Origin: a virus
Lineage: Duplodnaviria; Caudoviricetes
IMG/VR virus record: IMGVR_UViG_3300022725_000123
Span: 1-55,219 of that record
Reading direction: 5' to 3' (one strand)
Length of the DNA stretch: 55,219 nt
A program made the translations under genes and the position numbers. The notes beneath the pieces are model-generated. The model was not told the DNA's origin, searched no databases, and saw nothing but the letters and a program-made list of their open reading frames with translations. The stretch's first letter is position 1; every line of letters begins with the position of its first letter. Of the stretch, positions 1 to 55,219 are shown piece by piece.

Positions 1-1558
1 GACCCTGTGTGGTATTTTCAGACGCAACTCCATCATAATATGCTTGTTGTTCAGCATATTTTCCTAAAATGTATTCTATTTCTGAAAAAGGATTTACTTG
101 ATTTTTGTTCGCATTAAATACGGATTTACCGCTAATCTTACTTAATCCATCTAATACTTCACCAAAAGAATTTTTTAATTTTATATTATTTAGTGTTGCT
201 ACTTTTGTGATTACAGGTAAATTAATTTCAACTCCTAAGTTTTTTAATTCTTGTATCACTTTAGTATACTCACCCTTAGCTGCCATTTGCTTCAGCTCGT
301 CAATATTAGAAAAAGTAATAGTATCTCCATCAAAGTATTTAGTACTTTTAACACCTTCAAACCACTTATTAAAAGTAATACTAGCTATTGAAGCTTGATC
401 TTTTTCAACTGTTTTAAAATCAACACTCTCCTTATTAACTTTTACTTGGTTTTTATTATATATTTTTTTAGCTTTGTTTAAAGCTACATTGAATTCACGT
501 TTCTTTTCAATCGGTAAATTAGCAAACTTATCAGCAAGTATTTTAAAACCCGGTTTAATATCAGATTGTGAAGCAATTAAAGATTCAATTTCTTTATATA
601 TATCACTATATTCTAATTGACCATTTACATGATTTAAAGTAACAGGGTTGTTACTTAAAAGAGGTTCTAAAATGTTCCATGTTTGGTTAAAAGATTCATA
701 CATTTTAATAGGTAGAAAACTACCATATACAAATGTATTATCGCTTGACATTTTAGGCACACCATATTTAATAAATAATTTTACATTAAGTGTGGCATTA
801 CTTTTTGAGTTTTGAAGAATAGAAGCTTTTTTTACAACTTCACCAATACTTTCAGGATTTTCAATTTCATTTTCTTCTTCTTCTTTTTTAGTAGTATAAG
901 AAAGATTTTTTAATTCAGAAGCAACACTTCTTACAAAGTCTTCTTTATAGGCTTCTAAATAATCAATACCTTCGTTAATATCATCTTCTGTTATATTAAG
1001 ATTAGAATTATTTTCAATTACATCTAAAGAAGATTCATAAATTTCATCTATTATTAAATCAATATTTGCCAATAAAGATTCAGGTTTATCTAAATAAACA
1101 CCTGCTTTTTCTAATGCTTTTTGATTATAGACAATAAAAAACAATAACTGTTCTTGTAATTGTTTAACGATATAAGGATCTATTCCACTAAACCTATTTA
1201 AATTTATGTAACGTTCTTCTCCTTTTTTGTTTACAAAATACTTTAATGTTTTACCATTTCTTTCTACTGTAAAAAGTTTAGGTTCACCTTGACCATTAAC
1301 AAGCTCTAACTCTCTATTTGATAAATCATCTTTTTGCCAATCAAATCCAAGCCATTTCTTAAATTCGTTTGAAAACAAATAGTAGTAATGATACTCTGCT
1401 TGATATTCAACATCTTCTTCTGTAAAGTTTTCTTTTTTTAGTTGCTTTACTTTATCATAAATATCTTCAGCGTAGTATGTTTTAAGGTCTTCGTATAAAT
1501 CAGATACAACCTCTTCACCCGCTTTGTTTTTTATTATATATTGACAATTAAATCCCAT
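1..1558 (-). CDS. 5' part of giant virion (ejection) protein, probably virion RNA polymerase; runs off the window
   Basis: Not in the ORF track. ATG at 1558 overlaps the stop of the 1389-aa ORF. Translates MGFNCQYIIKNKAGEEVVSDLY...SNEFKKWLGFDW..., and the same frame is still open at base 1 (about 519 codons). It is last in the cargo-gene series, as in crAss-like phages. No catalytic DxDxD motif lies within the window. Confidence 0.6.
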   Translation of the reverse strand, partial: MGFNCQYIIKNKAGEEVVSDLYEDLKTYYAEDIYDKVKQLKKENFTEEDVEYQAEYHYYYLFSNEFKKWLGFDWQKDDLSNRELELVNGQGEPKLFTVERNGKTLKYFVNKKGEERYINLNRFSGIDPYIVKQLQEQLLFFIVYNQKALEKAGVYLDKPESLLANIDLIIDEIYESSLDVIENNSNLNITEDDINEGIDYLEAYKEDFVRSVASELKNLSYTTKKEEEENEIENPESIGEVVKKASILQNSKSNATLNVKLFIKYGVPKMSSDNTFVYGSFLPIKMYESFNQTWNILEPLLSNNPVTLNHVNGQLEYSDIYKEIESLIASQSDIKPGFKILADKFANLPIEKKREFNVALNKAKKIYNKNQVKVNKESVDFKTVEKDQASIASITFNKWFEGVKSTKYFDGDTITFSNIDELKQMAAKGEYTKVIQELKNLGVEINLPVITKVATLNNIKLKNSFGEVLDGLSKISGKSVFNANKNQVNPFSEIEYILGKYAEQQAYYDGVASENTTQG

Positions 1559-4500
1559 CACATTTTTTTTCGCTATTCGTTTTTGCATCATCAGGTAAAG
1601 AAGTAAGTCTACTTCCTTTCTTATTTCGCTTTTTATTTTTTATACTTCTTAACCTACTTTGTTTAGACTCGTTTATATTATCTTTACTCATTGTTTCACT
1701 TTTTGAATCAGGTACCACATTTTCTGTAGGTTCCTTGATAGATAACGAATCTTTAGACTCTTTAGTTTCTTCTACCGTTTTATTAATTTTTGATAAAACT
1801 TTTTTACCTATTCCAGATGTAGGTGAGATTTCATTTCCTTGACTTGCACTATTTTCTGTATTATTTATAATTCTATCATCTTCTGTAACAGCATAAGTAA
1901 AAGTTACATCTTTTTTATTTGTTATTGAAACGTTTTCATATGAAATAAAATTACTTTTAATATGTGCTCTGTTAATAAGTTTGGAATCAGTTATCTTTCT
2001 ATTAGTATTACTATTTATTACCGTACCATCTGGCTCAACTATAACAGACCAATTTGAATTCTTATCTTTTTTTAATAAAATTACGTTACTATCTGGTGAA
2101 GTTTCTTGAACGTTAGTAGTTTGCTGCGCTGACTGTGAATCAGTTGCTTCATCTGTCAACTTATTATCTCCTGATTCCTCTTCTAAATTAAGTGACTCTT
2201 CGACAATTTCTTCAGCACCAGTGTATAACCTATAGAAATCAAAAAATAAAGTACCATTACTTTCATTATCTCCTTTTACTTGATCTGGTGTTTTAAATAT
2301 TTTAGGTTTGTCTGAATAAATATATTTATTTGAAATAAGATATTCAACGTAATCAGAATTATGTAATAAGTCTACGGATACATTGTGACGTTTGTTATTT
2401 TTTAGAAACGAAATGATACTTTGTTTACTTGATTCAACGTTTTCCGCAGTAGCTACTAGTGGTGGAAGCTTTTTATTTTCAGAAGGGTTTTCAGAAATTT
2501 CTTCTGGTATTGTAGTACTATAATGTAGAGCTTCTCCTTTTTTTGCAAAATATAATCTTGTTTTAGGATAGTTATGTGTATTTACATTGTTATATACAAA
2601 AAATTCTAAAACTTTAGAATATGTTAAATCACCAAATAATTCTGAATTTACAGGTGATTTACTTTTTAATTCTTCTGAAATTTCATCATTAAATTCTTTA
2701 CCTTCTATTAGTTTTTCTCTTATTACTTCATAAATAAACTCTGCTTGTTCATCATTAAGTTTAGATCTACCTACTGTAAAAGGTACTTCTTTTCCTGTGT
2801 TATCGATAATAGGTATATATATTTCACCCGGTCTACCTCTTTTTGACTTTGTTTTAGTACCAATAAAAAAAGATTTCTTATCTTTATCTCTATATTGACC
2901 TTTTTTATCAGTATATACTATTTCAAACTCTTGACCTACTACATCAGTTAATAAAAATTCACCTGTTTTTTCAGCAAATGGTAATGCTGACTGACCTGTA
3001 ATAGAACCTTTAACTTTAACGTTTGGACCAAATGATTTTATTTTATCTCTAAATTCAGCATAAGTTTTCGATAAAGGTGTTTTTTCAGTTCCTTTTTCGT
3101 ATAAAAAAGTATATACTATTTCTCCATTGTGTTTAACATAAGAACCATCCTCATTTAAAAACCGTACTACAATAGAATCGTATTCATCAGAAGGCTCATA
3201 AGTAAACTCAGGAGTTAAATTTGTTTTATCAAAAGGTTGTTCTAACCACTCTGAAAAAGTAGGATTCATTTCTTTCTTAACAGCTGCAAATACAAGAGAC
3301 TTTTTACCTGTTACATCCTCTCTTTCAACTTGACTAAAATCAGATTCTTCATTTGGTTGATCGTCATTGTTACTTGTTTCAGGATTACTAGATTCTTCAA
3401 CTTTTTTTAGATTTTCTGCTAAATTATCTATTTCAACTTTATTATCAATATATAGTTGCTTTTCTTCAGCAGGTAAAGAACTACTATTTTTATTAGGATC
3501 ATTTAGTGTTTCAGCAATAGATTTAAACTTTTCTTCTTTTATCTTTTTTATTTCTGCTAGTTTATCAGAAATATTTAATTTCATCCCTCTTTCTTCGGCT
3601 TCTTTTTTTACCTCGTAGACATCTTCTTCTTTTGCAGCGTTACTTAACTTAGTTTTAATTTCATTTCTAACAGCTTCCTGCTTTCCTTCACTGGATGTTA
3701 AAAAGTTATTTCGTTTTACTTGTTTATTAAGTAATGATTTATAAGAATCATATTTTGCCAAAGCTGAAATATACTTACTTAAAATATTTTCCTCTCCTTC
3801 TTGCATAAGAGCTTCTTCGATACCTTTATCCATCTCTTTTTCGGTATCTGTTCTTTCATCTTTAAGCTCTGATAATTCATTTTTATAGATTTCTCTAAGT
3901 TTATCTATTTTATTTTTAATCTTTTTTAATGGTACTTCCTTATCTTCAATAGTATCATCCATTAAAACAGACATCATTTCATTATTACTTTGAACGTCTA
4001 ATGCTTTTATTTTTGAATGAATATCTATTTTTTCTTGTGCGTGTGAAGAAAGTTCATTAAAATTAGGAATAGAAGATTTAATATTGTTAATTTCTTGTTG
4101 CTGTAAATCTTTATTTTTAGAATACTCATCAACAAGTAATTCACCATACGCAATTTCAGCTGCTGATGCTCCATATTTATTAGCTAGTTTTAAATATCTT
4201 TCTCGTAATTTTAAAGCATCTTTTTTTAGTTCTGGAAAACTTTCTTTTACTTTATCGGTATCTATTTTAACTTGATGTTTTTCTTCAAGTTCTAGTATCT
4301 CTTCAGGTGTTAAATTTTCAAATCCTTCTAACATTTCTAAATGATTATCAAATCTATCATTATTGATAGCTGAAATAGTCATATAGAGATTAGCAATTTT
4401 TTTATTTATCTCAGGAGATTCTTCGTTACTTATATTTGAAAATAAATCATTTAATAATTTATCACGTTGTTCAAAGTAACGTTTGTTTTGTTTTCTAGCA

Positions 4501-5717
4501 GTTCTTCGATTTACAATATCACCAATACCTTGAAATAAAGCACCACCTAAACCACCCATAACAACAGAATTCCAAAATTCAGAATTCCCAAGCATGTCTC
4601 CATACTTTTCACCTACTGATTCATAATCAACTAATCCATTTTCATAACGAATTCCGTGTTTTGCTGTTTCACCAACATTAAATTGATATGCTTCTTCAAC
4701 TGCTTCTGACGTACTTACTACACCATATTTTTTAAGTGCTTTTCTATATTTATTTTTTCCAGAGAATAATGCTTTCTTAGGAGCTTTGGAAACCATTTTA
4801 CCCGTAAGAGGATTAAATATTTTACCTATTGCTAAATACTGAGGAATATCTTGAAGCAGCATTACCCAGTTTTCATAATATACTTTTTCTGCTGCTTCTC
4901 TAGCAGCTTTTTTTGAAAGACCTTCTTGTAGGAGTTCTTCGTAAATACCAGAAGCTTCCATTGTAGACTCAATCTGTCTTGATAAAACAGCTTGTGAAAC
5001 TCCATTTGCAAGCCATTTTGATTTTTTTGATAATTTTCCTGCTTTAACTAATTTACTTAAAACTCTAGAACCTTTTGATAAATTACCTGCTAACTTTCCA
5101 ACTGCGGAAATAGCTCTTACTGTACCAGCTGCTGGAATAAGCATTGAAAGAGTACTACCTATTGAAATCATAGTTTCAAAAAAATCTTCAGAATCACCAA
5201 ACATAGAACCTCCTTCTTGTGTTTGGTAAATGGGTAAAGTACTATCTCCAAAATCAGTAATAGCTTTACCTATTTCTATTAGAGCGTTTTCAGATTCCAA
5301 TGCAATATTGTTTCCTTTAGCCATTTCAAACAAAGTACCAAAACCACTAATTCCCTTACCTACTACAGTAGTTGCTAATCGACCAGCCGCGTTTGCCCAT
5401 TCATGATGAAAAGGTTGATTTTTACCTCGAATTCTTTCTTGTTTTAAAGGATCATCTAATACACTATAAGGTGTGTTGGTATCATATTGAGATTCACCTG
5501 TTCCACGAATAAAATCTAAACTTACGTTTTCTTGTTCATTTGGAACTTCAATATCTATAGGTTCATCACTTATTTCAATTGAAAACGGTTCTTCTTTAGA
5601 GGTTTCTTCTGGTTCTATATTAGGTGTTTCTACTCCTTCGTCAGATTCAATATCATCAATTTCAATATCTACTTCTTTTTCTGAACCTTGTAATGAATCT
5701 AATTCTTCAATTGTCAT
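1548..5717 (-). CDS. large virion cargo/ejection protein (1389 aa)
   Basis: Acidic N-terminus, Gly/Ala-rich amphipathic segments (EAVEEAYQF, MGGLGGALFQGIG) and a coiled-coil middle; lies in the crAss-like cargo cluster. Confidence 0.6.
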   Translation of the reverse strand: MTIEELDSLQGSEKEVDIEIDDIESDEGVETPNIEPEETSKEEPFSIEISDEPIDIEVPNEQENVSLDFIRGTGESQYDTNTPYSVLDDPLKQERIRGKNQPFHHEWANAAGRLATTVVGKGISGFGTLFEMAKGNNIALESENALIEIGKAITDFGDSTLPIYQTQEGGSMFGDSEDFFETMISIGSTLSMLIPAAGTVRAISAVGKLAGNLSKGSRVLSKLVKAGKLSKKSKWLANGVSQAVLSRQIESTMEASGIYEELLQEGLSKKAAREAAEKVYYENWVMLLQDIPQYLAIGKIFNPLTGKMVSKAPKKALFSGKNKYRKALKKYGVVSTSEAVEEAYQFNVGETAKHGIRYENGLVDYESVGEKYGDMLGNSEFWNSVVMGGLGGALFQGIGDIVNRRTARKQNKRYFEQRDKLLNDLFSNISNEESPEINKKIANLYMTISAINNDRFDNHLEMLEGFENLTPEEILELEEKHQVKIDTDKVKESFPELKKDALKLRERYLKLANKYGASAAEIAYGELLVDEYSKNKDLQQQEINNIKSSIPNFNELSSHAQEKIDIHSKIKALDVQSNNEMMSVLMDDTIEDKEVPLKKIKNKIDKLREIYKNELSELKDERTDTEKEMDKGIEEALMQEGEENILSKYISALAKYDSYKSLLNKQVKRNNFLTSSEGKQEAVRNEIKTKLSNAAKEEDVYEVKKEAEERGMKLNISDKLAEIKKIKEEKFKSIAETLNDPNKNSSSLPAEEKQLYIDNKVEIDNLAENLKKVEESSNPETSNNDDQPNEESDFSQVEREDVTGKKSLVFAAVKKEMNPTFSEWLEQPFDKTNLTPEFTYEPSDEYDSIVVRFLNEDGSYVKHNGEIVYTFLYEKGTEKTPLSKTYAEFRDKIKSFGPNVKVKGSITGQSALPFAEKTGEFLLTDVVGQEFEIVYTDKKGQYRDKDKKSFFIGTKTKSKRGRPGEIYIPIIDNTGKEVPFTVGRSKLNDEQAEFIYEVIREKLIEGKEFNDEISEELKSKSPVNSELFGDLTYSKVLEFFVYNNVNTHNYPKTRLYFAKKGEALHYSTTIPEEISENPSENKKLPPLVATAENVESSKQSIISFLKNNKRHNVSVDLLHNSDYVEYLISNKYIYSDKPKIFKTPDQVKGDNESNGTLFFDFYRLYTGAEEIVEESLNLEEESGDNKLTDEATDSQSAQQTTNVQETSPDSNVILLKKDKNSNWSVIVEPDGTVINSNTNRKITDSKLINRAHIKSNFISYENVSITNKKDVTFTYAVTEDDRIINNTENSASQGNEISPTSGIGKKVLSKINKTVEETKESKDSLSIKEPTENVVPDSKSETMSKDNINESKQSRLRSIKNKKRNKKGSRLTSLPDDAKTNSEKKCDGI

Positions 5718-5718
5718 A

Positions 5719-7866
5719 TTATCGAGTATTGAGGGTTCTTTGAACTAACTTCGATTGAAGCTCGTTTTCTGTGTAAAATAAAAAATCATCTTTAACTTTT
5801 ACAGGTTGAAATACAGCTTTATTACCAGAACCACTTGTTTTTCTGTAACCTTTGTAAACCATACTTGTTCCATCTTTAGTAACAATAGGAACTTTTTTGA
5901 AATACAACGGTACTGTTTGTTTGTTACTTGACGCATATAGTAAAGGAGTCCTAGACATATTTTCTGAAGGATTGTTTATACTAGGAGCTTTTCGTTTTAA
6001 ATCATTAAACTCTCTTAGTAAACCATAACTATTTACATTTCTAGAAGGTACTATGACTTTATAACTACCTTTTTTTGTGTTAACAATCATTTCATGTCCT
6101 CCTGTAAAACTAGAAGGCACATTTGCAAATACTTGGTAACCTGTTTTATCAATACTTTCTATAGTTCTATCATCTCCTTCAAAAAATTTGCTTACTTCTT
6201 CCCCCTCTAATACTACAGGTTCTTTACCTTCCGGTACAACGTACAATTCACCTCTGTTAATCGCACTAAGACTATTTGCATTTTCTAATTCGGTATCTGT
6301 TTCAATCTGATCATGTGAACCTACTTTTTTATCTCTATGTTCGTTCCAATCTTTTTCTAATTCTCTTGAATACTCTGAAACTGTTTGTATAGTATTAAAT
6401 TTTAAACGACTGTCATTATTATTATTATATTGACGTTGATAAGAAATAGCATCTTGATTGTTATCATTCATGTAAGAAGTTAACTTTCTATTTGCTTCTT
6501 GTTCAAGTTCTTCACGAACTTCAGGTGTGATATCTTGAAATTTAAATCCTTTTTCTCGTAATTTTCCAACTATATCGCTTGTCGCTGATGCTAAAAATTT
6601 AGATTCATCTTTTGTTAAACCTATTTCTTTTGCCGCACTTTTATAGAGATCTTTGAGACTTTGTCCTTGTCTTTCTGCCCATCTACTAAGTGCTCCGTCT
6701 TCTAAATAACCATGTATGAAATATTCTTTAAATTCTTTTCTTAAAGTACCATCTTCGTTTAAAAGTCTTCTACGAAGGTCTTTTGAATCACTTGATTTAA
6801 GAATGTCCATAATTTCAACTTCTATTAAATTATCAAGTGTAATGTGGTTACCCTTTTTGTCAACCATTCTTTTAGATATTTTAACAGGGTCGTCTAACTC
6901 TAATTTATTGTCTTCTGATTTAAAACTAATACCATCGTATCCTAATTCTTTACGTACTTTTCCACCTACAATGCCATCAATTTGCCTATTAGTCATATTC
7001 CTTTCACTAATAGTATTACTTATTTTTTGTTCAAAACCTTGCGTTCTAGCAACATTATTAGCAGTAGGTATAACAGTTTCTTTCACAAACTCTTCAACAG
7101 ATTTATCATTAAGAAATGCTTCTTCTTGTATGTAGTTTTTAATTTCTGGGTCGCTGTAACCAGCATTTACTAAATAATTAGTTAATCCATCTATTAATTT
7201 TTGTTGCTCTTCCTTACTTTTACCTTGTAATTCACCAAATTTAAAACTTCTATTGGTTCTTGTATTTGTAAACACTCCTCTCTCAAAGTCAGGTTTGTAT
7301 CCAAGATCTTGAATAATTTCTTTTAAAGGAAGATCTTGCATTATTTTAGTATATTTTTTATTTAAATCTATTTCAGGATTAAGCATTCTACCATCATAGC
7401 GAATATCACCTCTTTCCATTGCTTGCATGGATTCAGCGTCAAACTTAGAAAGCGCTCTAAGCGCTCTACTATCTGTAATATCCTTATTGTCTTTATACCT
7501 TTTTAAAAGCTCTTGTCTTTTAGCTAATGCATTTTTTATTTGTGCAGCTTCTGAATCAGGGCCAAACATCTTTTGTTTAGCATCTTTTAATTTTAATAGT
7601 TCATTAGTAGTATTTATATCTTGAATACCTTGGTCGGTAATTTTACCTACTAAACTATCTATGTTAGAGTTGAAACCCTGTTCTATCTGCTTTGCTCTTT
7701 GTTGATGCCAAGGAAGACTACTTAAATTTTCTTCCATTTTTAAAGCATTGTTTATAGTAGCATCATGCTTTTGTTGTAAAGCCATAGGTACAGTAGCCAA
7801 CTCTTGAAAAGAAAGAGGTTGAAACTGTGATACGGGTACTTGTCTACTTGAATATCTATTCGCCAT
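5719..7866 (-). CDS. virion cargo protein (715 aa)
   Basis: MANRYS...FQPLSFQEL N-terminus typical of crAss-like cargo proteins; synteny. Confidence 0.6.
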   Translation of the reverse strand: MANRYSSRQVPVSQFQPLSFQELATVPMALQQKHDATINNALKMEENLSSLPWHQQRAKQIEQGFNSNIDSLVGKITDQGIQDINTTNELLKLKDAKQKMFGPDSEAAQIKNALAKRQELLKRYKDNKDITDSRALRALSKFDAESMQAMERGDIRYDGRMLNPEIDLNKKYTKIMQDLPLKEIIQDLGYKPDFERGVFTNTRTNRSFKFGELQGKSKEEQQKLIDGLTNYLVNAGYSDPEIKNYIQEEAFLNDKSVEEFVKETVIPTANNVARTQGFEQKISNTISERNMTNRQIDGIVGGKVRKELGYDGISFKSEDNKLELDDPVKISKRMVDKKGNHITLDNLIEVEIMDILKSSDSKDLRRRLLNEDGTLRKEFKEYFIHGYLEDGALSRWAERQGQSLKDLYKSAAKEIGLTKDESKFLASATSDIVGKLREKGFKFQDITPEVREELEQEANRKLTSYMNDNNQDAISYQRQYNNNNDSRLKFNTIQTVSEYSRELEKDWNEHRDKKVGSHDQIETDTELENANSLSAINRGELYVVPEGKEPVVLEGEEVSKFFEGDDRTIESIDKTGYQVFANVPSSFTGGHEMIVNTKKGSYKVIVPSRNVNSYGLLREFNDLKRKAPSINNPSENMSRTPLLYASSNKQTVPLYFKKVPIVTKDGTSMVYKGYRKTSGSGNKAVFQPVKVKDDFLFYTENELQSKLVQRTLNTR

Positions 7867-9466
7867 CTTTGCTAGGTTTTCCTTGATAACTTACGTTACC
7901 TAATAAATTCATTAAATAACCAATTGGCATTTCTTTTAACATTTCCATGTTAAACTGTTCTTTTCCTAATGCACCAGCATTATTACCTAATTCAGCAATT
8001 AAAGATAAAATTCTATCTTTATAAACAGCTCTATCTTGGTCATTCATATTTTCAATAGTCATTGCTACCTGATTATTACGAGCATCTTGTCTAAAATTAG
8101 ATTGTTGTACTCTCGCTTTTTCAGCATTGTTTAATCTATCAATAGATATTCCAGCTTTAGACAATGCATTTTTAGTATTTAAATCAGTACCTAATAAGTT
8201 ACCTGCAAGTGCTCCCGCAGAAGATACATTTTTTTCCAATGAGTCTCTAATAGCGTTACCAGATGATTCGATATCTCGTCTAACACCTTCATCACCAATT
8301 AAGTTTTCTTCAAAGTTTACATCTGTTTGAAACTTAGAAGCTTGTTTAGGTGATGGTTTATCATTTAATTCAGATATTAAAGAACCAATATTAGAAGCTA
8401 TTGGTGCGTATCTCATTAAAGAAGCATAATTATTTCCGTCTTCTGAACCCTCTCCATCGTCGTTTTTACTTTTTAATGCATTATTTCCAATCTGGTTAGA
8501 CGTGTCTATAACAGATCTATCACTATCTAATTTGTTGGGTAGGTCTACAATACTTTCTTTAGTTCTAGTTGAACTAGTTGGTGCTTCACCTGTTACAGTA
8601 ACTTCAGGAAGATTCATAGATTTATTTAATAGTGTACCATAGGTATCAATATTATCTGAAAATCCATCATTATATAATAGAGGGTTCATTATTGAACTTT
8701 CCATTTGTCTTTGATGTTTTTCCAAAGAATTTAAATTAAGTTCCCCTCCGTCTCTAAATTGTTGTGTAGGTTGGTTGTTAAGTTCTACCTCTTTAAATGC
8801 TTCTTGTGCTTTTTTAAGATTTTCTATTTCTTTTTTGTAACCTCTATTAGAGATACTATCATTTGGTCGATCTTTATCGTTAAACATTTTTGAAACGTCT
8901 GCAAATGATTTACCTATTGCTTTTTTAGGTAAATTAAATTCATTAGCTAATGTTTCATTAACCATTAATCTATTTGAAAATATGTAATCACTATCTCGTG
9001 TTTCACCTTCTTCCACAGAAGCATTATTTCCAATAGCTATACCACCATTTGGATTTTGTTCATGTGTTCCACCCGACATGTATTCAGTTAAAGACCCTCC
9101 TTGCGACATCATCATAGGTATTGCGTTGTTTAGTAAATTAGCCCCAGCATCAACACCGGGTTGAGATTGTAAATCTTCTACGTCATTTAATTGGTTTCCT
9201 ATGGTATTACCAACTCCTTTAGCAGCAGTACCTAATCCCGGAACAGCTACATTTAAAGCAGTAGATGTTAACTGTCCCTTTAATCCTGTAAGAGTGTCTC
9301 CAACTTGACCTAATTTTTTATTATTGTACTCACCTGTATCAACTAAATCTTTACCTGTAAGCCCTTCAAATGGAGCTAATGCAGAATCGGTTAAAAACTT
9401 TCCGTAATCTTTTACATAGTCCCCAAACTTGTATTCTTTTTGGTTTTGTTTTTTCTTGTATTTCAT
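7856..9466 (-). CDS. virion cargo protein 1-like (ejection/transmembrane channel protein)
   Basis: GGTHEQNPNGGI...VEEGET..YIFSNRL motif and MSQGG/FRDGG motifs typical of the first crAss-like cargo gene. The likely start is ATG 9466 (MKYKKK), just after a promoter, rather than 9502. Confidence 0.7.
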   Translation of the reverse strand: MKYKKKQNQKEYKFGDYVKDYGKFLTDSALAPFEGLTGKDLVDTGEYNNKKLGQVGDTLTGLKGQLTSTALNVAVPGLGTAAKGVGNTIGNQLNDVEDLQSQPGVDAGANLLNNAIPMMMSQGGSLTEYMSGGTHEQNPNGGIAIGNNASVEEGETRDSDYIFSNRLMVNETLANEFNLPKKAIGKSFADVSKMFNDKDRPNDSISNRGYKKEIENLKKAQEAFKEVELNNQPTQQFRDGGELNLNSLEKHQRQMESSIMNPLLYNDGFSDNIDTYGTLLNKSMNLPEVTVTGEAPTSSTRTKESIVDLPNKLDSDRSVIDTSNQIGNNALKSKNDDGEGSEDGNNYASLMRYAPIASNIGSLISELNDKPSPKQASKFQTDVNFEENLIGDEGVRRDIESSGNAIRDSLEKNVSSAGALAGNLLGTDLNTKNALSKAGISIDRLNNAEKARVQQSNFRQDARNNQVAMTIENMNDQDRAVYKDRILSLIAELGNNAGALGKEQFNMEMLKEMPIGYLMNLLGNVSYQGKPSKDGE

Positions 9467-9471
9467 AGTTA

Positions 9472-9503
9472 CAAATATAATAAAAAAAATGGCATAAGTC
9501 AAA
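9472..9503 (-). promoter_or_regulatory. Bacteroidota-type housekeeping promoter (-33/-7)
   Basis: Minus strand TTTG-N20-TATATTTG, 5 nt upstream of ATG 9466. Confidence 0.75.
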
Positions 9504-9551
9504 TAAATACATATTTAATTTATACCATTTAATAATAGTTTATATATTATT

Positions 9552-12500
9552 TTATTTATACGATAATGGCTTTTGTCTATAACTATATATTATATCATGT
9601 AAAACAAAAGACTTGTCGTTATTATTTAAAAATTCTAAATAAATATATGCATAATTTCCCATCATTCTATTTCTTGAATTTTCTTCTCTTGGTACACTAA
9701 TTCTCCATTTTCTAAATTTACGAATAGCGTTAGGACTTACAAAACCTGTATCTTGATGTTCGTTGTAAATTCTAATAGTAGACAGTGTTTCTAATAAATC
9801 ATTACCTACAATTGAGTTGTAAATAAGATTATCTAAAACGCTATTGATATAATCAAAACTTGCAATAAAAGTAATAGATGATTTTCTATAAGTTCCTGAA
9901 AACTTACCATACTCTCCAACTAAGTGTTGATTAATTACCGCATCTCCACCTATATTATTTTTTGACGAATATATTAATCCTCGATGATTGATATAATTTG
10001 GATATGCCCAATCGTAAGTAGAATGAAATCCTTGTTTAGCAAAGTTATAGGTTATTGAATATTCATTACCGTTATTACTTTCAATAAAAGACAGTAAAAC
10101 TTCTTTTTTGTTATTATCGTAATAACCTGAAATACCATTTCCTAATAAAGGGTTATCTCCACTAACCGTATCATCCACGTTGCTAAAATAAGTATACATT
10201 CCATTTAATGAAAGTGGGTTTTCAGTATTAGATAATAAATTCAAACTTTTATTAGGTAGATCATAATATATTAAACCATAAGGAGTTTTAATAATACCAA
10301 ATTGATTTAACGTACCTGATGTAGTCGTTAAATATTTATAATTATTTAGTAAAGAACCTTTACCTAATTGTACTTCTAATTCATTTGTTGAAATTTGTAC
10401 ATTAGGGTTGATACTTAATAAAGCAATTGCTTCTGGTTGAAATATATATAAATTATCTAAATACTCATTAATACTTACTATCTCACCATAATTACCATTA
10501 ACATCTAAATAATTATTTTCACGAAACTGAGTCCATGAATCTTTCACCTCTCCATTAATTTTAGCATTTGATGCTAATACCCTGTTATCATACTTTTTAA
10601 TAATTTCAAAATTTAACGGCTTTGGGAAAGCTACTGAGTATTCTTTTTGTCTATTATAAACAGGTAATGGTAATTTATATTTTGATATGGATTGATTAAC
10701 CTTTCTTAATTCAGAAAAAGTTCTATTTTCATTGTCAGGTCGTAAATCAATATTTAAAGATGTTTCAATAGGTATAAATAATGTTTCACTAAACGAAGCA
10801 TCTGAAAATTCATCACCGTTTGAAAAAAAAGCGCTTCTTAGATGATTCCAATAAGTAATAAAAGTATCCCCATCAAAAAGCTCTATTTCACTATTAGTAG
10901 TTACTATATCACTTGAAACAACTGGTTTATTTTTCAGTTTTGCTTCATAAGTATTACCACCATATTGATTATTAACAACTGTTTTGTAGTCTACAACAAT
11001 AAATTGACCAATTAAAGAAGCAGTTGTAACATTAGATAAATTAGTTTCTAATCTATTACCACTACTATAATAACCTATTTGAAAAGTTAAATTACTATTT
11101 GTTAAAGCTCTAAAATTACCAAAACCACTAGCTGTCTTAGACGCATTTATATAAGTTTGAGTACCTACTCCATTATCCATAATTTCTGTATTTGGATTAT
11201 CTACAGAACTCGTAACAGATGAAAAATTAGCTAATCCTAAGATATCTAATTTCTCAATAGCATTAGAATTCATTTTTCCTGCTTTACGAATAACAGATTT
11301 ATATCTGGTATCATTATCATCTATTAAGGTCCAAGGTTGTGAACCACCCACATTGTTAAAGAATCGAGTACCCGTAGATGGTTGTAATACACTATTTGTA
11401 TCGTACTTATCTTCAGGTGTTTCAAGTTTATTTACATCTTTTGTTTCATAAGTAGTAGACCATCTTGTTTCTAATCCTCCAACAATAGTAATGTAATCTA
11501 CATCACTTACTGAAAAATTTTGTTTATGTAATTCAACTTCAGGTGAATGAAATTGCAATGCCCATGTAGCCATTGTGTACACAGGTGCTGTTTGCATTTC
11601 AAAACCCATGCTAATACCATCATCTATAGTTAAGCCTTGATTATCATAAGAAACAGTATTTGAATCAAAATAGGTTCTTGTTAGATAAGAAGATTGTAAT
11701 CCTGCGTCAATGTAATCTTTACCAAAACCATTTGGAGGAGTGTTTAACATTGGATTTACAATTCCTTGTGCTTTTATAGATTTATCTGCTTCTGACCGAG
11801 GTTGCCTTAAAATTTGCCAACCAACAGCCGAAGAAGGCATGTTGTTAACATCTACTTTAATACCAAGTGCATTAAAAACTACTTCTTGATTTTTAATACT
11901 AGTTATTGGAAAATCATCTTGATTAGGTGTGCGTAAATCACAAATCCACTTAGGAAAACTATATTGACCTTTTTCGTTTACAAATCTAATAAACCATCTG
12001 TATACTTCATCTCGCTTTAAGCTTTTTCTATCAAATGCAAAATCACCTGCATAAGAAGAAGCATTTAAATAAGTATTTGCTTGTTGGGCATTGTTATCAG
12101 GTTTAAATTCTTTTGTTATAAACTCTATTTTAATATTTAATCCTTCTGCTCCTAATGTAGAACCATCTCCTTGATATCTAAATGTATTGTAATAAGTATC
12201 ACCTACTTCTGCTTTAACGGAAGGATTTATACAATCGTGATTTTCATCAGGTACAAAAGTAAAATTTGCGGATATTGCAAATTGAGAACCATCTCTTTGT
12301 TCAACAAATCCTTTACCTAAATTATCAAAAGAAAAAGCTCTTGCATCATAGTCGCAATCATAAAAGTTATAAGATACGTTTACTGGAAATAAAAAATTAT
12401 CCTTATCATACATGTCTTTACACGTAAAAGGATCTGAACCTAAAAGTAAACTTTCAGCTAACGAAGAATTTATTTCTTGTAAATTATTATCGTCTACAAA

Positions 12501-13382
12501 TGTTATAGAATCTGAATTTATTTCTTCTTCTAATATTAAACTTACTTCTGGTACTGAAAATTCATCAGTATAATAATATTTGTAAACATTTATAATTTTG
12601 AAAGCAGTATCAATATTGCTAATATTAATTTTAAAAGCTTTACTTACAATCTCCTCCCCACCTTTAAAGTTAGGGTTAATATTTATCATTTCTGATAGAG
12701 GAGATATTTTAGTTTCAGCACCATTTAAAGTGTAGAGGTTATAAGCATATTGTACAAATCCGGGTTTAAAATTACCACCGGGTATAGATTCTACTAACTT
12801 TGGTTTTGTTAGAGTGTAATTAGGAAAAATATCAAGAGTTATTAATTTCTTATTTATAATGTCGTCTTCAGCAACATTAATATAACGTACATAATTGTTA
12901 TTATCTGTAATATAAAACTTTTGAATATTTTGATTCTCAAAACGAGGTATTATTTTTCGCAGTGGTGTATCTAAAGACCAGTTTAAATAGTTATTATATA
13001 CTAGAGATAGTTGACTACCAACTTTCCATATTTGACCATATCCACTATCGCAAGTAAAAACATATAAATCTGAACCTATATTCTGAAAATCAAGGATTTT
13101 AATGTCCGTTAAATCAGGAATATTAATAAGCTCTGAATTTGTATACGGAATTATTTCAATTAATGTATTACTTACAACTGTTAAAAATTGATTAGCACTA
13201 TTTAAAATATCAGGTACTGTAAATTTTTGTATATTACCTTTAATATTTTTTACACTAAAGTTATTCTGAGAATCCGAATTTATAATTTCAACATTTTTAG
13301 CGTCAAAATATAAATTATCAGGATATTTTTCAGGACTTATATCTTTATTTAGTTTTTCTGGCGTTAATCTTTTTTTCATCAA
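9552..13382 (-). CDS. tail muzzle / stabilization protein (P22 gp10-like, 1276 aa)
   Basis: Size and position after the tail tubular gene; motifs QYAYNLY, SLKRDEVYRWFI, NQYGGNTY, FDGDTF, KINGEVKDSW, RKFRKWR...RMMG. Confidence 0.8.
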   Translation of the reverse strand: MMKKRLTPEKLNKDISPEKYPDNLYFDAKNVEIINSDSQNNFSVKNIKGNIQKFTVPDILNSANQFLTVVSNTLIEIIPYTNSELINIPDLTDIKILDFQNIGSDLYVFTCDSGYGQIWKVGSQLSLVYNNYLNWSLDTPLRKIIPRFENQNIQKFYITDNNNYVRYINVAEDDIINKKLITLDIFPNYTLTKPKLVESIPGGNFKPGFVQYAYNLYTLNGAETKISPLSEMININPNFKGGEEIVSKAFKINISNIDTAFKIINVYKYYYTDEFSVPEVSLILEEEINSDSITFVDDNNLQEINSSLAESLLLGSDPFTCKDMYDKDNFLFPVNVSYNFYDCDYDARAFSFDNLGKGFVEQRDGSQFAISANFTFVPDENHDCINPSVKAEVGDTYYNTFRYQGDGSTLGAEGLNIKIEFITKEFKPDNNAQQANTYLNASSYAGDFAFDRKSLKRDEVYRWFIRFVNEKGQYSFPKWICDLRTPNQDDFPITSIKNQEVVFNALGIKVDVNNMPSSAVGWQILRQPRSEADKSIKAQGIVNPMLNTPPNGFGKDYIDAGLQSSYLTRTYFDSNTVSYDNQGLTIDDGISMGFEMQTAPVYTMATWALQFHSPEVELHKQNFSVSDVDYITIVGGLETRWSTTYETKDVNKLETPEDKYDTNSVLQPSTGTRFFNNVGGSQPWTLIDDNDTRYKSVIRKAGKMNSNAIEKLDILGLANFSSVTSSVDNPNTEIMDNGVGTQTYINASKTASGFGNFRALTNSNLTFQIGYYSSGNRLETNLSNVTTASLIGQFIVVDYKTVVNNQYGGNTYEAKLKNKPVVSSDIVTTNSEIELFDGDTFITYWNHLRSAFFSNGDEFSDASFSETLFIPIETSLNIDLRPDNENRTFSELRKVNQSISKYKLPLPVYNRQKEYSVAFPKPLNFEIIKKYDNRVLASNAKINGEVKDSWTQFRENNYLDVNGNYGEIVSINEYLDNLYIFQPEAIALLSINPNVQISTNELEVQLGKGSLLNNYKYLTTTSGTLNQFGIIKTPYGLIYYDLPNKSLNLLSNTENPLSLNGMYTYFSNVDDTVSGDNPLLGNGISGYYDNNKKEVLLSFIESNNGNEYSITYNFAKQGFHSTYDWAYPNYINHRGLIYSSKNNIGGDAVINQHLVGEYGKFSGTYRKSSITFIASFDYINSVLDNLIYNSIVGNDLLETLSTIRIYNEHQDTGFVSPNAIRKFRKWRISVPREENSRNRMMGNYAYIYLEFLNNNDKSFVLHDIIYSYRQKPLSYK

Positions 13383-14086
13383 GGTTGATTTTTAAAACGT
13401 TGCGCTTTATTTAAAGTACTAAATCCTTTTTCATAAGAATAATTATCTTGTATTAACCTTGAAAGATTATTAGCAATAGATTCCATTTTACTATGAGATG
13501 GAATTTTAATTTTTGATTCCACTTGACCAATATACCAAGAACGCTGAGTATCTAAATAATTTAATTTCCTTTCAGATATTTTCTCAACCATATATAACCC
13601 TTCGGCAATAGTAAACATTATATGATACTTTACAGCGTTAATAAAAGATATGTCATTAGGTATTAAAGGAAATCCTTTTTCATCTAAAAACATTCTTTTA
13701 TAAACTATTTCAATTTCACCATCCTTAAAAGAAGTAAAAATATAATTTCCATTAAAACTGAAAGTATCTACGTCAGTATCATATCTATTTGTTTTAACAG
13801 CGTTTTCAGTAGTAGAATGATAAATATCACTAACTTCATATAAAGGTGTATTGGACTTTGTGTTTTTAATACCATCTACTAAATAAATATCTTTTGGTAA
13901 AAAACCACGATGATTTTTAATAGTAATAATAGCAGACACTCTTTCAGAAGTTTCATATCCAATTAAATATGAAAGAACATCAGAAATACTCCTTATAATA
14001 TCTGAAAAAGGAATATCTTCCGTTTGCATGGTAGCTAACGCTCTATCTATAATAGGGTAAGTTGATATGTATCCTTGTTCTTTCAT
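13379..14086 (-). CDS. tail tubular / ring protein
   Basis: YIFTSFKDGEIEIVY...DEKGFPLIP motif; precedes the muzzle gene as in crAss-like phages. Confidence 0.75.
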   Translation of the reverse strand: MKEQGYISTYPIIDRALATMQTEDIPFSDIIRSISDVLSYLIGYETSERVSAIITIKNHRGFLPKDIYLVDGIKNTKSNTPLYEVSDIYHSTTENAVKTNRYDTDVDTFSFNGNYIFTSFKDGEIEIVYKRMFLDEKGFPLIPNDISFINAVKYHIMFTIAEGLYMVEKISERKLNYLDTQRSWYIGQVESKIKIPSHSKMESIANNLSRLIQDNYSYEKGFSTLNKAQRFKNQP

Positions 14087-14613
14087 AAACTAAAGAAGTT
14101 TAAATTATTATTTTTAATAGCGTTTTTAAGTTTAATTTTATTTGATCTGGTAGGTTTAAAAGAATACTTAGAACGATTTTTAAAATTCGCTTTTCTTTTT
14201 AAATAAACATATTGAAATACTTCAAAATTTTTATTGATATATCGTATTAATGTTTTATTTTCCTTAGACTCTTTATCACTATCCCATAATTTTAAAGTGG
14301 CATCCCAATTAATAGGTAAATTGTTTAAAATAGGTTTTCCAGATTCATCTTTTTTTAAGTGCTGTTTATATTTAATTATTTTTAAACTACCTGTTCGATG
14401 AGGTAATTTTAATTCACCACCTTCTTCAATTAAGAAATCTATTATTTCATTACTTACCTCTTTTATTATTTTAGTGTACAAACGTTTTGGTATACTAAAA
14501 ATACTAGTTTTTGAATCTACATTATTTTCAATATAGTATTTATATTGTAAATCAGTTGCTATTTCTGTTTTAATACGTTCTTCTGATTTTCCTTTTCTGG
14601 CTCCTTTTGGCAT
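14083..14613 (-). CDS. IHF/HU-like DNA-binding protein (crAss conserved)
   Basis: Basic protein with GELKLPHRTGSLKI, INWDATLKLW and FKPTRSNK; conserved position upstream of the tail tubular gene. Confidence 0.7.
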   Translation of the reverse strand: MPKGARKGKSEERIKTEIATDLQYKYYIENNVDSKTSIFSIPKRLYTKIIKEVSNEIIDFLIEEGGELKLPHRTGSLKIIKYKQHLKKDESGKPILNNLPINWDATLKLWDSDKESKENKTLIRYINKNFEVFQYVYLKRKANFKNRSKYSFKPTRSNKIKLKNAIKNNNLNFFSL

Positions 14614-14643
14614 ATATTATAATATAATTTACTTATCCAACAC

Positions 14644-15285
14644 TTATCTACTCTCTGCATCATTGTCGGTATCTTCAGGTATTCTTAATTTATTTAATAA
14701 TATTTTAATTACTTCTTGCATAATTTTTAAAAACCCTTCGTTTTTTAAAGGGTAGTCAAAAGTATCTAAATCAAAATTATCACTAAAGTTCTGAACATCA
14801 AAAGGGTTTTCTAATATTAAAGTAACGTCTACATTATTCATTAGATCAATAAGGTTATTACTTGATTTTAAATATAAATAATTTTCAGTATCTAATGTAC
14901 AATAAATTAAATTAGGATAATCATATCCCGTAAAAGGAAATCTGTTAAAAGAAACTAAACTAAAAGGTATATCTGTAACATCAGTACTACTTATTTTGTA
15001 AATTGTATTTTTATGATGTAAGTTTATTGTATTTGGAATAGGTTCTGTAGACCTTAATACGTTTACAGAAGGTGTACATAATGCTTCATGTGTTACAAGA
15101 TCGACATTTAAATTTTGTTTTATTTCTTCATCTATAACCCTATTTCTTTGATTTAATTGATTTCTAATAAGCTCAGAGCGTAATAAATTAACATAAAATA
15201 TAATTTCTCTATTGTCAATATTACTATCATCAACAATTTCTCGAATTTGCTCCCTTATACTATATATTATTTCATTATATTTCAT
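14644..15285 (-). CDS. tail ring protein
   Basis: DDSNIDNREIIFYV N-terminus, ENPFD...DYPL, and C-terminal PEDTDND resemble crAss-like ring proteins. Confidence 0.65.
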   Translation of the reverse strand: MKYNEIIYSIREQIREIVDDSNIDNREIIFYVNLLRSELIRNQLNQRNRVIDEEIKQNLNVDLVTHEALCTPSVNVLRSTEPIPNTINLHHKNTIYKISSTDVTDIPFSLVSFNRFPFTGYDYPNLIYCTLDTENYLYLKSSNNLIDLMNNVDVTLILENPFDVQNFSDNFDLDTFDYPLKNEGFLKIMQEVIKILLNKLRIPEDTDNDAESR

Positions 15286-15290
15286 ATAAT

Positions 15291-16421
15291 TTAAATTAAA
15301 GGATTATCGATTACTCTGGGTAAACCATTTCTATTTTCAATAGTATAGTAACCTGCTACAGAGGTAAAACCTAAATCTTCTGAATATTGATTACCTGTAA
15401 ATAAAGCTGGATTGATGTAAGCTCTATATTTTTTATCGTCTGCTACTATTTGAGTTTCTCTTTCTTTTTTACCTCTAGTATGTAAATGACCTGATAAAAC
15501 TACTGTAAAACAATCACCTTTTTTATGAGCTAATATGATATCCGCTATGTCACCTTTAGCAAAACTTTTATCTCCGTGATGAAGAATATAGTTAATTTCA
15601 TCTATAATTGTTGAAATAACCCTAGAATGAAATATAACTGGAACTTTAGTACCTAAAAAATAAGATATGATTTTTGCTGCATCACCATCTTGATCTTCTT
15701 TATTATTAGAAGTAACACGATCATGATTACCAGCTACTATATATACCTTTTTAAGATTTTCTACTTGCTCTAAGAAACCCAAGATAAGTTCGTATGCTAC
15801 AATGAGTACATTAGCTCCATAAGCACCGGGTGCCATTGATTTCCAAGAGTTTATATGCGATAAACCTGTAAATGACTCGATAAGATCTCCAAGAATAAAA
15901 ACGTGATTTTCTTTATTATTTTCACTATTAATCTCTTCTGCAACAGTAGTTAATCGTTTAGCTAAAATAGTAATGTCAAAATCAGAAGTATTAAGTAAAT
16001 CTTTAACCATAGCACCAATATGAAAATCAGCTAAAGAGTGTACTTTAATACCACTACAATCAGTTTTTGATCTCCAAGTTTTATGTCGATTGTCATTATA
16101 ATTTTTAAGTGCTTCTAAATGCTTATCTAAATTAGCATTGTCTACTTCATTTTTTCTCTTATAAGAATATAACATTTTACCGTCAGCGCCTTGCCACATT
16201 GATTTTATTTCAAATCCATCTGGAACTTCATCCGGTTTTTTGTTATATGTAATTTCTTCTACGTTTTGAGAATTAAATATTCTAAGAGCTTTAGCGCAAT
16301 CTTTTAACGATACCTCATAGTTATATTTACTTACAAGAATTTCGTGCAATCGAAACTTACCTTCTTTCTTATAACCGGGCTTTTTTTCTAAAAAAGATAT
16401 TATTTTTTCAACGTTATCCAT
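15291..16421 (-). CDS. calcineurin-like metallophosphoesterase
   Basis: All five motifs are present: DFH, GDLIE, GNHD, HHGD, GHLH. Confidence 0.85.
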   Translation of the reverse strand: MDNVEKIISFLEKKPGYKKEGKFRLHEILVSKYNYEVSLKDCAKALRIFNSQNVEEITYNKKPDEVPDGFEIKSMWQGADGKMLYSYKRKNEVDNANLDKHLEALKNYNDNRHKTWRSKTDCSGIKVHSLADFHIGAMVKDLLNTSDFDITILAKRLTTVAEEINSENNKENHVFILGDLIESFTGLSHINSWKSMAPGAYGANVLIVAYELILGFLEQVENLKKVYIVAGNHDRVTSNNKEDQDGDAAKIISYFLGTKVPVIFHSRVISTIIDEINYILHHGDKSFAKGDIADIILAHKKGDCFTVVLSGHLHTRGKKERETQIVADDKKYRAYINPALFTGNQYSEDLGFTSVAGYYTIENRNGLPRVIDNPLI

Positions 16422-16447
16422 AAATGTTTTATTATAAAACGCTATAC

Positions 16448-16912
16448 TTAGCTGATAGTTTTAATCATACTTCTTTCATCGTCAGGATTGTATGCAACAT
16501 GAACCCAATCAGGTTGTTCTCCGTTACCATATTCCCATATTAGTTCGGTAAAAGGTAAACTGTTTTTTATATAGTCAAATAAAAGATTGTTTGCTTCAAA
16601 CCATTTATTATTTGTATTGTCAAGTAAATATAATTCACAATCCGCAGCGTAACCAAAATAATGAAAAGAAGAAGTAGTACTACCTAATTTAAGTGTTAGT
16701 TCTTTACATCTATAACCAGATGTTATTTTAATAAAAGAACCTCCTTTACCATATAATAATTCAAAATGATTTCTAGCAGGTTGTAAAACTTTTTCACACA
16801 GTACTTTAAGCCTTTTAACATGTGTAGAATTTGGTGTGTTATCTATATTAAATCTTTTAGCTGTTGCTGATTTAACAAATTCTTTTAATAAAAAATTTCT
16901 ACTTAGTCTCAT
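16448..16912 (-). CDS. peptidase M15 family endolysin (Zn D-Ala-D-Ala peptidase fold)
   Basis: LSRNFLLKEF, ITSGYRC, SFHYFGYAAD and WVHV motifs. Confidence 0.85.
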   Translation of the reverse strand: MRLSRNFLLKEFVKSATAKRFNIDNTPNSTHVKRLKVLCEKVLQPARNHFELLYGKGGSFIKITSGYRCKELTLKLGSTTSSFHYFGYAADCELYLLDNTNNKWFEANNLLFDYIKNSLPFTELIWEYGNGEQPDWVHVAYNPDDERSMIKTIS

Positions 16913-16918
16913 ATTATT

Positions 16919-18460
16919 TTAAGATATTAGTGCAACAGCGTTTACTATTGTTTCAATAGAAACAGTATTGCTTATTAATGCTTGAAATCCATTTAAATTG
17001 ATATTAGCGCCTCCCCATGTTATAGCGTCACTTCCATCAAAAGGTGTAATATGATAACTAGAAAGATTTGTAACACTATTATTTGCAGAAGAACCTGAAG
17101 AATCATATGAATTTTTATATGCAGAGTAATCAAATATCTGCTCATTTGTATCATGAATATGAATAATTCTTCGTATATTGTGATGATCGGGTGAAAAGGA
17201 TGCTGCATAAGAAGGGTCTTCAAGAGCTCCTTTCAAATCACTTACTTTAATAGCGCCTGAATTAAGCATTCCTAATCTACAAGCACCTTGATATCGAATA
17301 CCTTTACCATTATCAACTGTTGTACCATCTGAAGAAGCAAAAGTTTCTCTAACGATTCGTAAACGATAATCGTCATTATCAAATGAATCCATTGTTAAAT
17401 TAAGAAATGGCGGTAATGTTAATTGTCCTGTAGAAACACTTATCCCTGTTTGTGAGGTTTCAACATTGTTTTCTGTTGTTTGTCTAGCTGTATGATAATC
17501 TGTAATAAAAGAACCACCGGGAGTAATAAGACCAATATGATAGTTACCTTTAAAGTATACCACTCTGTTTATAATTCTAAATTGTGGAGCATCTTTATTG
17601 GTATATGGATACATACCTTGTGAAGTAAGTATATAATCTGGGAAATCAACCCATCCAGAATCATATTGCCTTTCAAATAAAGAAGTTGTATTATTACAAT
17701 TACTTAAATCAATTTGACTTTCATCTACATCTAGTGTTACATAATTTCCACCATCAATTTTATTAATTTTAGCAGTAGTTCTTATAGCACCAGTACTAGA
17801 ACTATTTCCAATATAATTTGCAGTAGCTCCCGAATCTACAGCTACTTTATTGTTATCACTAGATGGTAGTGTTGCCCACTTTAAACCTTTTGGCTCACTT
17901 GAATCAGGTGTTAAATACTGACCATTTGTACCAACAGGTAATCTACTATTTGAAGTATCATAAATGTATAAATCTCCTTTTGTGGTAAGTGGAGATTTAA
18001 TACTAGTTTCTAAAAGACCACTTACAATATCAAAACTATTGCCTAATTCTAAAAAAGAAGCATCTGTATCAAAATATAACACTGATCTATTAACAGGTGA
18101 AGATAAACTTTTACCTATTCCTCCTTTATTTAAACCTAATACTCCATCTAAATTATTTATATCAATCTCTGTTTCATCAACATCGAAAGTTAAATCTTCG
18201 GCATTTTCAACAATTGTTAACTTTAAAGTACCTTTTAAACTTCTAAAATTTAAATCTTTGTTGTTAGTTTTATTTTTAAATACTTTTTTACCAGTACCAA
18301 GATTACTAGCACCTACTAATATTTCTTGAAAATTAAATTTAATATTTTTACTTGATATTTCGTCAACCCCTACTACAAAAGTATCATTTTTTCTTAATGC
18401 ATTATTAAGATCACTATATAAATAAGTATCAAATTCTGAAAATTTTGTTGATGAACTCAT
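16919..18460 (-). CDS. tail fibre/spike protein
   Basis: LTTKGDLY...RLPVGTNGQYL...GLKW fibre repeat; YDSGWVD and FRIINRVVYFKG motifs. Confidence 0.65.
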   Translation of the reverse strand: MSSSTKFSEFDTYLYSDLNNALRKNDTFVVGVDEISSKNIKFNFQEILVGASNLGTGKKVFKNKTNNKDLNFRSLKGTLKLTIVENAEDLTFDVDETEIDINNLDGVLGLNKGGIGKSLSSPVNRSVLYFDTDASFLELGNSFDIVSGLLETSIKSPLTTKGDLYIYDTSNSRLPVGTNGQYLTPDSSEPKGLKWATLPSSDNNKVAVDSGATANYIGNSSSTGAIRTTAKINKIDGGNYVTLDVDESQIDLSNCNNTTSLFERQYDSGWVDFPDYILTSQGMYPYTNKDAPQFRIINRVVYFKGNYHIGLITPGGSFITDYHTARQTTENNVETSQTGISVSTGQLTLPPFLNLTMDSFDNDDYRLRIVRETFASSDGTTVDNGKGIRYQGACRLGMLNSGAIKVSDLKGALEDPSYAASFSPDHHNIRRIIHIHDTNEQIFDYSAYKNSYDSSGSSANNSVTNLSSYHITPFDGSDAITWGGANINLNGFQALISNTVSIETIVNAVALIS

Positions 18461-19128
18461 AAATTATAATTTATTCCCGCTATTACACCGGGTCCTAATT
18501 GAACTCCATTATTAATAAATATACCGTAACCAGCTGAAAAACCAATTTGTATTTTCTTTTTGTTATTTTTAACTTTATACGTTTTCAAAGTAGTAATTGT
18601 AGCATAAGGATTACGATTAGTTATTAACGCAAAAGGAACTTTTTTAAACAAAGTTTTTCTTTCTTCACCTATAATTAGTGAATATTCATTTTTAAAATCT
18701 AATTTAAATTTTAAACTATCTGTAACAATTCCAGATAATGATAACCATTTATCAACATATCCAAAAGTAGTTGTATCTTTATTCTTAACAACGTTAGTAG
18801 TTTTTTCAATAACTATAGTATCATTAAAAACAGTAACTGAACCACCTTTTTTAATTTCAGATTTATATTTTTTTACTAGAGTTTTAAGTCTTTTGTTTTC
18901 TTTTGATTTAACATTTACATTCTCTAGTAACTTTGTATTTTCTGTTTGTAGTATTTCTGTCTTATGGCTAACTTCTCCTAATTTATTTTTAGTTTCAACA
19001 ACTTTTGAATTTAAAGCATTAATATTAGATATAGCATCTTTTTTATCATTTAAAGCTTTAAAATATCTAAAACCTAAAAAAATTACAACAATAGTTAAAA
19101 TTATATTTAATATGAAAGATTTTTTCAT
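18457..19128 (-). CDS. putative spanin-like membrane protein
   Basis: N-terminal TM helix, coiled coil, and C-terminal beta-strands (IGFSAGYG...GINYNL); near the endolysin. Confidence 0.5.
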   Translation of the reverse strand: MKKSFILNIILTIVVIFLGFRYFKALNDKKDAISNINALNSKVVETKNKLGEVSHKTEILQTENTKLLENVNVKSKENKRLKTLVKKYKSEIKKGGSVTVFNDTIVIEKTTNVVKNKDTTTFGYVDKWLSLSGIVTDSLKFKLDFKNEYSLIIGEERKTLFKKVPFALITNRNPYATITTLKTYKVKNNKKKIQIGFSAGYGIFINNGVQLGPGVIAGINYNL

Positions 19129-19165
19129 AATTATTTTGCTTTTATAATTGTTTTATGATTACTGT

Positions 19166-19438
19166 TTATTTCATTTGCTCATTGCTTAGAGGAGTTTTAA
19201 AATTGATAGCCAAAATCATACCGCCTATGGCGCTGAATATTGCAATAGCAACGGTCATTTTGCCCAAATTTATTTTGACAGTCTTTTCCAAATTAGAAAT
19301 ACGATTCTCATTAGTCTTTAATTGTGCTATGGCCCCTTCTTGACCGGTGTTTTTATCGGTATACATATAGTGCTTGAGCGCTTCTACTTCGCTTTTGATA
19401 TTGCGTATTTCTAATAATATTTCCTGCTCTTTAGTCAT
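19166..19438 (-). CDS. small coiled-coil protein with C-terminal TM helix (lysis-module-like)
   Basis: ENRISNLEK coiled coil followed by hydrophobic VAIAIFSAIGGMILAI. Confidence 0.5.
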   Translation of the reverse strand: MTKEQEILLEIRNIKSEVEALKHYMYTDKNTGQEGAIAQLKTNENRISNLEKTVKINLGKMTVAIAIFSAIGGMILAINFKTPLSNEQMK

Positions 19439-19444
19439 ATTATT

Positions 19445-19720
19445 TTAAGCTTCTTGTTTAGTTTTAATTTTACTTTCAATCCAGGATAATGCCTTATTAC
19501 CTATTTCGGTAAAAAATTGCTTGGGGTTGCCGTAGGTAAATACGCCGCCGGCTATAAAGGCCAGTAAGCAATGCCATTGCTTCACTTCATAACCTACCTG
19601 ATTATCAATATTGATCCATCCAAAAAACAATAGCGTAGCCAATACCATAATGGCCATCCCCCAGGCGGTGCTAAACCATTCCTCTATTTCGCAGCGCAAT
19701 TCTTTAATCGTCATTTTCAT
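19445..19720 (-). CDS. two-TM membrane protein, holin candidate
   Basis: Two hydrophobic helices and a basic C-terminus. Confidence 0.45.
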   Translation of the reverse strand: MKMTIKELRCEIEEWFSTAWGMAIMVLATLLFFGWINIDNQVGYEVKQWHCLLAFIAGGVFTYGNPKQFFTEIGNKALSWIESKIKTKQEA

Positions 19721-20103
19721 AGTTTGCTGATTCTTGTAGTTTTAAACCGTCGGCCACCAAATAGACGAACCGCATAATAGGCTACTTTAGCCCGGCGCTG
19801 ATCTATTCCATAATCCTTGAGCATGGTGTAAAAGAGCGCATCAATCAATAAGCGATTGCTGAAAGGCACCCCGTAGCGATATAGATAATCATGCACCAAG
19901 GCCGCTTCGCGATTAATACCATCGGGAAGCATACCGAATACACTCCAAGTCCATCGCGGAGCACTGCCGCCATCATACTCAAAGCCCGAAGGTACCACTA
20001 TACTACCGTGACTTACGTGGCTGGTAAAAGTCTGATCTAAGCGGTAGCCTTGCCCTTGGTTAGGTATTAATATGGGAACAATATGAGCTTGGGGTAGCTG
20101 CAC
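19717..20103 (-). CDS. DUF1353-like protein
   Basis: VPSGFEYDGGSAPR...AALVHDYLY...AVRLFG signature. Confidence 0.8.
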   Translation of the reverse strand: MQLPQAHIVPILIPNQGQGYRLDQTFTSHVSHGSIVVPSGFEYDGGSAPRWTWSVFGMLPDGINREAALVHDYLYRYGVPFSNRLLIDALFYTMLKDYGIDQRRAKVAYYAVRLFGGRRFKTTRISKL

Positions 20104-20107
20104 TGGT

Positions 20108-20602
20108 TTATTGGTAAAATTTATTTTGACTATCTAGCTTGGCTATCTGCGCCCGTATCAAAGGTATGATATCAATTTGCCCACTACTTACCGTTTGGTA
20201 AAGCAGGTTGTATTGACCTAGAGTACCGAGACTATCTATCTTGCTTACCAGCGCACCTTGTTCATTGGCTATACTATCCTGGGGACTAGCTTTATCGCCG
20301 CTGGGGTAATACTGCTCCTCATTATTAAGAGTTTGCACTACGCGGTAACTATATATAGCACGGGTGCCGCTATAATTGTGTACTTGAAAGTATATTTTGA
20401 ACTGCTTTTGCCGCATGTTCCAAAATACATTGGTAACCTGAACATAGCGCTCAAAGCCGGTTACCGTATCGTTGCTGATCTTTTCGGCAATTTGATTGCT
20501 TTGGTTAAGCCTTTTCACTACGGTATCTACCGGGGCTTGCTGAGCGGTAGCGCTTACGGCAAATGTTAAAGCTAAGGCTATTAATAAAATTACTTTTTTC
20601 AT
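20108..20602 (-). CDS. secreted protein with Sec signal peptide
   Basis: Signal peptide MKKVILLIALALTFAVSATA|Q. Confidence 0.6.
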   Translation of the reverse strand: MKKVILLIALALTFAVSATAQQAPVDTVVKRLNQSNQIAEKISNDTVTGFERYVQVTNVFWNMRQKQFKIYFQVHNYSGTRAIYSYRVVQTLNNEEQYYPSGDKASPQDSIANEQGALVSKIDSLGTLGQYNLLYQTVSSGQIDIIPLIRAQIAKLDSQNKFYQ

Positions 20603-20604
20603 GG

Positions 20605-22278
20605 TTATTTTGCTTTTATAATTGTTATGTAAAATTGAACATCTACGGGGGTTCGAGCGGCTGAAAATGGATTGTAAAAGCGAACAGCTACTTGATCTAC
20701 ACCACTGTAATAAGAATCATACGGTAGGTAGCTTAAATTACTTGCAGAGCCGTAAGCTTCGGTAGGAGTGAGTTGTATAGCATCGCCTGGCTGTATGCCC
20801 GGCACGGAATACACTACCACTGTATCTCCGCCGCTAGCAATACTGTTGCCAAAATTCATGCTACTGGTGGTAACCGTGATATAATCCGCCACACTATCGC
20901 GCACGTAGGTTTCGATATTAGTAGCGTTCATTTGGCTGCCGTCAGAGATTAGGGTTTGACCGTTGGTAAGAAAGAGGGAGTTAGCATCCATGAAATTACC
21001 ATTAATAGTTATTCCTTCATCTGCGGTGAAATTTAAATTCTTTTGTGCTCCTAATGAAATGCCATCAGTAGTTAATATTTCAATACTCTTATTTCCTTCA
21101 TAAAAACTACCATTACTTATAACAGATTGCAAGTTTTGGTCACCTGTGTTAATGCCTGAAAGGTTACTTAAATTGGTAATATCACTTGCTGTAATATTTG
21201 ATGCCTGACTTGCAGAATATGTTGGGTCTGTTTCTGTGTAACCTGTTATATACCCAGCTCCATTTGTTAATTCGTTATTATTAGTTGGTATATCTGCTCG
21301 TATAGATGCTGAAGTATCTCCCAACTCTATTCGAGTAATACCTGAAGACGTTATTGCACTAACATCAAATCGAGTGGCTATGGTAGTAAGAGTGTCTGAA
21401 AAAGAAATACCTGATGCAATATTTGAAGCAATCGCACTATCTACTTGAATACGATTATATATAGATGCCGCATTCATTTTGGTACCATCGCTTATTAATG
21501 TTTGACCGTTGGTAAGGGAAAGGCCGTTGGCGTCGATTATATTTCCATTAATATCTATATCATCTAAATAAATTATAGGCCATCTTCTTAAGGCAGTTCC
21601 AAGGGTAGCGTTATTTGTTTGAATTAAAGACCCAAATACTTGCACACTTTTTCCTGTGCCTGGCTTTAAAAACAAATGGTCATTAACCTCAATCATAGGT
21701 AATTCTCCAAGATATTTAGTAAACCAAATTATTTTATTACCGATCTGGTTCTTGATTCCTTTTGTACTTAAAATATGTACTGTATCTTTAATATTTATAC
21801 GAGAACCTCCTTTTGCTACATTAAAAAAAACAAAACTACTGTCACTTTTTATAAACCTAATAAAAGCTACTTGATTATTTTCATTTAATGTATATCTGAT
21901 CTCACTATTATAAGGTGTCTCCGTATCTGAATTTAAAATAAGATTGTTATCATTAATTCCATCAAATATAAAATGATTAGCTTTAAATTTAATCGTATCT
22001 ACATTTTTAAAGTAATGCTGAAAATCAAATATTCTCCAATTTCCTTGATCCCAATAATACAAGCTGCTATCCTTCTTCTGATACACCGCTGCACTATCGC
22101 GCAGGTAAGTAGGGAGCAAGGCGGTATCTTGCAGTACGTGAATGCCGCCGCTTATGTTCTCCATCTTTACCACGCCAAAGGGGCCGGTAGGCTCCAGATC
22201 GCCGCTGCTGCCAAATTTGCCTTGAGCAAAAGCAGTAAGGGAAAAAATGAATGCTATGTAGGTGAGTACTTTTTTCAT
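20605..22278 (-). CDS. fibre-like protein with Sec signal peptide
   Basis: Signal peptide MKKVLTYIAFIFSLTAFA|Q; fibre-type motifs LGTALRRW, IPTNNNELTNGAGYITGYTETDP and NTGDQNLQSV; a duplicated 28-aa segment. Confidence 0.6.
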   Translation of the reverse strand: MKKVLTYIAFIFSLTAFAQGKFGSSGDLEPTGPFGVVKMENISGGIHVLQDTALLPTYLRDSAAVYQKKDSSLYYWDQGNWRIFDFQHYFKNVDTIKFKANHFIFDGINDNNLILNSDTETPYNSEIRYTLNENNQVAFIRFIKSDSSFVFFNVAKGGSRINIKDTVHILSTKGIKNQIGNKIIWFTKYLGELPMIEVNDHLFLKPGTGKSVQVFGSLIQTNNATLGTALRRWPIIYLDDIDINGNIIDANGLSLTNGQTLISDGTKMNAASIYNRIQVDSAIASNIASGISFSDTLTTIATRFDVSAITSSGITRIELGDTSASIRADIPTNNNELTNGAGYITGYTETDPTYSASQASNITASDITNLSNLSGINTGDQNLQSVISNGSFYEGNKSIEILTTDGISLGAQKNLNFTADEGITINGNFMDANSLFLTNGQTLISDGSQMNATNIETYVRDSVADYITVTTSSMNFGNSIASGGDTVVVYSVPGIQPGDAIQLTPTEAYGSASNLSYLPYDSYYSGVDQVAVRFYNPFSAARTPVDVQFYITIIKAK

Positions 22279-23237
22279 TGTGCAATAATTTCGCTGTCGC
22301 TGGTGTAAAGATTGTTGCTTACATAAATATGGTAGCTTTCGGTATAGCCACTCTCATTGGTAAAGCTGCGGGTAGTTTGGGTAAAGCTGGCTAAGCTGCC
22401 AAAGCCATTTACCGTAAGGCTACTCAAATCGCCGTAGCTCGCTGGGTAGGCCAGTACCACGTAGCCCTCCGGGGAGGGGCTTACGCTAAAGGTTTCGCTC
22501 CGGTTGGTGCGCAAAGCGCTGGTTAGGGCTTGTATTTCGCTATCGTTGGGGTTATTATTACTGGCCAGGCCCCAATAATTGGAATTGCGGTAATAGATAG
22601 ATAAGGCATCGCTTACGGTGCCGGTAGGGTTGGTGGCTTGTAAGTTGATGGTAAAATTGGTATTGATGGGAAAGGTAAGCGTATATTGACCCGTGGCGCT
22701 GGCGCTGGTATCAGGCTGGGTGAAGTTTTGAGCTACGCCCTCAATGGTAATGGTGGTAATGGTATCGGAGCTGGATAGGCGGGTTACCGTCCAGTTAGCA
22801 ATAGCGTTATCAATACCAGCAGTACTTTTCTGAACGATAAAATTACTTCCACTAGTGCTGCCCCGAAAGGTGGCGGTAAGGCTGGCTGTAAGCGGTTCAG
22901 CGGGAAAGAATATTTCGCTAAAGGTAGTCCAAGTTTCCCCTTCCAAGGTATTGAAATTGCGGGTAATGGTTTTGCCTTGATATTTAGAAAATATGGAGGT
23001 ATCGGTTACACCTGTTCTCATTAAATTTCTAAACGTAGCTAAATCAACCGTATCAACTTTACCGCTAAGAGGTAATGTCCATAAAATTAAAGTATCTGCT
23101 GTACCCGCGTAGTCTATTATTAAACTATCTTCAACAATTATACCAGATTGAAAAGTTCGATGTGTTGGAGTATTAATAGTTTGACTAAACAAATTAAAAC
23201 TAAGTAACGTAAATAATATGTAAAATAACTTTTTCAT
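22275..23237 (-). CDS. secreted Thr/Ser-rich beta protein (Ig-like/fibre-associated)
   Basis: Signal peptide MKKLFYILFTLLSFNLFS|Q; YWG...YVVLAYPASYG...YHIYVS C-terminal domain. Confidence 0.55.
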   Translation of the reverse strand: MKKLFYILFTLLSFNLFSQTINTPTHRTFQSGIIVEDSLIIDYAGTADTLILWTLPLSGKVDTVDLATFRNLMRTGVTDTSIFSKYQGKTITRNFNTLEGETWTTFSEIFFPAEPLTASLTATFRGSTSGSNFIVQKSTAGIDNAIANWTVTRLSSSDTITTITIEGVAQNFTQPDTSASATGQYTLTFPINTNFTINLQATNPTGTVSDALSIYYRNSNYWGLASNNNPNDSEIQALTSALRTNRSETFSVSPSPEGYVVLAYPASYGDLSSLTVNGFGSLASFTQTTRSFTNESGYTESYHIYVSNNLYTSDSEIIAQ

Positions 23238-23599
23238 CTAAAAATAATAATTTTTATATCACCAGTAATTGGTACTGGAAATGTTACTAAACCTGTTGAA
23301 GTATCTATTGTTGTTCCGGGAATACTTTGTGCTGAAAGTGTACCATCTGATACAAATACCAATATTCTTTCCTCGTTAACAGTTGATACATCTGCTGATA
23401 TAGTATATGTTGTTTCTGAAGATAAAGTATCGTTTTCAACAACTGCTCCTACTATATTAGCAATAAAATCTTTTAATTGTATTTTAATATTATCTTCTAC
23501 TCCACCAGCTTCATTATGACCAACAATATAAAAAGAATCATAATAAGGTGACGCTAACAAAGAGGTCATTCCTTTTAAAGTAAAATCTGAAAGTTTCAT
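23234..23599 (-). CDS. small structural/tail-associated protein
   Basis: ORF track; beta-rich protein in the tail module. Confidence 0.45.
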   Translation of the reverse strand: MKLSDFTLKGMTSLLASPYYDSFYIVGHNEAGGVEDNIKIQLKDFIANIVGAVVENDTLSSETTYTISADVSTVNEERILVFVSDGTLSAQSIPGTTIDTSTGLVTFPVPITGDIKIIIFR

Positions 23600-24240
23600 A
23601 TAAATTTAGGTACTAAATTAAGTTGTGTCTTTGTGCCGAAGATAAGAGAATTATTAGAAATTATAATACTATTATTTGGAAAATAGTCAGGTATTTGGGT
23701 GTTATTAACAGTAGCGTTTCTATCCCAACCAACAAAAGTTTTTCCCGGACAAGTTAAATTACCAGTATTATCTTTAATTATATATGTATCTCCTTCAACA
23801 TACACATTGCTATCAACAGGTGGTGTTCCAGAAGTAGCTTCAAAACCAGTTAAATAATTAACAGTAAGTGTTCCCTCTGGTGTACTTTCTTCAGGATATA
23901 TACAATTATTATTTTCATCCAATATGAAATTACCACTTTCATCTGTTAATGCTCCGTCTCCACATAAAGGTGGTGTTACAATACTAGAAGGTAATACACT
24001 TGTAGAAACGTCACTACAATTTGAACATAAATCTTGTAAGACATCTACTAATAAGTTTTTTACATCTTCAGAAGAACATTCAGAAGTTAAAAAATAAGAA
24101 GCCGTCTGAAAAAAGGAAGTTTTTTGAACATCTATTTCAAACCTTCCTTTTTTAATATTATTACATACTAAATTAGCTTCTTTTACAATGCAACTTTCTT
24201 TTGTAGTAATAAAAGAATTTATTTCATTTTCGATGAACAT
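23596..24240 (-). CDS. Cys-rich tail hub-like protein with C-terminal InlB B-repeat (Listeria-Bacteroides repeat)-like domain
   Basis: TVNY..ATSGTPPVD..YVEGDTY..GNLTCPGKTFVGW matches the B-repeat pattern; also contains LTDESGNFILDE. Confidence 0.55.
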   Translation of the reverse strand: MFIENEINSFITTKESCIVKEANLVCNNIKKGRFEIDVQKTSFFQTASYFLTSECSSEDVKNLLVDVLQDLCSNCSDVSTSVLPSSIVTPPLCGDGALTDESGNFILDENNNCIYPEESTPEGTLTVNYLTGFEATSGTPPVDSNVYVEGDTYIIKDNTGNLTCPGKTFVGWDRNATVNNTQIPDYFPNNSIIISNNSLIFGTKTQLNLVPKFI

Positions 24241-24767
24241 TTTTCACAAAGCTTTTTAATAATTTCAAATTTACATAACGCGTTGCTAAATTCACCCAAT
24301 TTTGCGGAAACTTTTGCTGAATACAATAAAGCTCTTATTTCAGCACCTTTTTGTAAAACATCTTCAATAAAACAATTACCAGAACAAACACTATCTAAAT
24401 TATTTGCAATACAACAATCTATTTCGTAATGTACAATACCACCAATATTTTGAATTGTTCCATCAGAACTTAATATTTTAAACGCCCAAACACCATCAAA
24501 AAGTCTTTCAGAACTTTCACCTAAGTTAGAACTACTTATAGTGTGTATAAACTCGGTACCTATTGTAGTGGTAGTTGATGCAAAATTTAAATCGTTGGCT
24601 CCTGAAGTAGTAGTATATGTGGTACCATTAATAGTTGCTGAACCATTATCTGCTTGTGTATATGTCAAAGTACCATTTAAATACGATTCAACAACTTTGT
24701 AAGTTGAAGCATCATCTGGTTCAATTAATGATATTTTTTTAAAATCTGAACTTACTTCTATTTTCAT
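24219..24767 (-). CDS. Cys-rich tail hub-like structural protein
   Basis: DGVWAF motif and a Cys-rich helical C-terminus (DCC...C...C...LCEKC). Confidence 0.5.
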   Translation of the reverse strand: MKIEVSSDFKKISLIEPDDASTYKVVESYLNGTLTYTQADNGSATINGTTYTTTSGANDLNFASTTTTIGTEFIHTISSSNLGESSERLFDGVWAFKILSSDGTIQNIGGIVHYEIDCCIANNLDSVCSGNCFIEDVLQKGAEIRALLYSAKVSAKLGEFSNALCKFEIIKKLCEKCSSKMK

Positions 24768-24770
24768 ATA

Positions 24771-25034
24771 TTACTCTTGCACCGTTTTTAAATTCGACAA
24801 ATCAAAATCATGTTCAATAGGTAAAATAACATTGCAGTAGTAGTCTTCACCTATCACCGCTTCTTTATCTACCTCGCCGGCTTCGTTGTACGTTGCAGGT
24901 GTGACTACTTTTTTGTAAGGATTGTTGTGTTGCGGGAAGTAACTGTCAGCGGCAAAGTGCGATTGCAAGGTGGTCAGATCAGCTTCTAAATCTGACAAAC
25001 TTCCTGCTAATAATATGCGGGGATACTTGCTCAT
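24771..25034 (-). CDS. hypothetical protein (fibre-associated)
   Basis: VVTPATYNEAGEV motif; follows the fibre gene. Confidence 0.45.
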   Translation of the reverse strand: MSKYPRILLAGSLSDLEADLTTLQSHFAADSYFPQHNNPYKKVVTPATYNEAGEVDKEAVIGEDYYCNVILPIEHDFDLSNLKTVQE

Positions 25035-26263
25035 AATGTTTCGTTATTCAATTCTGTTTCCGTTAATGCGAAAGGGCTAAACTTTAGTAGATTTATTTGA
25101 TTTTTCCCATTTTTTCCTGAAATTACTAAATCGCTATTTGCGCTAAAGTCCAAATTTTGCGACGTGCTTAATGCGGTGTTTCCATTAACGCTAATAATGC
25201 ATCCCGATGCTCCCCAGGTTAAGGCTATGTGTGAATTATCTGTGGTTAATGCGTAGCTGGTGCTTTCGCCGCTATCCTGTATAAATACACCCGGCCTTGA
25301 ATCACTTGTGGTGCTGATATATATATATATTCGGTTTCCCGTAGTGCCTAATTGAAAGAATGTATGCGATGATTCCCGCAACCGCGCTACGCTATTTATT
25401 TTAATTACAAATGTTCCTTCCGTAGCTGAGATGAGTCCTTTGCTAATTATATCGCTTAACGTGACTTTTTCATCAGAACGTGTAACGGATGATGTCGTTG
25501 TGTTTATAATGTCGGTTGGGTAGTTTCCTTCTTCTAGTTGCGCTTGCCAAATAAGCACGTCTGCGGAGTCCGGAAATCCATTGATGCCAACCAAATTTCT
25601 AAGACCAAGATAAAAATCGGAATCACTACCTGTAGGCGTTAGGTTTACGTCAAACCGCTGCCACTCTCCTGTAACAGTAATTTTTTTAAACGCGGTCGGC
25701 GGACGATTTGACCCAAACAATAGGTCAAATGAAGCTCCCGTATTGCTTTTCAGGAATATAGATCGGTTGTTCTGAGCAGTTACTAGAATATTTTCATAGC
25801 GAAGGAATGAAAAATCAGATGGTGTTGTACCTCCATTCAGATTGAATTGCGCTCTGTCAGCGTTCATCGTTCCGTCTGGTGACATAGCGTAATTTGAAGT
25901 TATTACCACTTCACTTCCCGTACCTCCGTCAGGCTTGCTCCATGCACTATCTGTAAAATCATTAGAAGGAAATATGTAATTTTTTCGGCTTGGATTCACC
26001 ACTAATTCAGCGCACCCGGTTTCGCCAAACGGCTCACTCCAATTAGGCTCATCTTCTGCTAACGTGATAAACTTGCCGTTACGATACGCAACGGCTCCGC
26101 TTTTTGCAGCATCTTCTGCGGTATTAGGGCGGGTGAAATTCCCCTTAATAATCTTGCTGCCTGCGGCGGCCTGGTCGTTGTAAAAATGCACCTTGCCTTT
26201 GTCCGCGCCATCTTCGGTAGCGGCTACTAATAGTGTTGTGAAGGGTCCCAAACTCATTGCCAA
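25031..26263 (-). CDS. head/tail spike-fibre protein with carbohydrate-binding and LamG-like domains
   Basis: RKNYIFPSNDF..AW, SPDGTMNADR, WQRF, IWQAQLEEG.YPT..I.TT..VTR, EGTF and HIALTW motifs. Confidence 0.65.
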   Translation of the reverse strand: MAMSLGPFTTLLVAATEDGADKGKVHFYNDQAAAGSKIIKGNFTRPNTAEDAAKSGAVAYRNGKFITLAEDEPNWSEPFGETGCAELVVNPSRKNYIFPSNDFTDSAWSKPDGGTGSEVVITSNYAMSPDGTMNADRAQFNLNGGTTPSDFSFLRYENILVTAQNNRSIFLKSNTGASFDLLFGSNRPPTAFKKITVTGEWQRFDVNLTPTGSDSDFYLGLRNLVGINGFPDSADVLIWQAQLEEGNYPTDIINTTTSSVTRSDEKVTLSDIISKGLISATEGTFVIKINSVARLRESSHTFFQLGTTGNRIYIYISTTSDSRPGVFIQDSGESTSYALTTDNSHIALTWGASGCIISVNGNTALSTSQNLDFSANSDLVISGKNGKNQINLLKFSPFALTETELNNETL

Positions 26264-26490
26264 TTATTTTTAACAGATTGATAAATATAGGTTAGACTTA
26301 TAGGCGTAGCACTAGCCGTTTCTAGTTCGCTTTTGATCTGGAAGGCTTTGTTAGTTTGACCATCGTCGCTACTATTGTCTATTTGTGTTTTTAAACAAGA
26401 TAAACTTAACACAGTACTATCAACATCACTTAATGAATTTACTACTTGTGTTAGTAATGAATTAGATAAAAAATGAGTAATACTACGCAT
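26254..26490 (-). CDS. hypothetical protein, possibly chimeric remnant
   Basis: Translationally coupled on both sides; base composition changes mid-gene. Confidence 0.4.
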   Translation of the reverse strand: MRSITHFLSNSLLTQVVNSLSDVDSTVLSLSCLKTQIDNSSDDGQTNKAFQIKSELETASATPISLTYIYQSVKNNWQ

Positions 26491-26902
26491 AGTCTCCTAT
26501 TAAAACAAAATTATTATCAGATCTTTTTATTAACCTTGCTCCTGCATAATCAGAAGATATAGTTAATGTGTTATTAGAACTACCATTTAGGTTTACACCA
26601 TTAGTAGAAGTAATTACAATATTACCAGTATTAAGTTTTTGAAAATCAACATAGTCTAAATTCTTAAATTCTAAGTTATCTGATACTTTAAATGTTAAAT
26701 TTGAAGTACCTGTATTATTTAATACTTTATTATTGTCGTCTTTGTTAATATATCTTGAACTCTGAACATTTACTTGTTTTCCAATATTTTCAAATATATT
26801 TGTTAATACTTGTTTAAATAATGGAATTTCAGAACTCGTATAATTTTTTAAAATTGAAAGAGATTCCTCAAATGTTAAATTTTTGAATTCGTTATTTGTC
26901 AT
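26483..26902 (-). CDS. small fibre-tip-like structural protein
   Basis: TGNIVI...GVNL...GARLIK...FVLIGD C-terminal domain common in phage fibres. Confidence 0.5.
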   Translation of the reverse strand: MTNNEFKNLTFEESLSILKNYTSSEIPLFKQVLTNIFENIGKQVNVQSSRYINKDDNNKVLNNTGTSNLTFKVSDNLEFKNLDYVDFQKLNTGNIVITSTNGVNLNGSSNNTLTISSDYAGARLIKRSDNNFVLIGDYA

Positions 26903-26904
26903 AA

Positions 26905-26940
26905 TAAAAAATTAAAAAGGGTTGTATAAAACAACCCCTT
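26905..26940 (-). terminator. intrinsic terminator after capsid operon
   Basis: AAGGGGTTGT-TTTAT-ACAACCCTTT followed by a T-rich tail, right after the stop at 26944. Confidence 0.7.
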
Positions 26941-26943
26941 ATT

Positions 26944-28194
26944 TTATAGAGTACTTACAGATAAGTCGGAAGGAGTATTTAAATCAGTAATAAGAACGTT
27001 GGTGTTTGTATGATCGGTTCCATTAGCACCTGCGTTACAATACACTGTAATATTTCGTTGGATTTTATTTTCTTGAAATCCAGTACGAGTAGTTCCTAAG
27101 TAATCTATAGATACAACATCGTATTTTTTAGAACTATCTGCAAATAAAACAGAACGATAGTCATACAAAACGGGTTCTCCCATTCGATACAGTTCTCCAA
27201 AGTTTCCATTTGCAAACCATTCATCATCTGCAACTCTTTTACCTGCTCCAATACCTTGAGAGGAAGCTTGGCTTTCTGTTACTTCAGTAGTTCCACAGTC
27301 ATCTAATGTTACAGTAAAATTAAATTTTTCGTATTGGAATTTTCCAAGTGACCAAAAAAGTTCTTTACCTGTCATTTTAACACCGTACTTTAATGAAGAT
27401 GTATCATCAGCTTCTACAAATTTAAGTCCTGTATCAGCAATAGTTTCTGTTTCACCAACATAAGTTCTATCTAAAGTAGCTTGGTTGTTTGCAGTATCAA
27501 TTGCTGTAATACGATATACTGGATCTGTAGCAGATGTACCTACACGAAGTAAGTCACCAACATCTAAAGCAGCACTACCTGTACCATCATCAATATCGTC
27601 TGCTGTAATAAACTTAGAGCCTTTTGTAAATACTACATTGTTTACACTAGTACCCAGTGCAGCATCAGATCCTGTAGAAGCTACCAGTTCAAACTTAATT
27701 CTATCTTCGGGTTCACGTTTAAAGTTACGAATTAATGAATCACGTAAACCTTCCGCAATTCCTAATTGACTAGCAGCAGCAGGTGATTGATACCAACCAG
27801 CTTTACGATATCTTAATTCAGTAGAAGTTCCACCAAAATTATACATTTCCAAATTCACAGTGTAAAAGTTATTTTCAATTACATGAATTGAATTTGAACT
27901 TCCGTTAAAGCCTACATATTTAATACTTTCTGTTGGCGCGGAATAAGCTTTTGCGCTTACTTTAAGAATATCAGCTACCTTAATAGGTTCTGATACTGTT
28001 AAATCACCGTTGTCATTTTTTGCTACGATAGCAATTTCTTTACTACCTGACGCAATTGCAGTACCATCTTTTTCTACCGCAATTACTTCTCCAACCGCAG
28101 CATCTGCGCTAAAAGTATTTGTTGTAGTTTCAGTTGCTGCACTAGTTGCGTTTGCAACGACTACTTGTTTTGTTGATTTTTGAAATTCAGACAT
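26944..28194 (-). CDS. auxiliary capsid/structural protein (crAss conserved)
   Basis: Third gene after the MCP; GIGAGKRVADDEWF..GN.G..YR motif. Confidence 0.65.
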   Translation of the reverse strand: MSEFQKSTKQVVVANATSAATETTTNTFSADAAVGEVIAVEKDGTAIASGSKEIAIVAKNDNGDLTVSEPIKVADILKVSAKAYSAPTESIKYVGFNGSSNSIHVIENNFYTVNLEMYNFGGTSTELRYRKAGWYQSPAAASQLGIAEGLRDSLIRNFKREPEDRIKFELVASTGSDAALGTSVNNVVFTKGSKFITADDIDDGTGSAALDVGDLLRVGTSATDPVYRITAIDTANNQATLDRTYVGETETIADTGLKFVEADDTSSLKYGVKMTGKELFWSLGKFQYEKFNFTVTLDDCGTTEVTESQASSQGIGAGKRVADDEWFANGNFGELYRMGEPVLYDYRSVLFADSSKKYDVVSIDYLGTTRTGFQENKIQRNITVYCNAGANGTDHTNTNVLITDLNTPSDLSVSTL

Positions 28195-28195
28195 T

Positions 28196-28876
28196 TTAAT
28201 TATTTTTATTATTAATATTATTTGTTATTTGCAATGCTTGATTTACAGCTAATTTTACAATATCCCTATGTGTATTACTTGGTAATTCAGAGTCTGTTGG
28301 AACTGTAAGACCATTGATACTGTTACTTAATGTTTTAATTATAATAGGTTTAGGATATCGTATGTACTTATATTTATATTCTGAAGGTTTTGAATTTGAA
28401 ATTGTTAGTATTTCAACCAACCTTTTATTATTTATTTTTTTGTAATCTAATCTCCAAGAAAGCTCTTCATTTGGTTTTTTAAAAGGGTTTTTAAACTGGT
28501 AATCAAATTCATCATATTTATATGGTACAACGCTCGTTTTTTTATTTTTTAGGAGTGTTGAACTAGAAGATAAAGTAACTTCTTCTTTTAAAATAAACAT
28601 TAAATCATTTTTCAACTCAAAAAACCGTGATTGAGAATTTGTTGCGTCACTAGGATAATTTAAAGGTGTTGCTGAAACATCGGACTCAATTAAATTTGAA
28701 ATTGCTCTACGATAAACTTCTGATTTATCAAGAAAAGAGTATGCTTGTTTAACATACTCTTCTTGACCATAAGTTAACATTAGTGAAATATCATATTCGT
28801 CTAATGGTGGAGCAGAGTTACTAGTTAATGTATCATACAAACTAATAAACTCTAATTCAAATTCAGCGAGTGTCAT
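28196..28876 (-). CDS. ring/head-tail adaptor protein
   Basis: MTLAEF...YD...SN.APPLD.Y.IS..LT..Q, NPFKKP, YIRYPKPII and H.DIVKLAV motifs. Confidence 0.7.
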   Translation of the reverse strand: MTLAEFELEFISLYDTLTSNSAPPLDEYDISLMLTYGQEEYVKQAYSFLDKSEVYRRAISNLIESDVSATPLNYPSDATNSQSRFFELKNDLMFILKEEVTLSSSSTLLKNKKTSVVPYKYDEFDYQFKNPFKKPNEELSWRLDYKKINNKRLVEILTISNSKPSEYKYKYIRYPKPIIIKTLSNSINGLTVPTDSELPSNTHRDIVKLAVNQALQITNNINNKNN

Positions 28877-29706
28877 ATATCAACTCGATCTTCAATTAAT
28901 ACTCTAATGCTTTGATTCTTATTATCCATTAAGAATTTAATAAGTTGTCCATAGGTGTCACCTAATTTATCACCTTCTTTTAAATAATATTTATTTCCTT
29001 CTTTTACAATTATTTGCTGATTTAAAGCTTTTGTTACAAGAACTTTAATGTCAAAAGTAGCATCAGTAAGAGTTTCATAAAAATACTTCATATTTGCTTT
29101 AGAGCCTTTAATATAAGTATCTTTAATCTGCTTAATTAAAAAACTATCACTTGTAGAAGAACTTATTGACTTACCTGTAATTTTTAAGAAATTAATCATT
29201 TGAACACGATCCTTTTTCAAATCAGAAAAAAGTTCCCACACTTTTTCTTCGTAATCTGTTTCTTCTTTTTCGTGTAAGGCTTCTTCTTCAACATCTCTTA
29301 AGTAGTATCGATATGATAATTTATTACCTAATTCTTTTTTAGAAGGCGCTACTGTCAAAGTGTTATTTTTTAACACTTTAAAAGTAATCAAATCTTCTGG
29401 ATTTCTTAAATCTAAAGTTCTAGGTGTTTTATCTAACAATACTTCAAAAGTATCCCAAAAATTATCATGACGTTCACGAACAGATAAACTTCTTTTGTAA
29501 ACCTCTTCTTCAAGATATTTTCTTTCTTCTTCCGTTAACACTTCTTTGTATTGGCCTGTTTTTTTATCAATAGGTGTTACAAATCTGTTCTTAGCACCGG
29601 GTGCTAAAAAAGAAGAACGATGTCCAACATCAGGAATAAAAGAAGTTGGTTTAACATTCGGTTCTACAATAATCTTTTTGTTTTTTAAAACGCTGTTTTT
29701 TGACAT
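28873..29706 (-). CDS. conserved capsid-associated protein downstream of MCP
   Basis: DNFW...LDLRNPED motif; conserved synteny. Confidence 0.65.
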   Translation of the reverse strand: MSKNSVLKNKKIIVEPNVKPTSFIPDVGHRSSFLAPGAKNRFVTPIDKKTGQYKEVLTEEERKYLEEEVYKRSLSVRERHDNFWDTFEVLLDKTPRTLDLRNPEDLITFKVLKNNTLTVAPSKKELGNKLSYRYYLRDVEEEALHEKEETDYEEKVWELFSDLKKDRVQMINFLKITGKSISSSTSDSFLIKQIKDTYIKGSKANMKYFYETLTDATFDIKVLVTKALNQQIIVKEGNKYYLKEGDKLGDTYGQLIKFLMDNKNQSIRVLIEDRVDI

Positions 29707-29724
29707 GAATTATTTAATTTTAGT

Positions 29725-31239
29725 TTATGCTAAGATAGAAGGAATCAAAGTTGCTGTTCTAGAAGCATCTCTTACCATTGCGGCAAAAAGACACATTTTA
29801 TGAACTTCAAAACCATCTACTGACGTGGCCATCATTTTAGCTCTATCACCACGAGGAGAATAGGGATCTCTCATACCGGGAATATATCCAGTAATTTCAG
29901 GATCACTAGAACTCATTACTTTTTGGATATTTGGTTCTCCGTCAATAGTACCGATATCAAAAATATCCATACGATATGCTTCGGCTACACCACCAAAAAA
30001 GTCTCCGTTATTAGGAGCCATTATTTTATTACGAACAGGGTCACTGTAATACTTGTCTACTTCAACACGAACGTAAATGTTATTAGGTGCAACAAACTCA
30101 GTAAACTGGAATCCAGCTTTAAAAGAATTTGAATGAAGTTTAGAACTTGTACTTTGAATAGCATTTTGATTTGTGTTATCAAAACCTATAGTACTCCAAC
30201 CAGAAGCTTCATTTTTAACTGCTTTGTGAAATAAAGTAGCGCCTCGTTCACCAGTTCTAATTACAAATTTACGTTCGTCCATACCTAACTTTCCTTCAGA
30301 AAGTTCAGTTAGAATGTTAGTAATTAAATCATAAGTAAACTTACTATAAAAATAAGTGTTTGCTACTTCCATTTGTTCACGTAATCCGTAACCTGCACGA
30401 ATACCTTGTCCTGATTTACCATCATTTGATAAAGTACCTTTATCATTTAAAGTAGACTTACCGTAAAAAATAGCTCTATTCTTATCTTGCATGAATTGAT
30501 ATTCACACTCATAAGCTTCATATTGCAACCAAGTATTGAAACTTTTCTTTTCTCCGTTTTTACCTACTACTTCAAAAGTAGCTGCAAACTTACGATTAAT
30601 CATGTTACCATGAACAACGTATTGTTTACGAATTCTAGTAAAGGTTTGACGAAATTTAGTAGGAGAAGTAAAACTTGTCTCACTACCTCTTACAGAAAGA
30701 CTTTCTTCAACAGGAGCGTATTCTTTGGAGAATTTTTTACCTGCAACTAGTTCTTCACCGGGCATACCAGTAGTAGCTGCATCAGTACCCCACATAACAC
30801 ATTCATATACTGAATTTGTTCCTTCACTATACTCATTGATAATTTGAATAGGGTATCTTTCATTTTGCTCACCAACAATAACTTCTGTGTCAGAGAACCA
30901 TCTTTTTGGAAATACTAACTCGAAAGATTGTTTGTTAGCACCAACATTTACGTCACTGCTAGTTACAACAGAACCTTGAAAACGAGCTTCAACTAATGAA
31001 ATGTTTTGTTCGTTGTTTCCAATCAGACTCCATGTGAAATCATCATCTGTTTCTAAGGTTTTTATAGGTAGTTCACTTAACATTGTGTCAAGACTCGTAC
31101 CGTAGCTTTCAGCTAGCATTCGACCTGTGATTTTACTAGCTAATTGTGGTTTTTGTTCCCAAATAGCACCTAAGTGATTCTTAGAAGTCATTCCACTCCA
31201 ATCCTTAGAATTCACTATTTGTGTGTTACTAATTTTCAT
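29725..31239 (-). CDS. major capsid protein (504 aa)
   Basis: WSGMTSKNHLGAIW, DDDFTWSL, GYGLREQME and IRTGERGA motifs; resembles crAss001-type MCP. Confidence 0.9.
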   Translation of the reverse strand: MKISNTQIVNSKDWSGMTSKNHLGAIWEQKPQLASKITGRMLAESYGTSLDTMLSELPIKTLETDDDFTWSLIGNNEQNISLVEARFQGSVVTSSDVNVGANKQSFELVFPKRWFSDTEVIVGEQNERYPIQIINEYSEGTNSVYECVMWGTDAATTGMPGEELVAGKKFSKEYAPVEESLSVRGSETSFTSPTKFRQTFTRIRKQYVVHGNMINRKFAATFEVVGKNGEKKSFNTWLQYEAYECEYQFMQDKNRAIFYGKSTLNDKGTLSNDGKSGQGIRAGYGLREQMEVANTYFYSKFTYDLITNILTELSEGKLGMDERKFVIRTGERGATLFHKAVKNEASGWSTIGFDNTNQNAIQSTSSKLHSNSFKAGFQFTEFVAPNNIYVRVEVDKYYSDPVRNKIMAPNNGDFFGGVAEAYRMDIFDIGTIDGEPNIQKVMSSSDPEITGYIPGMRDPYSPRGDRAKMMATSVDGFEVHKMCLFAAMVRDASRTATLIPSILA

Positions 31240-31260
31240 TTAATTTGATTTTAAAACGAT

Positions 31261-32337
31261 TTATACTAAATTTTGTTCTATATAATCTAAATCTAACTCG
31301 TCAGAATCGTAAGAAGTACTTCCGTTGGTTACTGTTGAATTAGAATTTAAACTTTCTAAAAACTCTTTTGATTTTTTTGAAGTGGGTTCTTTAAAAACTG
31401 AAAAATCTTTAAAACCTTCTGTAAGATGGTATAAAGCATGTAAGTTTTTTTCAAACTCAATTGGATTTTCAGAACGAGCTTTTTCAATTACTGAAATTCC
31501 CCGATTATCTTTGTACTCAACAGGATTAACCATTGAATCATACACTTTATCGGCTACACTTTTATTATATTTAACACCGGGTAAGATGTCATTTTTTTCG
31601 TCAAAAACAGTGTCTTTAATCTGACTTTTCAGTTTTTCAATTCTTTGTTGATTTTCTTCAAGTTCTTTTTGTTTTTGAGACTCCTTTTGTTTTTCTTCTT
31701 CTTTAAGTCTTGCTTTTTTATCTTCAAATGCTTCAAACGCATCTTCCTCGTTAGTACCTAAATCAAAAGAACGTTGAGTTAATTTTTCAGCTTTTTCTTG
31801 ACTATATCCTTTACTTACAAAATCTTCTTTAATTAATTGTTTTTGTAAAGTTTCGTCTTCTTTCAACTTGTTTTCATCAACTGAATTAACATCGTTTTCT
31901 TTGGTTTTTGATTCGATAAAATCATTTACATCAAAACCTGATTTTAATTTATTAAGAAATTCTTTTTGATGTTCGTTTAAATCTGAATATTCGTTTTTTT
32001 GAATTTCATTTTTAATCAATGCTGCAATATCATCAAAAGATTCAAATTTGTGATCTTCTGGTATATCAGAAATAACACTTTCTTCTTTTAAGCTTTGAGC
32101 AAATAATTGAAGATTAGATTTATTTTTTTCTTCTTCATTTTTAGTCTCGGAAGATTTCTCTTCTGAAGTATTATCTGGTTTATTATTTGTTTTATCATCT
32201 GAACCTTTATCTTCGACGGTAACATCTTTATCAGTAGATCCGGGATTATCATTTTCATAATCCTCATTTCCTTCTAGTTGTTCTAATACGTCATAGTCTT
32301 CGTCTTGAAGATTGTCCATTGAAAAATCATCTGGCAT
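31261..32337 (-). CDS. acidic scaffold-like protein
   Basis: Highly acidic and coiled-coil; immediately upstream of the MCP. Confidence 0.65.
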   Translation of the reverse strand: MPDDFSMDNLQDEDYDVLEQLEGNEDYENDNPGSTDKDVTVEDKGSDDKTNNKPDNTSEEKSSETKNEEEKNKSNLQLFAQSLKEESVISDIPEDHKFESFDDIAALIKNEIQKNEYSDLNEHQKEFLNKLKSGFDVNDFIESKTKENDVNSVDENKLKEDETLQKQLIKEDFVSKGYSQEKAEKLTQRSFDLGTNEEDAFEAFEDKKARLKEEEKQKESQKQKELEENQQRIEKLKSQIKDTVFDEKNDILPGVKYNKSVADKVYDSMVNPVEYKDNRGISVIEKARSENPIEFEKNLHALYHLTEGFKDFSVFKEPTSKKSKEFLESLNSNSTVTNGSTSYDSDELDLDYIEQNLV

Positions 32338-32355
32338 AAATAATATATTTTAGTT

Positions 32356-32389
32356 CAAAATTACAATAAAAATAAGGCTTTTCGACAAA
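32356..32389 (-). promoter_or_regulatory. Bacteroidota-type promoter for capsid operon
   Basis: Minus strand TTTG-N22-TAATTTTG, 18 nt upstream of ATG 32337. Confidence 0.6.
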
Positions 32390-32428
32390 AAAATTGATAT
32401 TTTAATAATTTATCAATCTTTTGTATAA

Positions 32429-32683
32429 CTAATAAGAAGCTATCACTTCTCCTCCTGAAACACTTACGTTAGTAAAAGTACCTTTAAGTATTATACCATC
32501 ACCTAGTGATTTATTAGTATAACTTCTACTTGATAATTCTTCATTAAAACTTATAGTAACACTACCAATAGTTTGGAGTTTTTTAAAAGTCTTATCAGAA
32601 AAACCATCATCTGATACAAATTCAAAACCTTTATCTCCAAAATAGAGTTTTAAAAAGTTAATTATTTTTTCTAGTGGATTCAT
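32429..32683 (-). CDS. hypothetical protein
   Basis: Coupled ORF with C-terminal GTFTNVSVSGGEVIASY. Confidence 0.5.
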   Translation of the reverse strand: MNPLEKIINFLKLYFGDKGFEFVSDDGFSDKTFKKLQTIGSVTISFNEELSSRSYTNKSLGDGIILKGTFTNVSVSGGEVIASY

Positions 32684-32970
32684 TTATAAATTGATTTAAA
32701 AAATTTAATTATTTCGTCACTTTGCATTATTAAAAAACTAACAAAAGAACCAATAGCAAAATATACAATTTCTTTACCTTTTCGTATATTTTTCTTTTTT
32801 TCTATTACTTTTTTTAGCTCGTTAATTTCATCTTTGTTTATTTCAATTTGAGATAAAGAACCCACTTGTCCAATGTTTGGTCTATTTTCTAATTTACTTA
32901 GTAAACCATCTAACTGTTTTTCAAGTTTTAACAATTTTTCTGAAAAGTTTCTTATTAATTCTTTGTCCAT
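32680..32970 (-). CDS. coiled-coil protein with C-terminal TM helix
   Basis: Hydrophobic segment IVYFAIGSFVSFLIM. Confidence 0.5.
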   Translation of the reverse strand: MDKELIRNFSEKLLKLEKQLDGLLSKLENRPNIGQVGSLSQIEINKDEINELKKVIEKKKNIRKGKEIVYFAIGSFVSFLIMQSDEIIKFFKSIYK

Positions 32971-33428
32971 TTTATATAGTACTTTATGTTTTTTACAGCT
33001 GGTAAAGTTCCTCCAAAATTAGAAGGTAGTGGTTTAATACCTTTTATCCAATCTTTAAATTTAATTGGTTCACTTAGTGTATAAGGTTTAACATCTTTTA
33101 CTTCTGTAAAGTTAAAATTATAATTTTCTCTATAATAATAGCAATATTGGAAAGTTTCGTTGTAAAATCTCCAAGCTATTAATCGTTCATTTTTATGACC
33201 TGCTTTTCTGTCACCTTTTGTTTTAAAAGAATATGCGAGTGAGCCTTTACCGCCTACTTTATTCCAATCTGCTTGTTCATGATCTGGTAACTTGTATTTA
33301 GAATCTTCAGTAAAAACTAAATGAATATAATCAGGTTTTGCAAATAAAATTAAATACAACATTTTTAGTACACTTTTAAATGTTGCAATTCTTTTTCCTT
33401 TTTTATGTTCTATTTCGATGGTTTTCAT
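32955..33428 (-). CDS. hypothetical protein
   Basis: QADWNKVGG...AWR...FGGTLPA; coupled ORF. Confidence 0.5.
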   Translation of the reverse strand: MKTIEIEHKKGKRIATFKSVLKMLYLILFAKPDYIHLVFTEDSKYKLPDHEQADWNKVGGKGSLAYSFKTKGDRKAGHKNERLIAWRFYNETFQYCYYYRENYNFNFTEVKDVKPYTLSEPIKFKDWIKGIKPLPSNFGGTLPAVKNIKYYIKWTKN

Positions 33429-33636
33429 TAACTTTATTTAATAATTTTCCTACAAGTTTATCTTTAGCAAAGGTTAATAATATACCTGTTATAGCAATTG
33501 CTCCAATATGATAAATGCTTAAATTAAAATTGGTATCTACAAAAAGTAAAACACCCGAAAACATAAAAGTAGCAACACCTAATATAGTACTTAGTAAATT
33601 ATCTAATCCTAATGAATCATTCTTTTCTATTTTCAT
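33403..33636 (-). CDS. two-TM membrane protein, holin candidate
   Basis: STILGVATFMFSGVLLFV and IGAIAITGILLTFAKD helices. Confidence 0.5.
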   Translation of the reverse strand: MKIEKNDSLGLDNLLSTILGVATFMFSGVLLFVDTNFNLSIYHIGAIAITGILLTFAKDKLVGKLLNKVNENHRNRT

Positions 33637-35978
33637 TTGATTTGAGATTTAGTATTAATTTTCTTTTTTTCTAAATTCATTTTATCATTATGATGCTTAT
33701 TGTCTTGTTGTAACTTATCATTAAATTTTTTCAACTCGTCTAATCTTTTTTGTCTTTCGAGTTCTATTTTACTAGCTTCTGTTTCAGACGTACCACTCGT
33801 GATAATCTTAGTTTGATTATCTCTCATGTTTTTAATATTCTCAAGTTCTCTATCTGCTTGTTTATTATTTTCTTCTCGTTCTATTTGTTGTTTTTGTAAT
33901 TCAAGTTCTTTTTCTTGAGCCTGTTGAGCTTTTGCAGCTGTTTCTTCTTCTGCATCTTCTATCTTATTTTTCATATCAGATAAAGAATTACTAAAGTAAA
34001 TATTGAGAACATCTTTAAATTGAGCATTTCCTGCATTTAAAGCTACTTCTGCTAATCCTTCAATTTTTTGTTTTAACGCTTCTGTTTTCTTAGAATTTTC
34101 AATTATGATATCATAATCCGCTTCATTTATATCATCTCCAATTAAATTTAGCGTTTGTGTAGACGCTTCGTCTAAAACATATTGTAATTTTTCAGTACGT
34201 CCTTTATACGCTATTTTACATGCTTGAATAAATGCTCTTAGTGCGTCTATTTTTACTTCGTCATGTTCAGAAAATCTCCACTCTGTAACGTGATTAGATT
34301 GTACTACCGATCTTTCAATACCACCTAATGTTTCTCTATTTGAAACATTTCCTAATCTTTGTTCACTAACACCTGTGATTTCAGTTAACTCTGACTTTAT
34401 AAATTCTAATAGTCCAATGTGTTGTTGAATATTAGCACCTTGATCTAAATCTAAATATCCTTTTGTAGCATTATTTAAACTACCTGCTAATTTACCTGTT
34501 GCTGAACCTTTATTACCTTCTTTAAAGCTGTCTTTAACAGCAATTTTCATTTTATTTAAGTAATGAAACCATTTTTCAACATCCCATTTTTCTGGAATTG
34601 TCGCAAAATCCATTTCTAATACTTTACCATGATTATTTGCTAATAGCTTATTTAATCTATCGTGAATAGCATCATATAAATAAAGATAGTTTTTAACCGT
34701 TCCAATCATTGAAACTGTCCGAAAAGAATTAAAAGAATATGTTTTACCTACAATTCCCGGATGGGATTTAGCTGGATTATCTAAAGATCTAAATTGTAAC
34801 TCTTTAGGTTTCAACCTTAAATAAATATCATTTCCTATTTTAGTTCCTTCATACCATTCGTTTATCCAAATGTATTTAAACGTTTCTCCTTCATCTTCTT
34901 TTACAATATAATCTTCAGGAAAGTAATCTATTTTTTCATAACCGTTCTTATCAAAAAATGTTACTTTTTTAACTCTTCTCCAACCTCTCCAATAGACACG
35001 TAACACTCTAACGTTACCTGATTCATCATAAGAATCCAAAAGAGTGTATCCATTAGATTCCCCAATATTAATAAGGTCTTCTATTTTATCAGGGTCTGTT
35101 GCAGAATCTAAAAAATTAACATTTGCTAAAAACTTTCTATCTCTTTGATGTTTATCAACAAATGGATCATTACCTGAAGAACCAAAACCTTTTTCTAGTT
35201 GTTTTAAATGTTTATCTTTTAAGTCGTCATGGTAGTAATCAATTATTTGACCCGGACTCCAATAATCATTTAATATAATTAAGTCAGAATCTTCAATTTT
35301 ATTAGAATATCCTGAACGAACCCAAAACACTTTAAGAGGATCAACTTTTAATAATCTTGGTTCACCACCTATTATAGCAGCTTCATAATATTCTTCACCT
35401 TGTATTAAACTTGTTTTAAAACCGTTGTTAAATAAGTTTTCAAACTTTTGTTTTTTACTATGATGTGTTAGTAAAGCATTAATTGTTTTTTCTCTTTGAC
35501 TTTGAAAGTTTTTTACTTTACGTTTTAACTTTTTTACTTCAGCTTCGAGTTGTTCTTTATTTAAATCAGATTCAATTAACTCTAATACATTCTGACGTAC
35601 CATTGATGCCAATTCTTTTTCTTTCTCTGAAATAGCATCAGGGTTTGACACTGTTGCTGAAAATTTGAACTCTCTATTTGATTCTTCCCCTACTAAAAGA
35701 TCAATTCTAGGATTTATAATAGGATAGTGTTGAATATCATAAGATATAGTATTTGTTTCAATACCATTTGGATTTATGGTTTTTTCTAAATCATAAATAT
35801 CTAATTTACCATTATAAAGATTACTGTTAAGAATCTTATCTTGGTAAGAAGTTCTAACACCTTCATCGTGAAAATAACCAGAGCTATCAACAGCGTCAAT
35901 GCATTCACGAAACCATTTAGGTGTTTTTTTTGATTTAGGTGTTTTTTGAGATGGAAAATTTCCAATATATGAATTCAT
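33633..35978 (-). CDS. portal protein (781 aa)
   Basis: FPSQK..KT.KW..ECID, QHYPIINPRIDLLVGEE, WINEWYEGTKIG and GVSEQRLG motifs; follows the terminase. Confidence 0.9.
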   Translation of the reverse strand: MNSYIGNFPSQKTPKSKKTPKWFRECIDAVDSSGYFHDEGVRTSYQDKILNSNLYNGKLDIYDLEKTINPNGIETNTISYDIQHYPIINPRIDLLVGEESNREFKFSATVSNPDAISEKEKELASMVRQNVLELIESDLNKEQLEAEVKKLKRKVKNFQSQREKTINALLTHHSKKQKFENLFNNGFKTSLIQGEEYYEAAIIGGEPRLLKVDPLKVFWVRSGYSNKIEDSDLIILNDYWSPGQIIDYYHDDLKDKHLKQLEKGFGSSGNDPFVDKHQRDRKFLANVNFLDSATDPDKIEDLINIGESNGYTLLDSYDESGNVRVLRVYWRGWRRVKKVTFFDKNGYEKIDYFPEDYIVKEDEGETFKYIWINEWYEGTKIGNDIYLRLKPKELQFRSLDNPAKSHPGIVGKTYSFNSFRTVSMIGTVKNYLYLYDAIHDRLNKLLANNHGKVLEMDFATIPEKWDVEKWFHYLNKMKIAVKDSFKEGNKGSATGKLAGSLNNATKGYLDLDQGANIQQHIGLLEFIKSELTEITGVSEQRLGNVSNRETLGGIERSVVQSNHVTEWRFSEHDEVKIDALRAFIQACKIAYKGRTEKLQYVLDEASTQTLNLIGDDINEADYDIIIENSKKTEALKQKIEGLAEVALNAGNAQFKDVLNIYFSNSLSDMKNKIEDAEEETAAKAQQAQEKELELQKQQIEREENNKQADRELENIKNMRDNQTKIITSGTSETEASKIELERQKRLDELKKFNDKLQQDNKHHNDKMNLEKKKINTKSQIK

Positions 35979-35982
35979 ATTG

Positions 35983-35990
35983 CAAAATTA
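35983..35990 (-). promoter_or_regulatory. Bacteroidota -7 element upstream of portal
   Basis: TAATTTTG 4 nt before ATG 35978; no clear -33 box. Confidence 0.5.
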
Positions 35991-36055
35991 TAAAATTTTA
36001 GTTCCTTTTTTACATAATAATTGAAAATATGAAAACATTTCACCATTTAGTATAA

Positions 36056-38251
36056 CTAATTCTTTTTCCAAAAATCATCATCTGCTAAAGTTTTAGTAAC
36101 GGTTTCATCTTTCATAGTATCACCGTATTTTAACATTTCTTCACGTTGTATCATTACCATATTCATAGCTGATACTCTATCGTAGTTACCGTCTTCATGC
36201 CAAGCAATAAGTTCTTTAATATATGCAACACTTCTAATCGTATGCATCATTAATTGATTTTCGTCTTCTGGATTGGTAGACAACATCCAATCTCTTTGAA
36301 GCCTTCTACCTAAAGCGTTTACTTCTTTTGTAGGAGCGGTACCTTTTCTTTTGTTACCGTAAGATTGATTTGCTTGTGTAGTGTCAGTGTCTGTTAAAAA
36401 TTTAGGATTATCAGCTAATAAATGTAATGAGTGTTTTTGATTAAAATATCCAAATAAACCTTTGTTTTTATTTTCATAATTAATTAACGCATTATAATAA
36501 ATAGAAAGTCTTCTGCATATTTCATAAAAATCATTTGCAAATTTAGGTCTACCTGTATATTCAGCTACTATTCTATCAGTCCATAAATCAAATACAAACG
36601 CTGAACCTAAAGAAGTTCCTGAATCATCGTCATAAGGGTCTACTCCAATAATATACCTAAATGCAGGTGCTTCATTTGAATTTTTCTTAACAGGTTGTTT
36701 AAATATTTCAATAGCTCCTGTTTTATCTTTTTGAGAACTTAAAGGAAAAGTTCGTATAGGTTCTTTTTCTGAAGGTGCCCAATCAACAGTACCATTTTTT
36801 ACAGAAAGTCTACCAATATAATGAGGCGACACAAAAGACCGCAGATTAGGAGAAATTTCAGCCAAATAATCTTTTAAATCTGGTACGGGAAATAAGTTAC
36901 CCTCAACTCTCATAACCGCTTCTTGAGGAGTAATAGATCTATCTGCTTTTTCTTGCATGATTACCCTTGGATCAGGACTTTCATTTAGTACTTCAAGTCT
37001 TGATTCAAATGTTGCAATAAGTGCTTTTACAACATCAGAATTACCATTTTCATCATAACAAAGCTCTCTGTTCATGTATTCACCACAATAAAAAGCACAT
37101 GTAGATTTAGATTGTAACTTATCAAATACATTAGGTAAAGACTTGACTCGATACGCTTTACACTGATAAAAAAGAGACTCTAATCCCTCAAATGCTGCAC
37201 CGACGGTACCACCCGTTCCATAAGCAACCATTAAACCAAATACCAATGGGCCTTGCTCCATTGAAGGTCTTGCAATTGCCCATACTTTAAGCAAGTGTAA
37301 ATACCTACCCGCTTCTTCAATCAATATTGCTTTACCTCTTTTACCTCTTGCTTTTTCAGGTCTATTTGCTGTGGTAAGACCCAGTATTTCTGATTTGTAA
37401 CCTTTATATACATTTCGATTTAAATCTTTATAAGAAGACCTCTTATGCATATCTGTGTCTTTCTCGTGTCTTTTTTTAAACCACGCAGTATGCTCATTTA
37501 TAAAATCTAAATTATCCCACGTTTTAGAAAGTAATCCATCGTCTGTTAAGTCACCTTTATCTGAAGCAAATGCCCAAGCTTTAGCATCAGCAAAAAATTG
37601 ATAAATACAACTTAAAATACTAGCGTTTTTAAAACTATATCCCCTACCTCTCGTTTTTAAAACTACTCCATATTTTCCTTCTGATTTACACTGTGCTAAA
37701 TAATGAAAATACAAATAATCCATATCCCATACTTTGGGAAACCCTTTTATTCTATCTGCTTCAATAGAGCTACTTTCAACATCATCACTTACTGATTCAG
37801 CAATCATTATGGGAAAATAATTCCAATAAAAATAATTATAACCCGTAATCCATTCACCATCGGAAGGTCTTACTAAGCCTTCTATACATCGACGTTTTTC
37901 CTCTCTCCAAAATTTTTTAAAAGGAGAATTAGGATGTTTTGAAGGATGATAATCAGTATACCTTCCATTTTCTTCAAAGTTAATAGCAGCCTGTCTAAAG
38001 AAATCCATATCCTCTAAAATGTGAGGATCTGTTAAGTTTACATGTATTTTTCCATTATCATCTTTTTTTCGATTACTTATATTTGGATTATCCCACCTAG
38101 TTAAATCACACGCACGACTTCTATTGGGAGAAATTAAATTCTTAATAAATTCTATTTTATCAATACAATCTAATAACTCATTATAAACGTAGCTATCAAG
38201 ATTTTCTTTAAGACTTTCGTCAATCGGACTTTGTGTGCTATTTACAATCAT
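36056..38251 (-). CDS. terL: terminase large subunit
   Basis: ITGYNYFY, Walker A LKTRGRGYS, Walker B ILIEEAG, GTGG, RNase H IGVDPY, and GNYDRVSA motifs. Confidence 0.92.
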   Translation of the reverse strand: MIVNSTQSPIDESLKENLDSYVYNELLDCIDKIEFIKNLISPNRSRACDLTRWDNPNISNRKKDDNGKIHVNLTDPHILEDMDFFRQAAINFEENGRYTDYHPSKHPNSPFKKFWREEKRRCIEGLVRPSDGEWITGYNYFYWNYFPIMIAESVSDDVESSSIEADRIKGFPKVWDMDYLYFHYLAQCKSEGKYGVVLKTRGRGYSFKNASILSCIYQFFADAKAWAFASDKGDLTDDGLLSKTWDNLDFINEHTAWFKKRHEKDTDMHKRSSYKDLNRNVYKGYKSEILGLTTANRPEKARGKRGKAILIEEAGRYLHLLKVWAIARPSMEQGPLVFGLMVAYGTGGTVGAAFEGLESLFYQCKAYRVKSLPNVFDKLQSKSTCAFYCGEYMNRELCYDENGNSDVVKALIATFESRLEVLNESPDPRVIMQEKADRSITPQEAVMRVEGNLFPVPDLKDYLAEISPNLRSFVSPHYIGRLSVKNGTVDWAPSEKEPIRTFPLSSQKDKTGAIEIFKQPVKKNSNEAPAFRYIIGVDPYDDDSGTSLGSAFVFDLWTDRIVAEYTGRPKFANDFYEICRRLSIYYNALINYENKNKGLFGYFNQKHSLHLLADNPKFLTDTDTTQANQSYGNKRKGTAPTKEVNALGRRLQRDWMLSTNPEDENQLMMHTIRSVAYIKELIAWHEDGNYDRVSAMNMVMIQREEMLKYGDTMKDETVTKTLADDDFWKKN

Positions 38252-38790
38252 TCTGGGTTTTCAAAATAACCAACTTCTTCACCCCCTCTTACTCTAGAGG
38301 CTTCTTGAAGTTCTTTAGTAATCGTTTCTTTCAACTTTCTTATAACTTCTGTCTGATCTGACAATTGATTCATACTTGATTGAAGCTGAGGAATGTTATG
38401 AACCAACTTACCATTTTTATCTCGTTCATCTAAATCAATAGACTTATAGAAATCTTTTAGTTTTTGACTAAACTCTAATGCTGAATCAAGTAAGTCCATA
38501 GAAGCAGTACGCTGTCTTTTTTTATAAAACTCAATGGCGTTTTTAACATTAACGCTCATTTCCCAACGATCTTCTAACCCTACAGACTTCTTAATTTCAT
38601 CTATCTTTTCTGATTCATTTAATATATCACTAAAATCTGAGTTATAATCTGTAAAATAATAAACAAAAGCTAGCTCTTTTTCAGCCAGCTTTTTGTTCTT
38701 TTTATTCCATATTTTCTTAAAAGGTAATAAAGTGTAAGCCTCAGCTGAGATTTCTAATAACCCTTTATCCCCTATTTGAAAAACGTTCAT
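38248..38790 (-). CDS. conserved protein upstream of terL (terminase small subunit candidate)
   Basis: Helical; KELAFVYY, ERDKNGK and RVRGG motifs; coupled to terL. Confidence 0.55.
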   Translation of the reverse strand: MNVFQIGDKGLLEISAEAYTLLPFKKIWNKKNKKLAEKELAFVYYFTDYNSDFSDILNESEKIDEIKKSVGLEDRWEMSVNVKNAIEFYKKRQRTASMDLLDSALEFSQKLKDFYKSIDLDERDKNGKLVHNIPQLQSSMNQLSDQTEVIRKLKETITKELQEASRVRGGEEVGYFENPE

Positions 38791-38792
38791 AA

Positions 38793-39110
38793 TTAATAAA
38801 TATACTCTATGTCATTTTCAGAAAATTTACCATAAGTCACTCCATCAATTTCAATAGTGGGTACTACTAATTTATTTTTATACCTACCAAATTGTTCATC
38901 TTGCGATTTAACATAATACCTGTCAAAATTAATTTGAACCTTGTCTTTTGGTTTTACTACTTCACAGAGATGCCCTGTTAAATGCACTACTTGCACATTT
39001 TTAAGCAATCCTTTATTACCAAACTTATCAGCTGATAAAATAATATCTCCTTTTTTCTTTTCTTCTTCTAAACTTGTAATAATTGTTTTTCCTACTACTT
39101 TACCTTTCAT
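38793..39110 (-). CDS. conserved crAss-like protein, GroES-like pattern
   Basis: GDIIL...QVV..G...VKPKDKV.INF.RY...E.DIEY. Confidence 0.5.
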   Translation of the reverse strand: MKGKVVGKTIITSLEEEKKKGDIILSADKFGNKGLLKNVQVVHLTGHLCEVVKPKDKVQINFDRYYVKSQDEQFGRYKNKLVVPTIEIDGVTYGKFSENDIEYIY

Positions 39111-39298
39111 AATATATTTTTTAATTTTTTTTCTTCGTTTGTCATTAATTCTATTTTATTACACGCTATTACCAATCCCGGTTCAAAGCTTACATTATAA
39201 ATACAATGCCCGTCTTCATAATATGTAATACTGTTTACAATCCCTTTCATATCGTTTACTTTGAAAAAGACTTCTGATCCAATTTCTATTTCTTCCAT
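39107..39298 (-). CDS. small hypothetical (SH3-like beta) protein
   Basis: IGSEVFFK...KGIV..I...YNV. Confidence 0.45.
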   Translation of the reverse strand: MEEIEIGSEVFFKVNDMKGIVNSITYYEDGHCIYNVSFEPGLVIACNKIELMTNEEKKLKNIL

Positions 39299-39459
39299 GT
39301 ATAAAAAATTCCTAAGTTAAAAATTCTAATGTTCTTTTTTTCTTTTGCTTCATCTCTTAATTGCATAAATAAATGGTCATATATTGTTTTTACTACTTCT
39401 TTTTTTAAGTTGTTTCTGATTGCTACATCATGATATATTTTTTCTAGTTTTTTGTCCAT
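39286..39459 (-). CDS. 57-aa minimal HU/IHF-like protein (not in ORF track)
   Basis: MDKKLEKIYHDVAIRNNLKKEVVKTIYDHLFMQLRDEAKEKKNIRIFNLGIFYTWKK: two helices then the I.I.NLG.F turn; overlaps both neighbours. Confidence 0.6.
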   Translation of the reverse strand: MDKKLEKIYHDVAIRNNLKKEVVKTIYDHLFMQLRDEAKEKKNIRIFNLGIFYTWKK

Positions 39460-39821
39460 TCAAAATTAAATGTTAAATAAAAGTTTGTTAAGTTTTCTAT
39501 GTCAACCATATAATTTTTATTAATAGTATTATCCTGTATAATATTTTTTTTACGTAAAGCTGTCATTAAATTTAAAATTGAAAACATCTTGACATTTAAA
39601 TTTTCACAATATTCTACTTTAGTATCATAATCAAATACCTTTTTCCATAAATCAGCTTCATTTTTAAAATTCTTTTTTTCTACACTATACTTGTATAATA
39701 TCTCTGAAAGAAATGACCTTTCTCTAGGACTTAAATCATGCAATGGTGTAGTAAATTTTAAAAAGAATTTAAAAAAATCTTTATCATTTACTGGTATTTT
39801 AATAACCTTTTTCTTTTTCAT
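39444..39821 (-). CDS. winged-helix-like conserved protein
   Basis: LSPRERSFL...ILNLMTALRKKNII...INKNY. Confidence 0.5.
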   Translation of the reverse strand: MKKKKVIKIPVNDKDFFKFFLKFTTPLHDLSPRERSFLSEILYKYSVEKKNFKNEADLWKKVFDYDTKVEYCENLNVKMFSILNLMTALRKKNIIQDNTINKNYMVDIENLTNFYLTFNFEWTKN

Positions 39822-39833
39822 AATCTAACATTG

Positions 39834-39906
39834 AGCTTCCTACCAGAATCGAACTGATTATCTTCTGGGTACAAACCAGTTGCATCGCCAGCAATGCTTA
39901 GGAAGC
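39834..39906 (-). tRNA. trnT: tRNA-Thr(TGT), non-canonical A8/U14
   Basis: Acceptor GCTTCCT/AGGAAGC, D-stem GCAT/ATGC, anticodon loop TT-TGT-AC, T-arm ATCAG-TTCGATT-CTGGT; 73 nt, no encoded CCA. Confidence 0.85.
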
Positions 39907-39911
39907 TTTCC

Positions 39912-40253
39912 TTATTTAATTAATTTGTAAAAATCTTCTTTTCTCATTGAAACAAATTCTCCTTCTGTTACAAATCTTGTTTTAGCTTTTTTAACTTTTT
40001 TATGAAATACTACAATGGGTTTATCTTGAAATCTTTCTGGTCTATCATTATTAATAAGTTCATTTAATTTAGGATAATCTTTCTTAACCTTACATTGAAT
40101 ATAATAAGGAAAGTCACCTAAAATATCTATACCTGCATTATCAGCATTTCTAGATTCACTTCGTGCTGTTACTACATCATAACCTAGTTCTTTAAGTTCA
40201 TTAACAATAGAGCGTTCATAATTATTACCAGCTGTTCTATTTCTATTTGCCAT
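39912..40253 (-). CDS. PD-(D/E)xK nuclease / Holliday junction resolvase
   Basis: NRTAGNNYER...GIDI...IQCK...PIVVFHK. Confidence 0.8.
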   Translation of the reverse strand: MANRNRTAGNNYERSIVNELKELGYDVVTARSESRNADNAGIDILGDFPYYIQCKVKKDYPKLNELINNDRPERFQDKPIVVFHKKVKKAKTRFVTEGEFVSMRKEDFYKLIK

Positions 40254-40728
40254 CTTTTATTCTAGAAAATTCAAAACCAAGTTGAAATTTAACTTCACAT
40301 AAATAATTATATGACTTGTTTATAGCATTCCAATAATTATAATTAAAGTGTTCTTCATTAGTAGCATTTAAAGTTCTACCATGCCTTCTATTTAAACTTT
40401 CAATTAATTTTTGAATTTCTTGTCTCAACCAATCTACTTTTTCAATATGATTCCAATTTGCATATTTAGTATCATCAAACTTACTAAATTTTAAAATATC
40501 ATTATCTACATCTTGAGTAGGTACAATATCTTCTTTAGTTTTATATCCTGATTTATAAGGGTTCTCTGTACCTAATTCAGAAAGAACTTTACCGAGCCAA
40601 GCTTTTGAAAGATATAGACTATCTACAGCTTTTTCTATTTCTTTATATTTATATAAAGGTTTTAATCCTTTTGTGAGTTGAGCTAAACCATCTATAGAAA
40701 CTCTCAATTCTTTTATTTTACTAATCAT
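40243..40728 (-). CDS. tandem helical-hairpin protein, possible Acb2/Tad1-like
   Basis: Two internal repeats of the form LR..I...(helix)..L.....[WQ]LG; see findings. Confidence 0.4.
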   Translation of the reverse strand: MISKIKELRVSIDGLAQLTKGLKPLYKYKEIEKAVDSLYLSKAWLGKVLSELGTENPYKSGYKTKEDIVPTQDVDNDILKFSKFDDTKYANWNHIEKVDWLRQEIQKLIESLNRRHGRTLNATNEEHFNYNYWNAINKSYNYLCEVKFQLGFEFSRIKDGK

Positions 40729-41033
40729 AAATTGTATTTATTTAATATTTTATTAGTACTTTCATTTATAGTTTCTTGTAATTCTTTATTTAATTTTCTA
40801 GAATATTTATTAATTAAATATTGAATATCTTCTTCATCTAATTCTAAAAGTTCGGTATATCGTGGTCCACCAAAATGTATTGTTGCTGGACAATATGCAG
40901 AGTAACATAAGTGAAAGTTAATTCTATTCACATAATCACTTATCATTTCATGGGAGTTGAGAGGTTTTCTGTTTTTAATAATTTCTTGATTTTTATTCCT
41001 CTCTTTGTATTTTTTAATAAAATCTATAATCAT
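40725..41033 (-). CDS. hypothetical protein
   Basis: ORF track; coupled. Confidence 0.5.
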   Translation of the reverse strand: MIIDFIKKYKERNKNQEIIKNRKPLNSHEMISDYVNRINFHLCYSAYCPATIHFGGPRYTELLELDEEDIQYLINKYSRKLNKELQETINESTNKILNKYNL

Positions 41034-41073
41034 TACTCATATTTTTTCTAAGTATTTAACAGGTTTAACTTTT

Positions 41074-41268
41074 TCATTCATACGTTTTAGTCTTTAATTC
41101 ATTATCGAACTCTTCTACCGTTCCTAAATACATTCTGGTATCTTGAGCCATTAATTCAAATGCTGTTTTAAATTCTTCTGATGTACCATTTAACAAATCA
41201 ATTGTTATACGTGGAGTTCCATCAGCCATTGTATTCACTTTTACTACTTGTACTTCTGTTGCTATCAT
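41074..41268 (-). CDS. hypothetical protein
   Basis: TMADGTPRITIDL motif; ORF track. Confidence 0.5.
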   Translation of the reverse strand: MIATEVQVVKVNTMADGTPRITIDLLNGTSEEFKTAFELMAQDTRMYLGTVEEFDNELKTKTYE

Positions 41269-41340
41269 TATATTCTTTTGTTTTACGTTTTTCTGTTATA
41301 AATAAGCTAATTATATATCCTAATATTAATAAGTAATATG

Positions 41341-41985
41341 CTAACATTCTAAATAATTAATAATATCTGTTAGAGCGTCATTTCTATGATTAGACGTAAG
41401 TGTGATGTATCCACAAAGATTTGTGTTTTCTAATTTTATAGTCTTATAAATACATGAGTTCTTACCTATTTTATCATCAATTTGTTCTTTAGAACCACAA
41501 AATATAATTTTAGAATCTTCTCCTAACCTTGTAAGAATAGTTCTAAAATCTTTATAATCCATATCTTGATATTCGTCGACAATTACTACCGAATCCATAA
41601 ATGTAACACCTTTTGCAACTTCAATCGGCATTATTCTAATTTCATCTTTTTGAAGCATTGCTTCTGTAGTATTCTTAGCTTGACACACATTTAAATTTTG
41701 TATAATCGGAAATACATAGGGTTGCATTTTTTCTTCTAGTGTACCCGGAAGTGCAGCAAGATTATTTTTAATCATTGGTCTTGTAATCCAAATTTTATTA
41801 AATAGTCTTTTTCTGAAAGACATGAGTGCTACATAACAAGCTGCAAGTGATTTACCTGATCCAAAATCCCCATGAATAAAAGTTACATCATAATTATGAA
41901 ATAATGTATGAAACTCTTTTTGCTCTTCATTAAGTTGAATATTAAGTCTTGGATTATTTGGTACTCTTTTAGTTTTATTTGACAT
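41341..41985 (-). CDS. phoH: PhoH-family ATPase
   Basis: Walker A GDFGSGKS, ITRP, LPGTLEEK, KGVTF, VDEYQD, LTRLG and NHR motifs. Confidence 0.9.
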   Translation of the reverse strand: MSNKTKRVPNNPRLNIQLNEEQKEFHTLFHNYDVTFIHGDFGSGKSLAACYVALMSFRKRLFNKIWITRPMIKNNLAALPGTLEEKMQPYVFPIIQNLNVCQAKNTTEAMLQKDEIRIMPIEVAKGVTFMDSVVIVDEYQDMDYKDFRTILTRLGEDSKIIFCGSKEQIDDKIGKNSCIYKTIKLENTNLCGYITLTSNHRNDALTDIINYLEC

Positions 41986-42370
41986 TCAATTGTTCTAATA
42001 ATTTTCTAAGTTCTGATTTGTTTTTTATAATTCCTCTAAATTCTGTATCGTCGTATAAATAAGGTTGTGATATAGAATATTTATTATTTCCTAAATCTAC
42101 TAACATATATGTATTAAAGAAAAATTGATAAGGTAACTTACCTTGTTTAAACCCTAAACTTTCTATTTCTTTTTGATCTAAGTATTTAACTTTTAGTTGA
42201 GCAATACTATCATGTATATAATAATCTAAAAATTCTCTTAGTTCTCTTGGAGTTTCTATAGTAATTTTAGCCCAACTACTATCTTCATCAGGTAATCTTT
42301 CATCTTGTAGAGATTCATATTCAAACCCTACATAAAACTCTGAAATATCAGGTGTATAATATTTATTCAT
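41975..42370 (-). CDS. hypothetical protein
   Basis: KYYTPDISEFYVGFEYE...KYLD..IESLGF...IKNKSEL, a pattern recurrent in Bacteroidota phages. Confidence 0.6.
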   Translation of the reverse strand: MNKYYTPDISEFYVGFEYESLQDERLPDEDSSWAKITIETPRELREFLDYYIHDSIAQLKVKYLDQKEIESLGFKQGKLPYQFFFNTYMLVDLGNNKYSISQPYLYDDTEFRGIIKNKSELRKLLEQLNVK

Positions 42371-42557
42371 CTAATTTCAAATATTTATAACTTACAACAT
42401 ACATATCGTCTTCACTCTCGATATCTATCTTAATAAATCTATCTTTAACATCGTGTAATTCTTTATATTCAATAAATGACTTTTGTCTCCTAACTAAAGC
42501 TTCAAAAGCTTTTAATAAATCACTTGTTTGTATTTTTCCTTGTGCGAGAATTTGCAT
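42363..42557 (-). CDS. hypothetical protein
   Basis: ORF track; coupled. Confidence 0.45.
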   Translation of the reverse strand: MQILAQGKIQTSDLLKAFEALVRRQKSFIEYKELHDVKDRFIKIDIESEDDMYVVSYKYLKLDE

Positions 42558-42711
42558 TTAACCAGTTTTCAATTGTTTCTAAATAAGTATAATTAACGGC
42601 ACCACAATCCGCACATAAAGGAACAGACATATATTCCTTAATAGCTAACGAATTACAATTTTTACAAACTTCAACTGGTTGTGAATTGTAGTAATCTTTT
42701 GATTTGTTCAT
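42520..42711 (-). CDS. Zn-finger protein
   Basis: YN..PV..CKNCNSLAI...CADCG. Confidence 0.65.
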   Translation of the reverse strand: MNKSKDYYNSQPVEVCKNCNSLAIKEYMSVPLCADCGAVNYTYLETIENWLNANSRTRKNTNK

Positions 42712-42937
42712 TTTTACTAAGCTTATTTATTTTTTGTAAATCATCTGTTGGGTAACTAGTTTTAATCAATTCACACATTGCGTTAAATTTTAAAACCCCT
42801 TCAATAAGTTCCTTATTACTTTTAAAGTTTATTCGCTTTTCAAAAGGAATAATTTTAGATTCTTTATCAAAGTAAATATTTGTTTTTAACTCTAATAAAT
42901 CTTTTACTTGATAATCTACAACTGGATATATATTCAT
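42671..42937 (-). CDS. hypothetical protein
   Basis: ORF track. Confidence 0.45.
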   Translation of the reverse strand: MNIYPVVDYQVKDLLELKTNIYFDKESKIIPFEKRINFKSNKELIEGVLKFNAMCELIKTSYPTDDLQKINKLSKNEQIKRLLQFTTS

Positions 42938-43179
42938 TTTATTTTTAAATTTGTAACAGTATTATCACTTTTAAAAACAGCAACTGTACTATCTGTAAGT
43001 CTAACTGTATCAGGTAATCTATTTTTTAATTCTTGATACCTTTGATAAGCAATAACACTATCTAAGTAAACTTCTTTGTTTTCACAATCATATACAGGAA
43101 TTTCATAATAACTGTTATTGTGTTCTGTTGGTGCATATCCTATTGAAACTACACACCATGTAATAATCCATGTTTTCAT
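42934..43179 (-). CDS. hypothetical protein (first gene of leftward block)
   Basis: Likely start MKTWIITWC; ORF track. Confidence 0.4.
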   Translation of the reverse strand: MKTWIITWCVVSIGYAPTEHNNSYYEIPVYDCENKEVYLDSVIAYQRYQELKNRLPDTVRLTDSTVAVFKSDNTVTNLKIK

Positions 43180-43358
43180 TTTTATAAGAAAACGCAATCA
43201 CATAATTAAAGTTTATAAAGAAAAAAATTTTTTATATAAATTGAAATTTTTTTATATATTACGGAGGTTTTTGTATAATAAACAACTCCCCCCACCGTTA
43301 TCAAAATTTGGGCGCATAGGGTATGTGCCTTTAATCTAACATTAAAACCCTAATTGCT

Positions 43359-43592
43359 ATGGACATTAGAACATTCATGAAGAAAAAAAACTTCAGTAGT
43401 GTGCAACTGATAAAAAACCCGCACACAGGAAAACGTTTTGCGTCATTTGATGACGGCGTAATGAAAATGCGCGTATCATCAAAACTTGAAAAGCTCGGAG
43501 AAAGCTACGTATCGTGGTTTGAAGATACGCAGGACTTTTGTGTTTGCTCAACACAAAATCAGGAAAACGTTTTGCAAACATTGACAATGTAA
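43359..43592 (+). CDS. first early gene, hypothetical
   Basis: KNPHTGKRFA motif; A-rich leader; followed by a strong terminator. Confidence 0.65.
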   Translation: MDIRTFMKKKNFSSVQLIKNPHTGKRFASFDDGVMKMRVSSKLEKLGESYVSWFEDTQDFCVCSTQNQENVLQTLTM

Positions 43593-43595
43593 CAT

Positions 43596-43620
43596 GAGAG
43601 CCCTTCGGGGCTTTCTTTTT
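43596..43620 (+). terminator. intrinsic terminator
   Basis: GAGAGCCC-TTCG-GGGCTTTC-TTTTT (cUUCGg tetraloop). Confidence 0.85.
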
Positions 43621-43622
43621 AG

Positions 43623-43667
43623 TGTGTGGAATTAAGTACATGAATGTGTGGGAATTGAGTACATGAA
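43623..43667. repeat. tandem 22/23-bp direct repeat
   Basis: TGTGTGGAATTAAGTACATGAA followed by TGTGTGGGAATTGAGTACATGAA. Confidence 0.8.
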
Positions 43668-43709
43668 TACCTACAACCACATCGAACATAATTTTTAAAT
43701 CTAACTATT

Positions 43710-43925
43710 ATGGAAAATGATAATATATCTTTTTCAAAAAAAGAAGTACAAGAAATGATGATGAAAGCTTATATTAAAGGCGAAAATCGAGGACTTACTT
43801 ATGCCGGATGGTTTTTTTTATCTGAAGAAGATAAAGCTGATAGAGCAGCTGAAGATTGTGAAGAAATATATAGAAATGTTTCTTTGAATAAAGAATCCCA
43901 CTCACCCACCAAAGGTACGAAATAA
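43710..43925 (+). CDS. hypothetical early protein
   Basis: ORF track; A-rich leader. Confidence 0.55.
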   Translation: MENDNISFSKKEVQEMMMKAYIKGENRGLTYAGWFFLSEEDKADRAAEDCEEIYRNVSLNKESHSPTKGTK

Positions 43926-43947
43926 ATTTAATAAATCCAAGGATTTA

Positions 43948-44040
43948 ATGTTAAGCTTATGTTAAGTTTATGTTAACTGTATGTTAAGTAAATGGTGCAT
44001 AAATGACTCTAATGTTAACTCAATGTTAAGAGAATGTTAG
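43948..44040. repeat. phased 11-bp ATGTTAA repeats (iteron-like)
   Basis: ATG(TTAA) starts at 43948, 43959, 43970, 43981, 43992*, 44003*, 44012, 44023 and 44034 (* degenerate). Confidence 0.8.
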
Positions 44041-44081
44041 CTTTCTTGTATTTTAATCTTTTATTAACTTAAAATAGCATT

Positions 44082-44380
44082 ATGAAAACAGTATACGTTG
44101 CCGATAAAAATCTTATGGTGCTGAATTCTATGGTGTTTTTCCATCTCTTGATGAACTTAAAAGAGCTATTGTAACTCATGAGTTTCTTTTTGAAGAAGAG
44201 CCTCCTGAGTACTCTGAAGAACTGTTTGAACAGTGTAAAACTGATGGACAATATACTTTATTTAAAGTGCAACTTCATGAAGATGAGCAAGTTGTGTTCA
44301 GTGAATACGATGGAAAGTCTTGGTTTGATATAGAAAAGATCGAGAAAAACATCTTATCAAAGACAACTGAAATTTATTAA
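44082..44380 (+). pseudogene. about 99-aa acidic gene split by a 1-nt frameshift at an A5 run
   Basis: MKTVYVADK (ATG 44082) continues in the -1 frame as KSYGAEFYGVFPSLDELKRA...KTTEIY*. That frame has a TAA at 44105 and no start of its own. Confidence 0.65.
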
Positions 44381-44404
44381 CAATTAAAAAAAACATAACT
44401 AATT

Positions 44405-44485
44405 ATGGAAGAATACATATTGTCTCTTTTAGAGAGAGACGAAACCATTCTTGTAGATGAAGAGGAAATCTACATGTTTTTGTAA
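44405..44485 (+). CDS. 26-aa acidic peptide
   Basis: MEEYILSLLERDETILVDEEEIYMFL with the same A-rich ...TAATTATG leader as neighbouring genes. Confidence 0.45.
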   Translation: MEEYILSLLERDETILVDEEEIYMFL

Positions 44486-44487
44486 CC

Positions 44488-45254
44488 GCTTATAGAAAGC
44501 GTCCTAAGTGCTTATTATAACTTGTACAGGTTATATAACTACATAAGTAAAAGAACTTAAAAGAGTGTTAGTGTAGTTAATAACACAAACTTGTTTAATA
44601 CCTTGAGAAAGTATTAAATGTATCTGGAAGTTATCCTACTTAGGGATTTTAAGGATTTCTTACTTGTATGTAACTATCTCTTTTATGGGCGAGGTTATCG
44701 TAAGTGCGACATGTGTACGCATAACGTTAATTGTGGTTCAAGTCCACAGTAGTTACTACAAGTTTTAATACTAACAAGGAGTGTTGCATCCCTTTATTTA
44801 TTTAAATAAAAGTTGAAACCTCTTGTAATAATCTCACTTGATATAGAATACCGACATTGATGGTGAGAAAAGGTATTTGTATTATTACAAGTTTCATAAG
44901 AGAAAATCTTATGAGTAGAATGTAGTTAGGAAGTGTATGTGGAGGAACAGTCTCTCAGCTTCAAACCTACATTCTTTAAAAGATTATTGTTTAACATTAA
45001 TAAACAGTTTCTTGTAACGTTGGAGTAAAATACCAGAGAGTGTATTACCTCTTGGTTTGGTTGAAAATCCATCATACAACCTTACAAGTTAACAAAACAG
45101 TTTCTTGTAATATATATGGAATCACAGAGAGTTGTAAGGTTAGCAATTAAATCCTTATGAACCAGATTGTGATGGTTGCCTTTGCGTGGAAATATATGTA
45201 GCTACTATTACAAGTTGTAGTATGAAAACATACTATGTAAAACTGTTTTTTTTT
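44488..45254 (+). ncRNA. putative structured ncRNA / array of CTTGTA...TACAAGTT cassettes
   Basis: No ORF; tiled by stems; four bracketed units (44662-44763, 44822-44891, 45011-45088, 45104-45214); ends in a T-run. Confidence 0.6.
44670..44757 (+). ncRNA. tRNA-like domain
   Basis: GTAACTAT/GTAGTTAC acceptor-like stem stacked on a TGTGG-TTCAAGT-CCACA T-arm; the middle arms are non-canonical. Confidence 0.55.
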
Positions 45255-45274
45255 ATTACTTAAAACTAAGTAAA

Positions 45275-45430
45275 ATGAAACAAATTTATGTTCTGGTTCA
45301 ATGGCCAGAATCGCAAAATTACATGGAAGAAAATTGGTTTTATGAAGAAGCTATTCTTTATCAAGCTAATAAATATCAAGAACACTTAGACAGTGCGTAT
45401 TTTATACCACTAAAAAGAAGAATAATTTAA
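45275..45430 (+). CDS. 51-aa hypothetical protein (not in ORF track)
   Basis: MKQIYVLVQWPESQNYMEENWF...SAYFIP, a pattern seen in Bacteroidota phage small proteins; A-rich leader. Confidence 0.65.
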   Translation: MKQIYVLVQWPESQNYMEENWFYEEAILYQANKYQEHLDSAYFIPLKRRII

Positions 45431-45440
45431 ATAACTAATT

Positions 45441-45722
45441 ATGAAAAAAATATTAACACTCCTATTGTGCTTAACAGTATCAATAGGTTTTAGTCAAGTA
45501 AAAAACACCTATCAATTAGAGATAGTAAGTTTGGAGTATGACATTCCAAACACAACAATTGATTTTCAAGTAATTGAAGTTGTTGATATCTATGGTAACG
45601 GAGAATACGTTGAAATAGAATCATTTGACAACTTTCAAATAATGGATATCTATAATGAAGATGGTATTATAGAAGAAACTTATTATTTAGATCTTGTTGA
45701 CGTTTGGGATATTAATTATTAA
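45441..45722 (+). CDS. very acidic secreted protein
   Basis: Signal peptide MKKILTLLLCLTVSIGFS|Q; D/E-rich mature part. Confidence 0.6.
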   Translation: MKKILTLLLCLTVSIGFSQVKNTYQLEIVSLEYDIPNTTIDFQVIEVVDIYGNGEYVEIESFDNFQIMDIYNEDGIIEETYYLDLVDVWDINY

Positions 45723-45726
45723 AGTA

Positions 45727-46067
45727 GAACGTTAAACCTTGAAACGTTGTGGTTATGCTACGCCTATGTTAGCCTTATATAATCACTAAAGAAAGATAGA
45801 ATATAAATTGTAGTAATATTTGTTGTCAGTGCAAGCCTGAATGTGGTAGCAGACAGAGATGTTGTTTTCAAACAGTAAATTTATGACCAGATATAGACGT
45901 GAAAGTGTATTGGATATTTACTACATATTAAATTTATCAAGTGTACCAACTGTATTGTAATATGTTGAAGGAAGGAAGTGTTATTATACGATTTAATGTG
46001 CTGATATTCGTATAAATATAGCAATAAAAATATGTAGCACAGCATATATCAATTTACTTACACTTAG
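45727..46067 (+). ncRNA. putative structured ncRNA (two multi-stem domains)
   Basis: Stems TGTAGTAA/TTACTACA, AAGTGTA/TACACTT and TTATACGA/TCGTATAA; T-loop-like TCAG-TGCAAGC-CTGA. Confidence 0.45.
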
Positions 46068-46077
46068 GAGTTTACAA

Positions 46078-46262
46078 CAAGAGATAATGTGAAGACTTGG
46101 AGGATTTTGGCCCTCGATTTTAGAGCTTACATATGTATATGCCAATATATTATCTCGTGACCATTTATAATAGTGAATAACATTTGGTAGTTGTTTAATG
46201 AGTTGTTACCAACTAACAGCTATTATAAATGGTTTTTTAATAACAAAATAAAAAGAAATGTT
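46078..46262 (+). repeat. structured leader copy 1
   Basis: CAAGAGATAAT...ATTATCTCGTG stem, shared tail GACCATTTATAATAGTGAA, and a shared pre-ATG sequence. Confidence 0.7.
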
Positions 46263-46457
46263 ATGGAAAGTTTGGTAAATTTAGCAATGCATCATATGTC
46301 TGAACAGAAAGCTATAAATAAAGCTCTTAAACAAAAAGCTTTATCTGAATATGAAGCTGCTTTAAAGATGCCTCGGAAGAAAAAGAAAAAAGCTAAAAAT
46401 TCTGCTATGATATTGTATAGTATAGCTTGTTGGGGAGAAGATTTATTAGAATATTAA
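46263..46457 (+). CDS. basic hypothetical protein
   Basis: Likely start MESLVNL at 46263; contains MPRKKKKKAK. Confidence 0.55.
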   Translation: MESLVNLAMHHMSEQKAINKALKQKALSEYEAALKMPRKKKKKAKNSAMILYSIACWGEDLLEY

Positions 46458-46461
46458 TTAC

Positions 46462-46653
46462 GTCAAGAGATAATAAACATCGACTATTAATAGTAGTAAC
46501 GTGAGAGTATATGTTGCAAGCTTAAATCTGTATTATCTCTTGACTATTTACAATAGTGAAAACTCTTCGGTACTTCAGTAAGTTGATAATGTTGAGATCA
46601 ATAGTATAAATGAAGCTGTTGTGATGATGCTAATAACAAAACAAAAGAAAGTT
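46462..46653 (+). repeat. structured leader copy 2
   Basis: Perfect 14-bp inverted repeat GTCAAGAGATAATA/TATTATCTCTTGAC; tail GACTATTTACAATAGTGAA. Confidence 0.7.
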
Positions 46654-46821
46654 ATGAAAAAGTCAGAGAAATTTAAACTTATATTATTTATCATACTAGT
46701 ATTAACAAGTTTGTTTATATTAATTAGACCTTGTAGTATTAAGCCTTTCTCTAACCATGATTGTTATTGTGAAGGATTTAAAAAAACTGCTGGTAAATAT
46801 CCAATAAGTTGTACACATTAA
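46654..46821 (+). CDS. small membrane protein with Cys-rich tail
   Basis: Likely start MKKSEKF; TM helix followed by C..C.C..C. Confidence 0.5.
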   Translation: MKKSEKFKLILFIILVLTSLFILIRPCSIKPFSNHDCYCEGFKKTAGKYPISCTH

Positions 46822-46849
46822 TTATTAATCGTAGAAAACAAAAGATACT

Positions 46850-47341
46850 ATGAAAAATCAAACAAGGAGACAAGCTTTAGAATGGTGGAGTAAATTACCT
46901 AAAGATACAAGACAACAAAGCAAATTAAATCTTTGTTGGATATATTTTGATATAGGTAGAAATCCTAGCTCCTTAACAGGTAGAGAAATTGAAAAGATTT
47001 GGAGAAAAGAACATCCTAATTTAATTAAAGATGCGGATGAGTTGTCTAATTTAATGGATGATACTTTTGAATCCAAACCTAATCAAAAACAATTTAAAGA
47101 ATTTAATCCTGAATTGTTTAAAGCTTATATTAATAAGTTTAGTGATAAAGATAAAGTAAAAGCTTTAAATATTCTTTTGTTACAAGACAATATAGGACTT
47201 CAAATAAATGCAGAAGTAAAAGATGGAGGTAAATATTCAGAAATGAGTATAGTAGAGATAATTCCTATGATTATTAAATATATAGATAATACTCTTATAG
47301 GTAAAACTATGGATAAAATTTATTGCTATTACAAAAAATAA
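46850..47341 (+). CDS. hypothetical early protein
   Basis: RQALEWW...SLTGREIEKIW domain. Confidence 0.6.
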   Translation: MKNQTRRQALEWWSKLPKDTRQQSKLNLCWIYFDIGRNPSSLTGREIEKIWRKEHPNLIKDADELSNLMDDTFESKPNQKQFKEFNPELFKAYINKFSDKDKVKALNILLLQDNIGLQINAEVKDGGKYSEMSIVEIIPMIIKYIDNTLIGKTMDKIYCYYKK

Positions 47342-47345
47342 CATT

Positions 47346-47559
47346 TAACTACCAACTAATTTATTTTATAAAATGAAAAGGGGCTACTAGACAGAATGAG
47401 TTAACCAACGTACAAATGTGTATGAGGTGCAATAGGTCTTGATTACCTGAATCTAAATATGATATTACTACAGTAATCAAAGATAAATAAGGGACTGTTG
47501 AAAATCCTAGAAACTAGACAGTTTGATATTTAGATAGTTTTATAAAAAGTTGGTAGTTA
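47346..47559 (-). ncRNA. putative structured RNA bounded by 12-bp inverted repeat
   Basis: TAACTACCAACT/AGTTGGTAGTTA, with inner ATCTAAATAT/ATATTTAGAT and TTGATTAC/GTAATCAA; strand inferred from the adjacent promoter. Confidence 0.4.
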
Positions 47560-47600
47560 TTTCTTTTCAACAAAGAAAAGAAAGTAGCAAAGAAAAGAAA
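47560..47600. other. intrastrand triplex-forming motif
   Basis: TTTCTTTTC-AAC-AAAGAAAAGAAA-GTAGC-AAAGAAAAGAAA. Confidence 0.6.
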
Positions 47601-47671
47601 TTTTATTCCTGTATACAATTGTTACTTTGTAACATTGCTTTACAAGATTAAAATCTTGAAAAGAATTTCAG

Positions 47672-47703
47672 CAAAGGTACAACATTTAAATATAAATGTC
47701 AAG
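47672..47703 (-). promoter_or_regulatory. Bacteroidota-type promoter, antisense to early genes
   Basis: Minus strand CTTG-N20-TACCTTTG; the spacer contains the palindrome ACATTTA-N4-TAAATGT. Confidence 0.6.
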
Positions 47704-47740
47704 TGCTTTTTGTAGAAAAAGGATGAAATACCCATATTAA

Positions 47741-47794
47741 TTAGTTAACGATAAGTTTGACTTAGTTAACGATGGGTATCAATTAGTTTATGTT
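47741..47794. repeat. 21-bp-phased direct repeats
   Basis: TTAGTTAACGAT at 47741 and 47762, degenerate TTAGTTTATGTT at 47783; the first two are flanked by ATACCCAT/ATGGGTAT. Confidence 0.6.
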
Positions 47795-47800
47795 AGATGG

Positions 47801-47857
47801 AAAAGAAGTGACATGATTTGGATGAATGATGGAAGGAGTCACTTCTTTTTTTTTTTT
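47801..47857 (+). terminator. terminator-like hairpin abutting tRNA-Arg
   Basis: AAAAGAAGTGAC/GTCACTTCTTTT stem with a long loop and a long T-run ending at the tRNA 5' end. Confidence 0.5.
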
Positions 47858-47931
47858 GGTCTTATAGCTCAATTGGATAGAGCCATTGTCTTCTAAGCAA
47901 TAGGTTTCAGGTTCGAGTCCTGATAAGATCA
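47858..47931 (+). tRNA. trnR: tRNA-Arg(TCT)
   Basis: Acceptor GGTCTTA/TAAGATC, D-arm GCTC..GAGC, anticodon arm ATTGT-CT-TCT-AA-GCAAT, T-arm TCAGG-TTCGAGT-CCTGA; no encoded CCA. Confidence 0.92.
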
Positions 47932-47958
47932 CTTGTATTAATTTAAATAAATAGTAAA

Positions 47959-48303
47959 ATGAAAAGAGTAAAAAATGAAGTTACTGGAAAGATGGAAACT
48001 CATTTCCAAGGGAGAATTACCAAAATTACTGATTTGGGGTTGTCCAATAGTAATGGTAAACCTTATTGTGTGTGTACTATCGAGTATGAAAACATAAAAG
48101 GTGAAAGTAAGAAATCTTCTGGTATTATTTACAGTAATTCTATGAATGCTGTAGATTTTCAAAATGGAGATGAATGTAATGTGAGAGCGCTTCCCCCTAA
48201 TGACAAAGGAGAAGTATTGCTTATTGCGGATCCTCTTTCAAGTATTCCACAACGTGCTACCGTTGAGGATTTTGAACTTGAAGAGGATACTGTAAAAGCT
48301 TAA
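47959..48303 (+). CDS. putative single-stranded DNA-binding (OB-fold) protein
   Basis: Beta-rich (FQGRITKI..NSNGKPY), acidic C-terminal tail, own terminator, upstream of the replication genes. Confidence 0.5.
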   Translation: MKRVKNEVTGKMETHFQGRITKITDLGLSNSNGKPYCVCTIEYENIKGESKKSSGIIYSNSMNAVDFQNGDECNVRALPPNDKGEVLLIADPLSSIPQRATVEDFELEEDTVKA

Positions 48304-48309
48304 TTAAAT

Positions 48310-48348
48310 AGTGTTGTCGGCAATAACTGTCGGCAACACTTTATTTTT
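48310..48348 (+). terminator. intrinsic terminator
   Basis: AGTGTTGTCGGCA-ATAAC-TGTCGGCAACACT followed by TTATTTTT. Confidence 0.75.
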
Positions 48349-48353
48349 CACAT

Positions 48354-48479
48354 ATGAAATTAAAATTGTTAGCAAGTATTGTTTTACTCTTAGGAATATT
48401 CGTAGTAACACAAGGAGATTTTCTTTTTGGATTACTTCTTATTTTTCTAAGCGTACAAAGTTTAATATTAATAGAATGA
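48354..48479 (+). CDS. 41-aa two-TM membrane peptide (not in ORF track)
   Basis: MKLKLLASIVLLLGIFVVTQGDFLFGLLLIFLSVQSLILIE. Confidence 0.5.
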   Translation: MKLKLLASIVLLLGIFVVTQGDFLFGLLLIFLSVQSLILIE

Positions 48480-48488
48480 AACTAAATA

Positions 48489-48797
48489 ATGGAACTAAAC
48501 AAAAAAAGCAGAAAAAATCTAAGATTTGATTTAATATCTATTTTAGAAATAGATCATAAGGTATTACGCTTTACTAAAGGTACCTATCTTCTTAATAATA
48601 AAATTATACAGTTTGAAGATGAACAACTTTGTAAATCTGAAAATTACGCAAAAGGTGTAGGTTATTTAACTGATGATGTTGGATGGATACCTAAAGGAAC
48701 TAGGGTTTATATTAAAAATAATGTTTTATTTTTTAATCATTATAGAATAAAATTAAAAAATAAACCTAAAATATTAACTCATGCGAATAACATTTGA
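48489..48797 (+). CDS. hypothetical protein
   Basis: ORF track; WIPKGT motif. Confidence 0.5.
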   Translation: MELNKKSRKNLRFDLISILEIDHKVLRFTKGTYLLNNKIIQFEDEQLCKSENYAKGVGYLTDDVGWIPKGTRVYIKNNVLFFNHYRIKLKNKPKILTHANNI

Positions 48798-50622
48798 TAA
48801 TGAGCTATATCCTAATTTTTTTTTAGCTGGGTTTAAACATTGGGATAAAGAAGAGTATGTCTTTTTTGAAATATCTGAAAGAAAAAATCAAAGTAAAGAT
48901 TTAATAAAATATCTTAAACAAAATTTAATATTGATATCATTTAATGGTATTCATTATGATAATCTTTTGTTTAATTACATAATCTTAAATAAATTTAAAC
49001 CCACAGACCAATTATTATCAGGTTTAGTAAAACTCAATAAAGCTATAATTAATGATGATTATTTTAATTATAAAAAATTTAAAAGAAAAAGATTTACTTC
49101 CATAGACGTAGATTTATTTTTATATTGGTCTAAAATGCTTAGATTGAGTAAAAAGATTTCTTTAAAAGGATTAATGGTACAATTAAACATGCCATTAATT
49201 CAAGAATTACCTTATGACCCTAATGAAATGTTGTCTTATGAACAAATGGATGAGGTTATTAAATACAATATAAATGATTTACAGGCTACAGAAAAATTAG
49301 CAAAAGCTAAAGAAAAAGAAATAAAATTAAGATTTGATATCCATAAACAAAAAGGGTTTCCGTGTCATTCATGGGATCAAATTAAATTAGCTTCAGAAGA
49401 ATTACTTCATTCTTATTGTGAAATAACAGGTGAGGATCCTAGACAAATACGACAATTAAGATTTGAAAAACCTATCATACGCATTAAAGATATTTTACCT
49501 CATTTTGATTTTAAAACAAGTGTGTTTAAATTATTATTACAAAAGTTACATACTTCTGTAAATACTTTTTCAGAGACAGTATATTTTAATTGTAATAAGA
49601 CTACTATTCTTTTAACTTATGGAATGGGAGGAATTCATTCAGTTAATAGGAATCAAAAATTTAAAACTGATAGTAATTATCAATTACTTACTTCAGATGT
49701 TGCTTCGTTATATCCAACAGTAATTGAAAATTATAAATTAATTAGATTTGTGGAAGTGTTAAAAAGATATTCCACAATTAAAAAAGAAAGACTTTTAGCT
49801 AAAAGCGGTAAATTAGAAGGTAAAGATAATAATCTGTATAATACTTTTTATAAATTAGTCTTAAATGGTGTATCAGGACTTTTAGATCAAGCTTATTCAT
49901 GGCTTTATTACCCAGAAGGAGCTATGAAATTACGATTAATGGGCCAATTAATCTTAACTAAACTAATTGAAGAAGCTTCATTAGCTAATTTTCAAGTAGT
50001 TAGTGCTAATACAGATGGTATTGAAGTATTAGTAGACAAAAATAGATTAGATGAGTATTATAAACTTGTTAATCAAGTAGAACAACAATTTAATGTTTTA
50101 TTTGAACACGAATTTTATGATAGAATTTATTATTGGTCGGTTAATGATTATTTAGCAGTAATTAAACAACCCAATGAAGTATTACCATTAGATAAACTCA
50201 ATATTAAACAAAAAGGTATGATGGTAACTAGTCCTGAATTAAGTAATTCGGTTGATAGTTTAATTATACCAAAAGCTTTAAATTATTATTTTATCTATGG
50301 AATACCAATAGAAGAAACAATAAAACAAGAAACAAACATTTATTTGTTTTGTAATGCACCTAAAGTAGACAAAAAGTTTACTGTGTGGTGGGGAGGAGAA
50401 AAACAACAAAGACTTAACAGATATTATGTATCTAAATCAGGTGAATATCTTTATAAGCAAAAGCCCAATGGTAATTTAGAAAATATGTTGAAAGGATATA
50501 CTATTCAACTTTTAAATGATAATCGGGAAAAAACTAAGTACGATATAAATTATCAATATTATATTCGTAAATGTAAAGAATTGATTGAAGATATAGAACC
50601 AAGTCAACTTAAATTATTTTAA
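48781..50622 (+). CDS. polB: DNA polymerase family B
   Basis: Exonuclease motifs FDNE, FNGIHYD and YNINDL; polymerase motifs SDVASLYP, YKLVLNGVSG and SANTDG. Confidence 0.9.
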   Translation: MRITFDNELYPNFFLAGFKHWDKEEYVFFEISERKNQSKDLIKYLKQNLILISFNGIHYDNLLFNYIILNKFKPTDQLLSGLVKLNKAIINDDYFNYKKFKRKRFTSIDVDLFLYWSKMLRLSKKISLKGLMVQLNMPLIQELPYDPNEMLSYEQMDEVIKYNINDLQATEKLAKAKEKEIKLRFDIHKQKGFPCHSWDQIKLASEELLHSYCEITGEDPRQIRQLRFEKPIIRIKDILPHFDFKTSVFKLLLQKLHTSVNTFSETVYFNCNKTTILLTYGMGGIHSVNRNQKFKTDSNYQLLTSDVASLYPTVIENYKLIRFVEVLKRYSTIKKERLLAKSGKLEGKDNNLYNTFYKLVLNGVSGLLDQAYSWLYYPEGAMKLRLMGQLILTKLIEEASLANFQVVSANTDGIEVLVDKNRLDEYYKLVNQVEQQFNVLFEHEFYDRIYYWSVNDYLAVIKQPNEVLPLDKLNIKQKGMMVTSPELSNSVDSLIIPKALNYYFIYGIPIEETIKQETNIYLFCNAPKVDKKFTVWWGGEKQQRLNRYYVSKSGEYLYKQKPNGNLENMLKGYTIQLLNDNREKTKYDINYQYYIRKCKELIEDIEPSQLKLF

Positions 50623-50637
50623 ACTAAATTATAAATT

Positions 50638-50862
50638 ATGAAAAACGAAAATGTAATTTCAGATTCGGGTGATGAAAACGAAAGTATTGTTGTTCAAAAA
50701 GTATTATTAGTATTGTCCATTTTCGTACCTTTCATGTTCATAAGGTATTCAGATATGGATATAGAAAAACGTAATGATTTACTTCATGTTCTTATATACA
50801 TATATGGGTTTATTTTTAACTTTTTCTTTACTTTGTATTGTATTTTAATTGTAATATTATGA
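50638..50862 (+). CDS. small membrane protein
   Basis: Two hydrophobic segments. Confidence 0.45.
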   Translation: MKNENVISDSGDENESIVVQKVLLVLSIFVPFMFIRYSDMDIEKRNDLLHVLIYIYGFIFNFFFTLYCILIVIL

Positions 50863-51923
50863 TACAAAGTGAATTACAAAGCAAAATCTCTAATTTAGAT
50901 GATACTCACGGACTTATTGAATTAGCTCCAAGAACGGGTAAAACTAAAATTGCTATTGACATTATTAAAAATGAAAAAGCAAGTAAAATTTTATGGGTTA
51001 CCCCATCATCTAAATTACGAGATGTTGATATTCCAAATGAATTTATTAAATGGAAAGCAAAAACATATTTAAAAAAAACTAAAATTATAACTTATGCGAG
51101 TTTAAAAAAAATAAAAGGTCATTATGATAAAATCATATTAGATGAATTTCAATATGTTACACCTAATAACTCTTTTAATTTACTAAATGGTAACTTAACA
51201 GCAAATTCCATTACTGGTCTTAGCGGAACACCTTCAAAACATGAAGAAAAAATAGAAATTTTAAGTAGTTTAAATTTAAAAACTATTTATAAAGTAGACA
51301 TTGATGAAGCTGTTGAACTTAATATACTACCTGAATATCAAATTAATGTAGTTAATTGTGTAACAGATGATACTGAAAAAAACATAGAAGTTAAAACTAA
51401 AAATGTTGAATTCAAAACAACAGAGCGTAAAAATTATGCTTTTATTGAAAGACGCATTAGAGCAGCAATGTTTAAACTTCAAAATGTTCCTAAATATTTT
51501 TATATTAATAGAATGCATGCTATTCATAATTCTTTTTCAAAATTAAAGACTACTCAATCTTTAATTAAAAATTTAAAAGGTAGAATTCTTGTATTTTGTC
51601 CTAATATTAAGGTATCGGAACAAATTTCAGAACACACTTATAATTCTAAAACATCAGATGAAAAGTTAAACAAATTTTTAAATGGTGAAATAGATTTACT
51701 AGCTTGTGTAAACAGTGGCGGTGTAGGATTTACGTTTAAAAATGTAGATCATTTTGTAATTATGCAAGCCAATCAAAATAAAAATGGTGATGTTACACAA
51801 AAAATAAGTAGAAGTTTACTTAAACAGGAAAATTACATTGCTAAATTACATATAATATGTTTAAAAGACACTCAGGACCAAAAATGGGTGGATGAAATCT
51901 TAAAAGACTTTAAAAATGCTTGA
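50859..51923 (+). CDS. superfamily 2 (DEAD/DEAH-like) helicase
   Basis: APRTGKT, ILDEFQ, GLSGT and QKISRSL motifs; likely start MIQSELQ at 50859. Confidence 0.85.
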   Translation: MIQSELQSKISNLDDTHGLIELAPRTGKTKIAIDIIKNEKASKILWVTPSSKLRDVDIPNEFIKWKAKTYLKKTKIITYASLKKIKGHYDKIILDEFQYVTPNNSFNLLNGNLTANSITGLSGTPSKHEEKIEILSSLNLKTIYKVDIDEAVELNILPEYQINVVNCVTDDTEKNIEVKTKNVEFKTTERKNYAFIERRIRAAMFKLQNVPKYFYINRMHAIHNSFSKLKTTQSLIKNLKGRILVFCPNIKVSEQISEHTYNSKTSDEKLNKFLNGEIDLLACVNSGGVGFTFKNVDHFVIMQANQNKNGDVTQKISRSLLKQENYIAKLHIICLKDTQDQKWVDEILKDFKNA

Positions 51924-52050
51924 AGAAAAACTTAAAAAGCTTAAAAACGTTGATAAAATGAATTTATACGATATTCAGTTTATTTTACTACTTGAATATT
52001 GTGAACTTTACTCTATTGAAGAAATTGAAAACTGTTTAGATCATGTATAA
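51916..52050 (+). CDS. 44-aa hypothetical protein (not in ORF track)
   Basis: MLEEKLKKLKNVDK...CLDHV; coupled to both neighbours. Confidence 0.45.
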   Translation: MLEEKLKKLKNVDKMNLYDIQFILLLEYCELYSIEEIENCLDHV

Positions 52051-52168
52051 AATATTTTTTACAAACACGAAAAAAGCAAAAGATTATTACCATAGGTTTT
52101 GTGCAGTTAATCACACAAAAACTGTACATTTAGGTAATATTAAAATAGTGTACTATGAAGATAACTAG
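52043..52168 (+). CDS. 41-aa hypothetical protein (not in ORF track)
   Basis: MYKIFFTNTKKAK...YYEDN; coupled to both neighbours. Confidence 0.4.
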   Translation: MYKIFFTNTKKAKDYYHRFCAVNHTKTVHLGNIKIVYYEDN

Positions 52169-52655
52169 TAACAACTTAAAGCAAGTCCTTCTTTTGTTAT
52201 GTCAGAAGGAGGACATTGCTTTAATGTTAAACGAATTAGAAAACGAGAAATGTATTGATTATGATTTTAATCTAACTGCAAAAGGAAGAAAAGAGTTAAA
52301 AGATGTTAAATTATTTACCATCAATGATTCAGATTTAGATCAATTAGTTGAAGAGTACAGAAATTGTTTTTTAGATGAAAATGGAAAACCTTTAAAACCC
52401 GGAGTTACTTCGTCTAGAATTTTAATTAAAACTAGACTTAAAGAATTTATTGATACTTATGATTATAGCCAAGAAGATATAATAAAAGCTGTTAGAAAGT
52501 ATATAAAATCTGAAAGGTCTTCAGGGTTTAGATATTTACAAAAAGCTCACTATACGATTAAAAAGAAGGTTGATGGGGTGTTTGAATCTAGGTTATTAAC
52601 ACATCTTGAAGAATTAGAAGACGGAGAAGATATAACATTTGGACATGAACTTTAA
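52155..52655 (+). CDS. putative replication initiator / helicase-loader-associated protein
   Basis: wHTH-like LTAKG followed by IIKAVRKYI...YLQKAHY.I; directly upstream of DnaB. Confidence 0.5.
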   Translation: MKITSNNLKQVLLLLCQKEDIALMLNELENEKCIDYDFNLTAKGRKELKDVKLFTINDSDLDQLVEEYRNCFLDENGKPLKPGVTSSRILIKTRLKEFIDTYDYSQEDIIKAVRKYIKSERSSGFRYLQKAHYTIKKKVDGVFESRLLTHLEELEDGEDITFGHEL

Positions 52656-53769
52656 ATCTTTTTACAATAGTTTAAAATTTTATCAAAACAATGATTACAA
52701 TTGTATACCATTACCATTTCCAAAATTAAGAAACTTTATTCCGGGTACCGCAAAAGGTACAAATATAATAGTTACTGCGAATTCCGGAGTTGGTAAAACT
52801 CAATTTACTAAATATTTATACGTTTATCATTCTTTTTTATGGTGTAGAGAAAATAAAGTACCTTTAAAGATAATGTATTTTGCTTTAGAAGAAACAAAAG
52901 AAGAATTTATAGCAGATGCTACTTGCTTTTTCTTAGATCACTTTTATGATATTGAAATAGATTCTAACAAATTATTATCTATGGATTCAAAAGTTTCAAA
53001 TTACATTTTAGAAAAAGTTGAAAGTTTGAGTTCATTAATTGATGAATTTTTAGAAAGTGTTGATATTCAAGATGATATAGCTAATCCAACAGGTATTTTA
53101 AAATATGTTGAAAATTACGCAGAAAATAATGGTACCATATACAAGAAGAAAATTAAAATTCAAAACGAAGAAAGAGTTGTTTTTGATAAGTACGAACCTT
53201 ATAAAAAAAGTTATGTCATTGTAATAACAGATCATATTGGTTTACTACAAGAAGAAAATGGCGAAACTCTTCATACCACAATAAGAAAGTTTTCTGGTAA
53301 TTATGGAAGACGTAAGATTTCCAAAAGGTATAATTATATAATGGTTTTGGTTCAACAACAATCTGCTAGCTCAGAAAGTAAACAATATAATAATGAAGGT
53401 GAGTTGAATTTAGCTAAATTAGAACCAACTTTATCTGATTTAGGTGATAATAAATACACTCAGAGAGATGCATTACTTGTTTGGGGATTGTTTGCACCAG
53501 AAAGGTATGAAATTCCTATGTATAGACATTGGAATATATTTAAATTACAAGATAATTATAGATCTATTCATGTTCTAAAAAATAGAAGAGGAAGATCTAA
53601 TATTAAAAGTTCCATGTATTTTAATGGTGCTACAAATAACTTTAAAGAATTACCTAAAATCGAAAGAATTAATGGTTCAAGATTTATCGATAAAATACCT
53701 GAAAATAAATGGTACGATAAATATTTTAAAAATAATAGATTTTGGCAACATAAGTTAAATTTCAATTAA
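52645..53769 (+). CDS. dnaB: DnaB-like replicative helicase
   Basis: Walker A TANSGVGKT, YFALEE, ITDHIGLL, VQQQ, RDA and KNRRG motifs; likely start ATG 52645. Confidence 0.88.
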   Translation: MNFKSFYNSLKFYQNNDYNCIPLPFPKLRNFIPGTAKGTNIIVTANSGVGKTQFTKYLYVYHSFLWCRENKVPLKIMYFALEETKEEFIADATCFFLDHFYDIEIDSNKLLSMDSKVSNYILEKVESLSSLIDEFLESVDIQDDIANPTGILKYVENYAENNGTIYKKKIKIQNEERVVFDKYEPYKKSYVIVITDHIGLLQEENGETLHTTIRKFSGNYGRRKISKRYNYIMVLVQQQSASSESKQYNNEGELNLAKLEPTLSDLGDNKYTQRDALLVWGLFAPERYEIPMYRHWNIFKLQDNYRSIHVLKNRRGRSNIKSSMYFNGATNNFKELPKIERINGSRFIDKIPENKWYDKYFKNNRFWQHKLNFN

Positions 53770-53968
53770 TTAGTGTATTTGTTAATAGCTATTATCTTAG
53801 AGCCTTTTGCCTACATTTTTTTTGAATTTAGCACTTTTGATTACGCTGTGTCGGATATAAGTGATTACTTTGAAGAATAAATATAAAACTGTAAAAAGTA
53901 AAAGAATTAAACAGACCATCATAGCGTATTAACTTTATACAATGTTGTACGCTTTTAAAATTACGGAT

Positions 53969-54142
53969 ATGACAACAGTAACTATTTTAAAATTTGAGCA
54001 AATAGGGCAAGAAGAATATAAGACTATCCCTTACACTAAAAAGTTTAGAAGTGATACAACGCTTTGGCAAATTTTAGAATGGATTAAAACCATTGACCCC
54101 AATAAGACAATAGCAGACGCTTATTTTAATGACCGAACGTAG
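53969..54142 (+). CDS. small hypothetical protein in cassette-like context
   Basis: MTTVTILKF...; flanked by GTTGTACGC and GCGCGCAAC. Confidence 0.5.
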   Translation: MTTVTILKFEQIGQEEYKTIPYTKKFRSDTTLWQILEWIKTIDPNKTIADAYFNDRT

Positions 54143-54206
54143 TAATTTTTATTGCGCGCAACTAGTAAATAACGCAAACAGAACTAAGACTTAAATAAAA
54201 TTAAAA

Positions 54207-55064
54207 ATGAAAATAGTAATATTAAGAAGACGTGGGTTAGGAAACACGTCTACTATAGGAATTAAAAGTAATTCCAATAACAATATTGAAATTACTAGAA
54301 ACGATAAAGAAATTCCTCAAGATACTGATTTATTGATTAGATGGGGGTGTACTTCACAATTTCCTTCAAAAAAAACTTTAAATAAAGCAGAGGGAATTAA
54401 AGCAATTAATAATAAATATCTATCTCGTAAAATATTACAAGAAGCAGGTGTTAGTGTTCCTAAATTATATGAAGATATTGAAGCTGTTGATACGTTTCCA
54501 GTAATAGTAAGACCTGAATATCATGCTCAAGGTAAAATATTGTATTACTGTAATAACCAAGGTGAATTGTTTGACGCTGAATATCACATAAGCAACTTAG
54601 GTAAAGACGTTTATATATCTGAATATATTAAAAAAGACAGAGAGTTTGGTGTATTTATATTTAATAATCGTATTTGGAGTGTAATTGAAAAAGTTCCTAA
54701 AATTGAAGGAGCAAATAATGAAATTGCTTGGAATGTAGCTCAAGGTACACATCGATTTCAAAATGTAAAATGGAGTGAATGGCCAATTGAAATATGTAAA
54801 GAAGCTTTAGATGCAGTTAAGTGTTTTAATATAGACTTTTGTAGAGTAGATATTATTGTAAAAGATAATAAACCTTACATATTAGAATTAAATTCAGCAC
54901 ATAGTCTTACTAGTAATTATAGACAAGAAGCATTTGCAAAATGCCTTGATTATTTTATTGAAAATGGTAGTGTTAAAAATGAATTAGAATTAGATAATCT
55001 CACTTCTTATAAAGGTTTAATACATCCTGCCTTACGAATAAATAAAAAACTTATAAATTTATAA
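54207..55064 (+). CDS. ATP-grasp (RimK-like) ligase
   Basis: IRWG, NNKY, GVSVP, FPVIVRP..H..G, SEYI..REF, VDI and ILELNSA motifs. Confidence 0.85.
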   Translation: MKIVILRRRGLGNTSTIGIKSNSNNNIEITRNDKEIPQDTDLLIRWGCTSQFPSKKTLNKAEGIKAINNKYLSRKILQEAGVSVPKLYEDIEAVDTFPVIVRPEYHAQGKILYYCNNQGELFDAEYHISNLGKDVYISEYIKKDREFGVFIFNNRIWSVIEKVPKIEGANNEIAWNVAQGTHRFQNVKWSEWPIEICKEALDAVKCFNIDFCRVDIIVKDNKPYILELNSAHSLTSNYRQEAFAKCLDYFIENGSVKNELELDNLTSYKGLIHPALRINKKLINL

Positions 55065-55065
55065 T

Positions 55066-55219
55066 ATGATTTACTTAATTATTTATCTTTTAATAGGTGC
55101 GTATTCTGGTTTTGTATTAATACATTCCATTGACCAGTATTTTATTAAATATTTAAATAGACATTGTAATAGATATTGGATTACGTCTTATATTTATTAT
55201 CCCATTATGTGTGCTTGTT
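55066..55219 (+). CDS. partial membrane protein running off the window
   Basis: MIYLIIYLLIGAYSGFVLI..., open to the window end. Confidence 0.4.
   Translation, partial: MIYLIIYLLIGAYSGFVLIHSIDQYFIKYLNRHCNRYWITSYIYYPIMCAC

Follow-up and report, generated by a model that had tools for sequence, protein, structure and literature searches.

What is the role of a row of inverted repeats that lies in gene-free phage DNA and brackets bodies of unrelated sequence? The question is raised by positions ~44.49-45.26 kb of the IMG/VR record IMGVR_UViG_3300022725_000123, a stretch of 55,219 nt referred to here as the window. The window is an environmental crAss-like phage, and the record (55 kb) holds only ~55% of the genome. 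Phages of the crAss-like group rank with the most abundant known. A preliminary description, made from the letters alone, had read the block as four structured-RNA cassettes closed by the same stem, that is, as a constant handle carrying variable RNA payloads. We have examined the statistics of the brackets, the folding of the units, the relation to known RNA and DNA classes, and the corresponding regions of related loci.

Genomic setting of the gene-free block

The block lies ~0.8 kb inside the rightward block of replication genes and adjoins the strand switch and the GC-skew minimum; the minimum of cumulative GC skew, at ~43-44 kb, is the meeting point of the - strand late genes and the + strand replication genes. 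The genes on either side of the block are on the + strand, and downstream follow the DNA polymerase, 3.5-4.3 kb from the block, and helicases. The longest open reading frame in the block is 49 amino acids under table 11, 63 amino acids (wholly within the block) when TAG is read as Q, and 49 amino acids when TGA is read as W; an 84-amino-acid TAG=Q frame at 45176-45430 is the flanking gene at 45275 read upstream. Coding DNA under another code was accordingly rejected, as no long frame opens inside the block with either reassignment, and the description of the block as free of open reading frames stands under all three codes. ARAGORN at default settings finds a tRNA-Thr and a tRNA-Arg in the window, both outside the block; the tRNA-Arg (47858-47932) is the sole + strand tRNA, and CTTGTA lies directly 3′ of it.

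The bracket array and the pairing of its arms

CTTGTA (+) alternates four times with TACAAG (-) in the block, and the four brackets of the preliminary description were recovered at the same positions (Table 1). Its further details were found as well: the extended arms of all four units, a single common 3′ ending (TACAAGTT in 4 of 4 arms), a 5′ context common to units 3 and 4 (AAACAGTTTCTTGTAA), the spacer hairpins, and a stem with a T run that closes the block. The units are 70, 78, 100 and 111 nt long with closing helices of at least 7 bp, and the spacing of partner arms is irregular (48-95 nt).

Table 1. Features of the gene-free block, with the positions at which the CTTGTA and TACAAG cores of each unit begin
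Feature	Position	Strand	Cores	Description
Extra upstream copy TATTATAACTTGTA	44513..44526	+		Possible rival partner (44757-44770) for the 3′ arm of unit 1; 14 nt, 93% complementary
Unit 1	44662..44763	+	44663/44757	Extended arms of 7 nt, bulge, 8 nt: outer helix ACTTGTA/TACAAGT, bulged T, inner 8-pair helix 44670-44677/44749-44756; also a long central hairpin
Unit 1, T-arm-like hairpin	44732-44748	+		TGTGG-TTCAAGT-CCACA
Spacer	44764..44821	+		Small A/T hairpin, then GTTGAAAC; folding no better than that of shuffles (z +0.28); weak Rfam matches only
Unit 2	44822..44891	+	44822/44886	11-bp closing helix CTTGTAATAAT/ATTATTACAAG, 100% complementary
Unit 2, interior				H-type pseudoknot as one possible drawing by hand: TCTCAC/GTGAGA with GAATACC/GGTATTT
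Two spacer hairpins	44893-44915 and 44917-44975	+		110-nt stretch z -3.40, 0 of 200 shuffles as good
Unit 3	45002..45088, including left context AAACAGTTT	+	45011/45083	12-nt closing helix CTTGTAACGTTG/CAACCTTACAAG, one mismatch
Unit 4	45095..45214, including left context AAACAGTTT	+	45104/45209	9-bp closing helix CTTGTAATA/TATTACAAG
Small hairpin	45218..45235	+		TAGTATG-AAAA-CATACTA
Long-range stem AACAAAACAGTTT/AAACTGTTTTTTT	45091-45103/45240-45252	+		13 nt, 92%; encloses unit 4 and the small hairpin; 3′ arm enters a T9 run (45246-45254), a possible transcript end

Matches to CTTGTA/TACAAG are strongly concentrated, with 9 of the 56 in the window falling within the 767-nt block against 0.66 expected (post hoc Poisson 3.7e-8); further, unpaired copies of the core lie nearby at 44045, 44450 and 44521. 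CTTGTA is the only hexamer with at least two G/C that gives a tandem chain of four brackets. For hexamers of this composition, first-order Markov simulated genomes gave a chain of four in 0 of 300 and a chain of three in 1 of 300, counts for which the G/C filter matters, since without it 33 of 100 simulations reach four by way of A/T-only hexamers. Beyond the core, pairing extends inward by 7, 6, 5 and 5 pairs in a sequence that differs from unit to unit, and the sum of 23 was reached in 0 of 200,000 draws of random flanks (mean sum 5.1, maximum 20). Because this unit-specific pairing exceeds all random draws, the pairing itself is selected, and because the extensions are specific to each unit, a plain sequence motif is ruled out: the helix is kept, not the motif alone. 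The bracket array is clearly not a product of chance, and its four closing helices have been kept by selection around unrelated bodies, which bears out the proposal of a constant pairing element. The interiors are mutually unrelated in 6 of 6 pairwise alignments (z between -1.3 and 1.1); AATcACAGAGAGT is common to units 3 and 4 at an almost equal offset.

Because its repeats are inverted, with pairing that spans the variable part, the block is not a CRISPR array, as had been argued; these repeats measure 7-12 nt, unlike the direct repeats of 24-48 nt in such arrays. The hairpin followed by GTTGAAAC in the first spacer (44785-44821) presumably resembles Cas13b-type repeats. As a mimic of a CRISPR repeat it was rejected: its 19-mer gave 10 single matches in the genome collection, with a gapped pattern 9 of 401 genomes of one phylum had matches, 10 in all and each of them single, versus 6 for the reversed control, and, as no array was found, the idea was dropped.

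Folding and strand

The preliminary description had each interior folding, as a tRNA-like cloverleaf, a pseudoknot or branched hairpins. With the brackets removed, none of the four interiors folds better than its shuffles: z was -1.66 for unit 1 (11 of 200 shuffles as good), +0.14 for unit 2 (106 of 200), -0.75 for unit 3 (42 of 200) and +0.23 for unit 4 (113 of 200), the value for unit 2 coming from nested folding, which is blind to the pseudoknot proposed there. A loose cloverleaf, its loops oversized, can also be drawn by hand for unit 3. With the brackets included, z was -3.04 for unit 1 (1 of 200 shuffles as good) and -1.65, -1.84 and -0.76 for units 2-4. Folding that surpasses shuffled controls was thus seen for the entire unit 1, for the 110-nt spacer stretch and for the whole block, not for the interiors. 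For the whole block z was -2.86 on the + strand (0 of 20 shuffles as good) versus -8.46 on the - strand (20 shuffles each), the - strand folding about as well as the + strand, as inverted repeats must. Among 200-nt segments with 20 shuffles each, + strand z was at or below -2.0 in 7 of the 10 starting at 44301-45201, and in only 1 of the 33 coding segments starting at 40001-43201. The minimum-free-energy fold of the whole block closes units 1, 3 and 4 locally, and the 11-bp closing helix of unit 2 is not formed in it.

Folding energies differ between the strands for individual units, the + strand being the more stable for unit 1 (-31.1 versus -26.7 kcal/mol), unit 2 (-13.4 versus -12.4) and unit 4 (-22.1 versus -16.1), and the - strand for unit 3 (-20.6 versus -17.5). 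An unpaired TT follows the 3′ arm in 4 of 4 units, whereas the 5′ arms are preceded by TA, CT, TT and TT, not by AA. Furthermore, the T-loop-like TTCAAGT of unit 1 and a T.G pair of its inner helix are read on the + strand. The TT asymmetry, the T-loop-like motif, the T9 run and the + strand flanking genes together point to the + strand.

Candidate readings and related loci

We read the block, tentatively and with a little less than even confidence, as a + strand non-coding transcript built of modules closed by stems, with a common helix that serves a single factor, for processing or for binding. The block would be a non-coding part of the rightward transcript at the start of the replication-gene block, folding as a row of separately closed modules, and the four modules would end in one terminal helix, 5′-CUUGUA...UACAAG-3′, followed by unpaired UU. 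This helix would be the recognition element for a single hypothetical factor, either an endoribonuclease that excises the modules as 70-111-nt RNAs or a protein that binds all of them, and a tRNA-like gene may be the ancestor of unit 1 and perhaps of unit 3. We infer here that there is transcription, its strand, processing and a partner, as distinct from the non-randomness of the brackets and the selection for pairing in each unit. No candidate protein that binds or cuts the handle was identified, and a role as decoy of host defence, raised earlier, is pure conjecture. The four identical closing helices provide a concrete, mutable handle for probing the role of such RNAs.

The logic of such modules, a stem that is shared and loops that differ, would be that of the Y RNAs. 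These are bound by Ro60/Rsr, include bacterial and phage YrlA, and occur as several RNAs of 80-130 nt per genome; the long stem formed by their 5′ and 3′ ends bears the protein-binding site, the loops differ, at least one member has a tRNA-like domain, and some are phage-encoded (PMC4201824). The putative modules of the block resemble them in their end-closed stems and differing bodies. The block differs from them in that the Y RNA motif GNCGAAN0-1G has 0 matches on either strand of 44400-45300, the YrlA family (RF02553) has no Rfam match in the window or the block, and a search for Ro60 (TROVE, PF05731) through the 55-kb record, ~55% of the genome, gave nothing at E<=1. Furthermore, the order described for YrlA is T arm, acceptor-like hairpin and D arm, whereas unit 1 has the ordinary tRNA order with its ends closing the helix. 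Should the handle be there for a nuclease or a binding protein, the block would represent the Y-RNA logic in a phage.

The inverted repeats could instead be sites of an origin-binding or regulatory protein, or hairpins of single-stranded DNA, in a DNA-level element at the divergent switch; we regard this as unlikely, if with an appreciable share of the probability. The position at the GC-skew minimum and strand switch is that expected of an origin, unpaired cores occur nearby, and in vitro the virion RNA polymerase of crAss-like phages is reported to work preferentially on single-stranded templates (10.1101/2020.03.07.982082). Motif scans of viral contigs gave, among the matches listed, single and chance-like occurrences; the local clusters among the matches listed are iteron-like arrays in unrelated, G+C-richer phages (L217, L278/L291 and L413). 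Arrays of the TTGTAAC type in L217, L278 and L413, in intergenic DNA and in both orientations, agree with a DNA element, as an illustration only, because these loci were chosen by the motif itself. A protein-binding box, however, has no need of a unit-specific pairing extension, the sites are unphased and irregularly spaced without the direct doublets of L413, the TT that follows the 3′ arms is not mirrored by an AA before the 5′ arms, and gene orientation confounds the GC skew. Nor was an initiator protein identified. At a distance of 48-95 nt the arms are poorly placed for cruciforms, and loops of that length suit RNA domains better. If the element acts as DNA, it would mark the place where an uncultured phage lineage has its origin or control region.

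Rather doubtful is the explanation that the units are relics or offshoots of a tRNA gene cluster, diverged tRNA-like duplicates whose acceptor-type stem was kept or homogenised without any special function as a handle, and which may be processed by ordinary tRNA enzymes or may be decaying. The lengths of the units and helices are in the tRNA range, the window has two ordinary tRNAs, unit 3 can be drawn as a cloverleaf, and units 3 and 4 resemble a tandem duplication (whole-unit alignment z 6.7). In unit 1 the T-arm-like hairpin is flush with the 8-pair helix, and ARAGORN calls this unit at a relaxed threshold, at which many overlapping poor calls appear; an anticodon arm of a 5-bp stem and a 7-nt loop appears only in the call at -ps80, with a mismatched stem, and the energy minimum has a 38-nt hairpin in its place. 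A 5-bp T stem with a TTCRANN loop flush with a 7-bp helix is present in 1 of 4 units (unit 1), and also in 73 of 300 simulated genomes. Of the cloverleaf claimed for unit 1, the T-arm-like hairpin beside a long helix remains, and a tRNA is recognised neither by Rfam nor by default ARAGORN. The Rfam tRNA model (RF00005) matches 0 of 4 units even at E<=10, with no match in 44300-45400 or in 44655-44770 (116 nt), and ARAGORN with introns allowed gives no match in the window. Units 2 and 4 are without a T arm, four perfect helices with compensated extensions are unexpected in decaying genes, and an acceptor stem is not normally common to different tRNAs. In the tRNA cluster of phage T4 (species 1 and 2) and in the tRNA-linked RNAs of murid gammaherpesvirus 68, tRNA-shaped handles stand beside non-tRNA small RNAs and admit host processing enzymes; in the window, by contrast, the units are not recognisable tRNAs and the handle is a plain helix.

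A single non-coding RNA of ~770 nt that works as a whole, with the arms as alternative pairings for switching or self-assembly and not as ends of separate small RNAs, is more doubtful still. As the core is identical, the arms are interchangeable across units, each 5′ arm being able to pair with every 3′ arm; the upstream copy at 44513..44526 is a potential competitor for the unit 1 3′ arm, the whole block surpasses its shuffles on the + strand, and a long-range stem with a T run lies at its end. GOLLD and ROOL, which are found in phages and prophages, are several hundred nucleotides long and often lie near tRNAs. The preliminary description had named this size class and suggested a comparison with Rfam; when it was run, no family matched the block, GOLLD and ROOL matching neither at the gathering score nor at E<=10. 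At the gathering score the whole window yields only the two tRNAs, at E<=10 the region 44300-45400 yields four weak, chance-level matches (RAGATH-34, Flavo-1, snR83 and CRISPR-DR21), and the block has no match to the tmRNA covariance model. The local closure of units 1, 3 and 4 in the minimum-free-energy fold also argues against one long RNA. A precedent, for the favoured transcript of modules as well as for one long RNA, is the cultured crAss-like phage phi14:2. Two of its long intergenic regions, close to where the rightward genes begin, are reported to be transcribed rightward, already at the first time point and more strongly than most genes, and their products have been termed long non-coding RNAs of unknown function (10.1101/2020.03.07.982082). 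Both the phi14:2 regions and the block are long and gene-free and lie, in a crAss-like genome, close to the beginning of the rightward genes; transcription is reported for phi14:2 and predicted for the block. They differ in that phi14:2 has no sequence similarity to the window and no repeated bracket, and its region is in part a tmRNA (4031-4500), which the block is not. As to invertible segments, inverted repeats with a common core are present; that the ~55% of the genome in the record contains no integrase or resolvase makes such segments less likely. The contig set of one sequenced sample, the probable source, contains a single contig identical to the window, without joints or variants, an assembly that bears neither on inversion nor on expression.

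To return to stem-closed modules, related loci were collected with the polymerase, which gave 20 viral loci at 40-47% identity and 26 metagenome loci. The two nearest relatives both start past the block, L141 (67%) at a position equivalent to ~45.7 kb of the window and L142 (75% over polymerase residues 216-613) inside the polymerase gene; upstream of its polymerase L141 has almost nothing in common with the window. PhoH as query found no relative and the 163-amino-acid neighbour one unrelated contig, so that with these three queries no relative holding the block region was found, and comparison of the block with the 20 viral loci by blastn and nhmmer gave nothing credible. The distant relatives with polymerases 40-47% identical (L005, L006, L007, L013, L148-L151 and others) carry a tmRNA and arrays of tRNA-like units with one common acceptor stem, AGTCAGG/CCTGACT. 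The middle of these units varies (66 to 146 nt); they score 40-47 bits on the Rfam tRNA model and have large anticodon-arm insertions, which also speaks for tRNA relics. Like the block, they form tandem units on the polymerase strand with one closing helix and very different middles, whereas their helix is AGTCAGG, they lie ~1-2 kb upstream of the polymerase as opposed to 3.5-4.3 kb, and they share no sequence similarity with it. A constant closing helix with variable bodies thus recurs in this phage group.

A more far-reaching version of the favoured reading, which we consider rather improbable, is a multi-RNA cassette defined by its handle: an early operon would present several unrelated RNA bodies on one identical terminal helix, so that one protein or nuclease, of host or phage, loads them, cuts them or is soaked up by them, or else the arms would swap partners and assemble. 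In the literature searched, a limited collection, no description of such an array was found. If the cassette reading is true, it would, together with the shared-acceptor arrays of the relatives, mark a class of RNAs not described before, "one stem, many bodies", among the crAss-like phages of the environment.

Architecture of the bracketed array

In the gene-free block at 44488–45254 (767 nt), four units are each closed by a bracket, in which a CTTGTA 5′ arm pairs across the interior with a TACAAG 3′ arm (see the table). This array is genuine: it departs from chance, and selection has acted on its pairing. The coordinates and sequences in a preliminary description made by a model from the sequence alone proved correct on rechecking against the window, as did the identical 3′ arms (TACAAGTT in all four units), the left context AAACAGTTTCTTGTAA common to units 3 and 4, the spacer hairpins and closing stem with a T9 run, and the mutually unrelated interiors (z between −1.3 and 1.1 for six of six pairs). 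No sizeable reading frame opens inside the block, whether it is translated with table 11, with TAG=Q, or with TGA=W. The arms lie 48–95 nt apart within units, TT follows all four 3′ arms with no mirror AA at the 5′ arms, and additional unpaired copies of the CTTGTA core occur close to the block. Units 3 and 4 look like an old tandem duplication because they share the left flank and a 13-mer at nearly equal offset.

Coordinates of the bracketed units, the flanking gene blocks, and the arrays of related viral loci
Feature	Position	Strand or arms	Remark
Bracket, unit 1	44663/44757	CTTGTA on +, complement as 3′ arm	alternation 1 of 4
Bracket, unit 2	44822/44886	CTTGTA on +, complement as 3′ arm	alternation 2 of 4
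Bracket, unit 3	45011/45083	CTTGTA on +, complement as 3′ arm	alternation 3 of 4
Bracket, unit 4	45104/45209	CTTGTA on +, complement as 3′ arm	alternation 4 of 4
− strand genes	up to 43689	−	terminase, portal, major head protein, tail protein, RusA, PhoH among them
+ strand genes	from 43710	+	DNA polymerase, two helicases, DnaB-like primase/helicase among them
tmRNA and tandem units	L005 7889–8962	polymerase strand	shared acceptor helix
tmRNA and tandem units	L007 1252–2084	polymerase strand	shared acceptor helix
tmRNA and tandem units	L013 8128–8960	polymerase strand	shared acceptor helix

Nine of the 56 matches to the CTTGTA/TACAAG hexamer in the window fall inside the block, against 0.66 expected (a post hoc figure). 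In a hexamer-blind test of hexamers with at least two G/C, CTTGTA was the sole one with a tandem chain of four brackets, and first-order Markov simulations yielded a four-bracket chain in 0/300 and a three-bracket chain in 1/300. The G/C filter matters, since A/T-only hexamers give a four-bracket chain in 33/100 simulations once it is removed. The strongest result against chance is the extension of pairing inward of the core by unit-specific sequence, amounting to 7, 6, 5, and 5 Watson–Crick pairs in units 1–4 (one defect allowed); random flanks from the same genome gave a mean sum of 5.1, and the observed 23 was reached in 0/200,000 draws. Pairing has thus been kept unit by unit, which is more than the keeping of a motif.

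Folding and tRNA likeness

On the + strand, whole units 1–4 had z values of −3.04, −1.65, −1.84, and −0.76, and a 110-nt spacer had −3.40 (0/200 shuffles as good). The preliminary claim that each interior folds failed the shuffle control proposed along with it, with z values of −1.66, +0.14, −0.75, and +0.23 upon removal of the brackets, so the folding signal comes from the closing helices and spacer hairpins. Hand drawing yields two candidate folds, a pseudoknot in unit 2 and a loose cloverleaf in unit 3. In a + strand sliding scan with 20 shuffles per window, z was at or below −2.0 in 7/10 windows at 44.3–45.4 kb and in 1/33 windows of coding sequence at 40.0–43.4 kb. The − strand of the block folds comparably, since inverted repeats must fold on both strands.

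The tRNA-like cloverleaf proposed for unit 1 reduces to one hairpin next to a helix. This TGTGG-TTCAAGT-CCACA hairpin, which resembles a T arm, directly abuts an 8-pair helix that in turn stacks beneath the outer bracket, and a hairpin of this kind occurs elsewhere in the window only in the two real tRNAs; the Rfam tRNA model gave no match to the unit (116-nt search, E≤10). T-arm-like hairpin and helix pairs arise by chance at 0.26 per genome (at least one in 73/300 simulations), and ARAGORN calls unit 1 only once its threshold is relaxed, the anticodon stem then being poor. The tRNA likeness is thus a lead, not membership.

Related arrays and known RNA families

The window (55,219 nt) comprises an entire IMG/VR virus record with an estimated completeness of about 55%, and its DNA polymerase is 31–33% identical to those of crAss-like phages. 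The closest polymerases come from two metagenome contigs: the first (67%) starts shortly after the block, and the second (75%, matched over part of the protein) starts within the polymerase gene. Searches with the polymerase, PhoH, and a 163-aa neighbour turned up no genome containing the block region, and DNA upstream of the polymerase in the 67% contig is almost wholly unlike that of the window. A permuted tmRNA is predicted by ARAGORN at 1436–1845 of the 67% contig (L141). Among 20 viral loci with polymerases 40–47% identical, neither similarity to the block nor a CTTGTA cluster was found (at most 6 per 800 nt vs 10 in the window).

In three viral loci (L005, L007, and L013), a tmRNA is followed by tandem tRNA-like units 1–2 kb upstream of the polymerase, with a common AGTCAGG/CCTGACT acceptor helix, D and T arms, and inserts replacing the anticodon region; the middles differ, and lengths range from 66 to 146 nt. 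The helix also occurs in L006, L011, L020, L021, L144, and L148–L151. The Rfam tRNA model matches three of four L005 units at 40–47 bits, with 11–71 nt where the anticodon region is expected, and ARAGORN at default settings calls none of the four. A 145-nt unit of L005 recurs in L148 with its interior kept and its acceptor helix changed on both sides. The D arm is presumably similar to that of bacterial tRNA-Leu. The use of a single closing helix for many bodies thus recurs in this phage group; the window array is not demonstrably homologous to these tandem arrays, and they may be the more tractable case.

The array belongs to no known family, and the suggested GOLLD/ROOL class was not borne out, as the block matched nothing in Rfam at gathering score or E≤10, including GOLLD, ROOL, YrlA, tmRNA, and CRISPR repeats. 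We place it close to a kind already known, clusters of viral small RNAs that share one handle. The closest comparison in logic is with Y RNAs, described as several small RNAs under one conserved stem, one tRNA-like and some phage-encoded (PMC4201824). Their defining features fail here: the motif GNCGAAN0-1G is absent from both strands of 44400–45300, no TROVE gene occurs in the 55-kb record (about 55% of the genome), and the arm order of unit 1 differs from YrlA. At 44784–44821, an A/T hairpin and then GTTGAAAC resemble a lone CRISPR repeat; this reading was rejected, with no matching array in the genome collection or 401 one-phylum genomes.

RNA- and DNA-level readings

We tentatively favour an RNA reading, in which the stem-closed modules would form part of a + strand non-coding transcript, the shared helix would serve as the handle by which one nuclease or one binding protein acts on all of them, and unit 1, perhaps unit 3, would derive from tRNA. 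RNA is favoured by the spacing of the arms, the unit-specific helix extensions, the one-sided TT, T-loop and G·U features on the + strand, the T9 run at the block end, and the precedent of phi14:2. In this cultured crAss-like phage, according to a preprint, a pair of long intergenic regions lies close to where the rightward genes begin. Both are transcribed rightward already at the first time point, exceed most genes in level, and remain abundant, and the authors term them long non-coding RNAs of unknown function; the preprint also reports that early transcripts lack a shared upstream motif and that the virion polymerase has a preference for single-stranded DNA (Drobysheva, 10.1101/2020.03.07.982082). 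Part of the highly transcribed early region, 4031–4500 of NC_021806, is a tmRNA by ARAGORN (46 bits on Rfam, cut-off 47), and its remainder has neither sequence similarity to the window nor a repeated bracket. A lone T-arm-like piece lies at about 1806–1843, in a separate intergenic stretch.

That the block acts as DNA instead, at an origin or in a control region, is a minor possibility. It gains from the minimum of cumulative GC skew, which falls at the switch from − to + strand genes, with the block about 0.8 kb into the + strand genes after three very small ORFs, and from the unpaired core copies and the payloads lacking thermodynamic signal. Similar cores also form iteron-like repeats in unrelated phages, on contigs picked by the motif search itself. 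Unrelated, G+C-richer phage contigs (L413 420–760, L217 2020–2270, and L278 11590–11840) carry dense intergenic arrays of TTGTAAC-type repeats; the repeats face both ways, some of them form phased doublets, and the arrays resemble iterons of an operator or origin. Relics of a tRNA cluster are improbable, and a single long RNA using interchangeable arms is quite improbable. Judged from a single assembled contig, invertible DNA segments seem unlikely owing to the short spacing and the lack of a recombinase in the 55-kb record (estimated completeness about 55%).

Another stretch free of genes, about 515 nt long and within 47342–47932, also folds strongly (z −5.21, 0/100 shuffles as good) and ends in a hairpin and T12 run immediately 5′ of tRNA-Arg(TCT) (47858–47932), itself followed immediately by CTTGTA; it had no Rfam family match or tmRNA call, and relatives carry a tmRNA at a comparable place. 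Just upstream of the polymerase gene, 48001–48500 has + strand z of −3.3 to −5.6 and free energy as low as −59.8 kcal/mol per 200 nt, with overlapping short ORFs of doubtful reality. At 19501–23000, GC skew is flat and G+C is 0.39–0.41 vs about 0.28 elsewhere, which may point to a block of genes that is foreign or under unusual constraint. The protein encoded at 54207–55064 matches a phage family annotated ribosomal protein S6 glutaminyl transferase (E 8.5e-20), and a host-takeover function is possible.
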